DNA of 64,000 nt from Selaginella moellendorffii (GCF_000143415.4 NW_003314277.1:1873185-1937184), one strand, 5' to 3'. Positions 1-64,000 are shown, counted from the first letter of the stretch. Translations and numbers: made by a program. The notes: a model not told the origin generated them from the letters alone.

Positions 1-1500
1 CCATCTTTCCATCGCTCTCGCTCGAGAGCGAGTACCTGGAGCTCGTCACGCTCACCATCTGTCCCTCCGGCGAGCTCGAGGATCGGTCCAGGTTCTCGGC
101 GGGACGAGGGCGATCGCGAGCGCGAGGGCGAGATGGCGACGCTGGCTTCACGTTTGTCCCGCCGGTCCAGACCATGAAGTAGAAGTCGATCGGCTCGCGA
201 GCTTGCCTGTGAGATGAGATCTTCTCACTGATGGAATGAGCGTTGAAGCACCGGATGGCTCCCGAGGCCGAGACGAACCACGGCGTCACCTTCTCGCCAG
301 CAACGCGGGAGACGACCAAGAGCTTGTTTGCTGAGCATGCCGCGTCGTAGATCTTTCGTAGCCCCGCTCGATCGGCCGCTGTTCCTATGTCTACCGATGA
401 AACATAGCAAAATCCCTGCGAGAAAAAGTTCAACTTTAGCGCAGTTGGAGATCACTTCTACGCACCTCTTCTGTGCAAGTGATATTGACACCGAGCCGAG
501 CTTCGTCATCGGTGGGCTGGAGTGTGATCGCGATCTCTCCTTCCGGTGGAGAGTACCAAAGCCTGATTGCCCGAGTTACATTAATTTCGGTACCTTCTAG
601 TTCATGCAATGGATACATTCCCGAGTTTACCATCCCCAGAGGGTCCTCGGGATTGCTCGATCCAAAGTATTTCGACGTTGAGGACTGATACCAGAGATCA
701 GCTTTGAAACGATAGAGAAAAAAGGAGAAGGAACTGGCATACCTGTAGAAACATTGGCTCGCTCTGGATATTCACAAAGATCACTGGAACGCCGGAGCTC
801 TGCGAAGCCGACAGCCACGCCATTGCTCTAGCTGTAGTGTTCTCGAGATCGCCATCGCCACCCTCGTTGGCGCGTTGGAACGGCATCAAAATGAGCGAGA
901 AAACCATGGCAGAATTGGGCGATGGGAGGAACTGGTGCATTTTGGATTGCCATGGATAGGAGATGAGCCGGTCCTTTATGGAGACTTGCTGGGAGACGCA
1001 GGGCCTCTTGAGCTTTTCCATAAGCCTTCTAGTCTGGTCTGCAAAACTAAGTAAAGTTCCATCAAATCACACTGTTCTAGGCAGTCGAGCAAGAAAAAAA
1101 TCCAAGTAGTACCTTGCAGAGCCACGCATTCTTCCTCGGTAGAGTCCATGAGCAGTGCGACGTAGTTCTTCTGGACGGGATCCGCAAACAAGTAGAGCTT
1201 CTTGCGCATCATCGCTTCCTCCGAGACAACACACACGCTCAAATCGACCTTAGTACCTCTTCGCTTCACTCTCGCCAGTGCCGTCTCGTTCGCCTTGTGG
1301 ATCTTCCGGAGCTCGCGCTGCAAGCCATACTTCCCGTCCTTGAAAGGCGCGCTGGCAAAGACATTGACCTCTTGCTTCACCGCCGTGATCTGCTCGATTA
1401 CATCCCCGGGCAGCAATCGGCCCTCGCTCCAATCCTCGGCGCCGCAGCCAGTGATGGATTTCACGGCCACCAGCGCCTGCCTCTCCGTCGGCCCTCCCAT
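1..1500 (-). CDS. Multi-exon plant protein of unknown function with PDZ-like N-terminus; runs off the left edge of the window
   Basis: ORF pieces 976-1500 (LLPGDVIEQI), 698-1021 (YPWQSKMHQFLPSPNSAMVFSLILMP) and 436-633 (IRLWYSPPEGEIAI) can be joined by GT-AG introns. A further frame reads VVSRVAGEKVTPWFVSASGAIRCF. Resemblance to a conserved plant family is from memory only. Confidence 0.6.
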
Positions 1501-1699
1501 GGAGAATCAAGATCGAGCAAAATGCTCATCCATCCAGCCTCCAAGCTCCGCGGTAGAAAATTCCCGAATTCCTGCGAGACGAAGTAGCCTGGAAATCAGC
1601 GCACAGGGATCGAGAAGAGGATTCCCCTGGCCCTGTTCGCCGCCATAGCCGTGCCGCACTGCCGGGCAGAGACGCGTTTGAAAAGTACTAGCACTAAGG

Positions 1700-1790
1700 T
1701 TTGGGCCCAAGATACTTTTCTTTAAATCCGGTTTAGGGTTCGAATTCTTTGACGAGCACTTGGGGGCTTTGCCAGGATTTCTAGGGTTCT
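1700..1790. promoter_or_regulatory. Site II (TGGGCCCA) and telo-box-like motifs in the 374-bp divergent promoter
   Basis: ttgggcccaa at ~1701, ttagggtt at ~1733 and ctagggtt at ~1781. This motif pair is typical of plant housekeeping promoters. Confidence 0.5.
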
Positions 1791-1874
1791 TGGGAGCTCG
1801 CGCGCGAATCAAATATTTCCAGGGCTTGTGCTAGCGCCTTGATTTCCAGGGCTCTTGGCGCGCCGATCGCCACA

Positions 1875-3958
1875 ATGTTTAGCGTCAAGGTTCACGAGAT
1901 AGGGGATCACTCGGTGCCGTCGGAGTTGCCGGATTGGATCGAGACCCTGAGGTTTTCTTCCGGGAATCCCAGAGTGGAGACTACACGCGGCGAAATGCAT
2001 CTCTTCCGCAACACGGCAGCCCAGCCAGGAGCGATCGGAGCATTGCCGGTGAGTTTTTGGTGAAATTTTCCACGAGATTCTAGAGCTTCGTGGGACTCTT
2101 TCTATAATTTCCGTGTGACTACGCACAGAGTGGTAGAAATGAGCAACTGTGTATCCTTGCAGTGCCTAGCCTCATGACTGGCGCTGACCTTTGTCAGTTC
2201 ACGGGCTCGTTCTTTCAAAGCATCAAAGAGATGCGGATCGTCAGGTAGTGTCACAAGTTCTAGTCACTGACTTAATGAAAATTTTCGGTTTTTTTTTTTT
2301 TTCTCTTTGGTGAGCAGGAACGAGACAAGCAAGGACAGATACAGTGTTGTGATGAAGTTTGAGGATCAGATCTCTGCCGATGAGTTCTTCAGGCATTTCA
2401 ACGGGCGACCATTTTCATCACTTCAGGTGAGAGATAGAAATAAAATCGATGGCGCATGACTTGAATTTCTTCTTCTCCAGGAACAAATTTGTCATGTTCT
2501 TTTTGTAGCTGATGTTCAATACACTTCTTCCGGCGGGGATGCATCCTCTGCTCCTTCGGGGCTGACTGAACTTCCAAGCTGCGCTGTCTGCCTAGGTGAG
2601 TGATGACTCGCTCTCCTTTTTTCATGTAGTTTTATCCTGAAATTGCGTCACGTTCGTTCTCTTGGCAGAGAGACTGGATCAACATGTTAGCGGAATCTTA
2701 ACGACTGTTTGCAATCACTCGTTCCACACATCTTGCATTTCCAAGTGGACCGATTCTACATGTCCGGTATGACTTGATCAACTTATGAACGCAAATATTT
2801 TAATGCTTGCATTCATTGCAGGTTTGTCGATACTGTCAAGAGAAATACGAAAACTCGACGTGCTCCGTTTGCTCCACTGCAGACAATCTTTGGATCTGTG
2901 TTATATGTGGCTTTGTTGGTTGCGGAAGGTACGATGTTTTATAGAGTCCCTGCGCTCGAATGTCATTTTTCTGTCATAGATACGAGGAGGGCCATGCTAT
3001 AAACCATTGGAGAGAAACTCAACATTGTTACTCACTTGAACTAGAAACGCAGCGGGTATGGGACTACGTGGGAGACAACTACGTTCACAGATTGATCCAA
3101 TCCAAGACTGATGGAAAGCTGGTGGAGCTTAATGCTCCGTGTCAAGACGCAAATGCCAGTTGCGAGTGCAGCGGCGGGATGGATTTTGCTGAAGCTATCA
3201 GTCGGAGCAAAATCGATGCAGTAAGAGTATCAGCATGAAGTTTTCGACTAATTTCTTTGTTGAACCTTGCAGGCGAAGTACGATTACGAGCACCTCCTAA
3301 GCGTACAGATGGAAAGCCAGCGACAGGTAATTATTCATTCATATAGATTCTGGCAGTTCGGTAATTTATGTATCTTGTTTCGCAGCATCATGAACTTTTA
3401 ATGGCTCAAGCTCTAGAAGAAAGAGCGAAAAGTTTCAAAGACCGAGAAAAGGAAATCGAGAGAGGCATTTCCTTGAAACTGCAAACGATGCAAGATACAA
3501 TCCGGAAAGCAGAGGAGGAGAAAGCATTCCTCGAGCAGGTGTTTCCTTGCTTTCAAGGTGTGGAAGTCTCTAACATATCGTCGTGCAGATGAACGAATGC
3601 CTCCGGAAAAACCAAGAGGAATGGAGGACAAAGTATCGTCAGCTAGAAGAGAAGTACGTTTTTTGTTTAGCGAACAAGCCATAACTATGCTCTCTCTTGC
3701 AGCCAAGCACTGCTGATCAAGGAGCGGGACAACAAAATTCGGGATCTGGAAGAGCAAGTAAGGCTTCTTTCTCGTCTCACAAGCTTTTTCTCTCGTGACT
3801 TTAAGGTGTGCACCTCCTTGCAGGTTCGAGATTTCATGGTGTTCATAGAAGCACAGAGGACGATTTCTAAGCACAGTGAGATGCAACAAGGTAGCGTCCT
3901 TGTGGGTGACTCAAGCTCTGAGAAGCTCAAGGTGGCTCGAAACAGGCGAAAGAGATAA
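1875..3958 (+). CDS. BRIZ2: BRAP2/BRIZ-type E3 ligase (BRAP2 domain, RING-H2, ZnF-UBP, coiled coil), about 12 exons
   Basis: [52 protein letters not shown] and [35 protein letters not shown]. Stop TAA at 3956-3958. Confidence 0.88.
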
Positions 3959-4074
3959 AAGGCTTTGGTGTGTAATGATCACACCCAACTTCTAGGAACT
4001 CAGAACTCTGTAGGAATAGATAATGACCGACCAAGTTTGATTTGATATCATCAGCTGAGTTGAGGTTACCCTTA

Positions 4075-4180
4075 GAATTCCTCAAGTCTCCCAAGCACTC
4101 CTTGCAATCAGCCAAAGTTGGCATGGATCTGGACATCATCTGCAATTAGATGGTTGAATACTAAGTCCAGCTCATGTTTC
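4075..4180 (-). pseudogene. Fragment of the DUF26-like gene at 10646-11002
   Basis: Reads MSRSMPTLADCKECLGDLRN against MSRCIPTLGNCQECLTDMKD, with an HELDLVFNHLI-like segment upstream. Confidence 0.6.
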
Positions 4181-4240
4181 CTTATTTGGAAAAATGTAAC
4201 TGTGAGAATATTTAAATTTTAATTACCATAGCTTAAGATC

Positions 4241-4715
4241 TTTTATATTAACCCTAAACCCTAAACATTTGGTTTTATGGTTGATTCTTGCAATTAAATT
4301 TCAAGCTACATATGCAAAATCTAAAAGAAATTGAATTCTTGATTTCATGCTTTTTGTTGTTTGTTAATTAGTAGATTGTGTTTTTCTTGTTTTGGTGTAA
4401 AGTAAAAATTGAGAGAGAGAACTTGTGACTTTCTCTTTTTGCTGCCAAAAATTTATAAATTCTAGTTTTAAAATATGCTTGAATATTTTAAGATATTTTA
4501 CCAATTTTTTAATTTATAATTTATAAAGTTTTAGAGTATATTATTTTTTCCTAATAGTTTATAACTTTCGACCTAAAAACATTTTAACACTTTAAATGAG
4601 TTTTATAAAAGAAAATTAATTTTACATTATATTATAGACAAATAAAATATATTTTTACATACTGTTAAATATAAAAGAATAAAGTTAAATTATAAAATCA
4701 CTCATAGTGATTAAG
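4241..4715. repeat. AT-rich dispersed repeat, copy 1 (direct copy at ~8585-9005)
   Basis: Both copies start ttttatattaaccctaaac(c/t)ctaaacatttggttttat and stay collinear to ttaaatataaaagaataaagt. Confidence 0.75.
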
Positions 4716-4739
4716 TGGATCTCTAATGATTACTTGAAT

Positions 4740-4940
4740 CTCATTTCTCATCTCACAAGTTTTTCTCTTATAACTTTAAAGTTTGCACTTCTTTACAAGT
4801 TCGAGATTTTGTGGTGTTCATAAAAGCATAACAGAAGACAATTTCTAACCACATTAAGATGCAATAAGGTAGTGTCCTTGTGGGCAACTCAAGCTCTAAG
4901 AAGTACAAGGAAGTTAGAAACAGACGAAACAAATAAAAAT
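4740..4940 (+). pseudogene. Decayed direct copy of the last BRIZ intron and exon
   Basis: gttcgagattttgtggtgttcataaaagca...aaggtagtgtccttgtgggcaactcaagctct matches 3770-3960. Confidence 0.8.
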
Positions 4941-5963
4941 TTAAAATTGATGGTCACCAAGATGGTTTGATAAAAGAGAAACATAAGACAATATAAAAAA
5001 TATCTTAGCATATTTTATTTTCTTTAGGGTTTATTGCAAGATCATTACATTGTGGTATTCTTCTCCAAGAAGAGGATCTCCTTGGCACATCGTCCGTCCG
5101 CATCTGGGTTGCTAGATTATCCAAATCCGCAAATCATGTGGTTTATTTTGCTATTTAATATTGTGGATTCCATTGTGAAGCTTAGAAAAAGCATCTGGTT
5201 GAGTCTATGACCACTTCTTGACATCTTTAGCCAAAGAGCAAAAGCACACGAGGTATGCTTTGTGTGAGCAGTTTTTCACTGTTAAAGTGTTCTATTCCCC
5301 AAATGGAAAGGAATGCTTGTGGGTGAAAAGCTTCTGACACAACTTGTAAATTTGTGGTGTTTGTGTTCTTAACTTTATTCATTAGGCTGCTGCATTTCGT
5401 CGCTAGAAGAGACCAGCAATTCGTCTTTGATCCTGCATGTTACAGGTAGAAGAAGGTTAGCCTTTCTCGCTGAGCTAGATGTCCAACGACTTTCTGTGTG
5501 GAATAAGGTAAAGACTGTGTAACTTATTGATCGCTTTCACTTCCCGTTGAAGATTGGCGACCCAGATGCTTTGAGAGCAGAAGCCAAACGACAAAGCGTA
5601 ACCGGAGAAGGCATTCAAGATTTTTTTACACGAAACTCAAAGTGACAAATGTCCACTCTTTTATATGGAACACAAAGGACACAAAGATGTTTTGTAGGAT
5701 TTACTTGTGCGACTTGAAGAAATGGTCCTGTATAGCAAAGGGATCTCGTGAATATGATCCACAGTTGTGGAACATGAGGTAATTGTCTGTTTCGTTTGTT
5801 GGGAATTAATCAGAACTTTCTGACCTTGCAACACCGCTTGAGGAACATGACCGAGAGCTTATGTTCCTCTTGCACTTTCCAAACAGCTGCTGGAGCACCG
5901 TGATCAGGTTCCATATGTGTGGTTTCGAGTGAAGCATACCTTGATTTTACATTTTGAATCCAG

Positions 5964-6850
5964 GTGAGCTTCAATTTGATGCTGCATGCACCACGAGCTT
6001 ATCCTTGGCAGCCCGACAAAGTGATGGTCTCTACCTTTGCTGCCATTCGGGAAAGCGAGGCGCTGTGCCTGGCTTTTGCGGATTACGCTTATAGGAGGTA
6101 CGTGTCTCCAGGCACCAAGGAGCTAGGAGACGCAGTTGCAACGCTGGAAGGTCGGGAATGGGAGCGTGCAAGATATGGTCGTTCCTCGTGATCGATGCGT
6201 AAGAACTTACGACTTGTTAGTCGATGACTTTGACAGGTCTGGAAGACGTGAGACTCGACGCAACTCTCTCTGAGCTCTACGCTGCTGCTACGGCCGCCGC
6301 CAGTGGCCGCATTGCAGTGTTCGTGGAAACCTTCTCAAATCCGTTGGTTACAGTTGCGGACGTTCCAGTGATTTCGAAGTTATGCAAGAAGTATGGCTGT
6401 TCTCCTATTTCGTGGACAATCCCTGTGCTACTCTCGTCCAGCTCAAGCTGCTAATGCAGGTTGTCATTTGATTAGTGTTAGAGTTCTTAATTCTTTTCTT
6501 CTTCTTTTGTAGGAGCGGATATGCACTCGTTAGACCATCCGAGTACGTGAGTAGTGCCGGCAGGAATTGTTGCTGGCTGGGGTCTAGCTGCCTCATCATT
6601 CGACTCATGGCTCGTACTGAGGGGAATTAAAGCTCTGGAAGTAAGTGAAATACTCTCTCGCTTCGTTCCAAAGTTTCTAGTTTGCTGCTCTCGTGTTATC
6701 TCACTCTGGACTTCACAGGTCCGAATGCAACGACAGTGGCACCAGCATTCTTTCTCAGCAATTTTGCTGCCTCTTCGAGTTCACGCGGCACAAGGCTGCT
6801 CGATTGTTGCGCTCGAAGTTCCAAACGGACTTGATGGAGCCAGCAGTAGA
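5964..6850 (+). pseudogene. Cys/Met-metabolism PLP enzyme remnant (methionine gamma-lyase / cystathionine gamma-synthase family)
   Basis: VFVETFSNPLVTVADVPVISKLC, SSFDSWLVLRGIKALEVRMQR and SIVALEV are recognisable. The PLP-lysine motif after GADMHS is frameshifted or absent. Confidence 0.65.
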
Positions 6851-7049
6851 CAATAACGCTGTGTCCGGCGTCACTACCAGTCTCCCACTCGGCAAGCTCC
6901 TCGCAGTCCTTCCTCAGATAACCAGCGGAATGCTCTGGGAATTACAGAAAGGATCTCTGGCAGCCTGATGTTTGGCCGTGGCAGCCAGCGATACCGTAAT
7001 TAGAATTTGAATATTCTCACATATATTTTCCGAATAACCATTCACTAGG

Positions 7050-7775
7050 AAACATGAGCTAGACTTCGTATTCAACCATCTGATTGTAAATGATGTCCCA
7101 ATGCATACCAACCTTGAGTGATTGCAAGGAGTGCCTGGGAGACTTGAGGAATTCTGAGGGTAACCCTCAACTCAGCTAATGATATGGAATCAAACTTGGT
7201 TGATTATTATTTATTCCTAGTTCCTAGAAGTTGGTGTGATCTCTTACATTACACACCAAAGGCTTTTATCTTTTTCGCCTATTTTAAGCTGCCTTGCATT
7301 TCTCAGAGCTTGAGTCGCCCACAAGAACACTACTTGTTGCATCTCACTGTGCTTAGAAATTATCCTTCTATGAACACCATGAAATCTCGGACCTGCAAGA
7401 AGGTGTACACCTTAAAGTCATAAGAGAAAAGCTTGCGAGACGAGAAAGAAGCCTTACTTGCTCTTTCAGATCCTGAATTTTTGCTGTCTCACTCCTTGAT
7501 CAACAGTGCTTGGCTGCAAGAGAGAGTGTAATTATGGCTTGTTCGCTAAACAAAAGATGTACGTCTCATCTAGCTGACAATATTTTGTCCTCCATTCCTT
7601 TTGGTTTTTCTAGAGGCATTTGTTCATCTACACGACGATATATTAAACTTCCGCGCCTTAAAAGCAAGGAAACACCTACTCAAGGAATGCTTTCTCCTAT
7701 CTAGCATCATTTGCAGTTTCAAGGAAGTGCCTTTCTTAATTTCCTTTTCTTGGTCTTTGAAACTCTTCACTCTTA
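7050..7775 (-). pseudogene. Inverted decayed duplicate of 3430-4180 (BRIZ 3' exons, introns, 3' flank and DUF26 fragment)
   Basis: The reverse complement is collinear with the BRIZ 3' end. ORF 7184-7423 shares LHLTVLRN...[11 protein letters not shown] with antisense ORFs over 3685-3930. Confidence 0.85.
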
Positions 7776-7954
7776 TATAATGGATTTATATAATGGATTC
7801 AAATTCTTCACCAGATATTAAGGTGGAGTCATGACATTTTTGAACAATGGAGAATATGAACTTATTAATTTTTAAAAAAATGTTGGGATATAAAATAGTT
7901 TTAACAAAAATTATTTTGGAATATTTTAAGGATGAAATGTGTTGACTAAATGTT

Positions 7955-8525
7955 CTTAGAGGAACAAAACATGGTCTTCTAGCCAAATTGAGGAAGCAAA
8001 TGAAATTTTTTACTTTCTTCAAGCAAGTTCTTCAACTTAGCATTAATTGATTAAGTCAATAAAGAAGAGATTGAGTTTTTGAAGGGTAAATTTGTCCATG
8101 GTGATAGAAAAGAAAATAATGTTATTGTCCAATGTACATGGTTCAAAAGCTATGTTCCATTAGGTGTCTACATAAAAACAATATAAATTCTATTGAAAAG
8201 TGGACAGCTTTTTAGTCCCAAAATATAATTGTTACATTGATATTAATGAAATGAAATAAGTTATCAGTGGTTTAGTAAAATTTATGCAGCCTGTACATAA
8301 ATGTTTAATGGAACATAACCTTGCAACTACACACATTAAATAATAAATTTGTTCTTTTTTCTATCACCATAATTAAATTTACTTTTCAAAAACTCAATCT
8401 CTTCTCTATTGAGATCCACAATCACCTTAAGTAATTACTACTGGGTCAAAAAAATTACTTGAAAAAGGCAAAAAATCTCATTTGCCCTTTAGTTTAGCTA
8501 AAAGATCATGTTTTACTCCTTCTAA
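7955..8525. mobile_element. Fold-back / MITE-like element with ~230-bp imperfect inverted arms
   Basis: ggaacaaaacatggtcttctagccaaattg...gagattgagtttttgaag...tatgttccatta pairs with taatggaacata...ttcaaaaactcaatctc...agctaaaagatcatgttttactcc. Confidence 0.65.
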
Positions 8526-8584
8526 AAACAAGCATTAATTCTTATAACTTTTGCCATTGTGTCAATGAGATATGTGGAAAAGGT

Positions 8585-9005
8585 TTTTTATATTAACCCT
8601 AAACTCTAAACATTTGGTTTTATAATTGATTTTTGCAATTAAATTAAAAGAAATTGTAGTGTTTGATTCTATTAGAGAGAGAAATTTTGACTTTCTTTAT
8701 TGCTTCCAAAAACCCTATAGATTTAAATTTTAAATATGTTTGAGTATTTTAAGATATTCTACCAATTTTATATTTATGATTTATAAACTTTTAGAATATA
8801 TTCTTTTTTATCCTAATAGTTTATATGTATTCTAACTTTTGATCTAAACACAATTTTACAATTTTAATGATTTTTATAAAAAAATAAAAAATATATTTTA
8901 CATTACCTTATAAATAATTTTTTATAAACACAGTTAAATATAAAAGAATAAAGTCCAACTATAAAAGCACTCATATTGTAAAAAAATTATTTAGTGATTA
9001 AATGG
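8585..9005. repeat. AT-rich dispersed repeat, copy 2
   Basis: Collinear with 4241-4715. Confidence 0.75.
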
Positions 9006-10039
9006 TAACATTATTTAGAAGCATTCATAATAACTATTATTTAGAGAGATGCAATTACATAATTATTCAAAAGTTTCATTATCGGGTATAAAATAAAGTC
9101 ACTAATTAATATAAGTTTAGAATTGTCATAAGATTATTTTTGGCATATGATAATTGAAGATATAAGTGTCTCTGTATACCTAGCAATTTAATTTAGTTTT
9201 ATTTATTTAATAATAATTAATTAAATTAGCATAATTATTAATAAAAACCACGTATTAATGTTACTGCATGCAATTTGCAGTAAATTACTAATAAAAGAAA
9301 TAATAGCTATTTATTTTAAAATTTAATTCTTCAGATCTTATTAAATATACACTTAAAAATATAAAATATTTAATTTTCCAATGGTAAAAATCAGAAATTC
9401 ACATTACTATTAAAAATTTCTGTCCACTAAATATAGAGAATGAAACTAGTTATTAAAAAATAACTAAAATTAAAATATAAAATTAAGTAAGGCATTCTAC
9501 TATATATTTTATTATATTTCTACTAACATAGAGCAATTTTATAGTTAATATAAAGAGAAAAAAATTATAGTATGTCATATAAGTACTTTTGTATATAATT
9601 TAAATATTTTATCACATGGCCTGCCTCGAATTTGGATATAGCATTGGAGTAATTGCAATAATTGAAGTTATTAATCCCAAACTAAAGGAAATAAAATAAT
9701 TAGGATTTAGCTTAATAATTCTCAAGTTTACTCCCATATCTTAAAAAGTTATAGTTTCAGGAAAATTCAATAAATATAAAAATTATTGAATTCTATATGG
9801 AAGGTTGTGCTGTAAATTTGCAATAAGAACTATTTAATAAATCAAAAGTTTTATGAGTCATTATCCACTTATCTGATTTTTATAATGAATTAAAAATATT
9901 TAAGATAACTATTATAATTATAATTGTAAACCTGGGGATTCAGTTAGAACAACATAAGAGTTTCAGCGTGAAGTTTTTCCCACTAATTTCTTTGCTAGAT
10001 TTTTTAGGTACCGCTAAGGAGTATACTAAATCATCCTCC

Positions 10040-10345
10040 GTGCTACCTTGAATTCACGGAGATACTTTAGCTCTTCCAGATCCCAAATTCTATCATTTCA
10101 CTCCTTGATCAGCAGTGTTTGCCTGCAAGAGAGTCTGAACGTACTTCTCTTCAAGCCAACGATACCTTGTCCTTCATTGGTTTTTCCGTTCATCTCTTTG
10201 AAAGCATGGAAACACCTGCTCGAGGAAACCTTTGTTCTCCTCGGCTTTCCGAATCGGCTCTTGGATCTTTTAAATGGCTCTCTCGATTTCCTCTTCTTGG
10301 TCTTCGAAACTCTTTGTTCTTTATTCAAGAGCTTGCTGCAAATTA
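10040..10345 (-). pseudogene. Third duplicated BRIZ fragment (coiled-coil exons), more diverged
   Basis: Reverse complement gaggaaatcgagagag...ttcctcgagcaggtgtttcc...cactgctgatcaaggag...gggatctggaagagc matches 3405-3760, with internal deletions. Confidence 0.8.
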
Positions 10346-10645
10346 CATTTTAAATCTATCTGTCTATCTATATGCTGTTCAGAGGTTCTCACGGACTATG
10401 AAGCGTAAGACCGATGGATGCAAAAATGCAAGGCGGATCAGATATATTAATAATTACGGTTTTCCATCTGTACGCTTAGGTCCAAAGTTCGGAAACGATC
10501 ATGAACTGGTGTTTCTAGTTAGAAATTCTTAGATGCCGGCAGTCCCTGGTGGCGATAGCGTCGCCACGATTGTGAGCACCTGCTAATTGTTGTTGCTGCT
10601 GTCCGCCAGTGTGTTCTCGATCAAACAAGCTAAACAGAAGAGAAC

Positions 10646-11002
10646 TTAGAAGAAATCATACATCTCATAGCGCAAGTAGCACAAGCTAGCCGGAGAGCAA
10701 AAGTTCGCTCCCAGTGACAATGGAGCGGTTTTTTCCATGAAATCCTTCATATCTGTTAGGCACTCCTGGCAATTGCCCAAGGTTGGGATGCAGCGAGACA
10801 TACCTCGGATTCCTCCTGGTGATTTTACCATCACGGTTCCATAGCGAGCATCTTCCGCAATAAGATGGTGGAAGACGAACTCTAGCTCATGCTCAAACAC
10901 GCTTCTTTGTGGACCATATTCTGGTCTATAGCCAAAGGTCTCTGGAGCAACACCTTTGGGACAAGATGTCTCCGAGAAAGCTTGTCTAAGATATACTAGC
11001 AT
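10646..11002 (-). CDS. Single-domain DUF26/Gnk2-like cysteine-rich protein; signal peptide may be truncated
   Basis: GMSRC-IPTLGN-C-QE-C plus the C-terminal GANF...CYLRYEMYDFF typical of DUF26. Intronless ORF. Confidence 0.6.
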   Translation of the reverse strand: MLVYLRQAFSETSCPKGVAPETFGYRPEYGPQRSVFEHELEFVFHHLIAEDARYGTVMVKSPGGIRGMSRCIPTLGNCQECLTDMKDFMEKTAPLSLGANFCSPASLCYLRYEMYDFF

Positions 11003-11178
11003 AAAAGATGTGAGCAAAACATAACTTTTAATATATGTCTAATTTAATCTAATATATAGAAATATTTAAACTTTCTTTGTTAAATTTATATTTCTTTTCT
11101 ATTAACAATATAAATATTTTTTTTTTGTATCCAATTTAACTTTTAGCTTTAATCTAATATATAGAAATATTTACAATA

Positions 11179-12402
11179 CTAGAGGGCGATCAACTGGCTA
11201 ATATTGAGCGGACTGGCCATGGAAGGTGGCCCCGAGACGAGCGAGTCCGACACCAGCCTATACATTTCTTGGGTGGGATGGACGAGGTCCCAAAAGACGT
11301 GCTCGTCCGCCGAGGAGCAAACGTTGGTGAGGTTGCTACACGCGGACGAGCCTCCAAATCTCCCCAGCCCGCAGCACGCAACGTTGCCATACTTGAATCC
11401 ATACTTTGATGGCTGCTCCACCGCGTCCAGCAGCAAGTCGTAGGCGTTTCCATACATGGCGTGGAGCGCCGGGAGCTTTGATGCCAGGGACGCGAGCGAC
11501 GCCTTCAAGGCCGAGTTGAAGCTCGCCACTTGATCGTTTACGGCTCTCATGCACTCGCCCGTGGAGTCGTAGAGTGTGAGCACCGCCGGCGTGCACCCGA
11601 GAGGGCCTACGGAGAGGACGACCATCTTGCGAGCGCCTAAGGTGTAGAGACGCTGCAAAAGCTCTGAAGTTAGAATGCTCTTGAGAGCCGAGAGAGATAG
11701 ATGTCTGTGCTGTATACCTCGAGTTGCGGGAGAGCTTTCGAGAGCACGAGCTTGTTGTACGACTCCGGGTCGTAGTCGAACCTGGTCCGGATGTTGTAGA
11801 TGTAGTCGAACATGTCGTTGTTTCCGGTGCTTACGACGAACAGGGACTTGGCCAGAAGCTCCGAAGCTGCTTTCGTTCCTAGAGACTGAGCTGTGGATTT
11901 CACGAGCTTTTCGAACGCGTCGAGCTGCGTGGAGAGTGGGATCGTTCTCTGAGAAGAAGAAGAAAAGGTAAATGCATAAGTTGGAAACTTGAGCTTACGA
12001 ACAAGGCTCCAGTGCCATTCAGATATCCAGAACCACCGGCAGCAAAATTTCGCCCGCGAAAGATTCCCGACGTTTGTTCCTCAAAGCCGTTGGCTGGCGA
12101 AGGGAGCTCTAGAAACTCAGCTGCAGTGCGGAATTCCACGGTTAAAGAAGCGAAACATATGTTCGTCACTTACCAAGGAAGTCGGTTGAAAGCTTGCCGT
12201 TGGACGCTCGTCCAGTCGGTCCAGGAGGAACAAAGTCCCTTCCATATGGAAGCCTGTTGGTCATCAGCAACGAGAGCGAAGACCGCTGCTTGAGATTACC
12301 CGTGTCAACCGTTGAGTCTCCAAACACAAAGAGAGCTGGAACCTTGCTCGCATCACCCACGAGAAAAAAATAGCTCAAAACAAGCCACCTCCAGAGCTTC
12401 AT
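11179..12402 (-). CDS. GDSL esterase/lipase, secreted
   Basis: Signal peptide, LFVFGDSTVDTGN, PTGRASNG, GRNFAAGGSG, STGNND and FWDLVHPT. Confidence 0.95.
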
Positions 12403-12867
12403 ACTGCGCTCTGCTTCTCCGGCATTCTCCACAGCATCCACCTATATACAATCAAGACTCGTTAGAACGTGGACACTGATAAATGAAGCTTAAGTCAGGA
12501 GTGTAATCAAAGTACCAGAATGCAACGCTGCCCATGCTTGACCCGAGCCATAAAAGCGTCATGGAAAAATATAAAATCGCGATCTCTGACACAAACTCAT
12601 CCACCAACCTTGTAATAAAGGAGAAACAGCGAACAAACTTTATAATTTCTTGCACGATTTGTACAGTTGCCATGAAGCAGCATGGACTCTCACAGTCCAC
12701 CTGCAAGCTATGAAACACACACAGGGTGATCCACCCAAGATGAAAAAAAAAAAAATAGTCGTCAGCGTTAAAACTGGAATACAATCTTCTTACAGCTACA
12801 ATTGTCCTCGAGCCACAGATGAATGTTGACGCGAAAGAACTTGAAAGAAAAAAAAGCAGCTCCGCAC

Positions 12868-14804
12868 CTAGCGCGGATGGCCACGCCATTTTGTGGGATC
12901 AAACGGATGCATGCCTCCGTAAGGAACTGGGGGAATCCCATAGAACGGTTCGGGCCGCCGTTCATACCAAGCGGCCATTGCGTACCTGAAAAACAGTTTA
13001 CAGATGTAAGTCACGAGTATCACGAAGGGCGTATGCATACGGATCAGGCATTCCAGGGCCAGCCGGACCCATCCACGGTCCGACATAAGGAGCTGCGGGA
13101 CGACCAAACTGAAAGAAGTACACATTAGTTTAGGATTGTGGTCTTAATCATCACAAAATACTCATGTACCTGTTGATAGGTTCGGTTGTGCCTTCGAAGG
13201 TACTCCTCGTACGTCTACGCAAACAAAATGTCTCAGTGATGTGTTTGAAGAAAAAGCACTAGAAAACGTAAAGTGTGACGCTTACCATGTTGAGTAAATC
13301 TTCCTCTGGCAGCCTGTTCTTTCGAAGATCACGATCCCTTTCCTTACTCGTTGCTCTGTCCTTCTCTGATCGCTTGTCTCGCTCTCTGTCCTTGTCTTTG
13401 TCTGGGGTAATTCTCTCCGGTGCTTTCTGCTTGTCCGAGGTGTGCTTTTCAATTTTCTGAGAAGATCTTTCAGTCTTGCCATTCTGTCCACCGTCTCCAC
13501 GTAATCTTTTAGTTCCAATAGCGTCTTCATCCGGCTTTTTCCTGTGTTTTCTAAGGTTAGCAAACGCCAGACAAGCTAATCGACAAAACCTCTTTGCATG
13601 TCCATCTCGTTGTGCTCCTTCATCGATCAAAGCACAAAGCGACTCCCCAACTTCTCGAGGAAGTTCCTAAGAAAAAGAGAATGACAATGACGTGGGAACA
13701 TAAGAGACACAGATACCTGACAATCCTTGCTGATTTTTACGGGCTTATTATCATCGAGAGGATTTTTAAGATGCGAGGTTTCCTGAAATGGGAGATCATG
13801 CAACTTTAGCCAGTCCACCGAAAAAACACCGCCCCATGGACTGGAGCCATCGTTGGCGTCATTCCAAAGGTTGTCCTTTCGTCGACCGGGCCGAGATGTC
13901 ATTTCGGCATAGCCTTGGAAGTAACCACTCATGTTCACGCTGAACACTAAAACAACACGTTCTGAAGTCTAAAAAGAAAGAAAAAAAGTCAGAGCTACAC
14001 ACACAAAAGAACTTTGTAGCTACCTGAAATGCTTCATTCAAAATGTCTTCGTTCACCGCTGGTGTAGCCCAAACTCCTCTTTCAACAGATTTGGAGAGAT
14101 TCTGGTGGTTTAAGCTTTTAATTATGAAATATCTGGTACCATGTGATTTAGAACCTGAGAAAACCAAGAAGGAAAACGTAAGGTGGATACTGATATAAGA
14201 AGGTCTCACCTCTACGCTCTGATCCTTGGTTCTTGGAGCGTTTCACCTTGCACGTAAAACTCAAACTTCAGTAAAGGATACGCAAATCTTTGCTCTGGCA
14301 GTTACCTCCAATGGAGCAGGCGCTTCAGTCAAATTCTCGGCATCAAGGCTGAAAGGAGCACCTCAAAAATGAATTCGAAAGGAATTAGAAATCAAAACCA
14401 AAACTACTAAGACACCAAGAGGATCAATAGCAGCAGTGATCATCATATAAAAAAAAAAATCTGCCCGGGAATCACAGTCGAGGACTCTGGAACAAAAAAC
14501 AAACCTCTGTACTCTACGCCATGTACAATGACAACAAAAAACTTCCTACGTTAATAGCTAAGCCAAGAAGATATTTCACTTACGCCTCTTTCACCGTGTC
14601 CTCCCATCGCCCTCCATCCTCCTCCGGATCCACGAGCTCCTTGAAATCGTCGGGATCGCCCATAATATCGTCCAGGATGCTCTTCTCCACGCCCTTCCGC
14701 CGCGAAGATTGCCGCTCCAATGGCAAATCCGGCAATTTGATCGATCCAGAGCCATTCCTGGGCGAAACCCCCATTAATTCAGCACCTCGTCCCCCCGCGA
14801 TCAT
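12868..14804 (-). CDS. YTH-domain m6A reader of YTHDC type, no CCCH fingers seen (ECT12/DCB-like)
   Basis: TRYFIIKSLNHQNL..GVWAT, FSVNMSGYFQGYAEM and HLKNPLDDNKPVKISKDCQ, followed by an R/D/K-rich tail. The start is uncertain (ATG 14804 or 14774). Confidence 0.85.
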
Positions 14805-15075
14805 CCACAGGCGCCCAGGCGCCACAATTCTTTCCAAATTGGCGAGATCGCCCACCAGTGCCCTAAACCCGGAACCCTAGATCACTATTAGCATAAATTC
14901 CGTGAATATACCCCGTGTCTCACAAAACTAGCTAGGGTAAGCGCGGGTTTGGACTGTGCGCCGAGAGGATCTGGGGCGACGCGCAGCTCCAGGCGCTAGG
15001 TATGATCTTGGTATTCGATCTCCCTCCTCTCATCTCGCGGAAATCCATGGGATAGGGGGTAATCGTCGGGTCGCA

Positions 15076-16207
15076 ATGACAGAGCGCGTGAGCATACAGC
15101 CCGGGGAGCTGAGATTTCCATGTAAGCGCTCGTTTCCATTGCAATGGATCACTGATTTGCGAAATGCCTGTGTGCCGCAGTTGAGCTGAAGAAGCAAATC
15201 TCGTGTTCCTTGCGGCTCGTCAACAATACCGATGATTCTATCGCCTTTAAGGTCTCGAGTTTTTTTTTTCTCTCTCTCTTTTTTTTTTGTTCTTCGCTCG
15301 CTCGCTGGATCGTTCTTGAATCTATCTTCTTTGGTTTTTCTAGGTGAAAACTACCTCACCGAAGAAGTACTGCGTGCGCCCAAACACCGGCATTGTCCCG
15401 GCACGAGGAAGCACGGATGTCACAGGTATAAATTTATTCTAAAGGCTACTTTGTGGATTGATCATCTTCTCTTCCCTGTGTTTTGCCTTCGCAGTGACAA
15501 TGCAAGCACAAAAGGAAGCACCGCTAGACATGCAATGCAAGGACAAGTTCCTGGTGCAAACCATTGTGGTTCCAGCCGAGACAACCGTGAAAGACGTCCC
15601 TGAGATGGTACTTTGCTGTTAGTCGATTTGCCTTCGTCCCCTCATTTGTTTTCTTTGGTACCGATTTTCCCTGTGCAAAGTTCAACAAGGATAGCGGGCA
15701 CGATATCCACGACACGAAGTTGCGGGTGGTGTTGACGTCTCCTCCTCAACCCCCGTCGCCCGTTGCCGAATCGCCCGAGGAAGAGGGCGTCTCACCGAAA
15801 GCGATGCAAAACGGTGACTCCACTTTGTTCCAACAAACTGTAAGCTCACTCTCCTTGACATTCTTTCCTTCGACCACAACTAAAGTCTAGTCTTGTGCGT
15901 CCCAGGCAACGAAGGACACCTCGCAGCTCGAGGCAAATCTCGCCAAAGTGAACCAGGAGCTCTTCGCGATCAGGAAAGAGCGCGACTCGGCCGTCCAGCT
16001 CTCGCAACGGCTGCAGCAGGAATTGGTGAGCCCTCTTTTTTAAGTTTTGTGATTGCGTGCTCTTGTTCATCCCGCGCTTTTGAGCTGCAGGCTAGCAAAG
16101 CATCGAGCTTGAAGGAAAGAAATGGCCCAGCCGCCGGCTTCTCTTTGTGGCTCATCTTTCTAGTCGGCTTGTTAGGCATACTCATTGGCTACCTCATTAG
16201 TTCCTAA
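15076..16207 (+). CDS. VAP27: VAMP-associated protein (VAP27/PVA): MSP domain, coiled coil, C-terminal TM
   Basis: AFKVKTTSPKKYCVRPNTG, MQAQKEAPLDMQCKDKFLVQ and TM FSLWLIFLVGLLGILIGYLI. Confidence 0.95.
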
Positions 16208-16411
16208 GGAAGCAATCTTCTATTGTAATAAGTTTTGATCGGATGTAAGTCGAGTGAATGTCAAAACTTTTACTCCATAGCATGGTAAAAAAAATCATAT
16301 TTTTTTCTCGTTTAGAAATCAATCAATCACTTGCTTTTACAAATGTACCAAAATGGGAGAAACATTCTCTCCATTGTATGGTGCCTGTGTATGCTTTTTC
16401 CCAAAGAGAAA

Positions 16412-18532
16412 TCAATGTATACACACCGAGAGGATGAAAACAAGTAAGAATATCACAACTCTGGATGGTTTTGTCGAAATGGCGGCGTTGGAGTCGAGAT
16501 GCGAGGCTATGACCGCATGACCAGCAACTTTTACTTCGTCCGAGCCTGATCTCTGGCGTGTGAGTAAAGAGCCAAGTAAAAAAACAAAAACTTACAGTTG
16601 TAACTCATCCAGCCAATGCGCGAGTTGTCCAGATCGTAGACGACGAGCTTATCTTTCAACACGATATCTGGGAAGAGAAACATTAGCGCTTGCGACAATC
16701 GAGAAATAACATCACACCTCCTAGGATTGTAAGCTGGCTTCCGTCCTTGGGCCCAGCCGAGGAGCTCGATGATTGCCACCCAATGCACCACACGTCCGTT
16801 GTTCCAGTCGGCTGCGTGCGTGGAAAGAAAAGAGATTTAGTCTATCCATCTATCTAGCTTTTCCAAAAGGAAAGTAGCTTACTGCAGTTCCTCCCCACAT
16901 AAGATAGTTGTCTGGTTGCAACTCCATGGCTCCTCCTTCGAAATTCAAAGTGACATTTGGAAACAAGTCGCTCAATCTGAATCAAGAATTTGAGTAGAAA
17001 AATAGAGTGAGAGACAAGTGTTACTTTCAACTATTGAACGTGATTGCAGTACCTTCCGGACACGAGAAAGCATTGAGTATCCATTCCTTGGACACGAACC
17101 GGGGTTGCAGAGGTTGCCTCTCGAATCTGGGTGATAGAATTGTTAGCCATGAACTACACCGGTGAAGTTTATCAGGACTTACTGCCTGGACGAAGACGTT
17201 GTAAGCACCGCTAGGGAAATACGCAAGAGTAGTTCCACTATCCATGATCACTCCAGTATCGTTCGTTGATGAGAAATCCTCTGCGTCAATGGGTAGCCTG
17301 TTGGAGTTCACCGATATCCCACGTAAAACGACGTTGTAATGGACCCTGGGGATGGAAGAATTAATTTGGAAGAAGTAACAATCGTGCTAACTTACGAATC
17401 CGGAACGAGAGGCGTGTAAGTCATTCCAGGTTCCGCGATGCCGCCAATGACAAGAATGCCTCCTCCCCGTTTCTCCCCCTCCAAACAGTGTGAGAACACT
17501 CGAGGAATGTTTTGCTGAGCCGCTAATTGATTTGGCACGGATAGCTCAAGCTGGCCAAACCCGATTATCCCATCAACAGCCTGCTGCGACGTCGAGAGAT
17601 CGCCTGTTTGCCTGATGCTACACCTGTTTGGAGAGCACTGAAAACCATGAGAAACAAAACGAGACAGTTGCAGCCAAAAAAAAGCAGAGGAAAAAGAGAA
17701 GAGTTACCCGAACAGGACTTGCGACGTTGTGTTTGCCAATCCATTGCTACTAATAACGTTGTACTGCATCGCGTCCCGCACGTAATACCCCTCGGACGTG
17801 CTCCCGTCCCCGTAAGAAAATATATACTCACAATTGTTGGTGGTTTGCGAGCACTGAGCTTCGGCAAATCGCCGCCCTCTCACGCACAGAGGATCGGAGC
17901 ACGAAACCAAAGACGTCGTCGATGACTCTCGAGGATCATACATCGTCAAAGGTATCTAGACGCACAAGTCCTTGTAAGAAGATAAAGATGGAAACAAAAG
18001 AGCGAAGAAGAAAAAGTGCGAGGACCACTTACGTTGAGCGCACTTTTTCGTGGGCATCCCGAGCACGGCCTACAATTCACCCACAAGACATCGCTGCCGG
18101 TGTCGACTTGGACAATGTAGTGCTTTACGGGATTTCCAAGACCGACTTGCGTGAAGTAAAGCCTGGGAATGGAAGAGGATTTAAAAAACCGGTCAAAATT
18201 CTAGCGCTGCTAAATTAGAAAACCCAGTGAAGAAGAACTTACCCTCCGGAGAGAGGATCGGCGGTGCCTCCGAGAGAAAAGTCCACCCCCTCGGCGAGGA
18301 ATCGACCCCTGCGCCCGCGGTCGTGATCCAGCAGCAGCTGGAAATGCTCCTTGCTCATCCCTCCGCCGCCCCCATCCCTCTCCCTGCTCGATCCTTCCCG
18401 GTCGGAATACCTATGTGTGAGCCGCAAAATTCCCGCGCCGGCGGGAGCCTCACCGCAAACAATCGCGAGGAGCGAGCACAGCACCAAAATCCGCGTCCAT
18501 AATCCGGGGCAGCCGCTGCTCCTCAGCTCCAT
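16412..18532 (-). CDS. A1-family aspartic protease with hydrophobic, GPI-signal-like C-terminus (A36/A39-like)
   Basis: Signal peptide, VQVDTGSDVLWVNC, IMDSGTTLAY and DIVLKDKLVVYDL. The last exon ends VVIFLLVFILSVCIH*. Confidence 0.92.
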
Positions 18533-19019
18533 CGCCGATCGATAGACGAGAAGAAAAGGAGAATCGAATCCTGGAAGAAAACCAAACCCTGCGGATCTAT
18601 CGAAGCGAGAACAACCCTGGCGCAAGGAATCCACAGGGAAGAAATGCCGGCGTCCTAGCAGCCCCGCGCCCTGACCTAGCAGCGTTGCTGCCGCCGGCGC
18701 GATGCGTCCTAGCTACAAACTCCCGATTAAACGATTTTCAAATATAAACGCTTAACCCCCAAACTTTTATCCAGGGCAAAAGACACGTGGACGGCCACCA
18801 TTCAATCCCGCAGCTGACGCGATCTATAGACGCGGGAAGCATATTCTCCCGGCATGCTAGCATATTCTCCTTCTATTTGGTTTTCTTTCGTGGAAGTACG
18901 GCATGACTGACAAGTAGAAAGACGCGTGTTTTATAGCTCGACTTTTGCGTACGTAATTTATAGTGTCATCCTTCGCCAGCAAAAAAGATTACGTCCTAAT
19001 CATAGGACATTATCGCTAA

Positions 19020-19104
19020 GGGGTGGTGGCGCAGCTGGCTAGCGCGTAGGTCTCATAGCTTCTGGGAAATCCTGAGGTCGAGAGTTCGAGCCTCTCTCAC
19101 CCCA
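19020..19104 (+). tRNA. Elongator tRNA-Met(CAU) with 11-nt intron (19058-19068)
   Basis: GGGGTGGTGGCGCAGCTGGCTAGCGCGTAGGTCTCATA[gcttctgggaa]ATCCTGAGGTCGAGAGTTCGAGCCTCTCTCACCCCA matches plant tRNA-Met-e, and the intron lies after position 37. Confidence 0.96.
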
Positions 19105-19109
19105 AAGCA

Positions 19110-19118
19110 TTTTTTTTT
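19110..19118 (+). terminator. Pol III oligo-T terminator of the tRNA-Met
   Basis: T9 run a few nt after the tRNA 3' end. Confidence 0.8.
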
Positions 19119-19143
19119 ATCTTACAGTAGGAAGTTCTTTTCG

Positions 19144-20926
19144 TTATTGTTGTCGTTGTTGTTGGTCTGTTGGTTCGTGCTCTTGTTGGTGGAATGGTTT
19201 ACTCCATTCACCTCTGGGAAGCCCATTTCCATTTACACCGGCTTCCAGTTTTAGCTGCTGCTGGTGACCGCGATGAGCACCGTAGGGAACTTGGTGACGA
19301 TGATCTTGCGGACCATGATCTTGGTGGCGTTGATGATCGAGAGCTTGGTCTCGCGGCTGCATTGGATCTGTTGTTACGAGCAATCGCTTCTTACCGATCA
19401 GCTGGAGGCTCTGTGCGACCTCTCGCATCCTTGGTCGCTTGGACGGGAGAGGCTCCAAGCACGAGTGGGCGATCGAGGCCATGGCCGCCACTTCGTCCAA
19501 GTTACACTTCCCGTCCAGCCGGATGTCGGCCAGCTCCGTCCAGCCCACACTGTCGCTGTCCATCGCTGCCTGCAAGAGCGTTGAAGAGAATGTCGTGTGA
19601 GCAACCGGCGAAGAAGTTTAAGTGAGTTTGGTGCTCGTACCAACTGGACGTAGTCCATGAGTCCTTGTTGTGGACTTCGTCCCGTGATGATCTCGAACAG
19701 CAGGACGCCAAAGCTGTACACGTCGCTCTTCTCCGTGAATGTCTTCGTGGCAATGAATTGCGGATCGATATAGCCGAAGGTCCCCCTGAAGCCCGATACG
19801 GCGACGTCGTCACTTAGCTCTTTCGAGAGTCCAAAATCAGCAACCTGGAGGAACGCGAGAGTTTTTTTTTTGTTAAGTCGCTGTCATCAAAGAAAAAACA
19901 CCTCGCTTACGCGCGCTCGCATTGAGTAATCCAGCAAAACGTTTGCGGATTTTATATCCCGGTGGATCACGGGCGGTACTGCCTGAGAGAGTTAGAATAA
20001 GAAAACTAGCGTACAAGGGCAAATCAAAGATATATGATAGAAATCACTTACCCCGTCGTGCAAGTACTCGATCCCTCTGGCAATATCTTGGGAGATCCGA
20101 ACTCTCCAGTCCCACTTCAGGGGCTCCTTGCCTGCAAGGGAAGGCGAAGGGTCATTGAAAACTAGAAAGAAAAAACTTCACACTCACTGCTCAAAAGGTC
20201 TGCAAGGCTGCCATTGCTCATGTACTCGTACACAAGCATCCTGTGCTCTCGCTCGGTACAATATCCCACCAGATTCACTAGATTTCTGTGATGCAATCGT
20301 CCCATAAGGATCACCTGGTTGGTCCAAGCGAGAAAACAAAACCAGGAAAAAACCATCACACTAAGCTTGCTAGAAGTGTGTCAATCTTACCTCAGTCTCA
20401 AACTCCCTCTCGCCTTGTTTGGAGTTTGACGCCAAAACCTTGACGGCCAACACAACCCCGGAAGGCTGCGTTGCTCTGTACACTGGGCCAAACGCTCCCT
20501 GGCCCAACAGCGTCGTAAAATTGTTAGTGGCCTTTTGCAACTCCCTGAAAGAGAGCGACAACTTAGCGAAACTTGGAAGAAAAACTAAAGTCAATCTCTC
20601 CTTTCCTCTCCATACCTGTATGAAAATCTTGTGATCCCAGCATTGATGGCAGTGAAGCGTTTTCCTCTTCCACCCAACCACGAAGTAAACAGGCCAGCCT
20701 CCTTGGAAGCTAGAGCTTGCGGCGCAGTCGACGAATCGGATATCACCGAGCTGGAGTCGACGCCATTCACACGGATGGGCAGCACCACCGTGCTCCTCTC
20801 GCTCCAATTCCTCCTCTCGATCCTCCGCCTGTTCGCCCGGATGCAAAGAAACACCGCGCAGGCGAGGAGCAGCCCAATTCCTAGGCCAATTGAGATGCCA
20901 AGTATCAATCCCAGAGCTCCATCCAT
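19144..20926 (-). CDS. CRLK1: Calcium/calmodulin-regulated receptor-like kinase (CRLK1-like) with Q/H-rich C-tail
   Basis: N-terminal TM LILGISIGLGIGLLLA, LPIRVNGVDSSSVISDS, GQGAFGPVY, VAVKVL-like LAVKVL, HRDIKSANVLLD and ADFGLS. Confidence 0.88.
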
Positions 20927-21864
20927 CCTTCGCTTCCTATGATCGAGCTACGCCATGATCATGGAGAATAAAGATCGATGGAGTGCAATTAGAATGTGGC
21001 AGCCGGAATCCAAGACCGCGACTACTCAGACCGGGTCTCGAGCACTTTCAGAGAACCCGGCACTGACCTTTCCCTTGAGCCGGCGCCTCATCCTAGATCA
21101 CTGTTACCAGCGAGGAAATTCGCGATTCTCGCTATGGAGCCGATATTTCGAGCTGGATGATTACCAAGAACAAGAATTTCGAGCTCGCAGGAGATCTTGC
21201 TCAAACCCTAGCCAGCGATTGGAGCCGACTCCAGCAGTAAATGGATCGCCAAGCGTTACGAGCGACGCATTTACTGCCGCGAGGACGAGAAACAATCGCT
21301 ACTCGCGCTGCGCTCGGCCTCGATCCAAAGAAGAGCGACTGACTGCCTGACCGATCCCTGCGCTACTCTGCTCCACGGCACTGGCAGAAAATCCGAAAAT
21401 CACGATCGGGCGCCAAGCCTTGCGATCGCGATCGCGATCGCGCCAATCTTGATCCCTGCCAGGCGCTAAGAAAGATCCATCCAAAATGCCAAAACCACAC
21501 GAGCTCGCAGCCCAAGCAGAAGCTTTGAATACATCCTCTTCATGGAGCGGGGAATATACCAGGTCTCGTGGTCGAGACCATTGACCATGTTTTGCTTGTT
21601 TTTATTTCCTTCCACGTCGTCAAGCCTGTCCACGTTAATGCTTTGCACGTAAGCCTTGTTGCTAGAAAGGCCTTCCGTGGTCCACTTGTGATTAAATCTA
21701 TACACACTAATCTCTATAATATAGCCTCAAGTGGGACATGCTTCCAAAAAATTTGTTAGAAGTCGAGATAGAAATATTTACCTCTATAATATAATCTTTA
21801 GGAACGAAGCATACTTACAAATGTTTTGTTAGAAGTCGAGAAGAGTTTCCTTTAGAAATTTTTA

Positions 21865-24800
21865 CTAGTCTCGCGCGACTGGACGCGGTGATGGCAGCTC
21901 CATTATCTTGAGTTTAGGATGAGCTCGCAATAAACTGCTTAAATCCAATGGATTAGCAAGTTCCAAAGCATATAAAACTCTCGTACTTGATATCGTTGGG
22001 TGTGATAAATATCCACTGGGAGCCTTGCTCGATCGCAAATGCTGCGAGCGTTTCCAAGCTGCTTTTTCGCGAAACATCGTCCTGGAAGTCAAGAGGGCTG
22101 TAAGAAAACGCAGCCAAGAAGACGAGAGAGTTCTCACCATAAACACATCGAACTCGTCCATCGCACGAAACGACGCGTTTGTCATTCCGTGTAGAGCTAG
22201 TGCAAAGCTCAGTGTGCAAAAGGATCTCTCTCCCCCTGTGGCGATTGTAGAAAACTGTGAGATCAACACGACGAGACGAAAAAACTTTTACCTGATAGAG
22301 ACCGCATGTCCTTGACAGAGCTAGAGTCATGTGGCACACAAACCTGGTAAGAAGTCAAGGGAGGAAAAAAAGAAAAAAGAAGAACATGATCCACCTCTAG
22401 TTTAAGCGTCTTCGATTCGTAATCCACTTGAACGCGACCGTGGAAAAGATTTCTCCTGAGATGACCATTGAATCTGCAGCAAACATGTCATACATGATCA
22501 ACTCCATCAACGCTTCGCATTTCAAATTCTTACTCCCATTGAAGTTGTTTTTTCAGAAGGCTAGAGCTCGCCTCAAACTTCTCGCACCGTTTCTTGTGCC
22601 GCGTCGCTATATCCTGTCAATATAAACGAAAAAACTTCAGGGTAAGCTCGCTCGGTGAGAATGACCAAGCAATTTGCCTTACATCGACTTTTTCCTCTAG
22701 TTGAGAATTCTTCCGCTTCCTACTCGAGATTTGCTTTATCAATTTGCGCCTCTGATGCTGAAGCTCATCCACTGATACGTTACTCCTAGAGAAACAAAAG
22801 GCAAAGTTTGCAAAAGCGTTGAAACGACAGTGCATTGGTGACAATTACTCTCGCACTGATCGACTAGTAAGAGCGTTGTAACGAGCTTGAAGTCGCTTCC
22901 TTGTGTCGGTAACACCTCCAATTTCTTGCAACTCCTCTTCACTGCAAATCCCCAAAGCTTTGCAAGCGTCTTCCTACAGATTTTGATTAGAAGAACATTA
23001 GCTTCGAAACGAAACTGGTATGCTACTCACCTGCCTAATTTCTTGCAGCTTTGCCGCATTCTCTTTCGCATCATTCACCGCTTGGTGACTGTCCTTTAGA
23101 TTACATTTCAAGGCCTCCAACCTCTGCAAGAAGAGTTAGAGAAGCATTGATCATGCAGTCCTTACTTGACAAACATCTACTGCCTTGTCCAGCAAAGCCC
23201 GCAGCTCAGACGCAGAATTTTCGAGAGCTTTTACATCATCTCTAACCGAATCTGGAGGAAATAGCAGCTTTTTTCACGCACTGGTTGGAAACAAGATTGT
23301 AAACTACCTTCAAAGGAATCAAGTCGAGACGAGGAAAGCTCTTTTCTTTCTCGAGCAGCGGCGTGTTTAAGTCGGAGTTCTCTAATCTCCCGTTCCAGTT
23401 CCAAGGCTTCAGCTTCCGTAACCTGGAAAATTGAGAAGGTAAATCTTGACCGATTCAATATCTGTAGCTTACGAGTATATTGTCTTCAAGCTCTCCAATG
23501 TTTGGCATGGCTCCTCGTGCAGCTACCTCAGCCTGACTCCTCAAGTCACGAAGACAAAACTCTTTAGTGGAAAGAAGACGCTGAGTATCTCTTTGCTTCG
23601 TCTGCACAATTTACATAGGATAGTTAAGAAGACAATCGCAATCAGTGAAACAACGATCACCGCAAAACTGTCAAGGTCACGCCTGATCTCTCGGATCGCA
23701 TCCTCGGCATTTCTCTTCTGAGCTTCAATCGAAATTATCTCCGCTGTTAGTCGAGATACGTCACCGCGGAATTGACAAATATTTGCTCCATTATCGTTTT
23801 GTAGACGACCACCTCGCAAACTCCGATTTTTTGGAAGTACAGTCTGAGCACCAGCTCTGAAAATCCTGTAACCGAACAGAATTACAAAACATGCCAACAC
23901 CAGAAAAGAAGTATACCATTTTACTCCGTCTTTCTGAAAAATCTCTTTCACGTTAGTCCGACGAGAATCAGCTAGCCTTGCAGCTTCAGCATAATTCTCC
24001 ACCAAAACCTGTCGTTCCATGCCTCCCTACATCAAAGACAGTCATGCACAATTTTCTCGTCCGAAGCTACTTACATGATCGATCAGCACATTCGTGACTG
24101 TGGTGCAGCCAGCTTCCAAGATCGACATTACAGTCACTAAGTTATGATCGGGAAGGCTCCAGTGTGGAAGGTTTAGCCTTGGAAGAGAAAGGACCACGGG
24201 GTTTAGTAAGGAGCACAGACATATATCATACTCACGGTGGAATGTCAAAGTTGTAAATTATAATTAGGAGCTGATGTAAACCGCATTGATGAGCAAGCCC
24301 GCAAAGAACCAAACAATCTTCGTGAGTGTTCACTATAAAAGCTTCCATCAACCTTCCTATCGCGACTTCCACAGCTATTGCCCATGCACTCCCTCCAATC
24401 AAAGCCTTGAATGGAAAAGAAAAAGGAGTTAGAAGAAATACAAGAGGAAACTTACGAGATGGGCCCCGATTGGGCCGACAGGTGGTCTTGTGAATAAGCT
24501 CTGATTCCTTTCAATAGCTTGCAGAAGATATGTCACTTTTTCTCCACCGAACGCGTGAATCTACGAAAGCGAAAGGGAATCACCCTTTAGAAAACAGTTC
24601 GAGATTAATGCATACCCTGTTTCGTTGTTGAGATGAAAGGCTCTTGATATGTCCCTCCAAATCATGCATTTCCCGACGCTTGTCACCCATCTAAATCAAA
24701 GAAATCCACAGCACTGACAACGAAATGCAAAGCAAATGTACCTCGTTGTTCATGCTTGCAATTGCGGCCTCAAGTTCTTCCCATCTCTTTCGTAAATTCG

Positions 24801-26447
24801 CTTCCTCTTCTCGTTGCCTACACTTGACTACCAGAGTCTCATAGATGGACATGTTGCATAAAATACCTTTCAAGTTGATCTCTCAAATGATTCACATCGC
24901 TTTGCGTAGCTTGAAAGGATGCATGCCATTGTGTTTCCTCCTCCTGAAAACACTATAAGAAAGCACTTCCAGCAAGAACCCATTTCCTACCTGGGAACAT
25001 CGTACGAAATTCTCTTCCATCTCCTGGACATGCTGCTCCAAAGACTGCTTTCTAATTCGTTTTGCATGCAAGACACTTTCCTTGTTCTCAACACCCCCTT
25101 TCAGCTGCGCTTCCTCAACTGAAATCTGTACTACAACATCAAATACGTTGAACTAAAATTTAAGGACTTCACCTCAGCTAGCTCTTCCATGAGTTTTGTA
25201 CGTGTCTCCTCAGCTCTGTCTTTCCTTGCTACAAGATCAGAGACGTTTTCTTCTAGGTGGGAAAGAGAAAGTCGCGTCTCTGCAAGTAATTGCTGCAATG
25301 CAAAAACCTCAGACATCCAACAAATAAAAGACCAAACTGCTCACTGTTTGCATCTCGATGTCCTCTTCAGCTAGAAGTATAAGCTGCTCGAGTTCTCTTA
25401 CAAACGCTTGGATGTCTTCGAGTTTCTTGTCTGTCTCATAAACTACAGCCCAAGCCAATCTCTTTCGCAAGGTGCGAACTTCTTCAGCAAGTTCATCCAC
25501 TTGTTCCGCATGGAGAAGTTTCTCTTCTATCTTCACCAGATCCCGTTCGAGCACTTCAAAAGATTTCCTGTCCTTTTGAAGGCAATCACGACACACTTGA
25601 ATAGTCTTCACGTTCATGTCCAGCAATTTCGAGACTTTCTCCAAAAGAGTTGCCTTGAAGTAAAACTACAGCATAAGCATATGTCAGACCACCTTCAGCT
25701 TGGAAACGAAAGCTATTGTTACCTTGAATTTCTCTTTCTCGCTACCAGCACTCAGAAAATCTCGACTCATGTCTTGAGACATAATCACACACGGGTTTTC
25801 CGCATCAATCTACAAAAAAAAGGTGACAGTAGGAAAGTAGAAAATTTTAAAAATACAATCTTAGCTTACACTGAAATGGTCGATCACATCTCACAAATCC
25901 TGCTTGTTTGAAGAAAGTTTCTCACCTGGAATACACAATACAAAAGAAGTAAATCCCTCGCACGGTAGAAAACCAACCTCGGTGATTTTTCAAGACAATA
26001 GTGTTGCTTCCAGCAGTGATTCTCCGCTCAATCACTATCGTCTTGCCATACAGATTTGGCTTATAAGCATCTGACCCTTCATTTTTTAACTCTACCACTA
26101 CCAAAGCAGACCTGGAACAGAAACAATGCTAGTCCAGAAAAAAAAAAGGGGGACTTTGCTTACTTTGATCCAATTTTGATAAAATCCTTCCCACGGGCCT
26201 TGCTCCCAAAGGCGATGCACAGCGCGGCCAGAATGGCGCTCTTGCCGCCTGAGAAAACAAAAACAATGGGGAAAACTCAAATCCAATCTAAAATCTCGCT
26301 CTTACTTCCATTTTGCCCCGTCAAGAAATTGACATTGTCACCGAGATCGATTGAAAGATTGCTGTGGCATAAGAAATTGACGAGCTTGATGCGCGAGATC
26401 ACACCCGCGACACCCTGATCCTCGCCCCTCCACGTTTGCGTCAACAT
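21865..26447 (-). CDS. SMC6: Divergent SMC6 paralogue (tandem copy 2)
   Basis: Walker A GQNGSGKS, hinge PPVGPIGAHL, signature LSGGERS, Walker B/D-loop [11 protein letters not shown] and QWIFITP. The exons I traced by hand are open and have GT/GC-AG ends. Confidence 0.85.
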
Positions 26448-26671
26448 AGCAAGCTAGCTAGAACTAAAACCCTAAACAACTATTTCAAAATGGCTCGTTA
26501 GATCTTTGCGTATCTAACGGCCCAGGATTCCCCAGTTCGCCGCTTCTTTTCATTAATATTCCTAGAATCTCATATTCCCAGATTCTATTGGCAGCAGTTA
26601 AATCAGCCCGCGTGCGAAAAATTGTACTGCTAGTTAAAACCATTTTACTGTTGGTACGAAAAATTCTTCGT

Positions 26672-29600
26672 CTATAGACGAGGAGCTGACATTTGCTGCT
26701 TCTTTATCTTTGGGTGATCCTTCACGGAGCTAAAAAACCAGGAAACAACGAGCTCAAATCCACCAGAAAAAAATCTAAACGAGAGAGGTACCTGATGTCG
26801 TTGGGCGTGATGAAAATCCACTGAGATCCTTCTTGGATCGCGAAATCCACCACAGTTTCCAGGCTGATTCGCCGGCTGATTGCGTCCTGTGAGACGAGAG
26901 CTTAAACAAGTACATGAAAACGAAGGAAACTTACCATGAACACGTCGAACTCGTCCATTGCACGAAATGGAGACTCCGTCATCTCGTGGAGCGCCAAGGC
27001 GAAACATAGAGTGGAGAAAGATCTCTCTCCGCCTGAAAGAGAAAAGCACAAAACTTGCTCGTTCATGCCTAGGGAAGTATCAAAGTTACCAGAAAGAGCT
27101 CTTGTATCTTTCACTGCGCTGTTTGAGGCATCTTGCGGCATTTGAACCTGCCAGTAAAACCAAGTTAAAATCAACCAAACTTGGAAATAATCATACCTCA
27201 AGCTTCAAAGTCTTGGCTTCATAGTCGATTTTCACTCTTCCACTGAACCCCTTCCTTTTAAGATGGTCATTGAACCTACAAAGAAAAATAGAAAAGACGT
27301 TAAACAGTGGCACAAGAGTTGGCAATCAAACCTCCATCTCAATTGGCGACTGAGGTAAGCAGTGTTGTGCTCAAACTTGGAGCGTCTCGACGCATACACA
27401 TTGTCTATCGCCTGCAAAAGAAAGTCTTGAACAACGAAAAAGCCACAAACGATGCTACCTCTATTCTTTGCTTCAGATCCACGTGAAGATGCTTCTTCTT
27501 GAAGACTTTCTTTTCCAGTTTCGACTTCTTTCGCTGAAGTTCGTCCACTGGGGTGATGTGCCTAAACAGGAAAACCGGGAGAAATGACTAACAAATCACG
27601 AAAACTTGAAATGCTTCCCACCTTTCTTCACGACTCACTTGGTCCATAAGACGTTCTAAGCTTGCGTTCAGTTTAACTGTGGAATCCGACACTCCGCCCA
27701 GCCTCTCGACTTCTTCCCCTGGGCATATCTGTGACGCTTTCTGCGCATTTTCCTGCAAAGCATGATAACAAAATTAGCAGCCAAAGTGCAACTAAGCAGA
27801 CACCCACCTCACGCTCGCTTTGAAGGCGTTTCAATTCTTCCTCTGCTATTTGCAACTCAGGAAGCACCCTGTCTTTCATGATTTTTGTGAAATGAGCAAC
27901 GGCCTGTGGGAATGAGGATCAGAAACAAACTTTGTAAAGTAACTCCTTACGTTAGCGGCCTCGTCTGCTTCCTCTTGCAATGCTTGCAACTCATCGGCAG
28001 CTTTTCTAAGAGCTTCGGCATCATCTTTGGTGGAATCTACGATTGCGACAGCTGAGGAAAAGCCACAATACAGATAAAACTTACCCAAGAAGCTATCATG
28101 CTTGGACTTGGCATCTTGCTGTTTGGCATTGACATCAACGACTTTACTTCTGAGGTCTTCAATCACACGCTCGAGTTTTCGAGCTTCCGCTTCTGTATCC
28201 TGATTTAAGAAAATATATATCAACTTCCATGCATGAGACGATTGAAGTACCAAAATTTCGGTTTCAAGCTCTTCCGTGTTAGGCATAGTTGCACTTGCTG
28301 CTTGTTCTGCTTGAAATTTTAGATCGCGCAATCGAAGTTCTTTCCTTGAGATGCTTTGACTGATTTCCGCGTTTGCTCTCTGTATACATCCACTTCAAAT
28401 TCTAAAGCATAACGAGGAGCAAAGTTTACCCTGGATTTCTCGAGGTGACGTCTTAAATCTTGAAGGGAGGCCTCAGCACTTCGCTTTTGTGATTCCAATA
28501 ATCTGAGCTCTTCGACAACTCTTGAAAGGTCACTTTCCGCTTCTGTAATTCGCTGCTCGATACCCGCTTCCAGTCGCCCACCTCGTATATTTCTGTCTTT
28601 CGGGAGTGTTGTTTGGCCTCCCGCTCTCATAAACCTGGACAATACACACGTCAGACGACTAAAACTGGCACATGTATCAACCCTTACATTTTCTCACCGG
28701 ACCTCGTAAAGGCCTCCTTCACGTTTGGCGCTCTCGTGTTGAAAACCACGCGTACGCCTTCCTGGTAATTCTCAACCAGGACTTGTCTCTCAACAGATCC
28801 CTGGAAGAGATAAAAAAGAACAGATAAAAGTAAGACCTGCCTGAATACCTTACATGATCGACCAAGACGTTTTTGACGATATGGTTTTCAGACTGGAGAA
28901 CCGACATCACAGTGATCAGGTCCGGATTTGGAAGCATCCGTGGTGGCAGGTTCAACCTGAAAGATGAGAAAAGAAAAATGGCTAGGAACAACAAAAAATT
29001 CATGAGGTACATACAGTGGGTGTTCGAAGTTGTAGATTATAATCGGCAGGTTCGTATAATTGCAGTTACGAGCAAGTCTACGAAGAGCAAGCATGTCCTG
29101 GTGGTTGGTCACAACAAAAGCGTTTAGCAATCTTCCAACAGCTACTTCAACAGCGAGCGCCCACGTATCATCTCCTGCCAGAGCCTTGAAATCACAAAGT
29201 TAAATGCCAAAATACTTTAAAACGTTGTTTAACTCACGACATGTGCTCCAATCGGACCAATGGGAGGTCTTGTAAAAGAGTTTTCATGATTTTCAATGCT
29301 CCGGAGCAGCTTTATAACGTCCTCACCTCCAAAGGCATGAAGCTACAGAAAATGTTACCACAGGGGCTTAGGAGTCAACTCACTCACCCGATTACGCTGC
29401 TGGTTTTGTAGTCGCCTAATATAACCATTCAAATCGCTGACCTTTCCACGACGGTCTTCAATCTGATACAAGAAAATTGGCGACTTACTAATAATCTAAA
29501 AGATAAACAATACCTCTTTGTTTCGTTCTGAAATGCTATCAGTGGCGGAGTTTAAGTTTCTCAAAGCCGCTTCTTCCTCTTCCTGCATTCTATTTAAAAA

Positions 29601-31263
29601 GGAAAACATTTACATAATTGCGTTTGGGTAAGACATATTACCTTCTTCGCTCTCCCTTTTGCAAATCGATCTCGTTTTCAAGGGCTCGAAGTGCTTCAAC
29701 CCTCTCATTTTCTTCCACCTGGACAACTTTCAATACATCACAAGAAAGCCACACACCGAATGAGCTCACCTGGGTGTTCTCTTCGAACTTTTCCTTCATT
29801 TCACGTACGTGCATTTCAAGTGAGCGCTTTTTACCGCGCTTCCGCTCCAAAGTCGCTACTTTACTTCGAAGAGTTTCTTCGAGTTGCACCTTTTCCTGTG
29901 TCACCTGCAAATAAAAAATGCTACAGCGACTGGCACATTTTTAGCGACAGCCATTACCTCAGTCAGATCTTGGTATAGTTTCTTCTCTGCTTCCTTTGCT
30001 CTATCATTCCTAGAAATCAGATCGGAAATGCTTGTGTTTTTCCTGGAATGAGCATCGCGTTTCTCTCCCAGGATAGCCTGTAATAGAGATATTAGACATT
30101 CCTTACAAATAACCTCGTCTTAAGACTGACCTTGTGTGCATCTATTCTTTCCTGGCAGACTGGAATGCGCTCTCGAAGCTTTTCTGCGCAACCTGCTGCC
30201 TTCTCAATTTTACGATCGATATCGTAAACCTGAGACCAAGCCAGTTTTTTCCGCAGGTTGGTGACCTCCTGCGCCATCTCGTCAACCTTTTCTGCCCGCC
30301 GAATTTCCAAGTCCAATTTATTGAGCTTCTGCTCGTAGGGCCGAAATGTTTCCTCGTTGGCCTTCAAATAGACTTTGCATGATTCAATGTTGCCGATGTT
30401 AGCATCCAAAAGCTCCGAAACGTGTTGCAAAAGTGTTGCCTTGTAAAAGAACTATGCCCAAAAAACAAGCAGGTCATGAGCCCAACAAGGATTAGAGCCA
30501 AGTACCTTGAACTTTTCCTTGTCATTTCCGGAATGCAGGAACTCGCGGCTCTTGTCTTGGCTCATGATCACACAAGGATTTTCGACATCTATCTATAAGC
30601 ATCCAAGTCAGTAAACAGGTAAAATATTACGGAAGACTCACATTGAAATGGTCGATTATATCATGAAGGTCTTCCTTTTTAGCCGAAACCTTCCGACCTG
30701 AAAGAAACAATGTAAATACTCGGGGATGAAAACACGAAGAAATAAGGAAAAAAATTCATGCCATGCTCGTCTTTCAACGCGGTGGTGGAAGCAGTCGCAG
30801 TAATCCTTCGCTCGATTATAATCATTTTCCCGTACCTCTCCGGCTTGTAGGAATCACAGCCTTCATTCTTCATTTCCACGATGACCAGCGCATAGCTAAA
30901 CATGAGAAAGTGTAAGTGTAAACTCCAGTCAAGAGCTTTAAAATCTAACACTTAGCTCTACCTGCATCCCGTCTTGATAAAATCTTTCAGCGAAGTAGCT
31001 CGTTGCGTTCCGCGAGCTCTGATGCCAAATGCGATGCACAGAGCCGTGAGAATGGCGCTCTTCCCACCTGCGAAGAGGCAAAAAAACCTACATTCTTCCC
31101 AAAATCTTGGAGCAGAGAACTTACTCCCATTCTGCCCCGTGATGAAATTCACGTTGTCAACGAAATCGATCGAGAGATTGGAATGGCACATGAAATTCTC
31201 CACCCGGATGCGCGCGATGATCCCGGCGGCATCTCCCGCCTCGCGGCTTCGCCCGCGCGCCAT
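26672..31263 (-). CDS. SMC6: SMC6, canonical copy
   Basis: [60 protein letters not shown] and [36 protein letters not shown]. Confidence 0.95.
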
Positions 31264-31402
31264 TCCCAAGCCCTAAGCCCTTGAAAAAAATCCCACGCCT
31301 TGAATGCCGCCATGTGTAGCGATGTCAGCCGTTGGATCATAGATCTATCCATCCGACAAGAACAAACTCCGGGAAGCGCTAGGGATTTTAGCGCTAGAAG
31401 GA

Positions 31403-31986
31403 ATGCCGACGCTCAATCTCTCCACGAACGTCCCCGCCGATTCGATCGTGAGCTCCGACATTCTCAAGGATGCGAGCAAGGCGGTCTCTCGGATCATTGG
31501 AAAGCCCGAACAGGTAACGTCGTCTCGATCGATAGGTTGTAGCGCATTCGATAGCCACGAAATCTCCAGGCATTGCAGCTCTCTCGTCTAGATTATCACT
31601 CGAGATCTAGATTTCATTGTGCGATGATTCCTAGAGCGCTCGGCCGGATCGATTGAACTGGATTTTCATTTCCAAGTTGTTTGGTTTCGCAGTATGTGAT
31701 GATCGTGCTCAAAGATAGTGTTCCAATGTCATTCGGTGGCACCGAAGAGCCGGCTGCGTATGGAGAAGTGATCTCGATTGGAGGGCTGGGGCCGAGCGTC
31801 AACAAAGAACTCAGCGAAGCTTTGTCCGAGATTTTGGAGTCCAAGTTATCGGTTCCGCCATCACGATTCTACATTAAGTTCTACGACGTCCAGGTACTTT
31901 TTGGCAAGCTCTTGTTCTTCTCTATTTCACTTTGGTCATATCCTTCTCAGAGAAGCTTTTTCGGATGGAATGGTTCCACCTTCTAA
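31403..31986 (+). CDS. MDL1: MIF/D-dopachrome tautomerase-like protein, 115 aa (exons 31403-31513, 31693-31893, 31951-31986)
   Basis: N-terminal catalytic Pro (MPTLNLSTNVP), IGKPEQYVM, TEEPAAYGEVISIGGL and FFGWNGSTF. Confidence 0.93.
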
Positions 31987-32320
31987 AGTATACTTCTTAT
32001 GATGTGAGTTACCGAGTAACTGGATTAAAAAAAGCAACACCGCTGGGGTATGTATGTTCGCTTTATGCTTTTACTATTAAATTCTTGGCTAGGATTTTCA
32101 AGTCCAATGCAAAACTATGTCTTTGTTTCCAGGAATAGTTTATGGCCTCCACCTGTAGGAAAGAGCTTTCTCAGCTTTTTTGGGGGCCAGGTGAGCCATC
32201 AATTTGGTTGGCGCTTTTAGAACTTATATGGCACGAAAAGAAGAGAAGAAGAGAAGCAGTGAAAGGAAGATCATCGTCCAAACAAGTATGAAGAAGCAAC
32301 AGCAGAGTGGTGGTGAATTG

Positions 32321-32938
32321 ATGGTGGGATTCTCGTTTCTGGCAGCTCTCTTGCTCGCGACACTGGGAGCTGTTCAAGCAACCGAGTTTGTAGTCGGGGG
32401 CGCGACTCAATGGATAATGCCTCCCAACGGCGACGATGACTTTTACGAGAATTGGTCCAAGCAGCAAAACGTTCGTGTCAATGACACACTCCGTAAGTTT
32501 GTTTTCTTTTCTTGTGCTTTCATCTTCTTTGTTTTCTAACGAGAGCATCTTCTATGCATGCAAGGTTTCAAGTACAACAGCCAACGGCACGACGTTCTGG
32601 AAGTGTCCGAGGATGACTACGACCGATGCTCCAGCGCCTCGCCGATCCAGTCTTTCAACAACGGTGACACCTCGATCGCAATGACCAGGCCCGGATCATG
32701 GTACTTCCTCTGCGGCTTTCCAAATCACTGCCAAGGGGGCCAGAAGCTGTCCATCGATGTCCAAAACGCATCGCTCACAGGCAGCGCCGCCACTCCACCA
32801 TCGTCAAGCTCCAGCAGCTCCAGCTCCAGCTCCAGCAGCGCCGCCGGCAGTAACATCTCGAGAAAAGATTTGGAAACTCTCACGGCAGCAGCAGCAACAG
32901 CCGGAATTTCGATCTTGCTCTTTATCGTTATAATGTGA
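32321..32938 (+). CDS. Phytocyanin of stellacyanin type with Ser-rich linker and GPI-like tail
   Basis: Signal peptide, FVVGG..W, HDVLEV and FLCGFPNHCQGGQKL give the H/C/H/Q copper ligand set. One intron at ~32493-32564. Confidence 0.9.
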
Positions 32939-33097
32939 GCAGCGTTATTCAAATAGTTCTTCGTTGAATTCTTAATAAATTTTAAATCAATATTTTTAAT
33001 GATCTAAGTTTTTAAAGATTTACACAATCATCTTGAATATTAAGGTGAGAGCTAGAACATGTTCCTCATTTAAGTATTCTTAACAAGGTTACTCTTC

Positions 33098-33913
33098 CTA
33101 TACCATCTCCTTGATCGTCGACTGTAGCTGATACAGATCAAACTCTTCCTGCACCAGCTCCTTGATCGTCGACTGGAGCTGATACAGATCAAACGTGAGT
33201 GGGATGTCATGGCAGTCTGGAACATCGCTGGAAAGCATGCTGAACGGGAACCACACCAAGAAATCCTCCTTTGTTTCCAAAGTGCAAACTCCAGGGCTAA
33301 AATCTATAATCTGTGTACCTTTGCCAGCTTCCTCCTGCACCCACAACAGTTGCAGGCTGCTGCTGCTAGTGCTGAGGGTGGCGTACGAGATTTGTATCCC
33401 AATTGCGAGCTTACAGCCCGAGCGAACCCAGTGGTTAAGTTCCCTGACGAGTACCTCAAAAGGCTCGTTCTTGTAGCCCACTTCAAGGACTACTCGAGGG
33501 AATGGATGCTTCTGCGAGGCCGTGGAGAAAGAGGCGTCTGGCTCCTTGCTCCCGTTACCAAGCGCAAACCTCGATGATCCCAGGACCCGGACGAAGGAGC
33601 GGATGTCCAGCTCGGGGCTCGTGAGCATCAAGTGCCTCTCCACTTGCCGGCATAACTTGTGGAAGAACCACTGCTTCGTCTCGTCGTGGACGTTACTGGG
33701 ATCGCCAAATATGTAGACACTGCCAACGCCGGAGCCCGCTTCTCTCTCGAGGAAGGCCAGCCTCCAGCAGTCTTCATTGTTGGAACTCCATTTCTCAAAG
33801 CTAGAGTAGAACACATCGTCTGCCACTAGAAAAGGGCCCTTCCCTGTGCCTGAGCACTCTTTGTACAAACTCACCGCCTTCTCCAGGCCACGATCCAGTC
33901 TCTCCTTCGACAT
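33098..33913 (-). CDS. Intronless Uma2-like PD-(D/E)xK restriction-endonuclease-fold protein, 271 aa
   Basis: KEPDASF...FPRVVLEVGYKNEPFEVL...HW motif. The C-terminal FDLYQLQSTIKE is tandemly duplicated. A telo-box (aaaaccctaa) lies immediately upstream of the ATG. Confidence 0.7.
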   Translation of the reverse strand: MSKERLDRGLEKAVSLYKECSGTGKGPFLVADDVFYSSFEKWSSNNEDCWRLAFLEREAGSGVGSVYIFGDPSNVHDETKQWFFHKLCRQVERHLMLTSPELDIRSFVRVLGSSRFALGNGSKEPDASFSTASQKHPFPRVVLEVGYKNEPFEVLVRELNHWVRSGCKLAIGIQISYATLSTSSSSLQLLWVQEEAGKGTQIIDFSPGVCTLETKEDFLVWFPFSMLSSDVPDCHDIPLTFDLYQLQSTIKELVQEEFDLYQLQSTIKEMV

Positions 33914-34177
33914 TGGATTAGGGTTTTCAGCTGGTACGGTATTTAAAGGAATAAATCAACCTTTTGAAGTTTTCAAGCTTTTAACCCAAAATTAGTAGTG
34001 CGAGAAATAAATGTAAAACGAACTTTAAACTAATCTTAATTTATTTTAATAAACTCTTTAGTTTCTCCATGGATGGTATTTAGTTTCTCACCAAAATACC
34101 AAACATTAGATGCTTACATTCTGCTATAAAATGGGTTGCTCCTAGAGTGTTAGCAACCAGCAGTTTCGAGCTAGCTA

Positions 34178-35133
34178 ATGGCTCATACCAGTGCTCTAAT
34201 CTTCCTCACTTCTTTCATTGCTTTCGCTGCAAGCGTTGCAGTGGCACAAACTCCCACCACTCCTCCTCCAGGCACTCCACCCCCTCCAGCCCCTCCTCCT
34301 CCAGGCACTCCAGCCACTCCAGCCACTCCAGGATGCTTCCCAGGTAGGGTTCATGTGAAATCACGCTTTTTTCTTCATACAATTTTCAAGCTATTATAGG
34401 AGATGCAACTGTTCAGATGTATAATGGAGAAATTAAGTTCGTGAGGGAGCTTAATGTTGGAGACAAGGTTGAATACTTTCACATAAATCTTGTCCAAGTA
34501 TAACTTCTCCGCAGGTTGCAGTGGGGAAGAATATCTATTCAGATGTGTATGCATTCGGCCACAAGGATGCTGATGCCATGTCCAAGTTTTTCCAAGTGCA
34601 CAGCGCTTCAAACATGTTGGAACTCACTGCAGGCCACTTTGTTCCCGTTGCTGTCAATGGGAAGCTCGTGTACAAGAGAGCCGAGGACCTCAAGGTTGGA
34701 GATTCCCTGTGGGAATCATCTCAAATCACTGGTAAGGAAAGCAAAAAGCATATATATTGGTGGGATGTTTCGAATTTGACGATTCTGTGCTACTTTTCCA
34801 GAAATACAAAAGGTTGAGAAGGTAGGCCTCTACAACCCGCTCACTCTCTCCGGCAGCATCATGGTGAACAATGTTCTAGCATCGACTCACAGCGAGTGGT
34901 TCTTGGACTCCATATTTGATGCTGTCGGCGCAACCGAGTACCTGCCATACGCATACCAGGCCGTGCTTGCTCCAGTTCGCGCCATCTACAACATCGTCGG
35001 CAAGGAAATCTACGCAAAGGGCTATGCTGCCATCGATTCCTTCACCAACATTGCTGACTTTGGAAGGAAGTATGGAGGAAGCGTTGCTCTCACCTTTGGA
35101 GTTGCTGGTCTTGTGCTGGCCTCCAAGGTGTAA
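34178..35133 (+). CDS. Secreted Pro-rich peptide fused to a Hedgehog-type Hint/Hog autoprocessing domain, 260 aa (exons 34178-34343, 34400-34467, 34515-34731, 34802-35133)
   Basis: Splicing gives 783 nt in frame: G|CFPGDATVQM..ELNVGDKV, YSDVYAFGH, LELTAGH (TxxH), AEDLKVGD, GLYNPLTLSGSIMVNNVLAS, then LAPVR. Confidence 0.9.
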
Positions 35134-36188
35134 ACAACTTTGGCAAGAATAAAAATTTTACATATTAACGTACAGTGAACAGACAAGAATAAAAACAACA
35201 AAGGCAAGGGTACCTCTCACACCTGAAGCAAGAATCGTACCAAATGCCCACTACACGGCATTTGTTTTGTTTTGCTAAAACACTAAAGCTGGCATTTTAT
35301 GGAAATGCCCGGGGTATCACATTGAATAATTTTAATGATTAAGGAAATTATTATAAATTACAATGGAGGCATGAGACCACAAACTTCCTGCCCTAACCTC
35401 ACTCCCACCCACTCAGTCTTCTCTTGACTTCCAGCTCCCGAAATTCCTCCCAAATTAATAGACTTTTGGTGGCAAGTAGTATCTAAAGTATGTTCCTTGC
35501 CACTTGAAGCTATTGCCACCAATGGTATCTATTAGTTTTTAAAATGCATGTTTTAATTTGCCTCCACCTCTGGCACATACAGGATTGAGACTTATATATT
35601 TGAAAACAATACAGTTACATGGTACCAATAAAAAAGAAGAGCAAAGTTATTGATGATCTATTGCTCAAGACGACATCTAAAAATGGACCCTTTTGACTAT
35701 GTGTCTGTGAAGATGTAATTCTGTTGACTAAATCAGTCCTTGAGCTCCTTGAGCTCTTCTGAGCATTTCCAAACTGTGTGCACCAATTCGAGACAATCAA
35801 TCCATGGAATTCTTTCTAATCGCTTAAAAACAGAGATTTTCAAGGCAATTTTGGTAACATATCATTAGCCAGTTCTAAGTATTTAATTATTAATATTAAA
35901 TTTTATTACAAACTGATTTTTTAAATTCCAAAAAACTGTCTGCTGCTTGTTAAAGCAAACCCAAAATTACAATTCTCTTTTCTTTTCTTTTTTCTGGTTT
36001 ATGAGATGGTAGTGGGTATACCTAGAAAATGCTTGGATATTCTATTATCTAATGATTGTTATTCATTTAGATTAATTTTATATTTATAATTTATAATCTT
36101 TCCTAAACACTTTCTAGTATATTCTTTTTTATTCTAATGGTTGATATGCAATAAGATTAATTTGTGTTTGAAAATTATAAACATGTAA

Positions 36189-36358
36189 TGTGAGTGCTTG
36201 GAATATGGAAAGGGAATACAAAAAATGTGCATATCAATTAGCCCAACAACCATAGATTATATATAGAAGCGAGTGGTCCAGATTGAAACTAATCCGACGG
36301 CTACCAAAATCCCACTACGCTAATATTAATATACAACATTATAATCGCCCTCACATCA
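36189..36358 (-). repeat. 3' LTR (~170 bp)
   Basis: tgtgagtgcttggaatatg...gacggctaccaaaatcccacta...ccctcacatca is shared with 41138-41315. Confidence 0.9.
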
Positions 36359-36713
36359 TCCTCTCTTCTCGGAATAATGGAAGGACATCAGGGTTCTCTT
36401 GTAGATGGGCCGAGATCTGGAAGGATGTCAGGAGGAGGCATCGGTGCATCTATAGGTGGTATTAACTGCTCCTAATCCCTTTGTATGAAGCGTTTCAACT
36501 GTTGCACATGCACAATCTCCAAAGGATCAATTTGCTGGATATCATGCCGAACCTCATAAACTTGTGGTCCAACTTACCGTAACACCCGATACGGTCTTTT
36601 CCACTGCACAAGGAGCCCCTTAACTAAACCACGTATCGTAAGATGGGGAAAACGAACTAACACCAAATCATCCACTTTGTACTCCACAGGTGGACAATGA
36701 TAGGAGTTGTAGC

Positions 36714-37002
36714 CATGCTTTATTTCGTTAAAGTGGAACTTATTCAGTAAAGTGGGACATTAATTAGCATGTGTCCACATGCCATTTCCTAGTACTTAAT
36801 TAATATTTATTAATATTTCTATCAGTTTTTTAATTTATTTTTTATATTTCACAATATTATAACACAAAATCATATGAAAAGTTTTTAATTTATAAATTAT
36901 AAAGCTAAAACTTCAATTTTTTATTGTTGTTATAAAAATGGCATGTGGCCACACACCATAAGTGGGATAATGAAAAGTTCCACTTTAACGAAATAAAGCA
37001 TT
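36714..37002. mobile_element. MITE nested in the retrotransposon integrase; 27-bp perfect TIR core, 4-bp TSD TAGC
   Basis: atgctttatttcgttaaagtggaactt pairs with aagttccactttaacgaaataaagcat. Removing the element and one TAGC restores the frame QKLRYNSYHCPPVEYKVDDLVLV. Confidence 0.85.
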
Positions 37003-40000
37003 TAGCGCAGTTTTTGTCCCACTTGTACGCGGCTTAAGTGTTCGGCAGACTTTGCTTAGATAAGTGGAAGAATGCTCGTTAAATATTAATCCCAAGACCT
37101 AGGATCAGGAGCTCGTGGCAATCGCAAAGGTAAACCCAGTTCCGTTGGTAATATTAGATCATGACCATATAAGAGTTTATATGGTGAATCACCAACAGAA
37201 CTCTACACCTCTGTGATATAGGCATACCGAAGAAACGGCAAATAACTATCCCAATCCGAATGTTGAAAGTTCACATACTTTGCAATCATCCCTTTGAATG
37301 TCCGAATGAGCCATTCTACCAGACCGTCTGATTATGGATGATAAGCACTTGTGAAAGTGTGGCGTATCCCCAACCAAAACGTTAAAACATGAAATGCCTT
37401 AGCTATAAATGTGGGACCATTATCTGAAAGAATCCGCTTTGGACAAGAATGCTAGAACACCACTCGATTGAGGAGGAAGTATCCAACAACAGTTGCAGAA
37501 GCATTAGCAAGAGCACCAATTTCCACCCAATAAGTTAAGTAATCAGAACCAATAATAACATACTCATTGCCAGCAGTCGACCATGGAAAAGGTCCCATAA
37601 GATCAAACGTTATCAACTCAAATGGACAGGAAATTGCAATTGACTCTAACCGTCCTTCCGCAGCACGAGGGAGAGTATTACGAGCTTGGCACCAAACGTA
37701 GCTACACACATACTGGATAGTATCACGTTGCATCTTCAGCCAATAGAAAGACCTGTGCAACTTCTTTGTCACACAACAATGTCCCATATGCCCACATAAA
37801 ATAGGAGAATCATGGTAGGCATGGAGAAATGGCAAGATAAAGATAGAAGGCACCACCAGCCGTAAATGATCATCAGGATCCGTCCCCACAAAATAAAAAA
37901 GGCTATCTTCAAAGCGATATTAAAAATGTAAATGTCGGAAAGGCAAGTTATCAGCAAGTGATGCAGGATTCTCAAATGCATCTCGAAGCCTTCAAATCCA
38001 CAGCTCAATCTTTTGAGCCTCGCAAACCTCATCAAGAGAAGGTAGATCTTGCGCTGCGCCTTGTGGACATTGAACGTCAAGTACAGCAACTGCCGACGGC
38101 ACAGAATCCTTGTTTAGAAAATCCACAAATGTTGAAACAACAGGCTCGTTAGAAACATGAGAAGAGAGTGGAGAAGGAAAAGGAGCTCAAGAAAGGGCAT
38201 CAGCATCAGCCATAAAACTCTCTGGGCAATAAACAACATCAAAATCATATATCTGAAGCTTCAAAGCCCACTGAGCAGTATGACCAACTAGGTTCTTCCG
38301 CTTCAATAATGAAGTAACGGTAGCATGGTGACCTTCAAGTAACGTCTGAGAACCATGTAAATATGCATGAAGTTTCTCGAAACCCTAAACTACTGCTAAA
38401 CATTCCTTCTCTGTCGTGGAGTAGTTCACCTCTGCTAGTTGTAATGTACAGCTTATATATGCAATGGGATGACGCTGATCAGGCACAGTCGGGCTTTCTT
38501 GCATCAACACACCTCCAAGACCAGTATCAGAAGCATCTACATACAAAATAAAAGGTCGAGTGTAGTCAGGATATGCCAAAACTGGAGGAGTCGTCAACAG
38601 TTCTTTGAGATCCACAAATGCCCGCTCACAATCTGAAGACCAAATGAAAGATGACATTGATGACTTCAGCAACACTTGCAATGGTGCAGTGCAATCAGAA
38701 AGATGATCCACAAAATGACCGAGATACTACACCTTGCCCAGGAAGCGCTGCACATCATTCACACACTTCAGAGTAGGGAACTTTAGAACAGCCACAAGTT
38801 TGTCAGGATCAACTTACAAACCCTCACGAGAAATATAGTACCCAAGATAAGTTGTATCCTTGGACCCAAATACACATTTCGACCGCTTCAACTTTAAACT
38901 AACATCCCGTAGCTGATCCAACACTTTACACACATCACGAATGTGCTCCTCCCATGTCCCCTCCGAGTGAATCAAGACATCATCAATGATGCCAGTACCC
39001 AGAAGCAAGATCTAGCTTGGTGAATCAACGACTTTGCCCCAGACGATCCAAGAGATTAGCAGTGTGAGGAAGAGGGTACACATTTGGGATTGTCACTTCA
39101 TTTAATGGATGATAGTTGATGGAGAAATGAATACTCCCATCAGGTTTTGGCACAAGATGAGGTTCACATGCCCAAGGACTTTGTGACTTCTGAATAACAC
39201 CCTTTTCCAACATCTCCTTAACGTTTGCACATAAAATCTTGATTTCTTTGGGTGACTGATGACAAACAGGAACCTTGATTGGACGAGCATCCCCGGTTGG
39301 AATCGGATGACGTGTGGCAATCTTGGCCCCAGACGATAGGTCAAATTCAAAGAGATCAAAATACTCCTTCATGAGCCGGTCAACTGCTGCAACACAAAAA
39401 CTGTCAGAGGGATCGAAAAAGGGAAAAGCAGAACAAGATGGAAACATAGGAGGAAATAATGGGGGAACAAAAGTAATGGAAGTAGAGGTAGAAGTAGAGG
39501 GACGAAGAGATACAGAAGTGAGAGGAATGGATGAAACATAAAAAAGTATGAGACAAGGGGGAGAAGCCTCAAAGTCATACTTGGCATGATTTCGTTACAA
39601 CCAATCCATACCAAGAATGAGGTCAAAAGCTTAACTCGGCACCACCCATAATGATTGCAACTCAAGCTCAAGATCGCCCACACGCACAACCAGGTCTGCC
39701 TCATCCCATGCACATACATGTGTACGGCCGTTGCCATAAAGAATAAAAACTGGTTCTGCTACATGACGCAAGTGTAGACGGCAACGTGTGGCAACAGGTC
39801 GAGCAATAGAAGATAAACTCGAACCTATATCAACTAACACGGACAGAATAATAGGAGACCTCTTGTTATATACATAAGCTTGGAAAGTAAACACAGGATG
39901 AACTGGTGCCAAGTGAACCCCTTGATGATACTCCCGAAAGAAAGATAGAGGGGTCATTGACTTATTTGCGTAAGGTCCCTCTGTTACTTGTGCAACTCCT

Positions 40001-41137
40001 CATTTCCTGGATGTATCTCAATGTCCAAACCTTCCACTACAGTAGCACCAATAGGACATTACTGACGCTAAGGTCTCCACCCAGGAAATGGAGGTCGCAA
40101 ATCCGGAAAACGCCGATAGCGCTGATAAATATAACGAACTTCATCACACACCCAATAGCAAACATCACAGCCACAACCATGTCCTCGCCCTTATCTTTGG
40201 ACTCAAGCAACAACAACATCAACTTCCATTGGAACAGGACCATCACCCACATGAAGGGGAGCTGAAGAACAGGCAATGAGAAATGGAAGAGGCAACATCT
40301 CATAACGTTGTGACAAGCGAAGAACATCATCAAGGGTGGCGGGAGCAAGTGCATGCACAAGTCCAACAAAATCTTGATGAAGTGTTGGCCATAACATTCC
40401 TAGTTTGATCCACTTCGACATATTTAGCTCCGCACGAAGCAAAATACTTCGGAAACGAACACCAAATTGCATCACCGACTCAGATGGCCTTTGGCGAAGA
40501 CAATCCAATTGTTGGGAGGCATCATCACAGTTGTCGGCATGTCCAAAGGCGCATTTGAAGACATCCAAAAGAACACTCCAATCCCCACGAGTGGTTGTGC
40601 TCAGACTATTGTATCATTGCAACGCTGTCCCTTGGAGACACGTGGGAAACTCACGTAAACGTCGAGCATCATCCCAAGAATGATATATGGCAATCACCGT
40701 GAAGTGATCGAACTAATGGTACACATCATCCCCAGGATTCCCACAAAAAAACTCCGGCCAAACACGAGGATTAGCACCAAGAGCAAAAAGAGTTGTACCA
40801 CGTGCCGCCATCAACTGAGTTTGGTTGTTTAATTGCAAGCACATAGCATCAAGCAATTGTACCAACTACTGCTCCAGAGTCAAAGGAGGAGATTGCTGAT
40901 CTGCCATGAAGATGGACGAAGAAAGAGCAAAAGAAGAGAAACGACAAAAAGTGAGAAGGAAATGGGAAATCTAGACAATGCAGAAAGCTAGATCTAAACC
41001 AAAATCCTGAAAAGGAAGAACAAAAGAAAAGAAATGGAAAAAACTAAATTTAGACGATACAAAAGCTAGATCTAAACCAAAATCCTAAATTCAAGCACTC
41101 CTCAGAAATAATCAAAGGTGCCCCTCATGTTCACCAA

Positions 41138-41315
41138 TGTGAGTGCTTGGAATATGAAAAAGGAATACAGAAAATGTACATATCAATTAGCTCAAAAACC
41201 TTAACTTATATACAGGAGTAAGTGGTCTGAATTGAAACCAATTTGACGGCTACCAAAATCCCACTATGCGAATATTATATACAGCATTGTAGCTGTACAC
41301 TTGGCCCTCACATCA
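41138..41315 (-). repeat. 5' LTR
   Basis: Diverged copy of 36189-36358. Confidence 0.9.
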
Positions 41316-41461
41316 TGTTTATAATTATAAACTTTTATTTGATCAATTAAATTAATAAATAAAAATATTAAGCAAACCAATCTTACATGTAGCAAATTAT
41401 TTCCGTCTTCCTTTTCTGTTTTTTGCTTTGTTCATTGATTTCTTCCTGTCCTGCTCAATAA

Positions 41462-41788
41462 TTTTCTAACGGGAGCATCTTCTATATGCCTCGACGTTTT
41501 GGAAGTGTCCGAGGATGACTACGACCGATGCTCCAGCGCCTCGCCGATCCAGTCTTTCAACAACGGTGACACTTTGATCGCAATGACCAGGCCCGGATCA
41601 TGGTACTTCTTCTGCGGCTTTCCAAATCACTGCCCCAAAATGGCAGTGGCACCACTCCGCCATCGTCAAGCTCCAGCTCCAGCAGTGCCGCCGGCAGTAG
41701 CATCTCGAGAAAAGATTTGGAAACTCTCACGGCAGCAGCAGCAATAGCAGGAATTTCGATCTTGCTCTTCATCGTTTCAATGATCTAA
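41462..41788 (+). pseudogene. Truncated, frameshifted copy of stellacyanin exon 2
   Basis: Near-identical to 32535-32935 (EVSEDDYDRCSSASPIQSFNNGDT). Has deletions, and exon 1 is missing. Confidence 0.9.
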
Positions 41789-41916
41789 GCTTCTAAAGAT
41801 TTTACTAATTCTAATCTTCAATCAATCTTGACGATTAAGTTGGGAGCAAGAACCACTGAAGATGTTCCTCATTTAAGGAGCGAGACATTTTCTTCACAAG
41901 GTTGCTCCAACTCTTC

Positions 41917-42685
41917 CTATACTATCTCCTTGATCGTCGACTGTAGCTGATACAGATCAAACTCTTCCTGCACCAGCTCCTTGATCGTCGACTGGAGCTG
42001 ATACAGATCAAACGTGAGTACAGTCTGGAACATCGCTGGAAAGCATGCTGAACAGGAACCGCACCAAGAAATCCTCCTGCAAATGCTAGGACTAAAATCT
42101 ATAATCTGTGTACCTTTGCCAGCTTCCTCCTGCACCCACAACAGTTGCAGAGGGTGGCATACGAGATTTGTATCCCGATTGCGAGCTGACAGCCCGAGCG
42201 AACCCAGTGTTTAAGTTCCCTGACGAATACCTCAAAAGGCTCGTTCTTGTAGGCCACTTCAAACTACTCAACTTGAGTTACTCAAGGGAATGGATGCTTC
42301 TGCGAGGTCGTGGAGAAAGAGGCGTCTGGCTCTTTTCTCCCGTTAACAAGCGCAAACCTAGATGATCTCAGGACCCGGACGAAGGAGCGGATGTCCAGCT
42401 CGGGGCTCGTGAGCATCAAGTACCTCTCCACTTGCTGTCCATAACTTGTGAAAGAACCACTGCTTCGTCTCGTCGTGGACGTTACTGGGATCGCCAAATA
42501 TGTAGACACTGCCAACGCCGGAGCCCGCTTCTCCCTCGAGGAAGGCCAGCCTCCAGCAGTCTTCAAAGTTGGAACTCCATTTCTCAAAGCTAAAGTAGAA
42601 TACATCGTCTGTCACTAGAAAAGCGCCCTTCCCTGTGCCTGAGCACTCTTTATACGAACTCGCCGCCTTCTCCAGGCCACGATCA
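41917..42685 (-). pseudogene. Frameshifted copy of the Uma2-like nuclease gene
   Basis: Collinear with 33098-33895 with several indels. The start codon region is lost. Confidence 0.9.
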
Positions 42686-44094
42686 ATTCAGAGTCAACAT
42701 TCAGCCCTTTGAACTTCATCCAGTTTCGAAAGTGGTAGGGGGTTTGAGGTCATCAGGGTCCGCGCAGGACATCGGACCTGACACTTCAAAAAACTTGGAG
42801 TAATAATTCTAACATGCTCAAGAGTTAATTGTAAAGTCAAGTTGCTTGTCATAAAATGTAGCCTGAAAAGTAAGCATAGCCTTAAGTTCCCTAGCATCAT
42901 GTTTCCTGTCAGCTCCCAACTTCAATTTGAACTCAATGTTGTCCAAGATTCTTGGATGCTTCTTCCCCATTGGGTGGTACACTCAAATTTTAACAAGTGA
43001 CTCAGGGCTGATATTCCACAAATAGTACTGGAATTTTGGTTCATGTTATTCACCTTGCAGCCACCACTCAAAATCTCTATTACATAGAACCATAAGCACG
43101 TGTTAATTCTTTGTTTGCTGTATCTGTCAGGTTGATGATCACAATTTTGGTTTGATTCTTTTTTGTTGTGGTGAAGTCTTGCAAGATTTTGGAGATTCGT
43201 TTTGAACAGAAAGTATCTCCTCACATTGTCAATTATGTGCTATCGAAAAATGATGCATTGGAATTTACTTCTCATGGCAACTGCAAGTAAGAATTCTCAA
43301 AAACATTTCTCATTAATGGGTGAAATTCTTTCGAGTAATTTGTTTTTTTTCTCGACTATCAAAATTTTTAGTATCCCATGCATGTTTTTAAAACACAAGA
43401 TGTGTCACCTCAATTATATGGTGGCAACTGATTTTCTTACTTTCTTTGACTTGCTTCTTTAGTTTCAAAAATCTATATGTTCAGTTCAAAGGTTAAAAAT
43501 CTCTTTACAGTTTTTGAAAAAAAAGAAGCTACAATATATTTTTTATGTTTCAATATTTTTATTTATTAAAATATCTATAATGCTTAAATGTAATTTGTTG
43601 GGTGTAGACAGCTATAAGAACTTGAAGGTCCTATAAAACCATTGATATAATAGTTGACAACTATAATAAAAACCTAAACCTATAAATCAAGAAAATATGG
43701 AACTAAAGCTAAGGACAGACAATATTGGCCATTGTACTCCATGAAACACTGTATAGCAAATGATAAACTTATTTCTAAGTCTTCCCTCTGTTTAACTTCC
43801 AAGATCAATATTAACTCAGACTTATAACTATTAATCAAATATAAAAAGTTTGGTTTTTGACTTCGTTTAGGCACATTAGAGGTCAGATTCATCATATCCT
43901 CTCCACAAAGGAAAAAAAAACTTTGAGAATAAGAAAACACTTTAACAATAACAATGAAATAAAAAATTTCAATAGCACTCACAAACAAAAGAATCATTGA
44001 AAATTGATTCAATTCAAAATATTAGAAAAATTTTCTATGTGTTGCATGTAGTAATGTTTGGTTTGTTTAATAGTAGTTTATTTTTACTTATGAA

Positions 44095-44240
44095 TCTCAT
44101 TGATCAAATAAAAGTTTATAATATAGAAAAACAAGATAAATCTTATTTCATATCAACCATTAGATGGTAGAATAAAAAAGAATATACTAGAAAGTGTTTA
44201 AGAAAGTTTATAAATTATAAACATGTTTATAAATAATAAA
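44095..44240 (-). repeat. Uninterrupted inverted copy of the AT-rich repeat that flanks the Gypsy element
   Basis: Its reverse complement matches 36080-36180 joined to 41320-41345. Confidence 0.6.
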
Positions 44241-45905
44241 AATATTTATAAATTATAAATACAAGATAAATATAAATGAATAGCAACCATTAAAGGAAAC
44301 ATAAGAATACTTAAAACTAAAAATCAATAATTCTGCATAAGATATAATGCAAAATTCTCAGTGAGACATACACTTTTAAAATTCAAATCAATTTGAAGAG
44401 TATAATAAACACTGAACTGATTTAAGAATAAAACTTATAAGATTCAGAAGTAATTAACATGTCAAAAGAAGAAAATACTATAGATGAGAGGGGAAATAAA
44501 GAAAAAATGTTATGATGTAAAAAAGGGTAAGAAAAAGGGCAGTATTTCAAATTTTAAAGATTACCTATCTTATGAAATATCCAACTCATTTTCATGTTAT
44601 CTGTAAAGTTATTCTTGAAATAATGAAATTCCTCATCATTAGAAATCCCCTTAAGCTTATAAACATCATCCTGACTCGATACTTAATCATCCTCCAAGAA
44701 CCAAATTATATAATCCATAACTCTTTAATTGAAATTATGCTCTATAACAATAAAGATAGCAACACACCAAGAATATTAAAAATTTATAATTTAAATGCCA
44801 TAAAAAATCAATAACAACACATCAAAGGGTGTAACACCACCAAAATCAAGCCCAATACCAGTAAAGCTTAAACTGGAGAAAAAAAAGTAGGAGGAATAAT
44901 GTTGTTGGATCAAAACAATAACACATCATCAATAACCTTCAATAATACACTCTTCAATCTAGAATAAGATGGCATGATAAAAAGAACAAATGTAATGAAA
45001 GCTTGAAAAGAAGACAAAAATAGAGAAGTTGTAAATGACTGGTGGTCTCACTCCATTTGAATTAGACTATTATTAGTGCATTAGCTCTATAATATCAATT
45101 ATGTAGACAATATGGAAAAGCTAAATTTCATGGAAAGAACGGGAGAATAAATAAAGTAGAAAATTCTTGAATACAGCCAAGGATCTTGTCAAAAAGTTTT
45201 ATCCCTCACTTCTACTTATATGGGAATATAAAAATATTAAAAGGTTTAGAAAGAGTAATTTTATAATCATTGTTGGGAGTATCAATCAGCATATCAATTT
45301 TATATCACATGTTGCCACCTTTAACTAAATAATTGTATTGATCCTTAACTTTTCTAAACTAATCTTCCTCCATAACTATTGATACAATTACAGTCTATAC
45401 ATATGTATATATAGACTTTACAGATATAATTTTCTAAGATAATAATTTTTTTAATTATTACTTCAAATGTTTTATTATACCAAATAAAACAATTAATTCA
45501 TTATAATACAATATCACTTTATAAGTTATATTTATTCTACCAAAGAACCAAAAATGTTCTTGTTGTAATCTTAGTAAGTAGCACAACTCGTTTAATCATT
45601 TGTAGGTTTATATAGTTTATATAAAATAATAAATTATTATTTTTAAGATAGTGTATGTAAATTATTATATGTAATATAGTGTATGTAAAAAATGGATAAT
45701 AAAAATATTTATGGCCTAAAATAGTAATGAAAAACATATTAAAAAATCATATATTATAGCTTAAATTTGTTTTCTTTGTAGTTATGGTTAAGAATTTAAC
45801 TGATATAGTACTATAATTTAAAGTAAAACTTTAAAATATTTTTAGAAAATATATATTAATATAATTTTATCTCAAAGAATTTTTTATAATGTGATTAATA
45901 AACTA

Positions 45906-46257
45906 ATATATGTATATATGTATATATGTATATATATATATGTATATATGTATATGTATATATGTATATATGTATATATATATATATGTATATATGTATA
46001 TGTATATATGTATATATATATATGTATATATGTATATATATATATGTATATATGTATATGTATATATGTATATATATATATGTATATGTATATATATATA
46101 TATGTATATATGTATATATATGTATATGTATATATGTATATATATGTATATGTATATATATGTATATGTATATGTATATATATGTATATGTATATATATG
46201 TATATATATGTATATGTATATATATGTATATATATGTATATATATGTATATGTATAT
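45906..46257. repeat. (TA)n/(TATG) compound microsatellite
   Basis: Direct inspection. Confidence 0.98.
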
Positions 46258-46357
46258 NNNNNNNNNNNNNNNNNNNNNNNNNNNNNNNNNNNNNNNNNNN
46301 NNNNNNNNNNNNNNNNNNNNNNNNNNNNNNNNNNNNNNNNNNNNNNNNNNNNNNNNN
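46258..46357. other. Assembly gap of 100 N
   Basis: N run next to the microsatellite. True length unknown. Confidence 0.99.
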
Positions 46358-46589
46358 TCTATTTTTGAGTTGTGAATTATTAGATTTTTGATTAAATTAT
46401 TTATTTTTATATTAATAAAATATTGTTTTTGATCCAAATCAAAACAAAAGCTTTATTTTTCTTTCCAAATTGTTTTATCAGAGAAAAGACACTAAAATGT
46501 TTAAGATTTTAGCTAGAACTTCAAAATCTGATGTAAATGCAGCAAACTATATCTTTCTTTAAAAACTTTCCTCTACATGGTGAGTTGCA

Positions 46590-47410
46590 AGTTTTCCTGT
46601 TTTCTGGGGCCAGCTGAATCATGAATTCGCGTCAGAACTTTGGAACTTCCCGGTGTGTGAGGCCGAAGATGATCATCAACTATGAAGAAGCAGCAGCCAC
46701 ACTTGACAGTAACCGCCACTGTGACGAACGAGAATCCCACCATCAATTCACCACTGTGGTGAATTGATGGTGGTGGGATTATCGTTCGTCGCACTTTGGG
46801 AGCTGTTCAAGCAACTGAGTTTGTACTCAGGGTTTAGTCCAAGTTTGGACTTCCATGACCTTCCTTCTAGAGAAAGAGATTTCTCTCTTTTCCTTGTCTC
46901 GTTTCCATTGTCTAGTTTCCAGGTTGATACAAAGCCGATTGCTTTTGACTGTTTTCACGCAGCTTTTCCATCCCTTCAAATCTTTTCCTTTGTTGGTTTC
47001 TTTTCTTCTGTCCCTCTGCGAGTCTTCTCTACTTTTTCTCCTTTTCTGGTTGGTCCAAGGTCGAGATTTTTCTAGCGAGAGCATCTTCTATCCATGCAGA
47101 GTTTTAAGTACAACAGCCAACAGCACGTCGTTTTGGAAGTTTCCGAGGAGGAATTACGAACGGATGCCCGATCTAGTCTCTCACTAAACTTTGATCGCAA
47201 TGACCAGGCCCGGATCATTCCTCTGCGGCTTTCCAAATCACAATCTCTCCATCAATGTAACCTGTAACATAACAATGCCCAAAATGCATCGGTCACGGGC
47301 AGTGCCACCATTGAGCCACCATCGTCAGGCTCTAGCTCCAGCATCTCGAGAAGAAATCTGGAATTCTCTTCCTTTCCACAGGAATTTTGATCTTACTCTT
47401 TGTCTTTTCG
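46590..47410 (+). pseudogene. Third, heavily decayed stellacyanin copy with an internal fold-back and an inserted segment
   Basis: Matches to the 5' region (tatgaagaagcagcag; tgggagctgttcaagcaactgagtttgta) and to exon 2 (aagtacaacagccaac; gatcgcaatgaccaggcccggatca). Confidence 0.8.
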
Positions 47411-49330
47411 ATGCGAGCGAGCTTTTTCTCCGGTCAAAAAAGTTCTTCCAGTTGAATTCAATGCCCGCTAGTGGCCAAATTCAATACGAGCCGTCGATTC
47501 CAAATCCCAGGCAGCGGTATTAATCCGCGTCCGTCCATCTTTTCTTTTTTTCCTTTTACACCACTGTCACAGACTCGCATGGCCACCCATTTTAAATGCA
47601 CTTCAAGTCTACTCCAGGGTAATTTCATTCACACACAACTTACCTCCACCAGTAGTATCACCTTTACTTTACCCCTCGCATGTCAGAAACTGACGTGTCT
47701 CTGCGCAGCCCCAGGGAGAATAATCTAAACTTCTGGAGAATATGCCATGATCTTGGCTGGATGGCCCCACTGACAACAAACAAACGCGACGCGAGATATT
47801 CGCTCTAACTGATCGATTTTTGACTGGAGCTGTGAATCCAAATCCAATCGACGATCGATTTCGTTTCGTCCAATTCAATGCTCCAGGTAACAAGTAGCAA
47901 GGACGAATGCATGCACTTTGACGGTCAAGTCAATCCCTTCAACGTTGGGTTTGACCGGGCTGGAACCCTAGCATTTTTCCTGGGGTGTCTTTTGTTTGCT
48001 TGTGCGCAGTGATTTCCAGCGAGCAGGGAGAGACAGTGGGGAGCGATCAGAGAGATGGCGATTGGGATTGATTTGTGCGGAGATTTAAGTAGCAACGCAA
48101 CAACGTTTGGGTCTTTTTGTTTGAATTTGAGAGGGTGGTCGTTGTCCCAGAATCAACCAGTAGGCTTTGCAGCGTTCTGATATTTAAGAAAAACAAAATA
48201 GGGTTCCAGAGGGTGGCAGGCAATGCGCTGCACGTAATCTAGGCCACAACGCCCATGCAGGAGGAGGTAAGATATAGGGTTCCATTCGTTCGTCGTCTAC
48301 ATAGACTAGAACTCTCTTTTGATTTGTTTGTTCTTGTTTTTTAAGCATTAATTCCCTCTCTTTTTTCGAGCTCCAAGGTTTTTATTTGGCGCACTCTCTC
48401 AGGAGCAAAGAGTACCTCCACATGATATGTCTCATCATCGATATCTACTTCCCAATTGGACGGACTTTTATCTAGGGTTTTATGATATTAGGATAAAGCG
48501 ATGGTTAAAGGGGATTAGGTGTGACCACCTGATTAGCGCGATAATCGGCCAACTGCGCATTGCATTTAATGTCCTTGGTTGGCGAATTTTTATTTAATTT
48601 TTTACCGCACCAGGTCACCATTCTATCTGTTGACACCGCCATGGTCAGCCGAGCACGTAAAAACAGAGCGGGGTAAGAGAAAACAAGCGTATTTACTCGG
48701 CCCAGGTCCAATAAAACAGAGCAAGTCAATCCTTGAACGCCCCACAACAATCTTCTTTTTACCTCTCGCAACGCTGATAGTATAGTAAAAACTGGAAAGG
48801 TAGTTTTCGATCCCACTCCGTGAATCGTGGGATTGCTTGGAAGCGTTCGATTGATATTCCAAGCATTTTTTTTTTAACCTTGAGTTGAATTCTTTCCTTC
48901 TCTCTTGCGCTACGCTGCTGGTATTTCTAGACATGGGACGAATCATTTGGTCTTCCATTCCACTTTGACAAAGAAATTCTCATTCTCTTGCTTGATCTTC
49001 TCTCTTCTTCGCGATTTTGACTATCTTCGTCTTCTTCGATTCTTCTTATCGCCTTCTCTCGCCCACGCTTGTTCTTCCTCATTGTCGTTTTGGTCTTGGA
49101 TCCCTTGAAAGCGCCAAAGCCCCATTTCTAGCTTCCGACACAAATTGCTCACGAACCGCTCGCCAATTGCGAGATCGCACGCGCGTTCCGGGCACCCTCT
49201 TCGCCGCTCTCTCGCCGCGCGCTCCTCTCGCCATCGCCCAGATTCGAGAGAATTGACCCACCATTCCAATCCAGACTCACGGCTTCGTCCCACCTCGATC
49301 CTCGAGTGTTTCCGCGTCTAATCCTTGGCC

Positions 49331-51831
49331 ATGGGCTGCTCGCTACCTGCGATTCTCGCCATTCTCCTCCTCCACTGCTGCATTGCCGCGGCTGCCCCGC
49401 TCAGCGATCTCGTCACGAATCTCCCCGGCCAGCCGCGCGTCCGATTCCGGCAGTACGCGGGCTACGTGACGGTGGATCCATCCGCGGGGCGAGCATTGTT
49501 CTACTATTTCGTGGAGGTGGAAGGCGGTGCTCCACAGTCCAAGCCTCTCACGCTTTGGCTCAATGGAGGTACTGTGATCTCCTAGTGCGTGCTTCTTTTT
49601 TCCAGTAGTGTCACTCACACAGAGTTCTTGTCTGGCACCAAAAAAAAAAAAGGTCCCGGATGCTCGTCGATTGGATGCGGTGCGTTTACGGAGCTGGGAC
49701 CATTCTATCCAAATGCTTCCGGCACTGGACTGCTGAGAAATCCACAGTCCTGGAACAAAGGTCCGATTAAATTCTTCCATGATCTCGCTTTTGCTTTCTC
49801 CCCGATCGAGAAGATCTCTAAAACGTGGGTTTCTTCCTTTTCTAGTTTCCAATCTCTTGTTCTTGGATTCGCCCGCTGGAGTTGGATGGTCGTATTCCAA
49901 CACCAGCTCCGACTATGACAACGTTACCGATGAGAAAACTGGTATGATTCAATGATCTTTTCCTTCCTCTCTTCTCCGGACAAATGCTTTTCGTCTCTGG
50001 CCTCCTTCTCCATCTTTGTTTTCTTCCTCTTTATCTCCTGTTCTTGGTCTCTTTTCTTTTTCCTTGGCTTGTTTTGGTCGGAACGACGAGAGCGTGCAGT
50101 GGTTTTTCATCGTTTCCAGTGTCACTGAGCTTTGCTTTCTGGGAATGCGTGGCTTTACAGCTCAAGATACGCTCCTGTTCTTGCTGGGATGGTTCAGAAA
50201 GTTTCCAGAGTTTAGAAGTTCCGACCTCTACATCACTGGCGAGAGCTACGCAGGTCTGATCATACTTTTTTCGTATTTGGCTCCAAATTCCGTATTAACC
50301 ATCTCCTTCCTTTTTTTTTTGGTTTTTCTCCTCGTCCAGGACACTATGTCCCACAATTGGCTTCCGTCATTCTTGGACACAATGAGCGCAATCGCCAGGA
50401 AGAACTCCGGTTGAAAGGCATTGCAGTAAGTGGTGTTCTTCGTTTCCACTTTTCTTGATGGATCTTCTTTGCAAACTTTGTGGTGGTGGTGTAGATCGGG
50501 AATCCTTTGCTCAATCTCGGGATAGACACCGCTGCCATGTACGAGTACTTTTGGTCACACGGGTTGATCTCCGATGATACTTTCGCCGCCGTCAAGGGAG
50601 CTTGCAACTTCGAGGATTACGAGCTCGGGGCCGAGAAGCAGCACAACGTTTCCAACCAGTGCGACGTGATCATGGGCAAGTCCGACGACGAGGTGGGCGA
50701 TTTCATCAATAACTACGACGTGATCCTCGACGTGTGCCTTCCGTCGCTGTTCCTCCAGGAGCTCAGGCTGAAGCAACACGTGAGTAGTAAGCTAGAGAAT
50801 TCCTGGAGCTTGATGCTGTTCTTTTTCGTTCTTTTTTTTTCTTCTTTGCGCGTTTGATTCATTGCTCGCTTGCCGTGATCTCCAGGTGATCCGCATCTGG
50901 CATCTGTGATCTTACTCATTTAATTGCTCGCCGTGTTTTTTGTTGTTTTTTTTTTGGTTCTGCCAAGCAGATCACTCAGAAGAGCTATGGAGTTGATGTT
51001 TGCATTGATGACGAAAGAGACCTCTATCTCAATGACTACAGAGTACAGCAAGCTCTTCATGCCAACGTTACAGGACTCAACTACAAATGGACAATGTGTG
51101 ACGGGTAACTACGCTGTTTCTTAAGTTCTCTCGAGTTTTCTCTCGAAAGTTCTCTTGCTCGATCACTAACTTATCAAAAATTTTCTCGAAACCTTTCAGG
51201 CCCGTCCAATACTATCTCCAGGATGGTAGCATCGACATTGTTCCCTTGCTCCAAAACATCGTCAAAACCGGCCTTCGTGTCTGGGTTTTCAGGTAAGAAA
51301 GCTTTCTTTCCATTTTTCTTGAACTTCTTTCTTCGTTCGCGTGTGTTCTCGTTTCATCTCGTGAAAGTCCACCATGTTTTCTACTTTTTTTTAATTTCCT
51401 TTCTCAGCTGCTCAGTCACTCGCTTGCGATTCTTGCAGTGGTGATCAGGACTCTGTCGTGCCATTGACTGGAACCCGGACAATAATCAATGGGCTTGGCA
51501 AAAGTCTCAATCTTCCAGCTACAGTCCCATACACTGCCTGGTACTTGGGAGGCCAGGTACTTTGTTTCTCTTTTTTATCTTAGCTCTAGGCTTAGTACGA
51601 GCTCAAGATGTGAAAAGTTCACTGGCTATGTAGATAGTTTAGACAAAATCATTTGAGCTCTGGCTAAAACCTCTCCAAATCCAGGTTGCCGGATGGACGC
51701 AAGTTTATGGAAATCTGACGTACGCGACGATACGAGGAGCAGCGCATATGGTTCCTTACGCTCAACCCGCGCGAGCGTTGCTACTCTTCCAAACTTTTCT
51801 CTCCGGCCAGACGCTTCCCAAGAACAGCTAA
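49331..51831 (+). CDS. Serine carboxypeptidase-like protein, clade II type, secreted
   Basis: LPGQP..QYAGYV and WLNGGPGCSS, with catalytic triad motifs [14 protein letters not shown] and RGAAHMVP. Confidence 0.95.
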
Positions 51832-53060
51832 CACTTTCCAAGATGGGATACCGATGGACACCAAAACCGAGCACACCATTTTTCCCAGCAACATCTCGAT
51901 GCAAACGAAAGCGCGAAAGCAGGGTCTCTACTCAAAGGAGTGGAAACCCTCCTCTCTTTTCTTTCACTTTCGAAGAATCGAAGCAAACAAAAAGAGGGAA
52001 AAAAACCACACACACACACAATACAAGGAAGAAGAAGAAGAAGAGAAAGATACGAGGCAAAAAGAGCCGAGTTTGATGCTGTTGTAAGCTATATAGCAAA
52101 GCAAACACAAAGCATGTACTATATAGTTCTTTCAAATCATAGCCAGCGAGTGATCAAACCAAGGAAAAAAAAAGAGAGTCCGCGACTTTGCTCTCCGGAT
52201 CGAAGAGAAGCATCAAAGTACTCTCTAAAAGTTTCTTCGTGATGATTAGAGACCAAGTGAGAGATCACGCATGAGTAGAGAGAGCTTGGATTGTTTGTCT
52301 AGTGTTTTAAGTCTTCTACTTCTAGCTAGCCTACAAAGAGTGGGAGTTCCGTGCTGTGTGTTTGGGGGACAGGGTCTACGTTAGCCCTGTGGAAGCTTGA
52401 CGATAGAATCGTGATTGTTGGAACTTTGCTGGAGCTTGCTGTTGGCCACTCTTGGAATTTTCTACGCGCGGAGAGGATCGATCGATCCACGGGAAGAAGA
52501 AGAAAGTGATGGACGAAGAAGAGAAAATAATCTCGCGAAATGGATGAGCGGGATCCCCAAGAACACGGAAGTGGGAGCCAACTTGCTCACTGTTAATCTC
52601 GTACTGTGTGATAGAAAAAACTGGAACTTTGGTGGGCTTCCACGTGAATGATTTAAAGGATTTTCTTTGTTATCAAAAGAACAAAACTATGGTAAGAATC
52701 TCGAGACAACGCTCTTCATGGGAGGAACTTTACAGCAGCCGTCCACGCGGTAAAGGCTTGTTTTTTACTTTTCTTTCCAATTATCCTCCAATCATGGTGT
52801 CACGTCGCTTTGTGCTCGTTCACAGCGAATTTTAGCTGGCCAATGCGGCGGTTCGAATCCCTTTAGCGGCGGGAGGCAAGAACCCTAAATCTCTCCTGTT
52901 AGCAGGCGAATAAGCCAGCGGCTTGGCGCTAGTCAGGTGATTCTAGGGGGCTCTGGCAGCAATCTATGGAAATCTCGTGTCGGGAGCTTAGACTCTTGCA
53001 GCGGGAGCTGGATTTGCATTCTAAGTAGTAGATCTGAGCTGTCACAAAACCCTAGGGGGA

Positions 53061-55632
53061 ATGGAGACGGCTGTGAGCACCTCGGCGCTTCCTAGATCAT
53101 CGTCCAAGGCGCGAGAATCGGCATGGAAGACAGAGCGAGGATCTTGGAGAGCCGACCGAGCGCTATCGAGCCTAGTGCATATAGGTAATCATTTGGTTCA
53201 TCCCTTGCTGTGGATCTCACGGGTAAATGCGGTTGATTGCTAGACTGCCTCTCGTCCAACGCGGCGAATCAAGACGATTTTGAGAAGGACTCGGAGGAAG
53301 ATCGAAAGGGGAAGAACAAGATCGCGTCTTTCAAGGCTATCATTGCGTCCAAGAAGCTGAGGTCATCGTTCCGGAGGAAGAGACGGAGAAAGAGATCGCT
53401 GATCGAGGACGTGTGGGACGCCGAGGAGCAAAAGGCCGTGGATGCTTTTAGACAGGTTTTGCTAGCTGAGAATCTCCTTCCAGACAGGCATGACGATTAC
53501 CATACGCTGCTGAGGTATGTGCTATACTCTTTTCTTTTTTTCTCTCTCCCTGTTATCCATACAGTTGCTTTTGCTGGCTCTAGATTTTTGAAGGCTCGGA
53601 AGTTTGATCATGACAAGGCCAAGAACATGTGGATCGAGATGCTGCAATGGAGGAAAGACAACGACGTAGACACTATTGAAGAGGTATGCTGAAGTTTTGT
53701 CCCTCGTTTCGTAAAATGTAGGTCCTTTTTTGCAGTCTTTTGCATTCGAGGAACTAGAAGAGGTGAAGAAGTATTACCCCCATGGTAATCACGGCGTGGA
53801 CAAAGAAGGAAGGCCTGTTTACATCGAGCGTCTTGGCAAGGTGGAACCGAATAAGCTCATGAACGTCACAACCATCGATAGATATTTGAAGTACCATATA
53901 TGTGAGTTCGAGAGAACCATCAACAAGAAGTTCCCTGCTTGTTCGATTGCGGCAAAACGGCACATAGATTCTACCACTACGATTCTGGATGTGGCTGGTG
54001 TGGTAAGAGATTACATCACTTATAATTACGACATAATGCTAATGTTCTTTTGCAGGGTCTCAAAAACTTCAATAAGACTGCACGAGAGCTGATAATCAGG
54101 ATGCAAAAAATTGACGGCGACAATTATCCTGAGGTAAATCTTAAAACGATTTCTGATTTTTTCTCAATCTTGTACAATTTCTGCACACAGACTCTACACA
54201 GAATGTATATCGTGAACGCCGGATCTGGGTTTAGATTGCTGTGGAATACTGTCCGAAGCTTTCTGGATCCTAAAACTACCTCAAAGATCACAGTAAGTAA
54301 TTCTTTCGTTACGCATACGTTTCTTAATTTCTTATACTTTCTTTGCAGGTCTTAGGAAACAAGTTTCAAAGCAGACTCCTCGAGGTTATTGATGCAAAGT
54401 ATGTATATGTTGCATGTCATGCTAGAGGGTTTTTGACTGATTTGGTTTCAACAGCGAGCTGCCAGAATTTCTTGGCGGGACCTGCAATTGTCTCGTGGAA
54501 GGTGGCTGCATGTGCTCTGATAGAGGACCGTGGAAAGACCCATCCATTTTGAAGGTATCGTCATTGTTAGTTGTTGTCTTTTGAACTAGGCTGATCCTAG
54601 TCTGCTCTTCAGGCTGTTATGGATGGAAAAGCGAAGTTTGCAAGACAAATTGTGACTATAGATTCCGGTGGAACAGAAATTAAGGTATAACTATATCTTT
54701 CTCCGTTTTGGAGGCCGATTTTGATTGATTATGATCCAGGTCCGAGAGCTGGATGTTTCAACTGCAGAATCTGGCTCGGACGTGGATGACTTCTCTGTCA
54801 GAACGAGACCAGGTTTCGTGAGGCTGAACTCCGTGTCTGAAGAGGTGAGGTAGCTAATGTTCTTCACGCGACACTGACGTGCTCTTACAGGTCTATGGCG
54901 GTGCTAGACTTTTGGACAACCCGGACTTGGTCCTTGGTAATGAGATGGTACCAATGGTCGATAAGGCTGTTGACAACATTGCTAGCGTCTACGTGAAGAA
55001 AACGGACTCGAACGGCTACAGCGCCAGCATTCATGCAAGAGGTTTAAGTTTGAAGTTTGCAACTTTTTGGCAATACTGATACTGGCTTCAGGCAATGCAG
55101 ATATTTCCAAGCTCCACCCGGGTGCTTTTGCGAATTACCTTGCAGCAATTTTGGCATTTTTCATGAGTGTTGTGATCATTGCTCGAGAAATTTGCAAAAG
55201 AAAACAGGAGATGCTTACTGGCGGCGTTGGTTCAAGCTCGCGTGTCGTCCATAATTTGCAACCACCTGCTGTAGTGGAGCAAATGGTCTCTAGTGGGATC
55301 AAGGACCGTGTAGAGAAGCTTGAAGGGCTTGTGAGGGAGCTACTTGAGCAAAACGAGAAGCTGAAGAGAATCATCTCTGTTGAAGCGGCTGAACGGATCA
55401 AGGCGCTCGAGGATGAACTGGCTGAGACAAAGGAGGTACTGATTTTTTAAAAATGATGATTAGCTTATGATTGTATGTATTTCCAGAGCCTTCGCAGCAT
55501 GCAAATCAAGCAAGAGGAGCTGCATACTAGTTTTGAACAATTAAAGGAACGAAGTTTGCAGGTATTGCATATTACTTTTTTTGTTTCGTACTGACGTTTT
55601 CTCTTGTTTAGCGGACGGGGTGGTGTTGGTAA
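53061..55632 (+). CDS. SEC14-like phosphatidylinositol transfer protein (SFH / Sec14-nodulin type)
   Basis: [43 protein letters not shown] and [16 protein letters not shown], then a coiled coil and terminal WCW*. Confidence 0.93.
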
Positions 55633-55771
55633 AACCTAAGCTGACTTGTATAGCGTGGAATAAGACTGCACGATATGTAGAGGAGTGATGTTTGATGCAA
55701 TAAAACATCTGTTTGGGTGATCGGGACCGTTCTTCAGGTAGTTTTCTTGTTAGGTATTGGATTTTTCCGGT

Positions 55772-56653
55772 ATGACAGAAAGTTTGTGGGATGATGTTAA
55801 GAGCTTGAAGCACAGCAAGACGTTGAGTACCTCTATTGAAGATGACAAATACCGGCGTCAGGTGGATGCTGCTAAGAAACGTGCTGCAGCTCAAAATGTC
55901 GATTATCCTACGTTCGCAGCCATGGTAAGAAAACGCATTAAATTTTTCTATACTTACTCATTCTTTATGCAGGTCTCTGCTGCTCACTTACAACCAGTTG
56001 ATCGAAAGAGGCTGGCGGAACCCAGAGCGGATACTAAAAGAACTGCTCCAGCTTGGTCGTTCAGTTCTTCTGGAAGTTTGCTGAAGGCCGACGACGTTAG
56101 ATCTCAAGCAGGCACGGAAGCTCCCATCTTGTCGAAGCGCGATGTCCTTGAGTCTCTGGAAAAGCTGAAAAGTTTTGTGCGAGGCACGGGTAATGCAGAT
56201 GTACCACCCACTGCCGCCAGAACCGTGGGGCCTATGACGCAAGATGCCTTTCGAAAAGGCTGGAGAAGTCTATCCACGGAACCTCCAGACAAGAGGCTAG
56301 AGTTCCTGGCAAACGTTGGACCCTTTCCAAGGATTTTCAGAGTGGAGATTCCTCCAGATATCCTTACCGGGGTTTTGGGAACTTTGCTAGATGCATTGGG
56401 TGAGACACAGGGGCCGGGTGGTGTGTCGGCTGTGGTTAAGATTCTAGAGTCGATTTCCAAGTGCTCGAGGTTCGCCATCACAATGAAGCTGATGGGACAG
56501 AGGAACAGGGCAGTAGTTGATCGGCTCTTCGACATTCTATCAGACGACAGTGAACTCGACGAGCTCCGATCAAAGTTTACAGTGTGGGAATCTTTCTCTC
56601 GTCGGGGAACGTCAGGGAACCGAACGGAACAGGACGCGTTCACGTCGTTATGA
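55772..56653 (+). CDS. CCDC103: CCDC103/DNAAF19-like dynein attachment factor (Dynein_attach_N plus RPAP3_C-like domain)
   Basis: DDKYRRQVDAAKKRAAAQNVDYPTFAAMVSAAHLQP after removing the 48-nt intron 55925-55972. The C-terminal FRKGWR..IFRVEIPPDIL..LESISKCSRFAITMKLM resembles RPAP3_C. Confidence 0.8.
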   Translation: MTESLWDDVKSLKHSKTLSTSIEDDKYRRQVDAAKKRAAAQNVDYPTFAAMVRKRIKFFYTYSFFMQVSAAHLQPVDRKRLAEPRADTKRTAPAWSFSSSGSLLKADDVRSQAGTEAPILSKRDVLESLEKLKSFVRGTGNADVPPTAARTVGPMTQDAFRKGWRSLSTEPPDKRLEFLANVGPFPRIFRVEIPPDILTGVLGTLLDALGETQGPGGVSAVVKILESISKCSRFAITMKLMGQRNRAVVDRLFDILSDDSELDELRSKFTVWESFSRRGTSGNRTEQDAFTSL

Positions 56654-57024
56654 AGGAAAGCTCCACGTATGTAATCATCGATGGCGTCACTGTGGTGGTG
56701 AGGTTCTTCTGCAGCACGGGCCCGTGGTCGTGCAAGTGGCGCAGGTTTGAGATGTCTTTTCCTTTATTACTTCATGCAATTTGGACAATGATTTTGTAAT
56801 AGGTACTGGCTACGCATACAACGTGGAAAAGTTCTCGAGCTCTTCAACAAGCATAGGTCCTTTCTGCTACTACAACCAAGGGACTCTGGACTTTGACCGG
56901 GGCAGGATACTTGGACTACCAGAGACCACCAACTTGGCTTGGCAACGAAGGAACAGACAAAGGGAGGATTTTGCTCTTTGGATTTCGTGGGAGGAGGACG
57001 CACAAGTTCTAAGGCTGTTTACTA

Positions 57025-57915
57025 CTACGCGACAAGGACTATGGGAAGAACGTAGACAAGAGCAGGGAATACTGGAGTCGCGAAGCCAGCCGATGAGGAT
57101 GGCAATGCAGAGACTGGAATCGCGACAGGGTTCTCTCTTCGGGAGCCGCCGGAGAATCCTTGGGCAGTGGCAGTGGAAGGCTCGGCAGCCGATGGAGCAC
57201 GGTCTTGATAAGAACCGTGGCTCAAAGGCTGGACGCGGATGGAGAACTTTTGTCCCAAGTTGCAGTGGCTGGGAACTCCAGAGATGAACCAGTACCAGCC
57301 GTCTCTCAGCAGGTAGACCACCGTATCTCCGTCGTCATACGTTGCCAGGGGTTTGGAATTGGAGCAGGAGACGTAGTCTGCGAGGCTCACTTGCAACACG
57401 CTCTCGGTGCCTTGATCATAGCGGAAGTCTGCCAGCAGCCAGCCATCCATGAGAGAAGAGAAAGAGGAGCTATTGGGAAAAGCAGCAGTCGCAAACAGGA
57501 TTGAGTGCTTCGATAACGAAGAGGAACTTAAGCCAGTGGATTCTAGCAGGAATCTTTGCGAGCATTTCCGCGAGAAAGAGAAGAAGATATAGGCAGCGTG
57601 CCTTCGACTTGGTGGGATTGACTTCGAGGAGAACTACGGATAGAGGGCAGGGGATTCTAGCAGCAAACTTGACGAGCATTTCTCCGAGAAGCACTGGATA
57701 GAGGACTTACGCAGCGTGTCTTCGACTTGGAAGCTGTATTGCGAGGCCCAGTCCGTGTAGTTGATCTTGGCGAGAGAGGGCAGCTTCCATCCGGCCTTGT
57801 CGCCCACATTGTGCTGGATACCCGCCGAGACGATCGCCGCGAACACCGCAAGAACAGTGATCGCGAGAGAGACGGTGGAAGCGAGCAAACTTCCGGTTGA
57901 AGCCACGAAGAACAT
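57025..57915 (-). CDS. Early nodulin-like phytocyanin (ENODL), predicted copper-free and GPI-anchored
   Basis: VGDKAGW..NYTDWA and FRY..ESVLQV..WFISGVPSHCNLGQK, where the His and Cys ligands are replaced. Hydrophobic tail. Confidence 0.9.
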
Positions 57916-58032
57916 TTGCTTTGCTATGCTTTGCTATGCTTTGCTTTGCGCTGCTACTAAAAACAAAAGAGGCGAATCTTTTAAATACCAGCAAAAATTC
58001 CCTAGAATATCCTCTCGTCACGTGTCAGCTTC

Positions 58033-59148
58033 TCACTGGATGTCCACGCTGTGCTTGATCTTGGCGAGCTCCATCTGCGCTTGCATGAGCAGCTGCATTC
58101 GATGGAGCTCCAGATCTTTGGTGAATTGCATCCGGATCTTCTCCAGATCCACCAGCTGCTGCCGCTTGCACTCCTCCATGCGCTCGAAGATCTCGCCCAG
58201 CTTGGCGATGGCACCGGCGAGCGGCGACGAGGAAGACGAGGACGAAGATGGCGATCCCATCTTCCTCTTCTTCTTCTTCTTCGCGGCATTGCCACCTCCG
58301 CGCTTCTTCGTCTTGAAGTTTAAGACCCACAATAGATCTTCCTGTTCTTCGTGATCTTGGAGGTCTTCGTCAAGATCATCGTCATTTCCTTCTTCTTCCT
58401 CCTCTTCTTCGCTGCTGCTGGGATGATAGTGCTGCCGCTTGGACGGCCTGGGCTTGGATTCCTTGCCGGAGTTCTTGACGATGTTCCCAGCATCGGCCCC
58501 GATCGGGAGGGACGAGCGAGGAGTGGTGGTGGTGGTGGCGGTGGAGTTCTTGGCGTTGCTGGCCATCCCGAGAAGCCTGTCAAGGATTCGATAGAACGGC
58601 CACTTGCTGGGCGATCCCAACGAGCTCTGCTTCTGCCGCTCCTGCTTGAATTTCTTCTTGAGCGTGTCCACGCGATTCTTGCACTGGACGTCCGTCTTGG
58701 GGCTGTGGCTCCGGATCGTCACCGCCGCCGCCAGCTCCGCCCAGTGATCCAGCCGCAAATGCCACTTGTTGAGCGCCACGCACTTGTCCCCCCACGCCTG
58801 GAGCAGCGCCAGCGTCGCGCCATCGCCCCAATCGTCCCGCCCCAAACCCTGGCTGCTGCCCCTCACCTGGATCGGCGACTGCTGGAGGAGCTCCGGGTTC
58901 GCGCAAGCGATCTGGCCAAACAAATCCTCCTCCTCTTCCTCCTCCTCCTCTCCTCCTCCTCCTCCCGCGGCTACATTTGGGGCTGGAGTGGAAATCTGCG
59001 CTGCTGCTTCTTCCTCTTCCTCTAGATTCTCCTCTTCCGGATTCTCCTCCTCTTCCTCCTCCTCCTCCTCTTGATCGACAGTGTGAATGCCCTGCTGGAG
59101 CTGCCGTAGGAGCACCTGATGCGATCCACTCCTGCTGTTGATCACCAT
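58033..59148 (-). CDS. Trihelix transcription factor (SIP1/ASIL clade), intronless
   Basis: WGDGATLALLQAWGD..HWAELA..KTDVQCKNRVDTLKKKFK..WPFY, plus a C-terminal coiled coil DLEKIRMQFTKDLELHRMQ. Confidence 0.92.
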   Translation of the reverse strand: MVINSRSGSHQVLLRQLQQGIHTVDQEEEEEEEEENPEEENLEEEEEAAAQISTPAPNVAAGGGGGEEEEEEEEDLFGQIACANPELLQQSPIQVRGSSQGLGRDDWGDGATLALLQAWGDKCVALNKWHLRLDHWAELAAAVTIRSHSPKTDVQCKNRVDTLKKKFKQERQKQSSLGSPSKWPFYRILDRLLGMASNAKNSTATTTTTPRSSLPIGADAGNIVKNSGKESKPRPSKRQHYHPSSSEEEEEEEGNDDDLDEDLQDHEEQEDLLWVLNFKTKKRGGGNAAKKKKKRKMGSPSSSSSSSSPLAGAIAKLGEIFERMEECKRQQLVDLEKIRMQFTKDLELHRMQLLMQAQMELAKIKHSVDIQ

Positions 59149-59381
59149 CGCATCAAGAAGCCATAGCCATCCGGAAGAACCCTAGATCCACCCGTATATT
59201 CTGGCAGTGCAAACCCAAAATATTCCGCCTAACAGAATATTCCTCCGGTGGGGCATATACCGACAGCGATAGCCGGGGGTGGCATATTCCGCCCGTGCGC
59301 GAGCATATGCTCAGACGGATTCCAGTAGACGGCGGATATGGTGAGCAGCAGCAAAGCTCTCCAGCGGAGGAGTGCTCGAGA

Positions 59382-61921
59382 ATGGCGCCACCGACCTCGT
59401 CTTCGCCGCGCAAGCTCGAGATCGTTAATCCGGTGCCGGCGGACATCGACATTGCGCAGTCGGTCGATCCGCTGCCCATTGCCTCCATCGCGCAGGACTT
59501 AGGTTTGTCGCCCCACGAGTTCCAGCTCTACGGCCCCTCCAAGGCCAAGGCAAGCCCCTCTCTCCCTCTCTCAATCACTCCCTCGCCACGGCTCTACATT
59601 CGATCGATCGATCGATCCAGCGCGCGGTTTTGGTGATTTCTTTTGCTTTCTTTGTGCTCTCGCCAGGTGCTCTTGCCCGTCCGGGATCGCCTCAAGAACC
59701 ATCCCGATGGATTCTACGTCGTGGTGGCCGGGATTACGCCGACGCCGCTGGGAGAGGGCAAATCGACCACCACTGTTGGGCTCGGGCAAGCCATGGGGGC
59801 TCATCTCGGAAAGAAGGTGAGCTCTTTCCTCCTCTACTGTAGGATCTAGAGTGAGTGATCTAGAGTCCTCCTTTGGCTTGCTTTCTATCGCAAACACTGT
59901 TTGCGATATTTCGTCGTGAATTTCCTCTGCATTTACATGGATTCCATCGTGCTGGAATACGTTGTTTATTGTTTTTGCTATCATCCTGCTCTAAATTCTT
60001 TCTTTGTCAAAGCTCTCTGATTGTCAAAGTTCTCTGGCTAGAACTTTTTCATCTATTGTCAAAGTTCTCTGGCTAGAACTGATGTAACTTCTCGAAGTTC
60101 TCTGGCTAGAACTTGGCTCTTAAAGCTCGCAAAGCTCCAGTCAGTCGTAGTAAAGTTCACGATTGCTCGCTAAGTATACTTGGTTCTATCCAGGTTGTGG
60201 CTTGCCTACGCCAACCAAGCCAAGGCCCGACGTTTGGGATCAAAGGTGGAGCTGCCGGAGGAGGATACAGTCAAGTGATTCCGATGGAGGAGTTTAATCT
60301 CCATCTCACTGGCGACATACACGCGATCACCGCAGCCAACAATCTACTTGCGGCCGCCATCGACGCTCGGATGTTCCACGAGAACACCCAGTCGGACAAG
60401 GCTCTGTTCAACAGGCTGTGTCCCGCGGACAAGGAAGGGAAGAGAAGCTTTGCGAAGGTGATGTACACTCGCTTGAAGAAGCTCGGCATCGAGAAGACGG
60501 ATCCAAACCAGCTCACGGCAGAAGAGACGAAGAAGTTCGCGAGACTGGACATTGATCCCGCCACTATCACCTGGAAGAGAGTGATGGACGTGAACGACAG
60601 GTTTCTTAGGAAGATCACGGTTGGACAGGGGCCGGAGGAGAAGGGGATGACCAGAGAGACTGGCTTCGACATCTCCGTGGCCAGTGAGATCATGGCGGTC
60701 CTCGCATTGACAACTTCGCTGGCGGACATGCGTTCCAGACTGGGAAAGATGGTGATCGGATCGAGCAAAGCCGGCGATCCCGTCACGGCTGACGATCTGG
60801 GAGTCGGAGGGGCATTGACAGTTCTCATGAAGGACGCGATCCATCCAACTCTGATGCAAACGCTGGAGGGAACTCCAGTCTTCGTTCACGCCGGACCGTT
60901 TGCCAACATTGCTCACGGGAACTCGTCCATCGTTGCCGACCAGATTGCTCTCAAGCTCGTTGGTCCGGAAGGCTTTGTGATAACTGAGGCAGGCTTTGGA
61001 GCTGATATCGGGTGTGAGAAGTTCATGGATATCAAGTGTAGATACAGCGGGCTGAGACCTCAGTGCGCGGTCATTGTGGCGACTGTCCGAGCTCTCAAGA
61101 TGCATGGTGGAGGTCCAGCCGTTGTTGCTGGCAAGCCTCTTGATGCGGCCTACAAAAGTGAGAACTTGGAGCTGGTTCGAGCGGGGTGCTCCAATCTGGT
61201 GAAGCACATCGAGAACACGAGATCTTACGGTGTCAACGTGGTGGTCGGGATCAACGTGTTCGCCACTGACACCGAAGCCGAGCTTGCCGCGGTGAAGTCG
61301 ATCGCTTTGGACGCGGGTGCCTTCGACGCGGTTCTGTGCACGCACTACGCGAGTGGTGGCGAGGGAGCTGTAAGTTTGGTTTCAGTTGTTTCCATGGTTT
61401 AAGCTTTGCTTGGTTGGTTTTTTCGTTTTCTACCAGGTGGAGCTCGGGTATGCTGTGCAAAGAGCCTGCGAACGACACAGCGCGCCTCTAAAGTTCCTGT
61501 ACCCGCTGGAGCTGAGCATCAAGGAGAAGATCGAGGCGATTGCGAAGTTCTACGGTGCCGACAATGTGGAGTACGAGTCAGAAGTAAGCTCTCCATTTGC
61601 TTCTCGATCTTCTTCTCATTTGCTCGTCCCGATCGTTGCTCACAGGCAGAAGCAAAGATCGAGCTCTACACGAGACAAGGCTTCTCGCAACTTCCCATTT
61701 GCATGGCGAAGACGCAGTACTCGTTCTCGCACGATCCATCGCTCAAGGGAGTTCCAAAGGGATTCACGCTGCCCATCCGAGACGTGCGCGCGAGCGTGGG
61801 TGCCGGTTTTATATACCCGCTGGTTGGGGCCATGAGCACCATGCCTGGCTTGCCGACCAGGCCGTGCTTCTACGACATTGATTTGGACATTGAAAGTGGG
61901 AAGGTTTTGGGATTGTCGTGA
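59382..61921 (+). CDS. THFS: Formate--tetrahydrofolate ligase (10-formyl-THF synthetase)
   Basis: [51 protein letters not shown] and TMPGLPTRP. Intron 1 (59550-59666) has a GC donor. Confidence 0.97.
60027..60113 (+). repeat. Three ~20-bp tandem repeats (aagttctctggctagaact) in THFS intron 2
   Basis: Direct inspection. Confidence 0.85.
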
Positions 61922-62199
61922 CAGGAAGACTGTGAAAAAAGAAAACCAAGCAAAAAACTAATAACATGAGAAAAAAGAACTTTGAAGAATGGCCATTTCT
62001 GTTTAAATGCCATTAACTATGTTTTAATCTCTAAATGATATAGCACCAAAGGATTAAAACATGTAGTGTATTTCACAGAGCGATCACATATTTTATCAAC
62101 CAATCATATGTTCTATATAACATGAGAAAAAAGAACGTTGAAGAGCTGAGATGCAATCGCAAATCTTGTCTTGGCACAAATCTCCTTAACTACCTGTGT

Positions 62200-63500
62200 A
62201 CACCTGCGTTATGCCACTCAACGACACCATTTAGAGCTTTCTCATACTGTCCATGAGATGGAGACTGAGATCCTTGTACGTGATCGTGTTGCTTGCGACA
62301 TCAAACTCAAGAAACCCGCGATACTTTGAATCCATACAAACCAACTTGTTTTGGACAAGTCTCAGTGTGTTGGCTCGGCCCCATTTCGCCTAGGCCCCGA
62401 GCGAAGGTGTAGACGTTGCCCTCCAAGGACCACACTACCACCTTGAACTCCTACTGCTGGCAAAAGATTTGTGCCAGGTAGTTTAGCTTAAATCACCCTT
62501 AAACCTGTAATTAATACTATCTCCCTAATTAAAGTTATAGTAAATCTGTTTTTAAATTTTGGTGATACGGATCATCATTTTCTCAGGAACTTCTTTTGCT
62601 CAGCATACTTTTTCTCAGAAGGCTTTGCTTGGTTGTTTTTCAGGTGGAGCTCGGGTATGCTGTAAAACTGTTTGGCTTCTTTTTCTCAGCGTCCAAAAGA
62701 CGTTGGCTCGAGCTTTGCTTTCCGGCACATTTGCGCTGCCGTGTGCTTCTGTGAAGGTGTTTAGTCGAGCCGCTTGAAAGACATGAGGCTTGGTTGGATC
62801 CTCAAGGAACACTTGATCCCTGGAATGAGCTCACGTTCCAGGCTCGAAACACAAACATCCGCTCCTGGGCGACGGCCGACAACATCCTTCACCACCCTCG
62901 CAAACTTGCCTCCAGCTGATGGCATCAGCCAAAAATCCGCGAAAAAACTCTGAGTTCCCGGTGCAGAAAACAATGAGATGCTTCGCCACCACCGTGTACT
63001 GATCGTCTTCCTCTTATCCAAGCAAACTCGCACAAAAACTCTCCAGCACGGATGGCTGGAGCAGCGCTCTAGCTGACGATTGCCAAGATCTCACATCGCC
63101 GTGGCAGCTTTCTCAAGCTCCTCCAAGCTTGGAACGCCATCGCCATCCTTGGGAGCCCAAACTTTCCATCCCAGCACCTCGTCCTGCAGTTTCCATGGGG
63201 TAGAACTGCCCAGCTCTCATGACCATCCGAGTCCAGCACGTCTGTGTTCGTGGTGCCCTTGAGCTGTCATGGGTCGTAAGGATCGATGTCTAGTGTCTGG
63301 TCCAGTTTGTAATTTCTCCTCTATGAGCATGCTGTGCACTTGCAAAGCCAATGCACTTGCACTTGTAAAAGCTGTGACAAAGACCTTTGATGTGCCTTGC
63401 TCGTCTTTCACAAGAAACTGGAGGGATTACATGACCACGTCTGGAGCAAAGCTTGTAATGGCTCAAAGCAAACAAAGCAATGCTTTCAGTTCAATCTAAA
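62200..63500 (-). pseudogene. Unidentified coding-like remnants, plus a ~45-bp duplicated THFS acceptor/exon piece at 62620-62665 (+)
   Basis: GC-richer stretch with broken ORFs. gctttgcttggttg...caggtggagctcgggtatgctgt repeats 61403-61456. Confidence 0.35.
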
Positions 63501-64000
63501 TAAAGTAAGAGCATGGTAATGACTATTTAAACCAATAAATTTATCTCTATAATCTTGATTTATCCACTAGTGTATTATTGATTAGCCTATTTGCAGTAAA
63601 CCTAATAAAAGTTTATTTTTACCCATGGTATATAGAATAACTCATGGTAACCAATGATATATTAATATTAATTCTACCAACTCAAAGTGTAACCTAAGTT
63701 GTTAAATTGCAAATGCAAACTCATACAAATGATACATCTCAATCCGTCTTATGAACTCAAGTATAAGCTTATATAATATGATACAAGAAGGTAATTAAAA
63801 ATCCATACCCTAAAAACGAATGCGAAATTATAACGCCCAAATGTGTACCCATTCGAATCATTGTCTTCATCTCTGTGTATACAATAAAATTAATTACTCA
63901 ATCTCATTAGATAATACTTGCTAAGATTTATCCTTTGATACTAAATGTAGCATATGTGGTTTTCACTATTTATCCTAAGATGATTTCACGAAACAAAACT

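What the first reader, a model, noticed from the sequence alone, without database searches (positions are those of the whole stretch)
34178..35133. Hedgehog-type autoprocessing gene whose only cargo is a 29-aa Pro-rich peptide: candidate self-lipidating plant glycopeptide system
Seen: four exons splice in frame to a 260-aa protein with a ~23-aa signal peptide, then QTPTTPPPGTPPPPAPPPPGTPATPATPG (15 of 29 residues Pro), then G|CFPG (Cys codon 34334-34336). A full Hint domain follows with TAGH and GLYNPLTLSGSIMVNNVLAS, then an LAPVR-containing amphipathic segment and a hydrophobic tail. Established: in Hedgehog, Hint cleaves at Gly|Cys via a thioester, and the sterol-recognition region (LAPMR-like helix) attaches cholesterol to the released N-fragment. 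Hog genes have been reported in seed-free plants, but I know of no functional work on them. Inference: the released product looks like an arabinogalactan/hydroxyproline-rich peptide (N-terminal Gln; TP, AP and PPPP motifs). It could gain a membrane or wall anchor by Hint-catalysed esterification to a phytosterol or other nucleophile instead of a GPI anchor.
Basis: partly seen in the sequence, partly recalled or inferred. Interest (0 to 1): 0.92.

Follow-up and report, generated by a model that had tools for sequence, protein, structure and literature searches.

The report
Spikemoss Hog gene with proline-rich cargo
This is a real, expressed spikemoss (Selaginella moellendorffii) gene that joins a 29-residue proline-rich peptide to a Hedgehog-type self-cleaving domain; the family was published in 2008 and the gene is annotated, so only the cargo and its possible lipid anchoring are new and untested.

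Summary
Four exons (34178-35133, +) with GT..AG introns give a 260-aa protein. It is identical to RefSeq XP_024531687.1 of Selaginella moellendorffii, auto-named "warthog protein 6". All three splice joints occur in cDNA-like contigs. The protein has a signal peptide, a 29-aa Pro/Thr-rich stretch (15 Pro), then G52|C53-FPG. A Hedgehog-type Hint domain follows (Pfam 95.6 bits; best fold match Drosophila Hh-C, TM 0.82). Behind it lie a strongly conserved helical region and a C-terminal membrane helix.

The catalytic residues are kept. Hedgehog's general base Asp46 is an invariant His here, a swap known from the D46H structure 6TYY. The second Cys (C143) is absent. The region behind Hint shows no detectable homology to Hedgehog's sterol-recognition region.

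The Pro-rich cargo occurs in only four recent S. moellendorffii paralogues. They are nested among paralogues with 4-6-residue cargo, and the cargo lies on an unstable tandem DNA array (29-69 aa). The Hog part is under purifying selection (dN/dS 0.13-0.23).

Plant Hog genes were published in 2008, and this scan has already met sister genes in this genome. Self-cleavage is likely. Lipid attachment and glycosylation of the cargo are plausible but untested.

The parts
34178..34343 (+). Exon 1: start codon, signal peptide, Pro-rich cargo, Gly52-Cys53-Phe-Pro and the first base of the Gly56 codon
   Evidence: Translation and GT donor at 34344. The joint 34343|34400 occurs in an X1 contig. Identical to the RefSeq product P0167.
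34178..34246 (+). Signal peptide, residues 1-23 (MAHTSALIFLTSFIAFAASVAVA), with likely cleavage after A-V-A
   Evidence: Hydropathy reaches 2.27 and the AF2 model has a helix at 2-23. The A-x-A rule is applied by eye, so the cleavage site is an inference.
34247..34333 (+). Cargo, residues 24-52: 15 Pro, 7 Thr, 3 Ala, 3 Gly, 1 Gln. It has seven [AST]P dipeptides and three runs of PPP or PPPP, and contains no Cys, Tyr or Ser. The coding DNA is an imperfect tandem array (34250-34329, period 33, 2.4 copies, 85% matches).
   Evidence: The stretch is disordered in the model (pLDDT 53-60). Its length in paralogues is 29, 47, 49 and 69 aa.
34334..34336 (+). Cys53 codon (TGC), the Hint residue 1 nucleophile; the predicted scissile bond is Gly52|Cys53
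   Evidence: Aligns with Cys1 of Drosophila Hh-C and with GCFPG of human SHH. Cys is present in 30 of 30 aligned homologues. It is the only Cys in the protein.
34344..34399 (+). Intron 1 (56 nt, GT..AG)
34400..34467 (+). Exon 2 (68 nt): the first strands of the Hint domain
   Evidence: The exon has the same length in paralogue loci L001, L002 and L003.
34468..34514 (+). Intron 2 (47 nt, GT..AG)
34515..34731 (+). Exon 3 (217 nt): the Hint core. It holds His94 (34560-34562, the position of Hedgehog general base Asp46), Thr116 (34626-34628) and His119 (34635-34637), the last two forming the TxxH motif.
   Evidence: Alignments to 6TYY, 1AT0 and SHH. Column counts: His94 32/32, Thr or Ser at 116 in 33/34, His119 33/34.
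34732..34801 (+). Intron 3 (70 nt, GT..AG)
   Evidence: X1 record 3.
34802..35133 (+). Exon 4 (332 nt, including the TAA stop). It encodes the end of Hint (motif J, GLYNP...VLAS, 34825-34884), Thr179 in place of Hedgehog Cys143 (34885-34887), and the clade motif HSxWFLD (34888-34908). It also encodes the conserved helical adduct-recognition-like region (residues 181-233, 34891-35049, with LAPVR at 34966-34980) and the C-terminal membrane helix (residues 241-258, 35071-35124), followed by Ser-Lys-Val.
   Evidence: Pfam gives 33.8 bits on this exon alone. The invariant residues S178, H180, S181, D186, Y202 and P208 are present in 41/41 sequences. The model has helices at 186-259 with pLDDT 83-96.

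Best explanation
This is an intact, expressed member of the plant Hog family (signal peptide, small cargo, Hedgehog-type Hint domain, adduct-recognition region, C-terminal membrane helix). In a young Selaginella-specific subclade, the very short cargo has grown by repeat expansion into a Pro/Thr-rich peptide that resembles a hydroxyproline-rich glycoprotein.

Likely mechanism:
1. The precursor enters the ER. The signal peptide is removed after Ala23, and the C-terminal helix holds the protein in the membrane with Hint in the lumen.
2. Cys53, helped by Thr116 and His119, converts the Gly52-Cys53 peptide bond into a thioester.
3. His94, which sits where Hedgehog has its general base Asp46, activates a hydroxyl nucleophile. 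This is most likely a membrane sterol or another lipid alcohol, presented by the conserved helices 186-232. The 29-residue peptide is released with an ester-linked lipid at Gly52.
4. Its prolines could then be hydroxylated and O-glycosylated in the Golgi. The product would be a lipid-anchored glycopeptide at the cell surface, in effect an arabinogalactan-peptide whose GPI signal is replaced by a Hog domain.

Shown here: the gene model, its transcription, the Hint fold and residues, the conservation pattern and purifying selection. Inferred: signal-peptide cleavage, topology, self-cleavage, the adduct and glycosylation.
For: Gene and transcript: (all three joints in cDNA-like contigs; identical to the RefSeq model).

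Hint identity: Pfam 95.6 bits. A family profile scores E 1.5e-26 against Drosophila Hh-C. The AF2 model has pLDDT 85.7, and its best PDB matches are 6TYY and 1AT0 with TM 0.82 and 0.80.

Catalytic set is conserved: Cys53 30/30, His94 32/32, Thr/Ser116 33/34, His119 33/34. His at the general-base site is compatible with transfer chemistry. 6TYY is the D46H Hedgehog autoprocessing mutant, and its paper is titled 'General base swap preserves activity...' (reference 36 in PMC13738340).

The segment behind Hint is the best-conserved part of the family. All seven invariant columns lie in residues 168-208. It is followed by a hydrophobic helix that has basic tails in homologues. This fits a membrane-embedded co-substrate.

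Selection: dN/dS is 0.13-0.23 on the Hog part between paralogues, and exon structure is conserved.

Cargo: 25 of 29 residues are Pro, Ala or Thr, with seven [AST]P dipeptides. By established rules these are the motifs for Pro hydroxylation and arabinogalactan or arabinoside addition.

Burglin 2008 proposed a sterol-like adduct for ancestral Hog proteins.
Against: There is no biochemical evidence for any non-animal Hog. A 2026 paper still calls them 'of unknown function'.

The region behind Hint is not detectably homologous to Hedgehog's sterol-recognition region, so the nucleophile may not be a sterol, or may be water.

Hedgehog's second catalytic Cys (C143) is Thr here and is variable across the family.

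The Pro-rich cargo is confined to four near-identical S. moellendorffii genes among 94 family sequences examined. It is nested within 4-6-residue-cargo genes, and it lies on an unstable tandem array with lengths of 29-69 aa. It could therefore be a neutral expansion.

Expression is patchy. There were essentially no reads in two deep 2026 RNA runs.
Confidence: 0.5

Rival explanations
1. The cargo has no function of its own. The functional entity is the membrane-anchored Hog domain, or its reaction with a tiny leader, as in the sister genes with 4-6-residue cargo. The Pro-rich stretch is then a tolerated slippage expansion of a CCN-rich tandem repeat between the signal-peptide site and Cys53.
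For: The four Pro-rich genes form one young clade (support 99/97, branch lengths 0.004-0.03) nested among the short-cargo genes TNTTG|C and TNTNNS|C. The signal peptides are alignable, so the Pro-rich part looks inserted. The DNA is an imperfect tandem array. Two copies whose exons 2-4 are 99% identical differ by 57 nt in this array. No Pro-rich cargo was seen in other taxa. Burglin made the same slippage argument for nematode T-hog.
Against: All four copies keep a clean P/T/A/G composition with [AST]P motifs over 29-69 residues, and at least two of them are expressed. A released 29-69-residue Pro-rich peptide in the secretory pathway would be a P4H/glycosyltransferase substrate whether or not it was selected for. 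The conserved catalytic Cys implies that whatever precedes it is processed.
Confidence: 0.22
2. The Hog domain cleaves itself, but the thioester is resolved by water or a small soluble nucleophile. The domain then acts as a self-removing, membrane-tethered pro-domain that releases a free secreted Pro-rich peptide (a HypSys- or CLE-like hydroxyproline glycopeptide, or a wall peptide) with no lipid.
For: The catalytic residues for thioester formation are conserved. There is no detectable homology to the Hedgehog sterol-recognition region. Cys143 is lacking. For nematode Hog proteins the adduct is likewise unknown (PMC2362128).
Against: His at the general-base position is invariant (32/32), and the helical region plus membrane helix are conserved more strongly than the Hint core. 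Hydrolysis alone would not need either.
Confidence: 0.2
3. The protein is not processed. It stays a type I membrane protein whose N-terminal Pro-rich, O-glycosylated stalk projects from a catalytically idle Hint domain.
For: A Pro-rich stalk plus a C-terminal membrane helix is a common surface-protein layout.
Against: The stalk would carry nothing at its tip. Cys1, TxxH and His94 are invariant across roughly 30 homologues from green algae to ferns, which argues for retained chemistry.
Confidence: 0.05
4. The stretch is a pseudogene or an annotation artefact.
For: The family has decayed copies elsewhere in this genome (earlier scan notes; fragment models P0163 and P0164).
Against: The frame is intact, the introns are canonical, spliced transcripts exist, and dN/dS is 0.13-0.23.
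Confidence: 0.02

Closest known systems
Plant Hog proteins of Burglin 2008 (pSm Hog of Selaginella moellendorffii, pPp Hog of Physcomitrella, pSl Hog of S. lepidophylla; PMC2362128)
   Same: Same family and same species. All have a signal peptide, X|CFPGDA, Hint motifs A, B and J with the motif-J Cys replaced, an LAPxR motif (motif K), and a hydrophobic C-terminus. The published pSm Hog is a paralogue of this gene.
   Different: The published pSm Hog has the 4-residue cargo TNTS|C. pPp and pSl Hog have a ~230-residue Cys-containing N-domain. The Pro-rich cargo subclade is not described in that paper.
Drosophila and vertebrate Hedgehog C-terminal autoprocessing domain (Hh-C; PDB 1AT0, 6TYY)
   Same: Hint fold (TM 0.80-0.82, 28-29% identity). 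GCFPG at the junction is identical to human SHH. The TxxH motif is kept, and a titratable residue sits at the general-base site.
   Different: There is no Hedge signalling domain. The general base is His rather than Asp (natural here, engineered in 6TYY). Cys143 is Thr. The region behind Hint is not alignable to the sterol-recognition region, and it ends in a true membrane helix.
Nematode T-hog, Short-hog and Hog-only proteins, and choanoflagellate Hoglet
   Same: These are Hog domains behind very short or low-complexity cargo: a Thr-rich stretch attributed to polymerase slippage, and a 200-residue Thr stretch in Hoglet.
   Different: They belong to other lineages and their cargo is Thr-rich, not Pro-rich. 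The RefSeq name 'warthog protein 6' reflects only Hog-domain similarity, because there is no Wart domain here.
GPI-anchored arabinogalactan peptides and classical AGPs of land plants
   Same: A signal peptide followed by a short backbone dominated by Pro, Ala and Thr with AP and TP dipeptides, then a C-terminal module that is removed in the ER and could be replaced by a lipid (functional analogy, inference).
   Different: The C-terminal module is a 208-residue Hog domain, not a GPI signal. The runs of PPPP are extensin-like, but the Ser-Pro4 and Tyr cross-link motifs are missing. No glycosylation data exist.
Inteins, BIL and Vint domains
   Same: Shared Hint fold (Foldseek E 5e-7 to 1e-4).
   Different: These are weaker matches than Hh-C. 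Here there is no C-terminal His-Asn with a +1 nucleophile and no C-extein. This is Hedgehog-type cleavage and transfer, not protein splicing.

Membership tests
Hog proteins (Hedgehog-type Hint + ARR/SRR) | Hint module detected above the curated threshold | tested here: met
   PF01079 scores 95.6 bits against a cut-off of 29.7, over residues 50-182 = profile positions 10-162. The exon pieces hit collinear parts of the profile.
Hog proteins (Hedgehog-type Hint + ARR/SRR) | Hint fold closest to Hedgehog C-domain rather than to inteins | tested here: met
   Foldseek ranks 6TYY (E 2e-11, TM 0.82) and 1AT0 (TM 0.80) first. BIL2, inteins and Vint follow at E 5e-7 or worse. The model has pLDDT >90 in Hint.
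Hog proteins (Hedgehog-type Hint + ARR/SRR) | Nucleophilic Cys at Hint position 1 after a small residue, plus the block-B Thr-x-x-His motif | tested here: met
   G52|C53, T116 and H119 are present, with column counts of 30/30, 33/34 and 33/34.
Hog proteins (Hedgehog-type Hint + ARR/SRR) | General base at the Asp46 position for the transfer step | tested here: inconclusive
   The position holds His94, not Asp, and His is invariant in 32/32 family members. The D46H Hedgehog mutant keeps the fold (6TYY) and is reported as active (paper title cited in PMC13738340; the paper itself is not held).
Hog proteins (Hedgehog-type Hint + ARR/SRR) | Second conserved Cys of motif J (Hedgehog C143) | tested here: not met
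   The position is Thr179, and the column varies among A, T, S, V and C. Burglin 2008 reported the same for moss and red-algal Hog proteins.
Hog proteins (Hedgehog-type Hint + ARR/SRR) | Sterol/adduct-recognition region behind Hint that is homologous to Hedgehog's SRR | tested here: not met
   A conserved ~75-residue helical region exists. However, Pfam positions 163-213 are unmatched, and the family profile stops at motif J on full-length fly Hh and human SHH. Only the short LAPxR motif resembles motif K. It is therefore an ARR, not a demonstrable SRR.
Hog proteins (Hedgehog-type Hint + ARR/SRR) | Autocleavage and adduct transfer | not testable with these tools
   This needs biochemistry.
Bona fide Hedgehog | N-terminal Hedge signalling domain | tested here: not met
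   Only PF01079 is found, and the cargo is 29 low-complexity residues.
Nematode Warthog (the RefSeq name of this protein) | Wart domain (Cys-containing N-terminal domain) | tested here: not met
   The cargo has no Cys and only 29 residues. The name comes from Hog-domain similarity.
Arabinogalactan peptide / HRGP | Signal peptide plus a backbone biased to Pro/Ala/Ser/Thr with AP, SP or TP dipeptides | tested here: met
   25 of 29 residues are Pro, Ala or Thr, with seven [AST]P dipeptides. The signal peptide is inferred from sequence features.
Arabinogalactan peptide / HRGP | C-terminal GPI-anchor signal directly after the backbone | tested here: not met
   The backbone is followed by a 208-residue Hog domain. 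The terminal hydrophobic stretch belongs to that domain, and in homologues it carries basic cytosolic tails typical of a membrane helix.
Arabinogalactan peptide / HRGP | Hydroxyproline and O-linked arabinogalactan or arabinosides | not testable with these tools
   This needs glycoproteomics, Yariv binding or antibody tests.
Inteins | C-terminal His-Asn plus a +1 Cys/Ser/Thr and a C-extein to be ligated | tested here: not met
   Hint ends in ...VLASTHS with no His-Asn. What follows is the family's own conserved helical region.

The most novel reading that the evidence does not exclude
Seed-free plants have a ribosomally encoded, GPI-independent way to lipid-anchor wall or surface glycopeptides. 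In this reading a Hog domain with a natural His general base esterifies a hydroxyproline-rich peptide of 29-69 residues to a phytosterol or another membrane alcohol. In the sister genes the cargo is a 4-6-residue peptide that carries an N-glycosylation sequon. The products would be 'protein-born glycolipids', a class of molecule not known in plants. This would also be the first demonstrated sterol- or lipid-transfer by a Hog domain outside animals.
Probability: 0.22. Interest if true: 0.8.

Novelty: new member of a known kind. Interest (0 to 1): 0.42.

Why it matters
Covalent cholesterol attachment by Hedgehog is regarded as unique to animal morphogens, and what the many non-animal Hog proteins do has been open since 2008. 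This Selaginella subfamily offers very small, easily synthesised and mass-spectrometry-friendly cargos behind a complete catalytic module. That makes it a practical system for asking which nucleophile a plant Hog domain uses. If the adduct is a phytosterol or another lipid, it would reveal a second lipid-anchoring route for plant surface glycopeptides, besides GPI. It would also show that the natural His general base is an ancestral alternative to Hedgehog's Asp. If cleavage is only hydrolytic, or the cargo is a neutral repeat expansion, the gene is just one more member of a known family of unknown function.

Tried and rejected
- The spliced protein has no window reference, so I did not type it. 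I searched the exons apart, then found the identical database protein P0167 and used that.
- Raw 2026 RNA runs X21 and X22 gave two reads (of a paralogue) and none. This is no evidence of silence, because only 12% of each run was read. The spliced evidence comes from the contigs of X1, whose RNA label is a guess. Intron-less contigs at depth ~200, next to unspliced DNA in X17, make cDNA the only reasonable reading.
- In the X1 contig the Pro-rich part differs from the window (net -9 nt). I could not tell a strain variant from an assembly collapse in the repeat.
- The look-up of encoding contigs had no record for P0001 or P0152. I reached the P0001 locus through P0165.
- The D46H paper (PMC7106946) is not held. 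I cite only its title and the PDB entry.
- Four literature searches for functional work on plant Hog proteins, or for a Hint-arabinogalactan link, found none.
- Rejected readings: pseudogene; intein, BIL or Vint; true Hedgehog; Warthog; and extensin (no Ser-Pro4, no Tyr).
- GPI signal for the tail: possible in form for the Selaginella copies, but homologues carry basic cytosolic tails.
- ARR-SRR homology was tested and not found.

Full report
**1. Observation**

Reading 33700-35700 and splicing the four proposed exons gives 783 nt and a 260-aa protein with no internal stop. The exons are 34178-34343, 34400-34467, 34515-34731 and 34802-35133, and every intron is GT..AG with lengths 56, 47 and 70 nt.

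- a hydrophobic N-terminus of about 23 residues;
- the 29-residue stretch QTPTT...ATPG with 15 Pro;
- G52|C53-FPG, with the Cys codon at 34334-34336;
- TAGH, GLYNPLTLSGSIMVNNVLAS, LAPVR and a hydrophobic tail.

The protein has a single cysteine, Cys53.

**2. It is a real, annotated, transcribed gene of Selaginella moellendorffii**

A search of 1.84 billion representative proteins with the exon-4 piece found 466 relatives. The cluster of the best hit contains a 260-aa member, P0167 = RefSeq XP_024531687.1. It is auto-named "warthog protein 6 [Selaginella moellendorffii]" and is letter-for-letter identical to my spliced product.

Contigs of run X1 join 34343|34400, 34467|34515 and 34731|34802 at k-mer depth of about 200. 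Run X17 holds the same stretch unspliced. So all three introns are removed in vivo exactly as proposed.

A second, about 95% similar transcript was also seen. Its exon-4 start reads (E)-I-S, as in paralogue P0151. Two deep 2026 RNA runs had almost nothing, so expression is condition-dependent.

**3. The domain is a Hedgehog-type Hint domain**

- Pfam Hint PF01079 matches residues 50-182 (E 4e-27, 95.6 bits, cut-off 29.7). The separate exon pieces hit collinear parts of the profile.
- phmmer aligns Cys53 with Cys1 of Drosophila Hh-C, and GCFPG with the same five residues of human SHH.
- An AlphaFold2 model built on a 41-sequence alignment (A1) has mean pLDDT 85.7. Hint (53-180) is above 90, the Pro-rich part is disordered, and five helices span 186-259.
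- Foldseek ranks the Drosophila Hh-C structures first: 6TYY (E 2e-11, TM 0.82) and 1AT0 (TM 0.80). BIL2, inteins and Vint come behind.
- A profile of A1 scores E 1.5e-26 on 6TYY.

**4. Catalytic inventory**

| Residue here | Hedgehog equivalent | Conservation in A1 |
|---|---|---|
| Cys53 | Cys1 | 30/30 |
| Thr116 | Thr69 | Thr or Ser in 33/34 |
| His119 | His72 | 33/34 |
| His94 | Asp46 (general base) | His in 32/32 |
| Thr179 | Cys143 | variable (A/T/S/V/C) |

(Counts.)

Asp46 is the general base that activates cholesterol (PMC9163320; PMC13738340). The best PDB match, 6TYY, is the engineered D46H mutant. [quoted passage not shown] So this clade carries, naturally, a swap that is known to be tolerated.

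Hedgehog's second Cys (C143) was recently proposed to carry a branched intermediate (PMC12054796, listed). Its replacement here matches what Burglin noted in 2008.

**5. The region behind Hint**

This is the most conserved part of the family. All seven invariant columns (G168, S178, H180, S181, D186, Y202, P208) and most near-invariant ones (W183, Q203, R210, G217) lie here. They form the motifs AS-x-HS-x-WFLD and LP-x-x-YQ-x-x-L-x-P-x-R-x-x-Y.

A hydrophobic helix follows. In homologues it is followed in turn by basic residues, the signature of a membrane anchor with a short cytosolic tail.

This region is not detectably homologous to Hedgehog's sterol-recognition region. Pfam profile positions 163-213 are unmatched. 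The A1 profile stops at motif J on full-length fly Hh and human SHH. The LAPVR/LAPMR likeness is therefore a motif-level resemblance (Burglin's motif K). "Adduct-recognition region" is the safer name.

**6. The cargo in its family context**

S. moellendorffii has a family of these short Hog genes:
- four with Pro-rich cargo of 29, 47, 49 and 69 residues (P0167, P0001, P0151, P0152);
- several with almost no cargo (TNTTG|C, TNTNNS|C, TNTS|C);
- others with small 4-6-Cys peptides (P0157, P0004);
- one with the long N-domain shared with mosses (P0015).

A maximum-likelihood tree of the Hog parts puts all ten short Selaginella genes in one clade (100/100). The four Pro-rich genes form a young subclade (99/97, branch lengths 0.004-0.03) nested among the short-cargo genes.

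The signal peptides align, so the Pro-rich part looks like an insertion between the signal-peptide site and Cys53. Its DNA is an imperfect tandem array (period 33, 2.4 copies).

The copy at locus L003 (P0001) is 99% identical in exons 2-4 and 96-98% identical in the introns, but has 57 extra bases in the array.

Among 94 family sequences with an aligned Cys1, only these Selaginella genes have Pro-rich cargo.

The Hog part is under purifying selection: dN/dS is 0.13-0.23, with dS up to 0.41. Exon structure is conserved.

Named family members come from a chlorophyte alga, liverworts, mosses, lycophytes and a fern. No seed plant appeared among the names seen.

**7. What it most likely does**

The conserved chemistry argues that the Gly52|Cys53 bond is converted to a thioester and cleaved. 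Three features together are hard to explain by hydrolysis alone: the invariant His at the general-base site, the strongly conserved helical region, and the membrane helix. They fit transfer of the cargo to a membrane-resident hydroxyl compound, with a sterol as the obvious candidate.

The released 29-residue peptide has the composition and [AST]P and PPPP motifs that, by the established Hyp-contiguity rules for plant HRGPs, attract prolyl hydroxylation and O-glycosylation.

It is not shown, however. The recent repeat-expansion origin of the cargo gives real weight to the rival reading that the Pro-rich stretch is a tolerated by-product. I put about 0.5 on cleavage with adduct transfer producing a functional Pro-rich product, about 0.2 each on the "neutral cargo" and "hydrolysis only" readings, and little on the rest.

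**8. Relation to what is known**

Burglin 2008 (PMC2362128) described Hog genes in Physcomitrella, S. moellendorffii and S. lepidophylla. [quoted passage not shown]

Its pSm Hog, assembled from ESTs, is the TNTS|C short-cargo paralogue, not this gene.

Very short or low-complexity cargos have precedents: T-hog, Short-hog, Hog-only, and Hoglet's Thr stretch.

A 2026 paper still calls non-Hedgehog Hog proteins "of unknown function". Four searches found no functional work on plant Hogs and no Hint-arabinogalactan link.

This scan has already noted and followed up sister genes in the same genome. These include one first-reader note on an AGP-like cargo 440 kb away. The earlier conclusions agree with mine: a known family, annotated genes, and only the cargo and the untested function are new.

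**9. Verdict**

The gene is a new member (a Pro-rich-cargo subclade) of a known kind. Interest is moderate. The gene itself is not new, but the subfamily is a convenient entry point to the long-open question of what non-animal Hog domains attach to their cargo.

Noticed in passing
Paralogues P0153, P0154/P0155, P0160 (loci L001 and others): The 4-6-residue cargos of the sister genes (TNTTG|C, TNTNNS|C, TNTS|C) each contain an N-x-S/T sequon just before the cleavage Cys. If it is used, even the mini-cargos would be glycopeptides. The sequon may, however, lie too close to the signal-peptide site to be glycosylated.
   Followed up: no
L003:5001-6014 versus window 34178-35133: The P0001 copy is 612/617 identical in exons 2-4 and 167/173 identical in introns, yet its flanks are only 82-91% identical and are rearranged. 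For example, the homologue of the window's upstream ORF 33098-33913 lies downstream in L003. This could be a divergent haplotype, a recent segmental duplicate or gene conversion; it is undecided.
   Followed up: partly
window 34174-34341 (run X1, record 1): The spliced X1 contig matches exons 2-3 exactly. In the Pro-rich array it differs by 7 substitutions and several indels (net -9 nt). This is either a strain length variant or an assembly collapse in the repeat.
   Followed up: no
P0021 (Logan assembly, 309 aa); P0005 (Ceratodon purpureus, 429 aa): Other family members carry recognisable cargo. P0021 has a hevein-type chitin-binding domain (PF00187, E 6e-9) directly before S|CFPG. P0005, from a moss, has a 160-residue Cys-rich STIG1/CPL1-like region.
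   Followed up: partly
Alignment A1, residues 177-186 and 199-217 of P0167: The clade-specific invariant motifs AS-x-HS-x-WFLD and LP-x-x-YQ-x-x-L-x-P-x-R-x-x-Y-x-x-x-G are more conserved than the Hint core. His180, Ser181 and Asp186 are invariant in 41/41 sequences and have no counterpart in Hedgehog. They may be extra catalytic or adduct-binding residues.
   Followed up: partly
window 33098-33913 (-): A 271-aa single-exon ORF lies head-to-head with the Hog gene, with start codons 264 bp apart. It has no Pfam match, and a 91% identical copy lies next to the P0001 locus.
   Followed up: partly
window 34125-34130 and 35148-35153: A TATAAA lies 48 bp upstream of the ATG, and an AATAAA lies 15 bp after the stop codon. 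These are candidate core promoter and poly(A) signals, judged from sequence only.
   Followed up: no
window 46258-46357; 8001-10000; 44001-46000: There is a 100-N assembly gap, and two AT-rich stretches of about 22% GC in an otherwise 44% GC window.
   Followed up: no
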